DNA from: Podarcis tiliguerta
Lineage: Eukaryota
Direction: 5' to 3' (one strand)
Assembly (NCBI GenBank): GCA_965153285.1
Contig: OZ229122.1
Length of the DNA stretch: 64,000 nucleotides
Shown: piece by piece, positions 1 to 64,000 of the stretch
How the letters are laid out: every line of letters starts with the position of its first letter
How positions within the stretch are numbered: the first letter of the stretch is position 1
Notes under the pieces: model-generated
Seen by the model: the letters and a program-made list of their open reading frames with translations, nothing else
Database searches by the model: none
What the model was told of the DNA's origin: nothing
Position numbers and translations under genes: made by a program

Positions 1-44
1 CATGGGGTCATGAAGAGTCGGACACGACTAAACAACAACAACAA
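1..44 (+). mobile_element. 3' end of an RTE/BovB LINE with (CAA)n tail, truncated by the window edge
   Basis: CATGGGGTCATGAAGAGTCGGACACGACTAAACAACAACAACAA resembles the recalled BovB 3' terminus (...CATGGGGTCGCAAAGAGTCGGACACGACT...). Confidence 0.75.
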
Positions 45-397
45 AGAGGGCCCCTACTAGTGGTGGCCCCAATGCTACAGCAGCGTGATAAGAAAAGAGG
101 CATGTGGCCAAATTTTCCCTTGCTGGTTCTCTGGCCATATTGTTAAGGCTTCATCTTGACGCCAAGCCTTTTTTGTGAATCTTGGATTCAGCATGTAGAC
201 ATTTTTTTTCTTTACTATTCCTTCATTGCACTCTTGAGTTTCAGTGACTTACAAGGTCCTAACATTCGTAAGATGTTGTCCTGTACAATGCCAGAAGAAT
301 TGCCAAATACCACTTCTTTCATCATCGTCCCCCCTGCCATACAGCTGCCAAGACTCACCAAAAAAAGGCTAACATCAGGATGCAGCCTTGGCAGTCT

Positions 398-712
398 GGC
401 CCCATCAGTGCCATATATTTAAAGCAGTATCGTACCACTTTAAATAGGCATGGCTTCTGTCAAAGAATCCTGAAAATTGTTAAGGGTGTCCAGAGTTGTT
501 AGGAGACCCATATTCCCATCATACAGCTACAATTCCTATATTTCCTTGGGAAGAGGGAATAGCTCTGAGATTTATAGCTTTGTGAGGGAACAGGGGTCTC
601 CTAGGAACTCTCAGCACTCATAGCAAATTCCAGTTCCCAGGATTCTTTGAGGGAAACCATGACTGTTTAAAGTGGTACAATACTGCTTTAAATGTATAGT
701 GCAGATCAGGCC
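398..712. mobile_element. Palindromic (foldback) MITE, probably PIF/Harbinger-like
   Basis: Long imperfect inverted arms: TATATTTAAAGCAGTATCGTACCACTTTAAA...AAAGAATCCTG on the left and CAGGATTCTTTG...TTTAAAGTGGTACAATACTGCTTTAAATGTATA on the right. A half copy lies at about 2850-3005. Confidence 0.6.
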
Positions 713-854
713 TCTGACAGGAGAAACCCAACATTCCCAAAGATCATGGAAACAGTACAACAGAACCACCTCCCCCCCCCCACCTCCATCTACCACAAGT
801 CTCTCCTCCAAGCTCTCCTGACATTCCCTCAGCTATGCTACCCCCAGTACTCAC

Positions 855-3800
855 CAAAATCCCATCTATCGGGATGGTGACTTTTTGCATCTCGATTTCT
901 TGAGCCTTCTGCTCCTCCACCTCAGCCTTCATCTCTTCCTCAGATGGCAATTCCTGCAAGGCAGTAGAACCAAGATGGAGCAAGTTTGGCCAAGACAATG
1001 ATTTCACTAGCCGTTGCAAACATAGTGCCCTCCACATGTTTTTGACTACAATTCCAAACCAGCTGTGCTGGCTAGGGCTGATGGGAGCTGTAGTCTAAAA
1101 CATTTGAGGGGCCAGTTTTTCAAAGGCTGAGTTAAGCAATCCTTTCCCCCCCCGAAAGTTGGTCCTTCTTTCCCCTCACCCAAATAAAACATCTCACCTT
1201 CTCATCTTCATCTCCACTCACTGGTTTCCCACCTGCGGAAGCCCTCCTCACCTCCACTTCAAATTCCAGATTCTCTTCTTCATCTTTTTCCTTCTTCACT
1301 CTTCTTCTAATTATCAGTTCTTTCTCACTGCCATCTTCCATCATTAACCTATTCTGGGAGAATGAACACTCTGGCTAGAAAAGGCAAAAACAGCAAAAAG
1401 TGAGCATTTTTACACGTATCTTATCCCTCTAGAGTCAAATAGTTCTCAAATGCTGAGACAGGCCTAGATGGCCTTAAGCCCACGTGAACCAGAGGTTACC
1501 AGCCTTTTGGAGGCAGTGAGCACATTTGGAATCCTGCAGAAGTACCATTGGTGCCCATCACAAAATGGCTGTTATGGGGTTGTGCAGAAGAGGATGAACA
1601 AATGCAAAGAGGTACTGAGCAGGAAGATCAAACAGTCTCATACACTGTGGATTTTGAGGGGATATTTACTGAGACCTTTTGTGGGCACCATAGGAGGTAC
1701 TGTGGGTACACTGGCAGCTGCTGCACTGGTGACCCCTGCACTAAACCAAGTACATCTCATCAACAGTATAGTGTGACCTATATGATCCTGGACAGCCCTA
1801 CTGTGTTTTACTGTCCCAGGAGGTCACCAAGGGTCATCACAGACAGCTAACAAGTCAAATGTTGTGCATGCCTAAGGCTAAGGAGGTAAGAAATGGTTGC
1901 CAGGGGAGACACCACTTTGTCAATTTCTCCTCACAGGATGGGTTCTCTGCAGCCAACTCAAACAGCCATTTTTAAAGTATCGAAATCACCACCGGTGCTG
2001 ACTTTTGCCAAAGGAAAGCAACTTATAGAAGAATACTAAAAATGATAACCATATATGTAGCACTCAGCATGCAGAATGTGTGGGTTTTTTTGCTTACAGG
2101 TAGGCCACTGAGCTTCCTGTGTGACAGTTTTCTCACACTATCCACTGTACTAGCAAAAAGCAACAATGTGAGTACGTAGCCCATTCCATAGTGTGCCACA
2201 ACTGCTCTTTGTTCCTTTCCAGCTCTCCAATTCTTAGTTTCTTAATAAGAGAAAAGAGCAAAATAATTCAGATTGAAGTTGAAGAACAATACTCTTGCAG
2301 GCAAGATCTTGTTTTTATCTCTAATGGATTCTCTTATTCATTTAGCGGTGGCTCATTCTTCAGAAATTAGCAGACAACACTTTCCATGGGATATAGATAT
2401 AGATAAAAATCACTGTGATGAAAAGTTGGAGCAAAGAGTGCTTGTATCTGGCAAAACTGTTTAACATCCATTTCTGTCATGTTCCAAGTCTTGGATACCC
2501 AAATGGTTTCCACCTACCAGGAGTAGAGATGATTCACATTCACGCCTCTAAAATTCCCTTTTCCAAGTTGTGGACAAAATATAACCAGGCCAATCACTTC
2601 AGTGTACATGCTGGTGTGTTATGTTCCAGAGTACATAAGAAAATCTTATCCAGCGTGCTATGGCAACTCCTGATTGATGGATTCTCTTCTCTTCTCTCTG
2701 CCAACCCCATTATCTTGTATAGTAGCAAAGATGGCGCTGAACTGAAATTTGTCACCTATCCGTCATGTTTATCATCCTCCTTGGGACAACTGCAGTTTGT
2801 AAGTAAGTTATGCAACCTCCTTTTAAGACTGTTTTCTGCATGTTATTTATGCCACATTCACACCATACATATAAAGTGGTACCATGCCACTTTAAATTGC
2901 CATGCCTTCCCCCAAAGAATCCTGGGAGCTGTAGTTTGTTAATGGTGCTGACAGTTGTTAGAAAAACACTATTCCCTACAGACCTACAATGCCTGGAGTG
3001 CTTTATCAATCTGTAAATCTGTATTCAGTTCTAATATCAACTGAAGGACGGTGGCGGCAGCAATCTTTAAGTAAGAAGACGAATGACATATTTTCTCCAT
3101 AAAAATCCAAATCAAGCTGCTTTTTAAAAAGGCTGGTTGGAAGGCTGGCAATGCTAATGAAGAATATTATACGTTAGAAACGGGTGCGGATGTAAACAGG
3201 AGCACTTTATACAGTGTATCCTTTTCTGCTATACAGTGGTACCTTGGGTTATAAACACCTCGAGTTACAAACACTTCGGGTTACAGACTCCGCTAACCTG
3301 GAAGTAGTACCTTGGGTTAAGAACTTTATCTCAGGATGAGAACAGAAATCGTGTGCTGGCGGCACATCGGCAGTAGGAGGCCCCATTAGCTAAAGTGGTG
3401 CTTCAGGTTAAGAACAGTTTAAGGTTAAGAACGGACTTCCAGAATGAATTAAGTTCGTAACCAGAGGTACCATTGCATAGATGTAGCCCTGAGATCTAGT
3501 CATTGGTTTGCTTTCATTACTCACCATGTTGTCACCCATTGGGATCTCAAGCATCTTCACCACAATTGGAGGCTCTTCCTCCTTCTCTGTTGCCACCTTT
3601 TCTGTTTTGCATGAAGTGGCAAGCCGTGTCCATTTCCTTGGAGAAGGTGGCAGAGGCTGAAAGAAGAGGTAAAGTAGCTGGGAGCAGATTTTACGTTATT
3701 TTTATTCATTAGATTTCTATTCCATATTTTTTCCAAGGAACTCAAGGCAGTATAAGCTGTTCTAGCCCTCACCCACATTATCCTCACAATAACCCTGTGA

Positions 3801-4923
3801 GACAGGCTAGCTTGAGAGAGAATGTGTGTGAGAGAATGAAATATGACTGGTCCAAGGTCACGGATCAGCATCAAGCTTGAATATCTGATCCTGCTCTTCC
3901 CACCCCTTAATCCAACACTATAACCCTACACTATATTGTTTTTCTATTAAGTCAGGCACAATAATACACCAACCAACCCTGTGTAATCTGGACAGGGCAG
4001 AACACAAGTAGCCAGCATAGCATAGCGGTCAGAATGCTACACTAGGATCAGGGAAGCCTGGGCTCCAATTCTCACATGGCCATGAAACCTGCTGGGTGCT
4101 CTTAGGCTGTCACTACCCCTTGGCCTAACAGACCTTACAAGGTTGTTGTGAGGGGGCAAAGGGAACATGTTCATCACCCTGAGCTCCTTGAAGAAGGATG
4201 GGATAGAAAGGCAATCAATAAACACTCCCTGCAAACCAAGAAGTTCTGGTCCATCCCATTGGATCTCAGAATCCTGGTTTTTCCAACCTATTCCCTCAAA
4301 TTCTGTCCCAGAATTATTTAGTAGGAAGCAAATTACACCCAGGACAGACACACATACCTCTAGTCCTGATTTTTCCTTCCTTCCACCTCACCACCCTCCT
4401 TCCGAACAAAAAAATCTCATAGGTCTGTCCCTGGAGATCTTGTATAGCCACACCTTGCTCTCCTGTGCTCTTTCCCTTTCCTTCTTTACTCTAGTCAGCA
4501 GCCCTTTCCGCCGTATCTCTGAGGATCCCCGAGATGTTCCCGCATTCTTCATCAATGGCCTGTCTGCATCCAATTTCTGAAGGTACAGAATGGGAAAACA
4601 AATACATACACAAACAAACGAATCCATTAGGTGACCAAATTAGGTCCTTACATATTTAAGGCACCAGATTGTCCCATGGTGCTGTTCACCCAGCATGAGA
4701 TTGCTTTAGTCATATCAGTCTGAGCAGAAACGGACATGATGGTTTGGTCTGTTTTCCACAAAGGAGTCTTTCTTTTAAACCCAGAGGCATCTGGGGAAAC
4801 ATTCAGTGTCAAAGCGCCTCTGTTACTTACCACACCCCCATCTTTGACCTCGGTTGGTGTGCCAGATATAGGAATCCCCTCTGACTTCTCTTCTTTCATG
4901 TCCTCCTTGTCCTCATCCATCAT
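855..4923 (-). CDS. Uncharacterised multi-exon gene encoding a Glu/Lys-rich protein; probably continues beyond the left edge
   Basis: Phase-0 exons with canonical AG/GT sites: 4923-4690 (ATG, MMDEDKEDMKEEK...ISCW), 4576-4454 (KLDADRP...RVKKERERAQESK), 3656-3525 (PLPPSPRK...EIPMGDNM), 1353-1198 (NRLMMEDG...RVKKEKDEEE...EDEK) and 953-855 (ELPSEEEM...TIPIDGIL). Every length is a multiple of 3. The donor at 4690 is weak, and further exons between 3525 and 1353 cannot be excluded. Confidence 0.55.
3234..3475. mobile_element. Tc1/mariner (Tigger/pogo-like) MITE
   Basis: TA|CAGTGGTACCT...AGGTACCATTG terminal inverted repeats. Same family as 63335-63573, in the opposite orientation. Confidence 0.8.
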
Positions 4924-5793
4924 TAATTTAAGTGCGGAAGTGAGTGGCTTTTGAGGGAGAAACAAAGGTAAGTGACCAAGGCTCTCCACCCTAAGCATAG
5001 TTATTATTAGAAAATTAAGTCCTCTTTAAACAACTCTTATTTGTAGACCATCGAACCCCCTACAAGTCAGTGCAGCTTTTTTGACTCACAACTATCCTGT
5101 GAGGCCAGCCACCTAGCTTAGATTCAGGAGATATTTAGATCTATTTTCCTATTGCCCCCAGCCCCCAATGAACATGGATGAGTCCACTTGGTTTGAATAT
5201 AGTATGGGAAGATGGATAGGGCCATGGCATGACTCAAGTCTGTCTGGAAATCCTGTCACTAATCCCTGATGCAAAGTGCTGTCTTCATAGAGAACGACTG
5301 GCTTATTTATGCACCCTTCACATGCTCAGAAGCACACAGCACTAATGTGTAGGTATCACAACTGCAGAGGGATCCCTGTGCAGGCCATGGCCTCAAATAA
5401 GACCCACCCTTCCCCGCAACCCCCAGGAGTCTCGAGCTCTTAAAACTTACCTCTTTTGTCTCTCAGTCTTGGCGTTTGTCTGCTCGCTAATATCACTAGC
5501 TCCGTAAGTTTAGCCTAATTACGTCTTAGAAATCCAAGGGGGGGGGGGTTGTGTTGTGATGCACACCTCTCTCTATTCCAAGCAACAGCTGCTTCTGGCA
5601 ACCCACGTGGTAGACACCCTTTTTTCTCCGCCACGTCCCTATGGAGAGTTAGGGTAGCTGGCAGCAGGATAAGGGGCTGGATAAGGAAGGGGAGACGGAT
5701 TCCCCACCCGGGGCCAGTACCAAGTCCGGGAAGGAAGTTGAGCCAAGGAGTGACTGCTTCCTGCGACCCAGGCTGGCTCCCCTCCCCACTCAC

Positions 5794-6520
5794 CCGGGCC
5801 TCTCTGGAGCAGGGGAGGAATGGTGGGGCTGCCGAGGGTGATGATGAAGATGATGATGATGCGGAGGAGGGCGCAGAGGTGGCTAGCAGAGCCGATCAAC
5901 GGGATCCGGAGGCTCCTCGCCCTTTGGCAAGCGCCTCGAGATGGGCGGCGGAATCGGCTCCGGCTGCGCTTTTGCGCCTCTTCCCTCCCCGAGAAGAGAC
6001 CCTGCTGAGTGGGGAGGGGGGGCTCCGGGGGACGGGGAGAATGTTAGACGTCGAGAGGAGGGTGGCGGAGGGGCGGTGCGCCTCGCAGATTCGCCAACGT
6101 TGCCTTCCCTCGTTCTCGCTCATTGGTGGAGAGGTCTGCAAGACAGGGAGAGTGGCAACTGCAGCAGCGGCGCCTGTTCCTGCCAGACGCGAGTAGGGGG
6201 TGGACCCAGGAGTCCTCCTCCCTACCTCCCTCCCTCCCACCCTTCTCCAGCCCCGCAAGCGACGAGTATTCGGGTTTTGAAATAGGGGCGGGGGCGAGGA
6301 GGAAGAGAGAGAAGCTCGGAGCCTCTGATCCGGAGCTTCTACTAGAGGCCACCCCGGAGGAACGTGTTTCCTCGTGGCAAGCGGGCTCTTGCAGAAACCG
6401 CGCCGTGGAATAGGGACGGGGGAGGCGGGGAGAGAATGCTGCTTCCGAGAATGTGCAGAGTAACGATCGCCTCTCGTCCGTTCGAATCCGGAAGGTGCAC
6501 CGTTAACACGGGAGTAGTGC
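5794..6520 (-). promoter_or_regulatory. CpG-island promoter and first exon of the minus-strand uncharacterised gene
   Basis: High CpG density. Minus-strand donor CGG|GTGAGT at 5794/5793, and a second probable UTR-exon donor GAG|GTAAGT at 5451/5450. Confidence 0.6.
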
Positions 6521-7167
6521 ATGGGAACATGCCTGGGAGCAAAGGTTGAACCAAGACATTTCGCTGCCTGAGGGCAAGGACAGCGGGACACTCCACTGCC
6601 CGGAGGGAGATCAGCAGGGTAGTCACAAAGGGGCTTGGGGGGCAAGGTGTATGACACACAGCCCTCTTCAACAACAGAAATTGTGTGTATTCCCCCAAAT
6701 AATAATAATAGGCTGAAGTAAGAGGTAAAATAGCATCTGCTGGATTTCTGCCTGTTGTGCTGCTGTTAAAATGGCACAAAAGCCTGTCGTCAGAAAAGGG
6801 GTTGGCGGCAACTACCGGGTGTGATAGAAGCTGGAACTCTTAGCAGGAGAGGATGCAGGAATGGCTGGACCCATAGAAGATTCTCCCCACCCCCCTGCCC
6901 ATTTTATCCTTCACCAGCCCTATGAGTTGTTGGAATAGGCTGAGTGACTGACTCAGAGTAACCCAGTCGGCTTCATATGAGGGTGGGGATCTGAACCTAT
7001 CTCCACCTAGACCAGGGTGGGGAACTTCCATGAGTCTGAGGACTGATGGCATTACTTCATGGGCAACCTTGTAGGGGCGACATATCAATGATGGGCAGGG
7101 CCAGAGGCAAAAAGTAGACACAGCAAGAGGTAAAAGTGGGGAGAGCAACAGATGTGACCCTCATATT

Positions 7168-7626
7168 TGTAGTGTTAGGAGTTTGGTAGGAGAGGGGGTG
7201 GTCTGAATGCTTGGACCTCCTCCTAATGCCTGGACCCAGCATGGAATAGCCAAGCCAGCCTGGTGATGGCCTGCTAAAAATTGTGGACCTGCCTCCCTCA
7301 ACTGTCTGTTCCTTAGAAATACAAAAGGCCAGAGTGGAGAGATATGAGCTAGAAGCTGCAGGCAAAAACTACCGGCTGCAAGGGCAGAGAGAGCGAGAGC
7401 CAGGCCTGATTTATGCTGGAATCCAAGGCTGTGGGCTGTGGGAGAAGCAGGACCTCCTTGGGGCTTTAATGCTGTGCACCCCTCCATCATAGGCTCAGGT
7501 CGTATATATGTGTAAATAAACCATATGTCATAAAGACACCACAGTCCCCACTGTGCCTCATTCCCAAAGGAAACGCCTGGAACCCCTGTAATTTCACACT
7601 GCCCAGAGATTGGGGTGGCATGCACA
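7168..7626 (+). mobile_element. Possible solo LTR
   Basis: TG...CA-bounded segment of about 460 bp with an internal AATAAA near 7514. No convincing target-site duplication. Confidence 0.3.
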
Positions 7627-8731
7627 TCCTCAAAGGCACTTTTATTTTCAGGACCATGGGATAAGCAGATTTAGCTTTCGTTAAAAAAAAAGAAAAAAAA
7701 TAGCAAGACATATATATAGTGAAAGAGGGTACAAATATAACAGAAAACATTCACTGATGGGAAAATAAAATAAAATGCTGCAGTGATTGTGTGTTTGGCC
7801 AGGAAATGGTATAATGCAAGACAAGTTTTGTCCAAACTAATCAAGCAAATGTTTCTACTACTCTAATCTAAAAACAACCACCATGAAGTGATGAAACCCA
7901 AGCTACTTTCTTGCAGTTTTCTGTAGATTGTATGAAATATGATCAGGCTGTACACTCTCAGTATCTTTTAGAACAGAGTTAAGTACCAGCAGTCATTAGT
8001 AATGATCACTATATGGGAAAGAAAAAGATCACCTGCTGGTACTATTTCCTTTTCCGTATTCTTTCTTTTATTTAAATTATAATGGTTTTCTAACAAGCAG
8101 CTCTCCTGTGCCCACTTACCTGGTGTAGCTTACTTCTGAATGGAAGAAGTAAGTTACACCGAGGTGGATTTTGGTAATCTTTGTAATATGGCCACCCCCA
8201 AAATTTGGAACCCCCAAATGATTCTTCTCAATTATGGATATTCTCATTTTTTCTCCCCCTTGGCTTGGCACCCTGTGTGGGACCCACCTGTACCACCCTA
8301 AATCTGGCACTCATTCCACTGAACATAGTGGAATTTACATTTGGGGTGCACAGAACAATTAACAAGAATATTATAATTTGTAACAAAATTAATTTATTTC
8401 CTCTCAGTGTCAATAATAAGGTTTTTCATAGATACATGTGTTTTCCTCATGATTTCTGCAGCAAATCACCTCATATAAAAATAAGCCCCTATACCACTTG
8501 AGTGCTGCAATCATACCCATGTCTACTCATAAGTCCCATTTAATTCAGTGGGGCTTACCCCCAAGTAAGTGGGCATAAACTTGCAGCCTTGGACTTTCCA
8601 TTTGGATTCTAACAGTAGCTTCAAATTTGCCTTGGGACATCTGCACCCGCTTGGACTTGCGCTTCAGGCCCTCTCCCCAGCCAAGTGGATTCTAGTGAGT
8701 CCCACACCCCAGTAACAAGTTCCATTGCCAC

Positions 8732-10606
8732 TCAGGAAGTGTCAGGCGATTTCTTAGCCTGATGGATTGTCTCGTGCTGGTTACGGTTAGAGTTCTGACT
8801 GAAGCCCTTTCCGCACAGCCGACACTTGTAGGGCCTCTCTCCCGTGTGGATTCGCTGGTGCTCAATGAGGACCGAGCTGCGCGTAAAACTCTTGCCACAT
8901 TTCACACACGTGTAGGGCTTTTCTCCTGTGTGCGTAATGTGGTGCCGGATGAAATCCGTGCTGCGTGCAAAGCATTTCCCGCACTCAGGGCACCTGTAGG
9001 GCTTCTCCATCCTATGGCTTTTCTGATACTTCATCACCATCTTTGAGCTCCATGAGGAACTTCCCCCTGGAGACTGAGAGCCAAGTCCAAGCTCAGCTCT
9101 TGCACCTTCATCAATTCTTTTCAGGCTTTTAGGCCCACGCCTCTGAACCTCTGTCCTTTGCCAAGTTGATCCCCAGTGTATTGGGTCGCTCCTTTTCTCC
9201 TTCCCGTGAGTCCTCTCATGCTGCTTACAGTTGGAGCTCTGGCTAAATCCTTGCCCACAGTGGCTGCATTTGTATGGCTTCTCACCTGTATGGATTCTCT
9301 GGTGCTCCAGGAGGATTGAACTCCGACTGAAGCTCTTCCCACAGTCCAGGCACAGATAAGGCCTTTCTCCCGTGTGGGTCCTCTGGTGCCTCAAGAGGTC
9401 TGTGCTCCTGCGGTAATTTTTCCCGCAGTCGGGGCATTTGTAGGATTTTGTCTTGCCACACAAGGCCCACATAGGGTCCTTCAAGTCCCCTTTACAAAAA
9501 GTCGGCTGGTCTTTCGCAGAGCCTCCTTTCTGTAGCGCCTTATTTCCACTCCCGCTGGAGCTACTTGAGGAAATGGGACGTGGCTGTGCACCATCTTCCT
9601 GCAGGTTTTCCACTTTGTTCTTGCTCTCTGCAGGGAGAGACAGAATCCAGGCAGAATTTGCTCCATCTGCTGCAGACAGAAAAGAGGCTTGATCACCAAA
9701 TTAAGCTCTTGGTTTTGAAACAGAACCTAATCCACACACATTCAGTGGCAGGATTGGGGGGGGGGGCAGGTGTCAACCCGGGCACAATTTTGCACCCACT
9801 CTCCACCATGGTTCTGCTTGTGCAGACTCTTCTCTGACTCTTAGGTAGTGTGAGGCAGAATAAGGCAGGAATGGAGAAGCTTTTGGCCCACCAGATGCTA
9901 CTGGACCACAACATCCACTATCCTTGACCATTGGCCATGTTGGCTGGGCTGATCGGAGTCCAATAACATCTGGCGGGACACAGGTTTCCCCATCCCTGGG
10001 TTAAGTGCTGCAAGATGAGGAATCCCTCTGAAAAACATCTTGGGAAGAAAAAATGCACAGGAATATGGTGTGATATCTACCACAAAACCAAGAAGCTCCT
10101 GGGTTAAGAAATATGTAGGCTGCATCCATATGAAGAGAAAAACAGTGTTAAGGGTTTTCATGGGGTTTGCAGTACATAGTCTCCTAACCATGCCTACCCA
10201 GAATTAAGGCCTATGGAATTCAGTGGTGCTTACTTTCGGGTAAATGGGGTTAGGCTTGCAGTGTTACTCAGGAAACCTACTGCTGCAGTTTCATCTATCC
10301 CTTACACGCACACAAACAAACACGAGTCCATCTCCCACTTTCTAACACATAGGCAGACATTTCAAGATCCAGACTTTAGACCTGGCTAAAATTGCTATTC
10401 TAGGGCATATCCCTGGGTCAGGTTTAGCCCCGGTTTCCGAGCAAACCCTCCGTCCGTACCCCCCCCCCCCCATGCTCACCTGGTGTTAGCACCAGGGCAC
10501 TTCCAGCAGGGACGGGCAGGAGGAGGTACACGGAGCCGTCAGCAGGGCCTCCGAGCCACCGAGGGGGGCTGCGGGCAGGAACAGCCGAGGGAGCCCCTGC
10601 CGCCAT
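8732..10606 (-). CDS. C2H2 zinc-finger protein, 6 fingers in two triplets, no KRAB or SCAN domain (about 340-354 aa)
   Basis: Exon 1 is 10606-10480 (gctATGG; MAAGAPSAV...LVLTP; phase 1; donor CAG|GTGAGC). Exon 2 runs from an acceptor at 9627, 9666 or 9669 (all in frame) to TGA at 8732. Six CxxC...HxxxH fingers with TGERP/TGEKP linkers. Divergent from PRR14, like the human ZNF689 cluster. Confidence 0.85.
9866..9998. mobile_element. Short palindromic hAT-like MITE
   Basis: CAG...CTG ends with imperfect internal symmetry (CCAGATG...CATCTGG). Related copies at about 1035-1120, 10915-11030 and 19856-19990. Confidence 0.5.
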
Positions 10607-10930
10607 AGCAGGGGCAGCAAGCGGGTCGAGGGCGGCGCAAGGCGCGCGAGGGCCAGCCTGGACGAGCGCCACGCTTGTCGCGCACTTTCCCACTCAGCCG
10701 ACGCAGCGCGAGGCGCGGTGAGGAAGAGGGCTGGCTCTGCGCGGCATCCTGGGAGGCGTAGTTTCCCCAAGCGGGTGACATTTAAAAGAAAAGGTCTGGG
10801 TAGAAATAAAACCGATTGATCCTGAGAGCAGAGGACGGGCGAATCCTAGAGATGAAGGAGGGCGGAGGCAGCTATCATTTAGAACCGGTAAAGCGGTATA
10901 GCCAACGCGGTGCGCGCCAGATGCTGATAG
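10430..10930 (-). promoter_or_regulatory. CpG-island promoter of the zinc-finger gene
   Basis: Dense CpG and GC content around the first coding exon and upstream of it. Confidence 0.65.
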
Positions 10931-11864
10931 ACTCCAACTCCCATCAGCGTCAGCCATCATAGCCAATGGCAAGGGATGATGGAAATTGCAGTCCAACAAC
11001 GTCTGGGAAGGGGTCACATGGGGAAAATGCATGGTACAGTACCTTCATTCGGGCAAGGCTTCGACCAAGAAAATGGCAAGTGTAGGGCAGAGATTTGCTA
11101 AGGGATATCATTATTCTTATTGTTACCGGAAAAATCCGAGGGCTCCCTTGGACAAAAAGTAAAGACACCAACCAGAGTAAATTGGAGCAAATCAGCAGCC
11201 TGTAGGCTTGGCCTTTATTGTACTGTTGCAGCAGGGTGTTCCCCTCACTCGCAGGAGAGAGGAAAGACACAGAAAAAATGGTGTGCAAGACCTTATAAAA
11301 ACTTTTGAAATTCCCCTCCTCTAGGTCAAGCCCACCCCCAGAAACATCATGCATACATTACAGAAAGGAGGGGTTGAGGGAGGAGTTGTGGTGGTAACCT
11401 GAGTGTCCTGTCACCTAGCTGGTTCCTCCTTTCCCCCCCTCCCCATGAGTACTTTCCAGGTGACAAAGGGGAGCTTGCAGTTTCCTGCCCCCTGAGGGGA
11501 AATCCAATCACTGTTCTTTTGTTATAGTCCGTGTTGAATCCACTCCTGTATGCAGTCTGTAGTGTAGTTGATGGCCTTCTGTCTAGGACCATCAGGGTTG
11601 GCATAGCAACTGGGCAGGGCTCCTGTGGATGTGCTGCTATGCTCAAGGGATTATGGTGGACTGTATCAAACCTTCCCCATTTTGTAGTCCTTCCTTCATG
11701 GAGTAAAATAAAAGTGGAACAGTGCAAATCTGATGTATGGTTGATTTTCTATGAATTTATAACAGAAGTGTAGCGTATGTAGTGTGTGAGTGTGAGTGTG
11801 TGTGAAGTCTGTACAAACAGAATGATGGGGGGGGGGGTTCCTGCTACATTATTTAGTCATGAAA

Positions 11865-12306
11865 TTTGTATACCTCCCTTCATCCTTTAATCTCAGGGTG
11901 GTTCAAAACATAAAAATGGAAGATGAAGCACAAAATGTTTTACAAAAACGACAAGAAGACCACAAACTAATAACCCCCCCCCAAACACATTTAAAAGGGT
12001 ATAGGATATTAATCAGTGCAAGGCCTGGTTGCCTTCGCCTGGCACCTAAAGGTGTATATAATGAAGGTGCCATTCAAACCACCTTGGGGAGGGCACTCCA
12101 CAAACACAGAGCCACTGTAGAAAGGGCTCATTCTCATATTACTCCCTTCTTCTGGAGGAGGCACACACAGAAGGGCCTTGGAGGATGAATGCAGGGTGCT
12201 GCTGGGTGGTTCATATGGGGAGAGCCAGTCCTTGAGGTATTGTGGTCAGGAGCCATTTAAGGCTTTATAGGTCAAAACCAGTACTTTGAATGGGGCCTGG
12301 AAACTG
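11865..12306 (-). mobile_element. Degraded L2-type LINE 3' fragment
   Basis: Shares blocks (GAAGGTGCC...GGGAGGGC.TTCCACA...GCCAC...GAAAAGGC) with the copies at 27740-28075, 34115-34625 and 44078-44400. Confidence 0.5.
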
Positions 12307-12964
12307 CTTCTGTTGGAAGCAGTTTCTGTCTGTGCCGAAACCTGGCTGAAACCCAGGTTGAAATGGATCTAGAAAATCAGTTTCCTCCCCCTGAGTTTTC
12401 TAACCCAAGCTAAGCTAGCAATCCCTACCATGTCTACTCAGAAATAGGTCTAGGTGAATTCCATGTGGTAAATGGGGGTAAGGAGTGCACCTTTACTCAT
12501 CACTACTACTTTCAGAGAGAGATGAGGGGGAATATGCATAGATCCTGGTCGGTCTGATTCCTTGGCTAAGATCATCCTGTCTTGGAGGTCTCCTTTGACG
12601 CAGAAGCCTGCTTCTGAGCAGACATGCCTAGGAGTGTGGAGGGAATGAACTGGCAAGATGGTGAGCACTTCATACCTCAACATTTTAAAAAAAATATGAA
12701 CACAAATGTCTTTCCTCTAGGCGGATATTCCTCTTCTCCTAGGCCTTTGGCTAATTAAACAATATATAGCCCTTTAAACTGTGTGTGTTGGAGGCAGTAT
12801 TATTTTGTTTGTTACTATGTTATTTTTGTGTTTTTATGTTGTAAACCACCATGTGATCCTCAGATGAAGGGTGGTATAGAAATTTAATAAATAATAATAA
12901 TAATAACATATTAAACTAGTCTTTATGTGTGTGTGCTGTTTTGCACTGCCTTACAACGAACTTA

Positions 12965-13036
12965 TTCCTGCATTGCAGGGGGTTGGACTGGATGACCCTT
13001 GGGGGTCCCTTCCAGCTCTATAATTCTATAATTCTA
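12965..13036 (+). mobile_element. CR1-type 3' tail (5'-truncated SINE or LINE)
   Basis: GGGTTGGACTGGATGACCCTTGGGGGTCCCTTCCAGCTCTATAATTCTATAATTCTA has the CR1 terminal hairpin and ATTCTAT-type repeats. Confidence 0.7.
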
Positions 13037-13179
13037 ACTTAATACAGATTAATCTCCCTCAAAAACCGCGTGTATGACGAAACGACCTCCCTAAAGGAAG
13101 GAACCAAGGAAACTACTATTCTTTATTCCATCGCATCCAACTGGAAAATGGAAACACGGCTTCTTTAAAGCCTGAATTT

Positions 13180-14340
13180 CTGGTCTTCCCCTCAAATGGC
13201 GGCGTCTTAAACGGCGCCAACCAGACTCTGCCCTCACCCAAAATGGCTACCGCCCTGTACGTTTTCCTTCCTATTTTCTTCTCATTCCCTGCCCTTTCTT
13301 GAGATGGCGGGCCTGCTGACTTCAACGGCGCAGACGCCTTTTAGCGAAGAAGGCGGTCGCACCGCTTCCTTTTGCAACACAAACTCAAAAAAGTCTACGA
13401 CCAACTTTTTTTGTTGTTGCCCTGAACAGCGATGGCGGCGCTGTAGCTACCAGACGCCGGTAAAGAAACCGCGCGCCTATTGGTTGGGACCATTAACAAG
13501 ACGCATGGCCATTGGGTGGGCTGCATGTGGCGACGGCTCGGGCACTGTCCAGCGGCTGCTTGGAGAAGGGCGAGGGGAGGAGGAAGAGGGCGAGCTGGTG
13601 AGTTGGAGAGAGGAGGCGGTAAAGGCGGGGTCGAGCGTGCGGAGTAGTTTTATTTATTTTAGTTTTTTCAAATTGAGATGCGGGTGCTTATCAGTTTGTT
13701 TGCCTGAGGCAGGCGAGAAGCCAGAGGAAGGGAGGGAGGCGGCGGAGGTGAGACCTGGATGGGGCGGGCGAGGGGGGCGCCGCTCTCGGGTGGGGTGGCC
13801 GGCCGGTGTCGGGTAGGGCGCGCCTGGCGGATTGGGGGGCGGGGAGGGGGCAACTTGTGGGGAGGATCGAGAGGGGGTGGAAGGAGCAAAAGGCCACCAT
13901 GTGGGGGGCATATATTTGGTGCGGGGGGACCCCCATGAAGTTGGATGTTTTTTGTGGGGTGGGGAGGAGTAGGGCGGAAGGATCTGGAGGAAGCGGCTGA
14001 GGAGTCGGAGGTGGGCACCGTCCAGCCCCACACCTCACCCGGCTGTCAGGGGTGCGCGGAGGGACTGTCCACCCGGCGCCTCCTCTGCCTGGTGCTGCCG
14101 CTCTCCCTCGGAGGAAATAGGAGCAGCCTCCGCCTGTACTCGCCTTGCCTTTCCTCCCGTCAGGGAGCGGTGCTGATCCTGCCTAGGGCAGAGCACCGGG
14201 CACCGGGCGCGGGGGGTGGGGGGGGCTGGATGAGTAGCCGACAGGTAATCGGAGGCAGGCTCTTCCTCCCCACACCGCCGCCTCCTCTGGAGCCGGCCCT
14301 TTTAGGTCAGTGAGGGAGGAATCGGCGGGAGAGCTAAAGG
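13180..14340 (+). promoter_or_regulatory. PRR14: PRR14 CpG-island promoter and non-coding exon 1
   Basis: CpG island with YY1-like ATGGCGG motifs (about 13195, 13303, 13431), an inverted CCAAT near 13479, and donor GAG|GTGAGA at 13747/13748. Confidence 0.7.
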
Positions 14341-16274
14341 GGACGGATCTTGAAGCGCTGGGGATAGTTAGGAGGGGTGCCCGTGCTTACCTGTATGTGG
14401 GGTGAGCCTAGGCTGCGAAGCAGGACTTGGGAGGGGGGGAGAGAAAGGGATCCTGAATAGACGGCAGACCCCTTTCCTCCAGCATCCTAGAATTGCCACT
14501 GAAATCCAGTTCTGGGAGGGATCATTGGGTCATGTGCAACCCTGGGTTATGGTTTCCCTTTTTCCACATGCAGCACATGCTCACCTTTTGTATGCACCAA
14601 GGGTCCATCGCCAGGGATGGTGAGAGGCAGGAGCAGATGGGATGATGTCTCCACTTCCGTAGGTTTTTAATATGCGTTTGTGTGTGTGGTTATCAAAGGG
14701 TGTGGCATGAGGGGATGACAAGTGTGGCAGGAAGAGTCAAGGACAGTCAATCATTTTGGCAATGATTCATATTCTTATGTAGATGCGTTGTTTTATACTT
14801 TCTGGATGCCCCATGCTTGTATTATTTCATAATTCAAATAATACAAAATACAAATATATATGTTTTATAATACAAACAAATAATTGATAATAATAAACCA
14901 AACAGGGTACACAGAAGCTCAAATAAAGCTATTCTTTTGGTATATCCATTTTTGCTAGTTGTTTTGGGCATACAAATTGCATTGTAGTTATTTTTCCAGT
15001 TTCTGACATTTCTACTTCTACTCTTCCCTGGTAAAATTTTACAAAATCTCTGGCAATTCTTCACATTTGTGTTCCTTTTCCATGTTTTAGATGGAACAGA
15101 ATGATTTAGTTCAAAATTGTTTTAATACCTCTTGTCAGTTGTTTCAAGTTAATGTGTTTTGTAACAGAGTAGTGCTTAATTTCCATGAAAACATTTTTTT
15201 GGTGCAAAAACATTGCAATTAATTTATTTTAAATGAATTTGCTGTAATACAAAAAAGAGAGTCAGATTATTATGGTTTAATTCTGCAAATACCCTTCATT
15301 AGAGAGCCTAGACCCCTGTGATGTTAGTAATATAATTTTAATTACCATCTGCTATGATAAAAATTGTTTGAAAAATTATAAGTTACAGTAGTATTTCAGC
15401 ATTCCTCCCTCAGTTTTTACAGTTCCATGTATGCTTAGTAAATTTTCCCCATCAAACCCTCATTCTCTGATAGTGAAGTACCTTTCTTTCTTGTTCAGAG
15501 CCATGGCACTTTTGCATTCCTTGTTATCTTTGCTGATCAAGTTTTGAGGGGGATCATTGATTACACAGTACCTCTATGTCCAAGGGACAGAACTCCCATC
15601 TTTGCCTGCCATCTTTGGCAGTGGCATCACCCCCACCAATCTTCTTCCATAGTTAAGGAGACCCAGGGGATAATTATGCTGCAAAACAGGAAATTGGATA
15701 AGTGGATTTTTAAAACCCCCATAAATGCTGCTAATACCTAATAAATATTAAAATACCGACTCCTGGGAGGAAAATATTTGGATGGCAGAGATCACAGTGT
15801 CTTTGCTGAAGGGAGCAGCTGTTCCAGGCTGGTTAGTCCAGAACTCTACTGAGAAAATATGGTCTGAAACAGCCTAATATTGCCACTGGCAGTAGCCCCA
15901 GCAAAATCACCTACCCTCTGCTCACTTGGCTGCTTGCCTCTTATTTGTTTCATCTTGCCATGACTTGGGACGCTTTTGTTGGCTTGAGTTTTATCACCCG
16001 GCATTACTCAGCATTTCCTACCCTTCCTCCCACAGTCTTGCTGGCCCTCTTCTTGCCAGGGGTAACTTTTGAGAATAATCCCTCATGAGATGTCAAATGT
16101 GAGGAAGGTGACAGACAAGACAAATGTCTGAGCAAGGCTCCTGTCATGTGCGGAAATGTAAATCCACTAAAACGTTGGTCTGCCTTTAGTGTGTATCTGT
16201 GTTGCAGAGTTGGGCAACCCATGTCCCTGAACATGATGTTGGACTCCCAACTGCCATTAGCTCTTGGCAGCAAG

Positions 16275-16406
16275 GGCAGTTGGTAGAGTAGGAGACTCTT
16301 AATCTCAGGGTTGTGGGTTTGAGCCCCACGTTGGGCAAAAAGATTCCTCCATCACAGGAGGTTAGACTAGATGATGCCTGTGGTCCCTTCCAGTTACAAG
16401 TCTATG
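16275..16406 (+). mobile_element. SINE with a tRNA-Lys-derived head and CR1-like tail
   Basis: The head CAGTTGGTAGAG...GAGACTCTTAATCTCAGGGTTGTGGGTTTGAGCCCCACGTTGGGC resembles tRNA-Lys(CTT). It is followed by a CR1 tail, GGTTAGACTAGATG...GGTCCCTTCCA. Confidence 0.75.
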
Positions 16407-17354
16407 TACTGTAGACCAACACCAGTGCAGGGCAACAGGCTCCCCCTTCCTGTTGAGCCCTTTTAAAAGCCGTGGAGTGTGTTTTCTAGCTTGGATTTCC
16501 TTCTGCCTTGCTTGCTGTAGTACATACCTTTGTGGTGCTTCTGTTCCTAGCCCCCACCTTTAATTTGCTGTCCCCCATTTGGCAAGTGCCTGCTTGGTTT
16601 TGCCCATTTCCCTGGGTGGAGGGATCTTCAGAAGCAACACATTGTCTCCCACTGAGAAGTTTTCCCTTCCTACCTGAGCTTCTAGTCTTGTAGCCCTGGA
16701 GAATCTCTGTGAAGGAAGGGCGTTTTTTTAGTTGTTTCTAAGGTGCTATTTGCATGGCTCCTAATGATTTATAATTACCTTCTCTGAGGGGAAACCTAAT
16801 AAGCTCTCATGCTGGCCTCTGTGTCTTGTTCAGTACCATTGGAGGGATGCATGTTTGAGCCTGCTGGTCCTTCAGAAAGGAGGGGGTGGCATTGCTAAGA
16901 GGTTTTTAGTCAGGCTGTGTACTCCCCTGACCCACATAGGGTTCAATGCTTACACACAATTAGCTGGGAGGAAGTCCTATTGAACCCAGGGGAGAGAGGT
17001 CTACTTCTGAGTAGACAAGAACAGGAGTGCCCTCTTAACCATCCTTTGCTTAGTTCAGTAGTAAATGTGAAGTTTTACCCAGCTAGTAAAGAGAATTGTG
17101 ATTTGTCATCCGTGCAGAAGGTTTTGACAATCTGGGTGTGGTGTTACACATTCCAGGTTAATCCGGATTAAAGTAGCATTTGGCTTTAAAAGGCAGAACT
17201 ATATCTGGGGACCATGGGAATGCAGTCATTTTAATTCTGGTTTTTTCCTTTTCTGAAGCAGAGAAGTGAGGAATGAAGACCCTGTGGGCTGTTCTGGGGC
17301 GGCCACCTTCCTGATGCCAGGAAGCGGTGGGGTGTCTCCCTTCTGAGAAAGGCC

Positions 17355-24657
<7,303 letters not shown>

Positions 24658-25530
24658 GATCTGAGCAGAGGCTAGAGGGAAGGGCAGCACCCCGAGGAGC
24701 CCAAGACCACTTCCTCTGTTTAACTAGCAAAAGAGGTTGCTGGTGTTGTTGTTTTTTTAAAAAAAACTCTACCAAAGTCACCAATACCACTCCAAGTTTC
24801 TCCTGTGGTGTTTATTCTCCAGTTCCCCATCAAACCAGCCTTCTGTGCCTGTTGCCTCCTCCTCCTCCCTTGATCAGTCTCCGAGCCACAAGCTCTGCTG
24901 CTTTGAAAATAGTGCCTGGGTGCCTATCTGTGCCACCTGGCCCAGCCAGCATGCTGCCTGCTCTGGCACCACACGAGTCCCCATTTGCCTGGCTCTTTGG
25001 CTCGCAAGTGGAAGGGGAAGAATGTTTGTGGTGCCTCAGAGTTGCCCGCCCTCTGGACTCTGCCTCCTGCGCCCAGTCAGACCACCAGTGCATGGGAGGA
25101 GCACCTAGTGCCCAGCGCTGTTGTGCCTTCTGTGAGAGACTTAGGCCAGCAAGGGATGGGCCTAGCCAAGTGAGGGCCTAGTTGCCTTTTCTGCAGCGGC
25201 CACCGCCATCAAACCAAATAGGAATGCAGAACCGGCGTGCCTGTTGGATGGGAAGGAGAAAGAAAAAAGGGACTGTGTGAAAGAATCAGCAGGAGCAGGT
25301 TTTTGTTATGGCACAGGGGATGATGTGGCAGAAGAGATGATGTAGCAATAGGCTGGGCAATGGGGACGTGTCCACCTGTTTAAGCACAGACAGTGGATGG
25401 GCGGCTGGGAATCCTGAGAGAATGCCTTTGCATCTCTGGATCAAGGCCTCTGGGTGTTCCTAGCTTGGATCAACTGTTTTGTTAGGAATGATGTGTTTTT
25501 GGTTTTCATTTTTTATTAATCTATATTTCT

Positions 25531-25536
25531 AATAAA
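25531..25536 (+). terminator. PRR14: Probable PRR14 polyadenylation signal
   Basis: AATAAA preceded by a T-rich tract, about 870 nt after the stop codon. Confidence 0.65.
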
Positions 25537-26929
25537 CTTTGTATCTTGGGGGGAGGAAAAAACCACATATTGCCGGTTGCTCCTTAACTGGCCTTGGTGG
25601 GACCCTGAATGCAGCTTTAAGGGAGACCGCAATAGATAATTTTGCCTTGGAACAAGGGCATAGCGACCACAAAATGAAAATCCATAGCAAGCAGTGGATC
25701 ATATATCATTGCCACACTAAATTAATTTCCCCAGCCAATGTTGCCTTCTGCCAGGAATGGTGGTAGGTGCATTGGCTATGGCAAAAAGCAAAATTGCTGT
25801 GATGCGGGATCAAATGGCAAGAAAAGTCAAGCGAACTGCACCCGGTTGTACTAAAATTTTACATGTATAAGAGGCTACGACAAATAACAAAATATGTGGA
25901 TTTGTGTAGTCTGCCGTGCATTTTGTGCAAATTCAGTAGCTATGCCCAGTTTAAAATCTGTTTTGAGGTGGTACGTTCACCTTCAAAACTACCATAGTCT
26001 AGAGTTGACATTGGTGAAATTCACTCAGTCATTCGTTACAGGAAAAGACAGTGTGTCTGATTGATTCCTCATGGTTAGTATTGCAACAGTAACATCTCAT
26101 TTTATCAAATTAACAGGTTTTGCGTGGGAGTGGAGACATTTCCATCCTATTCACTCTCGCAGGCCTTTCTTTGGTCCGTTTGTCTACTGGAAAATGCCTC
26201 TTCTTGTTAGTTAACTACTTAGAATTTATTGAGCAGCTTTTATCCCAGTACAGTAGGCTCCGGTCAAAGTTTGCAAGACTCTGAAGCCCTGACAAAAGTT
26301 CTGCTGCTCCACATGTGCATCAGGAGAAAGGTCCCCCTGTCTATAGTTATGTAAACTGCTTAGAGGTTTTGATGCTATATAAAACTTGTTAAATAAACAT
26401 GGTACACCTTCCCTCCATACTGTTGTGGATGAAACAAACTCTTTCTTCAAGGCTTAGGTTTGGCTACGTTCATTCTGTACTTTTGCTTCTGTTCAGTATT
26501 TTTTTATTACCTTTGCTACAGGGTCATCTGGCAGGCCTTGCCGTCAGGTGCTTTGCTGGGTGGGGATGGTTGCATTTTTCGCTAACCTTGCTCCGCTGTG
26601 TATCTCAGACTTCTCTTCCTCTCAGTCCGGCCTGCTTTTATTAATTTACAGGTTTTAATATTGCACAGTATACAAAGGACCTGGGCTGTGAACATACCCA
26701 TAAAAGAGCACACAAAACATATGCCAACATCTGGATGGTGATACGCAATAAATTATTGGCTGAACAACGCATTGGAAAAGCAAGCAGAAGAGGCTTAAGT
26801 GGGCATCTGAAACAAAGTGTGTGGTGTTTGCTTCATGGTAATAGGGAGTTACAGAACCTAGGTGCAGACACATTAAATGCCCTCTTGTAGAAGAAACAAG
26901 GCAAGCAGAATGTGGCACCCTTAGTAGTC

Positions 26930-27600
26930 CCAGCTGCTGGACCAAACCCAATCAAAGCCTTGCCTAGGATGCATCACTGTATTGTATAATGTTGAGCTTA
27001 CAAACATCTGACACACAGTGGCCAAGCTATCCCAATCCAGGAATTGTCTTCCCAGACAAAGGTCTATAGATGCGAGTTCCTGGCCATTGAGACCACATGG
27101 ATCCAGGAGTACCTTCAAGATGCAAAGCACCCAAGGGAGAGTCTGGAACAGACAATTTGCCTCCTGGACTTGGGAACCACTCAACCACAGTCCTTGGTCT
27201 TACTGCGATTCATTCAGCCCACTGGTCCAGAGTATGTACAGCCTAACCTGAATCAGATGTATAAAAGTAGTAGAGCGGAATGTTGGCATACTGATGACGT
27301 CCTGTTCAAAATTCCTGGCAACTTTATACGTATGGTAAAAAGAAACTGGTGATAAAGTGGTGCCTTGTGGTGCACCATAATGTAAAACCACTGTAGCACC
27401 AATGAGTATCTTTTCAACTGCTACTCTCTGGACCTAAACCTGCAGATGGGATCAGAACCACTGCATTGCAGTGCCTCTGGTACCCAGCTCACAAGAGTTG
27501 GTCCAGGAGAATGCCATGGTCAATGATATAAAAAAGCCATCAAGAGCTTCAGAGGAAGGAGAATGGTTATACTCCCTGTGCCTTGCTCTCAGTAGAAGTC
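26930..27600 (-). mobile_element. Decayed LINE (L2-like) reverse-transcriptase remnant
   Basis: Minus-strand translation gives YGAPQGTTLSP (compare GVPQGSVLSP) followed by HQYAN...LY (compare HQYADDTQLY), with frameshifts. Confidence 0.6.
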
Positions 27601-27739
27601 CTCCATCGGAGCCACCAAGGCTGATTCAGTCTCATAATGGGAAACTGAATTCCTCTTATGGGAGCGAATTCCATAGTTTATGTGCTGTGTGAAGAACTAT
27701 TTCCATTTGTCTATCATCACCATTGTTTGGTGACTTTGT

Positions 27740-28075
27740 TAATTGCTTTATCTTGCCCAGGGCAACTCAAAGCAACTTACAACCAAACAGACAGAAGACC
27801 CTACATACATACATTAAAACCAAGAGGAAAAGAGAATACATTAAAAACACCCCATCCACTTCTAAAAGGCCACAAATAGTTAAAAGGCCAAAGGCCTGGT
27901 TATAGAGGAAAGTTTTTTCCTGTTGCCTGAACATATGTAATGAAGGTGCCAAGCAAGCCTCCCTGAGGAGAGCATTCCACAAATGGGGAACCACTGTAAA
28001 AAAGGCCCATTCTTGTGTTGCCCCCCTCTGGACCTCTTGTGCAGAAGACATACAAATAAGGGCTTCAGTGACTGC
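27740..28075 (-). mobile_element. L2-type LINE 3' fragment
   Basis: Same family blocks as 11865-12306. The minus strand translates as AFFTVVPHLWNAL, typical of an L2 ORF2 C-terminus. Confidence 0.55.
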
Positions 28076-29339
28076 AGGCTCTGAGAATAAAGTTTTAATA
28101 TTCAGTTTCTTTGGATATCCACAAGTTCTAGTGTTGGGGAGAAGAATGCCTGCAGTTGTTATGCTACAACCTTCTCTAGGCACCTTACTAATAATACACA
28201 ACTGGTTGGTAGTTGCTCTGCATCAGAGGGTCCAGGGTGCCCTTGCCTTGTTGAGAACACTGGAGACCACCCTCTTAAACAGACATGCATTAACTACATT
28301 CTGAACCTGCCCACTCGCATATTTTCCGCTAGTTTTTATTAGCAAATGAGGGCGAGGAGCAAGAGAGCAGATAGGGTAGTTAGACTCATTGCTGCAAGCA
28401 CCCTGCCCACGTCGTCAGGCCACATCAGCTGAAATTGATCCTACACCAGTTTAGACATGCATGGCATTGGGCACCTGAACAGACCGCAACAACGAAGTCC
28501 TTCCAGAGTTCAGTGACTCGGTCTTCAAGATATAAAGCAAAAGGACCACAAAGACTTAGATTATCTAAACATAAGTATGCATCTAAATAAAAGAAGGGAC
28601 CTCAAAACACATTTAGTCAGCAAAATCTGTGACAAAATCTGTGACTGCTCCATCCACTGTGGTTAAAACAGCTCAGATCATCAGTAAGTTCTTTATAATG
28701 TTTAATTGAAATCCACTTTCTTGTAATTTGAAGCTGTTAGTTTGGATCTACCCTGAATGACAGGAGATGAATTTGTGCTATGTAATAGCAATTCAAAAAT
28801 TCAAAAGTTGCTGCTCTGTTTCTTCTTAAACTAACCCTCCTCTGCATACCTATTTTTCTAATAGGACTTGATCTCCTTCCCCTTCACTGTACTGGAGGTC
28901 TTCCTCTGAGCAAGCTCCAGTTTTTCATTAAACTCTAAATCAGGTTGTTGATAATACCCCCCCCCCCCCACTTCTAATTCTTTAGAGTCACAGTGCAATA
29001 TAAACTTCTGTCAAAGTAATAATGTAGAATGTATTCCTTGATCAAAGTCTTAACTTTTATAAATAAATACATTGAATTCTGAAAAAAAAATGCAGAAGGA
29101 TTGATCATATCTGATTCATCATAGTTTCAGCTAATTTCATCAGACCAAAGTGGATAACAATTTTTTCTAACAAATGCTTTTGAAATTCAGTGCAGGGCTA
29201 TTGCTAGTGGAATAGTATCAAGGCTGAGAGATACCCCTGTAAAAAAATCCCAGAGCAGTTCTGCAAGGCAGCGCAGACAGTCCTCTACTGAATGAAGGGT
29301 TCAAAAGTACTACTTTATACGGGAGCTTGGAAAGTAACA

Positions 29340-30900
29340 GTTCCATTGCGGGAGGATGGCATCACATGGTAGTGTTGTGACGTCATCAAGTTCTCCTTCG
29401 TCCTCAAGGGGCTGCTACAGCAGGGGCGTGTGGCGCCGAGCCCTATGACATCACGCGCTGGCGTTATAGCATCACCGTGCGAGGTTGATGCCAAGAAAGT
29501 ATGACATCATTGCATCACGTTTGTCTCCGTGAAACCATGACGTCACCCTGCGGAGGACGGAAGTGACTCTAAAGGCGGGGGTGTTGGTTTAAGGGACCAC
29601 CCTCCACCTCGAACAGTCTCCAAGGGGCGGGTGGGCGGAAACTGAGGTTAACCGAAGGGACTATTTCCTTTTCTTTTTCCAGCGGAGGGATTTTTTAAAT
29701 GGTTCCATCAACAGGGAGGGCGGAGGGATATGACGCTGTGGGAGGAGTTGCGTGCCGTGCGCAGAGACGAAGGGGATCCGGCAGAGGCTGCTAGAGGGAG
29801 AGGGAGAGTCGGGGGGCAGCAGCGGAGACGGAGCGGGGAGGGGGCAAAGGACGGCCAGCCGAAAGGGCCCCCCACCCAGGCGCGAGGGGGACGGGAGCGC
29901 CACGTCAGCCCGCCTGCCGGCCTCCCTCCCTGCAGCCGGACCCTGCCAGCCAGCCAGCCACCCCTCCCCCATCCTTACTCACCTCACCGCTTCGGCCAAT
30001 CAGCTGTGGGGGGGCCGCGACGATAGCGGAGGGTACCAGCCTCGCAGCCAATCAGCGCCAGGGGCTCGCGGGGCCGCTTGCCGCGAGCCTGGACGGAGGC
30101 GAAAAGGTGGGGTGAGTTGAAAAGCCCCCTCAACGGCCGGCGCTCTTAAAGGGACAGCTTGGGGGGGCCGCGAGAAGAGGGGGCACTTTCCGCCGGAGGA
30201 CAACAACCCCCCCAACCGCCAGCGCCTGTCAATGGATTTAAAGGGAGCTCGGCCCTCTTAAAGGGGAGTTCTTCTCGGGCCCTCATTGTGGCTGAGAGGG
30301 AGGGGTGGCCCTTAAAGGTGAAATTCGGGTTTCTCCGGAGGACCTTGAACGCTGGATCCTTAAAGGGCAGCGCGAGCTGACAAGGAGGAAAGAGAAATGC
30401 TTGGAGGGCTTTTCATTCCGCTCGTTGGGAGAGTCGGTGCCTGACAAGGGAGAACTTTAAATCCACATTCTTAAAGGGGAGGCCATGCTTTGGCAGGAAA
30501 TGTGTGGCGGACTCAAAATCGAACACTCTTAAAGGGGAAATTGAGACACAGAGACCCGGACCCTTAAAGGCAAGGTCACACCCTGTGGGAGGAATCCGGG
30601 AGGCCTCTTCTTCACGGACCGAGGTTCGCGAGGAGGAGGAGGAGGAGGAAGAAGGTGTCGCTTCCCGGGAAAGCAGAAGAGGAAGAAGAGATGGCCCCGC
30701 GGAGCCGCTTCCCTCGCGGGGAGCCCTCGGCCGAGCGGAGGAAGTGAGTTGCCCTCTGGGCGGAAGCCGCTTGCCATTGTTGGCAGGAGCCACCTCCGCA
30801 GTCTTAAAGGGGAGGCTGCCCAGGCTGGCAGCTCCGTCGGGGGCGAACCCCCAATTCCCCTGAGGGAAAGTCGAAAGTGACAGCTTCGCGGTTCATCTTC
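29340..30900 (+). promoter_or_regulatory. FBRS: FBRS CpG-island promoter and 5' leader
   Basis: CpG island containing a CRE/ATF cluster (29357-29545), ETS CGGAAGTG (29558), GC boxes, CCAAT boxes (about 29996 and 30048) and a CTTAAAGG cluster (30145-30810). Confidence 0.7.
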
Positions 30901-31003
30901 GGAAAAAAACCACACAGATAGGCACTTAAAGCAAAGGCTTCCTTCAACCTGCAAGAAAGTTGCCATGCGCTGGGGTTTGTTTTAAAATTGGGTTTTACAA
31001 ACA

Positions 31004-31007
<4 letters not shown>

Positions 31008-31044
<37 letters not shown>
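31008..31044. repeat. (TA)n microsatellite
   Basis: Perfect AT dinucleotide run. Confidence 0.95.
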
Positions 31045-31046
<2 letters not shown>

Positions 31047-31709
31047 GCACACTGTGTCACAGTTGGAGGGATGTAAAACCCTTGTCCAAGGCAAGGGTGT
31101 TTTGACAGATTTCCTTCCCCACCCAAACAGGAGGCTCCATGTTAGAGAGAGATCTCTGTGCGCTTGCAGGGGCTGATTTTATGTAAAGGAAGAAAAAGTT
31201 ATTGGATCACCTTCCGCTTCTTAGAGTTCTATGTTGAAAGTATTTAATTCTTTTTAATTTAATGGTCTTGCCTTTAAGACAAAGACCAAAAACAAGCAGA
31301 AAAAAACCAGAAGCTGCCATCCCTGTCACTTGAGAGGGAATTAAACTTGAATGAAAGGAGAGTTGTTTTGACTTTCCCAGAGCAAAAAGGATCCACTTGT
31401 GTTGAGTGGGCTCTGGGCTCTCTAAATGTAAATCAAGGAAAGGTTGCTGACAACTGTAAGGTGTAAAGGCCAAGGATTTTTTGTTTTGGCCACGAAATAC
31501 AAAACCCCTTTTTTTACGGAAAAGAAGAGAGGAGTTTCGTTCTTGCTTTTCCAAGTGGCATCTGTGGAAGAACAAGGGCTCTGTTGAGAGCAGCTGCAAT
31601 GCAACTGGCTGGGGAAGGGTGAAGAGTGTCCCCCCCCCCACCTCCTTGCGTGTCTGCAGTATCCACAGGACACAACACGACACATTCTCTGTACCTCAAG
31701 GGGGGAACC

Positions 31710-48163
<16,454 letters not shown>

Positions 48164-48953
48164 TGGTGCTCTGGGACATGTGTGCACCTGTATCAAGCAG
48201 CTTCCCTTGTCTCCAGTGGACTGGTGGGGTCAACGTGAGCCCTGGGCAGAGAAACCGAGCCCCCCCATCCCCTTCCTGTCAGGCAGGGATAAGAGTGCAG
48301 CTTCCTGCTGCCTTAACCTGAGGAGCACCCAGCCACCCCTCCCAGAAGGACTTTCGCCTCCTTCAGCTATGAATAGTTGGAACCTCTTCCAAGCTCAGGT
48401 TGGGGCTTAAGAGATACGGGGTGTGATGTCTCTGTTTTAGAGGTGTTTGTGGCGGAGGGAGGGCAGGAGTCGAGGGGCTGGTGTGCCCCCGGTTTGGGGT
48501 CCCGGTTTCTTCCCAGATCCCTCTTCCTAACAGGTTTTGTGTCTGCTTCCAGTATTCCTGCTGGGCTGAAATGGCTCTGGGGCGTGTTCTTCTCCCTCAA
48601 TGGACTGATGGGAAAGCTGCTTTCAGGGGAAGGGGGAGGGCTGTATCTTGGGGCACCTCCCCCTGCCAGGCAGTGTAAATATTTATATATTCTGCCCCAA
48701 GCAGGTGGGGGAAAAGGTTTTTTTGTACATTTATAAAAGGTTTGAGATTGTGATTTTAAAAGTGACTTCTCCCTCTTCTCCTGTCCTCCCCCCACGGCTC
48801 CCCTTGTTTTTACTGTACTGCTCTTTTCTATACCTGTATCCGCACCCTCTCCACCTCCCGGTCCCTTTCCTCCTTCTGTAATTGATCGGAAAGGTGCAGT
48901 GAGGAGGGTGCAATGCACTTGTCCAGTGCCCCTTTTCTTCCCCAGGTTGGTTA

Positions 48954-48959
48954 ATTAAA
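48954..48959 (+). terminator. FBRS: Candidate FBRS polyadenylation signal
   Basis: ATTAAA followed by GT-rich sequence, about 790 nt after the stop codon. Confidence 0.45.
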
Positions 48960-50255
48960 CCCCAAACTGGTGCTTCTGGATTCCTCGGTGTGTGCGTGTG
49001 TGTCTTTGGATGGCAGGCGGGGAGGAGGGCAGGAGGAAGAGGAGGGGAAAGCACAAGACCTCTACAGTCTTTCTCACATGAATCTTGGGTGTTTAGCCCC
49101 ATCTGTTGGAAGCAGGACACTATTAGATTAAAACTGGAGTTCTGGGAAAGGGAGGCTGGCATCCTGGACGAGTATAATTTTTGTAGCCCTTTACAAGATG
49201 AAAGGGAACAAGACTTGGAGCCAAACTGTACACTGTTTGATCAAGATTCCCCCAAAAGCATCACATCTCCAGAGCAACTGTGGTTTTACAGTGGTTTTAC
49301 AGGAGGTGAAACACTTTGGCATGAAGGCAGCATCAACAGTGTTTTTGCTTTGGAAGAGAAATGAAAGCCTCATTTTCGTCTCCCTCATCCCTCACCCTTT
49401 TGCTTTAGGGACAGAGTGATAAACCAGTGCAAGTGGCTGCCTGAAATTGAAAGTGGGTTTTCCATTTTCTTGCCTCCAGCTTTAATCCTTCCTGCACAAG
49501 TCCTAGACTTAGAGCCCAGCAGACAAAGCCCTTTCTCCAAAGCATGATCCCACACCCTAGAGGGCAACTTAAGAAATGCCCATTTAAAAGCTAACACCTG
49601 CCAGGGAGTTGGGCAAAATCAAATGGTCCAAGATACCTACATGGCAGACTTCGTAACTCCTTTGAAGTTGGGACAAAGTATGTTTTGGTGCCTCTCACTT
49701 TGCATTGCTATAAGCCGTGCCAAGACACTAAGGTAAATTTGGGCAGGTCTACAGGTAACCCCTACCAGTCATACCCAGAGGTTTCCCCACCCAAGTGTGG
49801 TATCTCACTTTGCTAGCAACTATTGAACACTGAGCTAGATTTGATTGTTGCTCTAAGCAGCACTAAAAGCCCTAAGGATCTCTCTTTTTACCCTAAAGGC
49901 TGGATTCTCATTATTATGAGTTGCCCTAGTATGATAAATCATGCCAAATGAGAGTGGAGGAGGAAGTAGGCCATTGATGCTGCTCGTAGCCTGGTTGCTT
50001 ACGGCAAGGGACCCGTCCATAATCCGCTTTCAAACCAGTAGTTGTCAGTCTTCGACACCTCTGCCACAAACACTTCCTAATGTTGAGAAAGTACACAGAA
50101 AGGGCAGACATTTCCAAATCCTGTACCGTCCTGGTATATTATAAAACTAGATTGGCAATGTGGAATTGTTGTCATTGGGGAACTCCCCTGGCTATCACCA
50201 GCCTGAGATCTCTGATTCTGGAGTTTTGTTTCACATCCCTTCCAACTCCTTAACT

Positions 50256-50378
50256 TAAGGTTACCAGATTTTTTTCAATGAATCTGGAGACACTTTTCAT
50301 CTTCAATGGATTTTGTATGGGGGCTGATTTGTAAATCCGGGGACTGTCCCCGGGAAATGGGGACATCTGGTAACCCTA
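50256..50378. mobile_element. hAT (Blackjack-like) MITE
   Basis: Terminal repeats TAAGGTTACCAGAT...ATCTGGTAACCCTA, flanked by an 8-bp near-duplication CCTTAACT/CCTTAACG. Confidence 0.75.
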
Positions 50379-52300
50379 CCTTAACGCCATAGGCTGTTTG
50401 GGCTTTGGTAGAATCTGGGGGAAAGTGATAAAATATGTGGCATTACAGCCAGAAACGAGCCAGGCCCGGAACTACTACCAGGTTGCAAGCTTATTTTTCT
50501 CCATTCTCAATTCAAAAGCCACATCTTGTTCATTGCAATCCCTTGGAAATCTCACTAAATACTGAATGGCCATGATTACAAAAGTGACATATATATTATT
50601 TGGTTTATACTCCTTGTATTTTCACAAAAGTTCTCCATTGCAGCAATTTTTTAATCTCTCTGATAAGAATAGGACTGAAGAGGTAGGTAAAATTGAAAGT
50701 TTCTTGTCTGTGAAGTTTGCTTTGTACTTTTCTGCTTTCTAGTAGTCTAAATGTTTGTCGCTGTCTCCAACCAGGAGGGAGCAAAGAATCTGGAGCGACA
50801 ATGACTGGAATCCAAAATCTCTTTTAAAACCACTTTAATAAGAATGAACTTTTCTTTCCACTGCCAAGCCACAAATTTAGAGATTTTATCATGTTCTAGG
50901 AGGTGATGCAGGGATCAGTTTTGCAGAAATGAGTGCAACTAGCCAAATGCTATATCCTAGGTTACTTTTATTTTTTATACATAAAAACAAACAAACAAAA
51001 AAACCACCTACATGCCTGGTTCAGTTTGGACAGAGGCTCAGGTCTGAAACATGAAGTATTGGAAAAGTGTAGTAGTCCTTACTCTTGCCTTTTATACTCC
51101 ACTGTCTACAAATTCACAAATTGAACTGGGTGGCAAAAGCTTTTAGGAAATCAGGAATCCTGCAGTTTTCAATCTAATTTGGGATTGTGTCTCCCAGCTT
51201 TTTAAAATGGTTTTATTTTTATATTTTTAACACACAAAGATACATGATCTCTTGGGGGTGGTACAGAATTATCCAGAAGACTGAGATGGATCTCTAATGT
51301 CCAATATTCTTGATGAGCTGTTTTGTATGATTTTTTAAAAACAACAACAACTGGTAGATCAATAAAGGTTCCCAATTGTCCAAAAAACAAAATCCCTGTA
51401 GTAGTTTATAGCAAGTGATTTTTACTGTTAACTGACCTTTGTCAAATGGGAGCTAGTCCTTCAGAGTAGGCAAACTGACTCTTCCCATATTTTGTAATCA
51501 GAATATGCACTGTAACATGTAGGTTATTTAGTAAATATTGATGCTTTCATAATATGTTGCCAAAATATTCCCAATAACATAATTTCTGGTCTCAAAAGTA
51601 ATACTTGTGAAAAAAGTTAAAGCAAGAGGTTTCCAAATGGTAGCTGTCATTGGAAAGTAGTTATCACATATAGGAATGCTGCGGTTTTTTTAAAAATTGC
51701 CATGCGAACACCCCGAAGCTGCTAATACTACAGTCCCAATTCAATGGGACTTACTCCCAAGTAAGTATTGCATCTTAAACTGTACATCCTCTTTAAACTC
51801 AGTGGTGTTGATAACAAAAGATAAAAATTATTTCTGGGTTGAATATCCACTGAGATTTCTAGACCCCCAACACAGATTTCAACCTAGTTCCAAGTTAGGT
51901 CTATTGATTTAACTGACCTTGTTCTAAGTGTGACTAAAATTGGATACCATCCTATGACAATTTATTGTATAGTGAAAATGATTTTATAAACCCTTGGTAA
52001 AAACCTTCTGAGGTGTTGTCCTCATAATACATCCTCAGGAGTTCTTCTACATATGTTTCCATTTGTTCCTTCAGAACTGGATGTCATTCATGGAATGTGT
52101 GGCTTTTTTCCTTTTATGATGAAAATAAAAGTTATCTGAAAGAAACATGTCACATATGAAGGCATTTTAATGAATTGTTTAAAAACAGAAGAATCTCGTT
52201 CCAGCACACAATCAGCAAAGCTTGCATTTGTGCCTGCAACAAGCGGAGCTACATACAGCAGTGATAGAGAACTAATGCTTTAGGTCATGCTAGACCTATA

Positions 52301-52648
52301 AAGGTAAAGGGACCCCTGACCATTAGGTCCAGTTGTGGCCGACTCTGGGGTTGCGGCGCTCATATCGCTTTATTGGCCGAGGGAGCCGGCGTACAGCTTC
52401 TGGGTCACGTGGCCAGCATGACAGCCGCTTCTGGCGAACCAGAGCAGCGCACGGAAACACTGTTTACTTTCCCGCCGGAGTGATACCTATTTATCTACTT
52501 CCACTTTGACGTGCTTTCGAACTGTTAGGTGGGAAGGTGCGGGGACCGAGCAATGGGAGCTCACCCCGTTGCGGGGATTCAAACCGCCGACCTTCTCATC
52601 AGCAAGTCCTAGGCTCTGTGGTTTAACCCAAAGCGCCACCCACGTCCC
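52301..52648 (-). mobile_element. Full-length Sauria SINE
   Basis: The minus strand starts GGGACGTGGGTGGCGCT (tRNA-derived head) and ends in an ACCTTT tail. Perfect 16-bp target-site duplication TCATGCTAGACCTATA at 52285-52300 and 52649-52664. Confidence 0.92.
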
Positions 52649-54179
52649 TCATGCTAGACCTATATTTTGACTTAAATGTAAGGCAACATTGTATGGTTAT
52701 CAGTTTATATTTAACTGGTTTTTTTTAACAGCACACACACAAACTTACCAAGCTGCACTCCAATCCAGAAGTCCAAAACTTCCATGGGTTCATGCATACT
52801 TTTTAATATCGGGGAGGGGGGAGGCGACGACGGACAGACACAAACTCTCTCCCGTTATCACTTATAACAGTGGGACCTACGGAAGCAGTTAACAATTTTT
52901 TTTTTACAATTTAAAAATGACAAATAGAGAGGAATCTTGGGGAGGGGGCTGGATACATCCTGTGGGCTGCAGGTTAGCTATTCCTGCTACACAGCATAGT
53001 GGTTTAAATAAATTAGAAGTTGCCATATATTCACAATAACAAATTGGCTTGATCAAAGATGCTAGTACTCGATATAGCTACAATTTTGCTAAAAATCCCT
53101 GTGTGTTTAGGACTGCAGCATTAACTTGGTTTATCCTCAGAATAAGTGGGAGGGTGTCCTAGCTAGCCATTAGTATTTGTTTTTTCCACTGCAGCCAATT
53201 AGTCAATGGCAGAGGTAGGACTTGAATATAGGCCTCTCACATATTAAGTCAAGTAGACATTGCATTATACAGTCTCTCTGTCCCCATTGTTTTATATTTG
53301 TTGGGCAGGCCCAATCCTGAACCATCTATCCAGAATGGAAGTGAAGAAGAGCAAATATTTGTAAACGTCATCCTCTTATTTTATTTAGAAATTAACTATG
53401 ACTTATAGTTATCAAAGCAATAAATACAGTAATAAAAAACATAATTAAAAATGAGTTTATAAGCAGGTAGCTGAAGGCTTTAGCATGAACCTAAAATGTT
53501 TATTCAAAAGTAACATCTATTAAGTTCAATAGGGTTTACTGCCAACTGTGTGTGTAGGATTATAGCCTCGACCACATGAACATGAAAAGGTCTATGCTAC
53601 ATCTAAAATGAAAATACTGGTTTTGAAATAACTTTCATATTTGCTTTAAGTGCCAATGAGTTTTCCCCCCTTCCTTTGCCAAGTTAGCCAGGCCCACTTT
53701 TACATCTAACGTCAAAATTTGGAATTGGTTCCCATTGGAGAAATCATGATTTCAAATTCAGAACTCATTGAAGCTCTCGAGTTCCCAGTGCAGATTTATC
53801 ACCTGTAAAGTCAGGGCACTGGAAGTTTTGAAAGGAGCTCGAAATGTTGTCAACAACGTCTTGTCAACCTCGTTTTGCGCGAAGGCGCGAGCACCCTCCC
53901 CCATGTAAACAATATTCATTGAAACTTTCCTGACTTTCAAAGTCGCATCCGAAGTATCTGCGAGTCCTAGGGGAAGTGCATGTTTTCACGAGCCAAAGCT
54001 GCCTCTCCTCATTCATAAGTGCATCTTGTTTTGAGCACCTTCGAATAGTCGCGCCAGCCCGCCCAGCGAACAATTGGAAGAATTTTTGAGGAAAGAAAAA
54101 TCGAGTCCTCCCTCCCTCCGTCCGAAAGAGAGAGGGAGACTCCAACCCCCAGCATCCCCCAGGACTCCATTTCCCAGCA

Positions 54180-55200
54180 TGCCCTTCACTCGCGATGGCC
54201 TTTCCCTCGCCCCGCGGGCTCGCAGTCCCGCATCCCGCTCTATCTGATTGTGAGGGAGAAGAGCGCCGTCTTCCGCAATTCTTTTGGCCCGCGGCCTCTC
54301 GCCGGGACGCCGTCCTCCCCCGTGACGCGCCTGTGAGACACTTTGGGTTTGAGTTTCTTTTCTCTTTCTCCACGCACGCACACCCTCCTTCGCGTTACCC
54401 GAGCTCTCGCGAGACTTGAGCGCCGAGGCCGGCGGGTGGAGGGAGCGGTGGGAGGAGGGAGGGGCTGGCCCTGGCGCTTGGTGGTGGCGGCCGCCATTTT
54501 GCCGCGGCGGGTCAGGTCTGGCTCGGCGGGGCCTGGTTAGGGATCAGCATCCGGGTGGGAGGGGTGGGCGACGTGCCGAGGAGCACCGGCGAAGGCCGCG
54601 CAAAGGGAGAAGTCGCGCGGGAGAGGCCTGGGGGCCGCGGATGGCGGCGGATTCTCTCCGGCCGAGGCGGCGGCGCTGGGGCTGAGGCGGCGGCAGGAGG
54701 AGGCGGGGCAGGAGGCGCCTCCCCTCCCTCCTCCCTCCTCCCCCCTCCCACCCAGGTAAGATGGCGGACCGGCCGGGGCTCTACTCCTCTCGCTCACACC
54801 CACCTCCCTGGAGGGGTGCAAGTCTCTGCTTCGAGTCGGGAGGGAAAAGTGAGGAAACAGATAAGAGCGCGCGCGTGTGCCTGGTTGCCGGTGGTCGCGC
54901 GCGCGCGCGGCCTTTTACCTCCCCCGAACCTTCCTCTCTTCCGTCGGTCATTTCCCTCCCCTACCTATAGAGGGCGCACTAATGGAGAGTGGTGGGGCGG
55001 GAAATAAGAGAAAGGAGCCAATGTGGGAGCCGCACGCGCTTACCCAGCCAACGGCCGCTCTCAATGCTGGCCTATTATTACTTCACCTATCGCCCTCCTC
55101 CCCCCCCCGTCACCTCGTTTCCTCGCGCGCCGCGAAACCGACCAACCAACGGCCGCCTACTTTTCAGCGGGTGGGGGAGGGGCGAGCGGGGATTCTCGGG
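54180..55200 (+). promoter_or_regulatory. SRCAP: SRCAP CpG-island promoter and non-coding exon 1 (donor at 54755)
   Basis: CpG island with palindrome TCTCGCGAGA (54405-54414), YY1 site CCGCCATTTT (54491-54500) and donor CAG|GTAAGA. Confidence 0.8.
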
Positions 55201-55645
55201 GGACTAGGGAGGGAGGGCGAGGGAGGGAGGGAGGGGTTTGGGGGAAACCGGGGCGGGGTCAAGGGGTCAAAGGGAAAAGGTGGGAGGGAAAGGGTGACAA
55301 AGGGGTTAAAGGGTGGGGGGGAAATCAAAGGGCATCGAACTTGTGCTGAAAAAGAAAGAAACTAGGCGTCAGAGGGGGAATCGCTTGTGATTAGGGTGCA
55401 ATGAATGAATAAATGCAGGATTGCGGGTACAAGGATTGATTTTTAGCGGGGCGCAAGGGTTCTGAGAAAGGGTGGCAAGTTCAGAGGGTATTAGGGTATC
55501 ATCTGGGACTTGAGCAGTTGCACTGCTCTAGGGTTTGGGTGGCTAGTGATAATACTTGAAAAGTTGGGAGGGGGTTGCAGTTACTTAGCACCATCAAAGT
55601 TTTGCAAGAAACCAGAGCAGAAATAAGTGAAAGGTTAATGTGGTC

Positions 55646-58600
55646 ATGGAGCCTGAGGAGGGGCAGGCTGAAGCTCAGGATGATAGGAAGGGAAAGGAGG
55701 CTGTAGTGAATGAAGAGACCACAGTGGAAGTACCTCCCAATGAGGTAGAGAGAAAGATAACTGGATTGCTTCCAGAGACAGGTGTGGGACAGGGAGAGGC
55801 TAAAGACTCAGAGGCAGAAGAGGAGGCTGAAAAAGAACATGAAGCACCAAGTACTGGAGAGTTGATGGAACCAGACCAGGATACATTTGGACCCTTAGCA
55901 GAACTGGATAGGGGGGTGGCTGAGGATGCAATGGCATTAGGAATGTCTGGGGAAGAGGCTGAGGAAATTATTGAACCAGATCTGAGAAAAGCAGAAGAGT
56001 TGGAGACAGTGATTCTTGAGGAACTTCAGCTTAAGAGTAATAGAGAGAAAGAAGAAGTTGAAGAGTCAAGAGAACCAAATCAGGAGGAAACCAGTGTTTT
56101 TGGGAGCCCAGACGAGAGGGAAGCTGAGGGGAAGACTGGAAAAGGAATGGATCAGCAGGAGACTCAGGAATTTATTCATGAGGAAGAAACACTGTTTGGA
56201 GAGGGTGAAATGGTTCTAGAAATGGGGGGAAATTGGACTGAGGAGTTGGCAGGGCCGGACCACGGGAAAGAAGAGGATTTGGTAGAAGAGGACCATGTAG
56301 ATTCTGGAGAGAGGGTTGAAAAGGGAGATGAACAGGAAAAGTTGATGGAACTGGAAGAGAGGGAAGCTGAGGCAACTGACAGGGAAGATGAGGCAGTGGG
56401 GGAGGCTGAAAAGATGCCAGAGTCGGTGGAGGTGGGAGAGAGTGACAAAGAAGGGGAATCAACAGATAATCATGGAGAAATGGAGGAGTTGTCAGGACTG
56501 GGTCAAGGGGAGATCCTAGAGGTCACTGGAAAGGAAGAGGATGTGGCACCTGCAATTGACTATGAGGAAACTGAGAAGGTGCCAGATGTAAATGAGAGAG
56601 AGCTAGAGGAAGTGACTGCAGAGGAAGATGCAATATTAGCAAGGGGTGAGGAGGAGTTGGTAGGACTAGGTCAGGGGGAAATTGAGGTGTTGACTGGAGA
56701 GGAGGAACCAGTTTTGGGTAAGAGGGAGGCGGAGATGACAGTTGGACCAGGTGAGGAAGGACTTGGTGAGGAAATTGAAAGGGAAGACAGGGCATCTGGA
56801 GTAGATCAGAGAGAGGCTGAAAGCATGATTGTGGAAGGAGATTTGGCATCATCAGAGGGTTGGGGGGTAGTTGAAGACTTGGTGAAGTCAAGCAGGGGAG
56901 AAGCAGAGGAGGTGGCACCATCAATGGATCAAGTTAAAGTCCTACAAGAAGATCTGAGGGGGTCAGAGTTGGTGATTGCTGAGGGAGAGGCAGGTGCAGC
57001 TGAGGAGAAGGCTGAGCATTTGGGGGTGGCAAGTCAGGGAGAAGTTGAGGGTAAGACTGAAAAAGAAAGTATGGCATCAACACTGGATCAGGGATCACCA
57101 AGAATAGATGAAAAGCAGGCAGAAGAGGTGGCTGCAGAGAAAGATGTGGAATCAGTAGAAGATCAAAAGCAAGTTGAGGATTTGGCTGGGATAAGTCAGG
57201 GTGAGATTGGCAGTATGGTAGCCACAGTGGAGGAAGGGGAAGATAAGAGGGAGGCAGAGGTGGCAACTTCAAAGAGAGATGTAGCATTTATTGAGGGGGA
57301 GGGTTTAGTAGTGACAAGTCAGGTAGAGACTGAGGAGGTGAGTGTCAAGGAGGATATGATACACGTGGCTCTTGATGTGGCTGAGCAAGTGATAGGAGCA
57401 GCTCAGAGGGAAACAGAAAAGATGAGTGCAGTGGGTCAGAAAGAAGGAAGGGAGGAGGCGGTGGGAGCACCAGTGAGAGTAGCTGGAGCACAAGAAGAAA
57501 CTGGAGGCCTGGAGGAAGAACTTGTGCAAAGTCAGGAGATGGGGCCTGGAGAAGAGGTGAAACTAGGAGCTAGTCAGGAGAAAGTTGGAGAGCTAGCAGA
57601 ACCAGAACAAAGGGAGACAAAAGAGCAAGTAGGACTTGATCAGGGAGAAGCCAAGCAGTTGGGTTCAACTGAGAGGGTTACTAGGGAGGAATCGCGAGAA
57701 ATAAGAGAGGCATTATTCAAGGATCAGAGTGATACTAAGGTGCTGGTGGAACCATTTCAGGGACCAGTAGTGGAGGTTACAAGTGTAGGTGAGATTGCGT
57801 TGACTGAGCAGCATCAAGGTACTATGGGAAGAAAGGTACCCTCTCAGGAGAAGACATTAGTTTGGAGCCCAGAAGTAGAAGAACAGTTGGGAGGACCAGC
57901 TCAGGAGATGGCAGGCGTGCCTTCCAGGGAGGGGATATTGAGTCAAAGGGCAAAACCAAGTGAAGAAGATACCAGAGTCACCTGGTTGGCATCTGATACG
58001 AACCTGGCCCAAGGTCAAGTGGAACCAAGCCTGAAGGTGGCTGAATTGAATAAATCAGGTTCCTCAGTGCTGTCATCACATTTGTCACAGCGCACTGCCA
58101 TAGGAAGTCAAGAGGAACGTCGCAAGTTGAAGGGGAAAATAATTTCAGGGTTGGCAGGATTACGGCAAGGGCCAATACTGGTACCACATCAAGGGACAAC
58201 ACGCTCATGTGGATTCCGTCGTGGAGTGCTGGAGCACAGGGCTCCAGGGTTGATTGTGACCAGTTTAACAGCAATGGCTCGGCAAAAGGGAATGATTAAG
58301 GAGGCTCGTACGCAACTGGGAAAGGGTGAATTAGATCAGAGGGAGACACGATCAGCTGAATTGAGGTCTCGTGCAGTTAGGGTTAAAGTAGGTGAGCCGG
58401 TGGTTATGATGGGGTACAGAATTGGACGGGAAGGGATGTCATGTTTCTCTGAGGCAGATAACAGGATAGAGAGCTTTCAGCGGGTTCCTGTGATGGAGGA
58501 GGCAGGAAAGGGATCTGATCAGACCCCAGCAGAACCACCGAGGCAGGAACAGATAGTTAAGGAGTTGGAGATACTGGCCAAGGATGTTGATGACGGAGCA

Positions 58601-59329
58601 AGGCAACATCCAGAAGGAATGTACTTGCCATGGCTTGGTAGGCCACTGACACAAGATTATTCGACAATACGACCAGGTTCTGGTTGGACTGCAAGCCTTG
58701 GGTCCGGGCATGGACTTGCTTTAGGGCCATTGCGGGCTGGAATAAAAGAACGAATAAACATGATGGTGACAGGTCAGGGAGCAGTAAAGTCAGCAGGACC
58801 AAGTCCTGAGCCACCAGTGTCTGGGATGGGAAGAAGGGTGTATGGGCTTACAAGCCAATCAGCCAACGTACACTGGCTGAAGGACGTGTTGGGATCTAAG
58901 CAGACGGTGTCTCGACTCTCTGTAACAGTTCGTGGCTCAAAAGCAGACAGTCCTGACTCTATGGCAGAGAGACGAAGTCCAGGCCTGTTAACAGGAAAGC
59001 AAGAGTTGAAAGATTGGCGGGATGGGGTAATGGGAATTGCAATTAGAAGGTACAATGCCATGAGGCGGGCAATGTGGGGCGAAGGCCCAGCTGGTTTGCA
59101 TGTGAAGGGAGTGAAGGTGGCTGAAAGTCCCATTGATACTATTCCATTGAGTTCTCTTAAGACTGGTTCCATTCTGGGGCAGGTTGAACAGAGGGCGCTG
59201 AGGCTGGCACAGCATGTGGAGGGTGAGGCTGTGTCAGGATTGGAAGTAGAAGGGCAGGGGCTGGCTGAGAGGCTGAAGCAGGATATGGAGCCAGCAGGGT
59301 CAGGCCAGGGAGGTAGAATTACAAGGTAA
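55646..59329 (+). CDS. Large Glu-rich ORF (1227 aa from ATG) in SRCAP intron 1; probable alternative giant exon ending at donor 59325
   Basis: 3.7 kb without a stop, starting at a strong Kozak gtcATGG. Degenerate G-x-x-Q-G/R-E-x-E repeats. The stop TAA lies inside the donor AAG|GTAACT. Confidence 0.7.
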   Translation: MEPEEGQAEAQDDRKGKEAVVNEETTVEVPPNEVERKITGLLPETGVGQGEAKDSEAEEEAEKEHEAPSTGELMEPDQDTFGPLAELDRGVAEDAMALGMSGEEAEEIIEPDLRKAEELETVILEELQLKSNREKEEVEESREPNQEETSVFGSPDEREAEGKTGKGMDQQETQEFIHEEETLFGEGEMVLEMGGNWTEELAGPDHGKEEDLVEEDHVDSGERVEKGDEQEKLMELEEREAEATDREDEAVGEAEKMPESVEVGESDKEGESTDNHGEMEELSGLGQGEILEVTGKEEDVAPAIDYEETEKVPDVNERELEEVTAEEDAILARGEEELVGLGQGEIEVLTGEEEPVLGKREAEMTVGPGEEGLGEEIEREDRASGVDQREAESMIVEGDLASSEGWGVVEDLVKSSRGEAEEVAPSMDQVKVLQEDLRGSELVIAEGEAGAAEEKAEHLGVASQGEVEGKTEKESMASTLDQGSPRIDEKQAEEVAAEKDVESVEDQKQVEDLAGISQGEIGSMVATVEEGEDKREAEVATSKRDVAFIEGEGLVVTSQVETEEVSVKEDMIHVALDVAEQVIGAAQRETEKMSAVGQKEGREEAVGAPVRVAGAQEETGGLEEELVQSQEMGPGEEVKLGASQEKVGELAEPEQRETKEQVGLDQGEAKQLGSTERVTREESREIREALFKDQSDTKVLVEPFQGPVVEVTSVGEIALTEQHQGTMGRKVPSQEKTLVWSPEVEEQLGGPAQEMAGVPSREGILSQRAKPSEEDTRVTWLASDTNLAQGQVEPSLKVAELNKSGSSVLSSHLSQRTAIGSQEERRKLKGKIISGLAGLRQGPILVPHQGTTRSCGFRRGVLEHRAPGLIVTSLTAMARQKGMIKEARTQLGKGELDQRETRSAELRSRAVRVKVGEPVVMMGYRIGREGMSCFSEADNRIESFQRVPVMEEAGKGSDQTPAEPPRQEQIVKELEILAKDVDDGARQHPEGMYLPWLGRPLTQDYSTIRPGSGWTASLGSGHGLALGPLRAGIKERINMMVTGQGAVKSAGPSPEPPVSGMGRRVYGLTSQSANVHWLKDVLGSKQTVSRLSVTVRGSKADSPDSMAERRSPGLLTGKQELKDWRDGVMGIAIRRYNAMRRAMWGEGPAGLHVKGVKVAESPIDTIPLSSLKTGSILGQVEQRALRLAQHVEGEAVSGLEVEGQGLAERLKQDMEPAGSGQGGRITR

Positions 59330-59782
59330 CTGGGTTAAGTGTGGAGTGAGAGGGAAGGAACAAAAGGTTTGGGAGATAGTGGGTTATTTATGAGCTAGGG
59401 ACAAAATTGAGCTATAGAAGCAGAGAGTTAATAGGACGCTATAGCAATAGAGTTGAGTTGCAAAATCTCAGCTTGCAGGATGAATGGGTTGTAGATCTCT
59501 CTCAAGAATGAAGCCAAGAAGGGAAGTAAACTTCCCTGGGATAATGATATGAGGGTGACGTGCAGAATATTGACGCTTCTGAAGCAAAGGTGGGTACATA
59601 GGAAGCAAAATAAAAATAATTTATTATTTATACTCCACTCATCTAGCCGGGTCGCCCCAGATACTGAGAAGATTTTGGGCTTTGGATACCTAGGCATGGG
59701 AGTGAGTGAAAAGAACACTGCTAGACAACTCAGAATCCGTAAAGTGGATGGGAAAGTGAGATAATTCTAGTGGTTCACCAAA

Positions 59783-59917
59783 CCGCACCCCAAACAGGTT
59801 CCTGCCTCTTTTCATAGGCTTGAATTTGGTAGCTGGTGCGTACAGTAAAACTCTCCACCGCAACCCGTGGGCCGGCTATTCCCATGCTGTCTGCGTAACA
59901 ATAAAAGAGAGACAGGG
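59783..59917 (+). ncRNA. SNORA30: H/ACA snoRNA, SNORA30/SNORA37 family
   Basis: First hairpin closed by CGCACC/GGTGCG and containing ATTTGGTAGCTGGTGC, as recalled for human SNORA30. Box H ACAGTA at 59842-59847; second hairpin CTCTC...GAGAG; ACA at 59912-59914. SRCAP is the known SNORA30 host. Confidence 0.8.
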
Positions 59918-60061
59918 TTTGATCTACCCTTTGGCAGAGTCGTTCAGGGTCCCAAGAGCAAGTTTGAATGATCCTTACCTAAAGGAATAGGTTGCTGTGC
60001 ATCTACCACACGCGCACACACACAAAATGTTCTCTGGACTAACGGTTCCATCTTTCTTCAG

Positions 60062-60135
60062 GTGTAGTATTCCCCAGGAAAGCGAAACCCTGGAAGTTCA
60101 GCCTGACAAGCAAGAGGAGTTCGCAGCTCGCGCAG
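60062..60135 (+). other. SRCAP: SRCAP exon 2 (74 nt, conventionally 5' UTR)
   Basis: Acceptor TCTTTCTTCAG and donor CAG|GTACAG. Confidence 0.7.
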
Positions 60136-61395
60136 GTACAGGTGAAACTGAATACCATTGGGGAATTGGCAACAGGGTTTTAAGCAGGAACATCAAGCAA
60201 ATCTATATCTTTGGCTGTTTTTCTGAGCTCAGTGTTGGATTTATTTTCTTTTCAAAATGCTTTTTCTGTCACCAACATCTATATTGATGGGCCAGAATTT
60301 ATTATGTACTGGAATCTGGCTTGGCCACAACTAAACTTAATTTGCTTCTTGAGATATGATGGAGGGATATAAAAAGCAGCTCAAAGGAATGAAATAAAAT
60401 TTACAGTATCTGTTCATAGCTCCCCTGGAAATTTTTGGAAAGTCTAGGCATTTAGTACTAAACAGTAGAATATGTATCCAGTGGAGGAAGATAGGGGAAT
60501 CCTCTACTTGTAGGCAGGGTTTACATCTTTTGTGTCTAAATATTAAAGTTTTAAATGCAAACTTTGAGAGAAAACATTTTTTCACATTACCCAAACGTTT
60601 ATTCTGTAACAGAAAATGTTTACTTGTGTGTACAAACTTAGCAACGGAGATTTTCTAATGCTGTTGTGTTTTTGATGGCTACTGTGTTGGATATATTAAT
60701 TTTCTACTGGGTTCTGCCACCAGATCTCTTGTATATCGTAAATTGGGAGAGGCTAACTCCCAGTTTGGGGGGGCCTGATCCGGCTCCCAAGCAAATTTTT
60801 CTGGGGCTCCCCTGATTTTGGCAACAGCAACCAAAAAGGAAAAAAGAACCCCTCCTCCCTTCACTGTAATCATTAATCAAATCATATTTATACTCACATC
60901 TTCTTTTTTGAGAAAAACCTAGTGAGAAATGAGATTTGATCAGCTGGGAACTGTTTGGTTTACATTTATGCTCTTTATTTAATAGCTGCTTTTAAGGTGC
61001 ATTACTTTCCTTCTTTAATTTTTAGTGCTTTACTTTGTGTTAAAGGAAAGTAAAATTGTAGGCAGAAGGCATGCTAATGTCATTTTGACGTTTAATTTCA
61101 CTTCCTCTGAAAATCTTCCTTTAGCTTGTTCTTGAGTGGGTGTCTTTCAGTTCTTTTCAGTCTGGCTCTGATCACAATGCGACTGATTCCTCTTCATGAA
61201 TCTCTAGATAATTCTGAGACAGGCAGTCCCGAGCGCAGGCTGGGCTGCCAAGGAACCCAGGAGCTGGACGGCTCGTCCCAGTGGCTGGCTGACCAGAATG
61301 AGGCCGGTTCCGAGCATGCACTGGAGCAGGAAGCCAGCACTGCAACCGCAAACGAAGCTGTTGGGACGAGAGGCAAAGAGCAAGAGAGAACTAAA

Positions 61396-64000
61396 ATGCA
61401 GAGCAGTCCTCCCCAACAGCAACATGCGCTGCAACCACAGGTAGAGTTGGAGGTGAGGGGAATCCCAGTGTAAGGCCCTGTGTTTTGAGGCCGCTTACTG
61501 GATTACAGTTTTTCAAAGCACTGTAGTTCATTAGGGGTCTTCAGAATGAATTTTGACTGCTTTAGTGAAGTATGTGGATGATCATTGTACTACAAAGAGC
61601 ATCTGTGAGAGTCAGAACAAGGGATGCTCTTCTCTGATGCTCTACCTAGATAAGCTCCCCAGCGCTGTTGGGTTCCTTTAAGGCCACTATAATAATTTTC
61701 TACCCTCGTTTGTCTCCTCTTGTTCATCTCAGACTGCATCGGACAGAATGACAGGCAGTAACCCAGTGTCACCAGCCTCCTCGGGCTCACCTGCCTCAAC
61801 TGGCAGCCTCTCACCACCACATCTCACCCACGACTCCTCGCTGGACAGTCACCCAGGTTTTGATGTTCCCAAGACACAGAACAGAGCCCTTGTGTCGCCC
61901 GGGATGTACACCTCCCCGGACCCTGCAAGCATGTGGGACAAGACACACGCGGAGATTGCTGAGCAGGCCAAGCATGTAAGCCACACATGGTCCAGGGATC
62001 ATTTGGCCCCTTCTGCCCTCTTGAGTTGGGCATGAACATACACAATCTAAGTTAACATTCTGTTTAGTTTGTCCTTCCAAGCTGCAGTTCACAAGGATAC
62101 AGTGTTTTGGGCTAACTGACTTGGGGGATGTATTCCAGGAGGCAGAGATTGAAAACCGCATCGCAGAAATGAAGAAGGAAGGGTTCTGGTCCATGAAACG
62201 GCTGTCGAAGGTGCCTGAGCCAGTCCGGCCCAAAGTACACTGGGATTATCTTTGCGAGGAGATGCAGTGGCTCTCTGCTGACTTTGCCCAAGAGCGCCGA
62301 TGGAAGAGGGGTGTTGCGAGGAAGGTGAGTTTGATGGAAACAGCTGCCAATCTCCAAACATTTAACCCATCTCTTTCAGTCAGTTTTCACTCATGCATTC
62401 CAATCTCTGGGTTTAAGGGCATTTCATAATCGTGCAATTTTGTAACACCTCAGGCTTGTGGCTTGTGCTGTTGCAGAAAAGCAATATAATATGTGTGTCC
62501 CTAGGGTTTCCATCCACTTTAGTGAAGTGGAGCTAGCTCTTCCTTACGACCCAGATTTAGGAAGGACTGTTTAGAGCCGTGGAAATCTGTGAAGACTTGT
62601 GATTCTTAACATGATCCTTCTCTCCTTTGTTGCTTGCAGGTGGTGCGCATGGTGATCAGACACCACGAAGAGCAGAAGCAAAAAGAAGAACGAGCCAAAC
62701 GGGAGGAGCAGGCCAAGCTGCGCCGTATTGCCTCGTCCATCGCCAAAGAAGTCAAGCAATTCTGGAGCAACGTAGAGAAGGTACGTGAGGAACCTGTCTG
62801 GCATCATAAAAGCAGCATGCAGGCCTTGCTCCTGAATACAGGAGCCACACCTTGAGCCAGGTGTCTGGAGCTGGTTGCCTCTACTCTGCCTAATCAGAAA
62901 TACTGTGGATTCATCCATAGAAGGGTTGAGTGAATCTCTTGCCTTCATAGTTTGTTGGTGGAATTTCTCTAATTAATATATGCGTATAGGTAAACGTAGG
63001 GGTGTGTGTGTGTGTGTACATATATATGGATATATATACATAAACACATATACACACATGCATACACACACATATGAATGACTTCATTTAGACAAAATAC
63101 GTAAAGTATAACAAACCAGAATTTCAAACACATAAAGCATGCAGTTAGTTGGAGGTTTTGTTTGTTATGTATTTATGTCCACTCTCACTCATTCTTCACT
63201 TCTGCATTCATATTAAAAAGGCGAGGCAAATTATGCTTTTGTCTATTCTCCTACAGCAGTGAAATGAATTGTTCTGCTCTGTCTCAAACATCAGTTGCTT
63301 TTATTACTTGTAATTGGAGTTACTGTTCCAAATACAGTGGTACCTCGGGTTAAGTACTTAATTCGTTCCGGAGGTCTGCTCTTAACCTGAAACTGTTCTT
63401 AACCTGAAGCACCACTTTAGCTAATGGGGCCTCCTGCTGACGTGCCACTGGAGCCCGATTTCTGTTCTTATCCTGAAGCAAAGTTCTTAACCTGAAGCAC
63501 TATTTCCGGGCTAGCGGAGTCTGTAACCTGAAGCGTATGTAACCTGAAGCATATGTAACCTGAGGTACCACTGTAACTAAATTGGGGTTTCTTGCTTTTA
63601 CATGAGTACCAAAGTGCTTTTTAATAGCTTTGAAAAATTTGCATGGTTAAGGTTGCAGAGAAAAGAGCAGCACTGTGTGCACAGGACTACTGAAGACTTT
63701 GAGAAGATAGTAGCTCTTTGCCCATGTTGCCTTTAACTCAAGAGCAAGTTCTAGCACAGCACATTCTGCAGGAATGAACTTGACAAACTCTTTTTTCCTC
63801 AGGTTGTGCAATTCAAGCAACAATCACGTCTGGAGGAGAAACGGAAAAAAGCCTTGGACCTGCAGCTAGACTTCATAGTGGGCCAGACAGAGAAATACTC
63901 AGACCTACTGACCCAGAGCCTCAATGAGACCTTTCCAGTTCCCAGCAAGACCAGTGGCTCCCATGCGGGCTCTACTGCCTCTAGCCCACCACACCCCAGT
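61396..64000 (+). CDS. SRCAP: Helicase SRCAP (H2A.Z-depositing remodeller), N-terminal part including the HSA domain; truncated by the window
   Basis: Coding exons 61396-61440 (MQSSPPQQQHALQPQ; exon starts at 61161), 61733-61975, 62139-62324 (PEPVRPKVHWDYLCEEMQWLSADFAQERRWK), 62640-62780 and 63803 to beyond 64000 (VVQFKQQSRLEEKRKKALDLQLDFIVGQTEKYS). All phase 0. Confidence 0.95.
63335..63573. mobile_element. Tc1/mariner (Tigger/pogo-like) MITE
   Basis: TA|CAGTGGTACCTCGGGTTA...TAACCTGAGGTACCACTG|TA, with internal TAACCTGAAGC sub-repeats. Confidence 0.85.

Follow-up and report, generated by a model that had tools for sequence, protein, structure and literature searches.

The 3.7-kb open reading frame (ORF) located between the promoter region of SRCAP and its exon 2 in Podarcis tiliguerta is a genuine protein-coding gene with one coding exon. 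The product supported by our analysis is a stand-alone protein of 1227 residues, encoded as an upstream cistron on a 5′ exon linked to SRCAP, while neither a fusion to SRCAP nor a switch operated by exon 2, as proposed in the preliminary description, was supported. Overall, the locus is probably best explained by a squamate gene whose protein ends at its own TAA stop and whose long 5′ exon is spliced from position 59589 onto the SRCAP exons. The window, i.e., the whole stretch of DNA that was analysed, comprises 64,000 nt on one strand (assembly GCA_965153285.1, contig OZ229122.1); its features are compiled in Table 1.

Table 1. Features at the 5′ end of the SRCAP locus of P. tiliguerta, in window coordinates (a slash marks an exon–intron boundary).
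Feature	Position	Strand	Basis
GC-rich promoter region resembling a CpG island, 5′ of the ORF	54000..55300	.	GC 0.57–0.70; composition, sequence
Long 5′ exon in RNA	55324..59589	+	X1 record 1, 13,059-nt contig
CDS of the 1227-aa protein, including the TAA stop 59327–59329	55646..59329	+	ORF statistics, orthologues
Acidic N-terminal region, aa 1–760	55646..57925	+	pI 4.1, net charge about –152
Conserved basic C-terminal region, aa 815–1227 (413 aa)	58088..59326	+	pI 10.05
Donor-like site AG/GTAACT, overlapping the TAA stop	59324..59331	+	not seen used in RNA
AATAAA, candidate poly(A) signal for a short monocistronic mRNA	59609..59614	+	motif, 20 nt past the donor
SRCAP 5′UTR exon 2, 74 nt	60062..60135	+	RNA contig joints 59587>60060, 60133>61206 (cut +2)
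SRCAP exon 3, from the acceptor used in RNA	61208..61440	+	X1 contig and 3 raw X24 reads
HSA-encoding SRCAP exons	62121..62780	+	Pfam PF07529 HSA, E = 1.7e-14 and 8.8e-4

A squamate protein with two unlike halves

As anticipated in the preliminary description, the frame runs unspliced from an ATG at 55646 (context GTC ATG G) through 1227 codons to the TAA; a program-made ORF listing opens it at a GTG at 55640, which gives 1229 residues. A chance origin was ruled out by shuffling and frame statistics, as the longest open frame across 300 shuffles reached 195 codons and each of the five remaining frames of the region contains 28–93 stops. An origin from tandem repeats was ruled out as well, with TRF reporting nothing inside the ORF and self-BLASTP giving no hits; two weak direct repeats of 27–30 nt were found within it. 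Codon periodicity is strong (50% G at position 1, 6% C at position 3), and the indels that distinguish the ORF from its counterpart in organism A all have lengths divisible by three; the 260 nt past the stop carry two indels, of +2 and –3. A tblastn search of the window for a paralogue recovered only the ORF itself, and no Rfam family was matched in the whole window.

The predicted protein of about 133 kDa joins an acidic N-terminus to a basic C-terminus with a pI of about 10. Asp and Glu make up 25–39% of each 100 residues through residue 700, and the acidic region contains about eight copies of the motif [LV]xG[LIV][GS]QGE. It evolves fast and with in-frame indels, and a pN/pS of about 0.6 across the first 1.2 kb of the ORF reflects weak constraint on this half. 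In the C-terminal region, about 100 residues are invariant across the orthologues, including the motifs KGKIIxGLAGLRQG, APGLIVT, MGYRIGRExMSC, WLGRP, IKxRI and LKDWRDGVMGxAIxRYNAMR. No Pfam family was matched by the whole protein (E ≤ 1) or by the C-terminal 413 residues (E ≤ 0.1), and searches of NCBIfam, of the PDB by sequence and by profile, and of the ESM Atlas with the whole protein and the C-terminus gave no match either. AlphaFold2, run on the C-terminal 413 residues alone with an 11-sequence alignment, returned a mean pLDDT of 35 and thus no confident model. As a working guess from composition and locus, the protein could be nuclear or chromatin-associated and disordered, its acidic half binding basic partners, e.g., histones.

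Between 10 and 13 squamate proteins match the ORF, from Podarcis, Zootoca, Candoia, Anolis, Phrynocephalus and four snakes, all of them RefSeq or UniProt “LOC” models to which no gene name has been given. The orthologues, which are distributed over Lacertidae, Boidae, Elapidae, Colubridae, Dactyloidae and Agamidae with full-length models in at least nine species, measure 1000–1363 residues and share the start MEPEEG and a C-terminal 413 residues at 51–62% identity; predicted isoforms in snakes differ by in-frame internal deletions. A phmmer search of 1.84 billion representatives gave six matches, all to this protein family. A profile search gave 13, of which all 12 bearing an organism name are squamates; P0018, a run contig, matches the same family. 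Within the sensitivity of HMMER and among annotated proteins, no homologue outside squamates was found. In line with the lineage specificity proposed earlier, the searches support what appears to be a squamate-restricted (orphan) gene, intact in several species and represented by RNA in relatives of P. tiliguerta.

Several orthologues bear misleading RefSeq names (“A-kinase anchor protein 12-like,” “titin homolog,” “retinitis pigmentosa 1-like 1,” “myb-like protein X,” “enolase-phosphatase E1-like”), which are compositional artefacts of automatic annotation. A Glu-rich composition is all that the protein has in common with the AKAP12, titin, RP1L1, myb-like and enolase-phosphatase families, whose Pfam domains are absent, and these identities were rejected. 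The “myb-like protein X” model of Thamnophis sirtalis (P0019) is an ORF–SRCAP chimera, in which the N-terminus of the ORF is joined to SRCAP residues about 381–505; in snakes as well, the ORF and SRCAP are therefore connected on the same strand. A literature search found the LOC identifiers of the orthologues mentioned in no paper, and the ten best matches listed for SRCAP with uORF or bicistronic were general papers, none of which mentions SRCAP.

Transcripts and splice sites at the 5′ end of SRCAP

The identity of the host gene as SRCAP is confirmed by downstream exons that encode the HSA domain. A putative non-coding exon 1 is placed by sequence inside the GC-rich promoter region, with a donor CCCACCCAG/GTAAGATGG at 54755/54756, and the SRCAP start ATG (MQSSPP...) lies at 61396 in exon 3, which ends on a CAG/GTAGAG donor at 61440/61441. 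RNA evidence was drawn from runs of species other than P. tiliguerta, X1 (a related lacertid) and X24 among them.

Sense transcription of the long 5′ exon was observed over at least 55324–59589. In X1, record 1 is colinear from 55324 to 59587 and then joined by a GT..AG joint to 60060 which, with the cut shifted by +2, places the joints at 59589>60062 (exon 2) and 60135>61208 (exon 3), again GT..AG. The long exon hence comprises a leader of at least 322 nt, the entire ORF and 260 nt past its stop, and ends on the donor AGCAAAG/GTGGGTAC at 59589/59590 (listed as AAG/GTGGGT); the 5′ end of the contig falls within a G-rich tract. The contig extends 8.6 kb beyond exons 2 and 3, and its joints place exon 2 where the preliminary description had it. 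As a de Bruijn assembly, this contig carrying the ORF exon together with SRCAP exons 2 and 3 may chain isoforms. X1 depth is 0 in the intron 60136–61207 (all-intron bins 60301–61100) and 5.7 in the intron 59590–60061, compared with 74 for the contig, the latter being a mean over 13 kb. The acceptor at 61208 (CTCTAG/ATAATT) is used in the X1 contig and in the three raw X24 reads, and stranded raw reads place the ORF and the SRCAP exons in the same orientation. In organism B, ORF depth is 3–9, hardly above that of one intronic contig (3.8), with very few raw reads.

These splice sites bear directly on the exon-2 switch. The preliminary description had assumed a donor at 59325 and an exon 3 acceptor at 61161, with exon 2 skipped to yield SRCAP with about 1305 additional N-terminal residues, or included to yield a separate 1254-aa product. 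The frame arithmetic for these two forms and for the unspliced one is correct for the assumed sites, but neither 59325 nor 61161 appears as a joint in RNA. The site at 59325 (TTACAAG/GTAACTGG) does have the GT and the phase 2 ascribed to it; its use was not seen, as none of the four runs contained a junction from 59325 and the contig is colinear across it, although coverage is limited and the site may still serve a rare isoform. With the acceptor at 61208, the TGA at 61169–61171 that was to end the second form and the in-frame SRCAP ATG at 61177 are both intronic. The logic of the switch is therefore inverted: skipping exon 2 (59325 to 61208) gives AGA and then TAA, and a fusion would need exon 2 to be included, in which case the frame is open into SRCAP. 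The donor used in RNA lies 260 nt after the ORF stop, and the stretch 59327–59589 contains seven in-frame stops. The idea of a bicistronic or NMD-sensitive message was partly supported, in that the RNA contig joins the ORF exon to SRCAP exons 2 and 3, albeit through the donor at 59589.

The ends of the orthologues are in agreement with a stand-alone acidic protein terminating at the TAA, which the preliminary description had listed as its unspliced option. All lacertid database models end in ...GRITR, and in the alignment the lacertid stop coincides with that of elapids, a colubrid and the fragment P0011. A Micrurus protein present only in UniRef (P0008), which we take to be transcriptome-derived, also ends at the stop (...ISM). 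The Candoia orthologue ends three residues earlier than those of lacertids and elapids and the Anolis one about 16 earlier; the position of the ORF end is hence not conserved across the clade, and these earlier stops argue against a conserved fusion through the 59325 site.

Competing readings of the locus

In the reading we consider probable, one transcription unit may give rise to two mutually exclusive messages. Splicing of a short exon 1 to exon 2 would produce the message translating SRCAP, while on the message with the long 5′ exon ribosomes would translate the 1227-aa upstream cistron and fail to reach the SRCAP ATG, which lies 522 nt and several AUGs further downstream. For the long form, NMD sensitivity is predicted, unless polyadenylation near the AATAAA at 59609 gives a short form. 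The gene has been kept for well over 100 My, as dated by divergence, a persistence that sits oddly with a message prone to NMD.

This counterpoint is better accommodated by an independent nested gene with its own promoter at 54.8–55.3 kb and poly(A) addition just past 59609, for which the SRCAP joint would represent minor read-through from an otherwise intronless monocistronic mRNA. Such an arrangement is a serious though clearly less likely possibility. The AATAAA lies just beyond the donor, an organism-B contig spanning 59351–59613 crosses that donor unspliced, and for several species RefSeq treats the ORF as a separate LOC gene. However, the sole assembled full path leads from the ORF into SRCAP exons, and no poly(A)-ending reads were seen. 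Moreover, position 59609 coincides with one edge of a short dispersed repeat (59609–59651), with a depth spike and loose ends there; such an edge is by itself enough to break contigs.

A giant SRCAP, once its sites are corrected, would be a minor isoform joining 59325, exon 2 and 61208 and adding about 1310 residues. The AAG/GTAACT at 59325 is a fair donor in phase 2, no stop interrupts the SRCAP frame in exon 2 or in the 5′ portion of exon 3 (true of only 4% of shuffles), and the Arg–stop ending of lacertids, most snakes and P0011, which Micrurus does not share, could equally reflect an AG/GTAA donor. Against this stand the colinear contig, the lack of any joint from 59325 in the four runs and the ends of the Candoia, Anolis and Micrurus proteins. 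In addition, an exhaustive scan found the C-terminal region in no protein longer than 1363 residues, although SRCAP clusters could hide fusions. Taken together, we regard this isoform as highly improbable. Hardly more credible is a broader version in which SRCAP is a dual-coding locus, promoter-proximal exon choice toggling between the H2A.Z remodeller and a clade-specific partner of about –150 charge (e.g., a histone-binding one) and 59325 being occasionally joined in frame to exon 2; if true, this rare fusion would account for the absence of stops from the SRCAP frame of the 5′UTR exons.

Equally remote appears to us a purely regulatory leader, in which the long exon diverts transcription from SRCAP mRNA to an NMD target and the ORF itself is non-functional. 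This would be compatible with a stop placed 260 nt ahead of an exon junction, a geometry that predicts NMD, with the weak constraint on the N-terminal half, and with a protein that has neither a recognisable domain nor a confident fold. However, a frame of 1000–1363 codons with conserved start and stop and about 100 invariant residues across lizard and snake families could not have been maintained in the absence of selection on the protein, and its indels are in frame without exception.

Known relatives in architecture and significance

Vertebrate loci with an upstream cistron include SNURF-SNRPN and GDF1-CERS1, and like these the squamate locus appears to place a conserved ORF upstream of an unrelated major ORF within one spliced transcription unit. 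Unlike them, its upstream cistron spans 1227 residues instead of tens to a few hundred, is carried on an alternative first exon and not on every transcript, and occurs in squamates only; translation of either cistron from the joint mRNA is a prediction here. Conjoined or read-through gene pairs and intron-nested genes form a more general class, with which the ORF shares its position in a 5′ intron of the host, the same strand and the splicing of its last exon to the next host exon, whereas its tie to SRCAP seems to have been kept in lacertids and snakes alike. A further parallel is exon ORF15 of RPGR, which is purine-rich and encodes a Glu/Gly-rich product: the long squamate exon is likewise rich in purines, with a GC skew up to +0.57, and the acidic low-complexity region it encodes tolerates in-frame length changes. 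In contrast to RPGR ORF15, to which it shows no sequence similarity, the squamate exon lacks tandem repeats and has a conserved basic C-terminal region attached.

For annotation, our results imply that “titin homolog” and “AKAP12-like” are misnomers and that at least one RefSeq model is chimeric. More importantly, the mis-spliced giant SRCAP is replaced by a testable large protein family exclusive to lizards and snakes, which was retained through the entire history of lacertids, iguanians and snakes and is tied physically and transcriptionally to the 5′ end of SRCAP, which is essential and encodes a chromatin remodeller. Should the long 5′ exon compete with the canonical exon 1, one promoter region would choose between two unrelated proteins, and to our knowledge the ORF would then be among the largest known vertebrate upstream cistrons.

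A reading frame upstream of SRCAP

The open frame on the + strand 5' of SRCAP exon 2 (hereafter ORF) is genuine, and the 1227-aa frame from ATG 55646 given in a preliminary description stands. The remaining five frames each contain 28–93 stops over the same stretch, no open run exceeded 195 codons in 300 mononucleotide shuffles, and codon periodicity is strong (G at 50% of first and C at 6% of third positions). The ORF strand is purine-rich with a GC skew reaching +0.57, and T makes up 18% of it, so that composition alone is insufficient to eliminate stops. TRF found no tandem repeats within the ORF and self-BLASTP no internal repeats in its protein; together with the shuffles and frame stops, this rules out a compositional or repeat artefact as its origin.

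The ORF exon's leader contains four upstream ATGs; the one nearest the main ATG precedes it by 8 nt in another frame, and its 22 open codons overlap the start. Further upstream, a C-rich tract and a G-rich tract that follows it by 466 nt are 76% complementary as a 25-nt inverted pair. Assembly of the RNA contig described below may stop where it does because of the G-rich tract, just past which the contig begins. Two short elements resembling YY1-type promoter motifs flank the putative SRCAP exon 1.

Features of the ORF exon and the adjoining SRCAP exons, in window coordinates or protein residues
Feature	Position	Remark
GCCGCCATTTTG	54486-54497	flanks putative SRCAP exon 1
C-rich (CCCTCC)n tract	54721-54745	at the end of putative SRCAP exon 1
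AAGATGGCGGA	54760-54770	flanks putative SRCAP exon 1
G-rich (GGGAGG)n tract	55212-55236	
Upstream ATGs in the ORF-exon leader	55401-55640	ATGs at 55401, 55405, 55413, 55638
Open frame	55640-59329	single; first ATG 55646
Acidic N-terminal region	residues 1-760	pI 4.1, net charge about -152
C-terminal region	residues 815-1227	pI 10.05, net charge +17
Used donor	59589	AGCAAAG/GTGGGTAC
Dispersed repeat	59609-59651	AATAAAAATAATTTATTATTTATACTCC...
Exon 2	60062-60135	74 nt
Used exon 3 acceptor	61208	CTCTAG/ATAATT
Out-of-frame ORF, exon 3	61298-61444	48 codons
SRCAP start	61396	ATG, MQSSPP
HSA-domain exons	62.1-62.8 kb	Pfam PF07529

The encoded protein and its relatives

Residues 700-1227, used as the query of a word-indexed search, retrieved ten proteins that are full-length, at 1000-1363 aa. 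They come from Podarcis lilfordi (98% identity, 'Hypothetical predicted protein'), P. muralis (95%, LOC114583697), Zootoca vivipara (91%, LOC132593046), Candoia aspera (53%, LOC134495752), Anolis sagrei (53%, 'AKAP12-like'), Phrynocephalus forsythii (49%, hypothetical protein), Notechis, Pseudonaja and Micrurus (49-50%, uncharacterised) and Thamnophis elegans (47%, 'titin homolog'). These identities place the window in a Podarcis wall lizard. The gene is already in RefSeq as unnamed, uncharacterised models; in the literature we found neither a paper citing these LOC identifiers nor a description of its coupling to SRCAP. An exhaustive phmmer search of 1.84 billion representatives with the C-terminal region gave six matches, all six from this family, to which a profile search contributed three further ones, namely two snake models with names and an unlabelled run contig. 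Neither search returned a protein outside the family, and Pfam, NCBIfam, PDB (sequence and profile) and the ESM Atlas gave no match to the protein. The lineage specificity proposed earlier is supported by these searches, the matches that carry an organism name all being squamates.

The aligned orthologues share the start MEPEEG. Their acidic N-terminal two thirds are indel-rich and hard to align, the sole recurrent element of this part being a degenerate [LV]xG[LIV][GS]QGE motif (about 8 copies). Between lacertids and snakes or iguanians, the C-terminal 413 aa are 51-62% identical, with about 100 invariant residues including the motifs KGKIIxGLAGLRQG, MGYRIGRExMSC, WLGRP and LKDWRDGVMGxAIxRYNAMR. 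Deep conservation and frames intact across families argue for purifying selection on the C-terminal half. In the first 1.2 kb, 30 substitutions relative to a related lacertid (21 non-synonymous, 9 synonymous; pN/pS about 0.6) point to weak constraint on the acidic half. AlphaFold2, applied to the C-terminal region alone with a shallow alignment of 11 sequences, gave a mean pLDDT of 35 and few helices (the longest spanning ELKDWRDGVMGIAIKRYNAMRRAMWGEG), and thus no confident fold. From composition and locus, one might guess at a chromatin-related acidic binder.

The several isoforms predicted for Pseudonaja and Notechis are distinguished by internal deletions in the acidic part that keep the frame; those of the elapid models P0013-P0017 (Pseudonaja textilis, Notechis scutatus) look exitron-like. 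Two elapid isoforms leave the conserved C-terminal region early, at ...SLRA, and end ...LRADV before a stop; these snake models therefore splice out of the body of the ORF. In P0019, the RefSeq entry 'myb-like protein X' of Thamnophis sirtalis, about 410 N-terminal residues are those of the orphan protein and the continuation matches human SRCAP residues 381-505 (E = 3e-24), omitting the conserved orphan C-terminus and the SRCAP HSA region. As a protein it is probably a prediction chimera; its make-up shows that in a colubrid the ORF precedes SRCAP on one strand of one contig.

Transcripts and the question of a SRCAP fusion

RNA reads and contigs from four runs were compared over 55301-61300. 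In run X1, from a related lacertid (organism A, about 2% mismatches), a single contig of 13,059 nt (mean depth 74) starts at 55324, is colinear over the whole ORF up to 59589 and continues through two GT..AG joints, 59589>60062 and 60135>61208, which identify the run as RNA and uphold the previously described exon 2. A further 8.6 kb past the compared stretch presumably represent the SRCAP body. Depth is 0 in intron 2 (all-intron bins 60301-61100) and 5.7 in a separate contig over the 59590-60061 intron; the ORF exon is therefore more than unspliced background there. Within the ORF, each indel relative to organism A has a length divisible by three (+48 by record offsets, +12, -12, +6, -12, -15), and the 260 nt after the stop carry two, +2 and -3. 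Evidence from a second organism (organism B) is thinner (ORF contig depth 3-9 vs 3.8 for one intronic contig); in two raw stranded runs (12% sampled), the handful of ORF reads are all oriented like SRCAP-exon reads, and in this organism three raw reads confirm the joint 60135>61208. A short dispersed repeat, opening with AATAAA 20 nt past the used donor, collects RNA reads and contigs from other loci in great number, which explains a local depth spike (about 1195 in run X5, the loose ends on either side being heterogeneous). In exon 3, the out-of-frame ORF from ATG 61298, which overlaps the SRCAP start, could regulate the canonical SRCAP mRNA as a uORF.

The preliminary description had joined a donor at 59325 to an exon 3 acceptor at 61161, with exon 2 as a switch whose skipping would yield a giant SRCAP. 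The X1 contig runs straight across 59325, and seven in-frame stops separate the TAA from the donor used instead; with the acceptor at 61208, the proposed SRCAP ATG 61177 and TGA 61169 are intronic. Skipping exon 2 from 59325 would now give AGA and then TAA, and it is inclusion of exon 2, with junction codons AGG and GAT, that would keep the SRCAP frame, leaving the switch unsupported. This open frame leaves a rare fusion isoform via 59325 and exon 2 as a formal but very unlikely possibility, and the SRCAP 5'UTR (60062-60135 plus 61208-61395) offers 87 stop-free codons in the SRCAP-ATG frame, which 4% of shuffles match and which we regard as coincidence. Against such an isoform, none of the four runs has a joint from 59325, the Micrurus protein P0008 (in UniRef only; presumably transcriptome-derived) also terminates at the stop, and the Candoia protein stops 3 residues before that position and the Anolis protein about 16. 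The SRCAP-frame opening runs 71 codons further back through putative exon 1, without an ATG, and the phase of donors 59325 and 59589 alike matches the SRCAP-ATG frame.

Consequences for the SRCAP transcription unit

Best supported is a stand-alone, squamate-restricted orphan protein encoded by a long 5' exon that the SRCAP transcription unit uses as an alternative; on the RNA seen, the ORF forms the upstream cistron and SRCAP exons follow. The initial observations are partly confirmed (ORF and exon 2, not the donor and exon 3 acceptor) and their interpretation partly supported: the lineage-specific, stand-alone protein holds, and the X1 joints into exons 2 and 3 give a bicistronic-looking RNA, via 59589 rather than 59325; the fusion and its switch are not supported.

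On this RNA, ribosomes would translate the 1227-aa ORF first, and reinitiation at the SRCAP ATG, 522 nt on, would be unlikely. Stops well upstream of an exon junction confer sensitivity to NMD, which is accordingly predicted for the ORF stop, 260 nt upstream of such a junction. The working mRNA would then be a short form with its poly(A) site near AATAAA 59609, a reading we consider less likely, or else the long form would be tolerated. Under either mRNA form, use of the long exon would preclude a normal SRCAP message from the same transcript.
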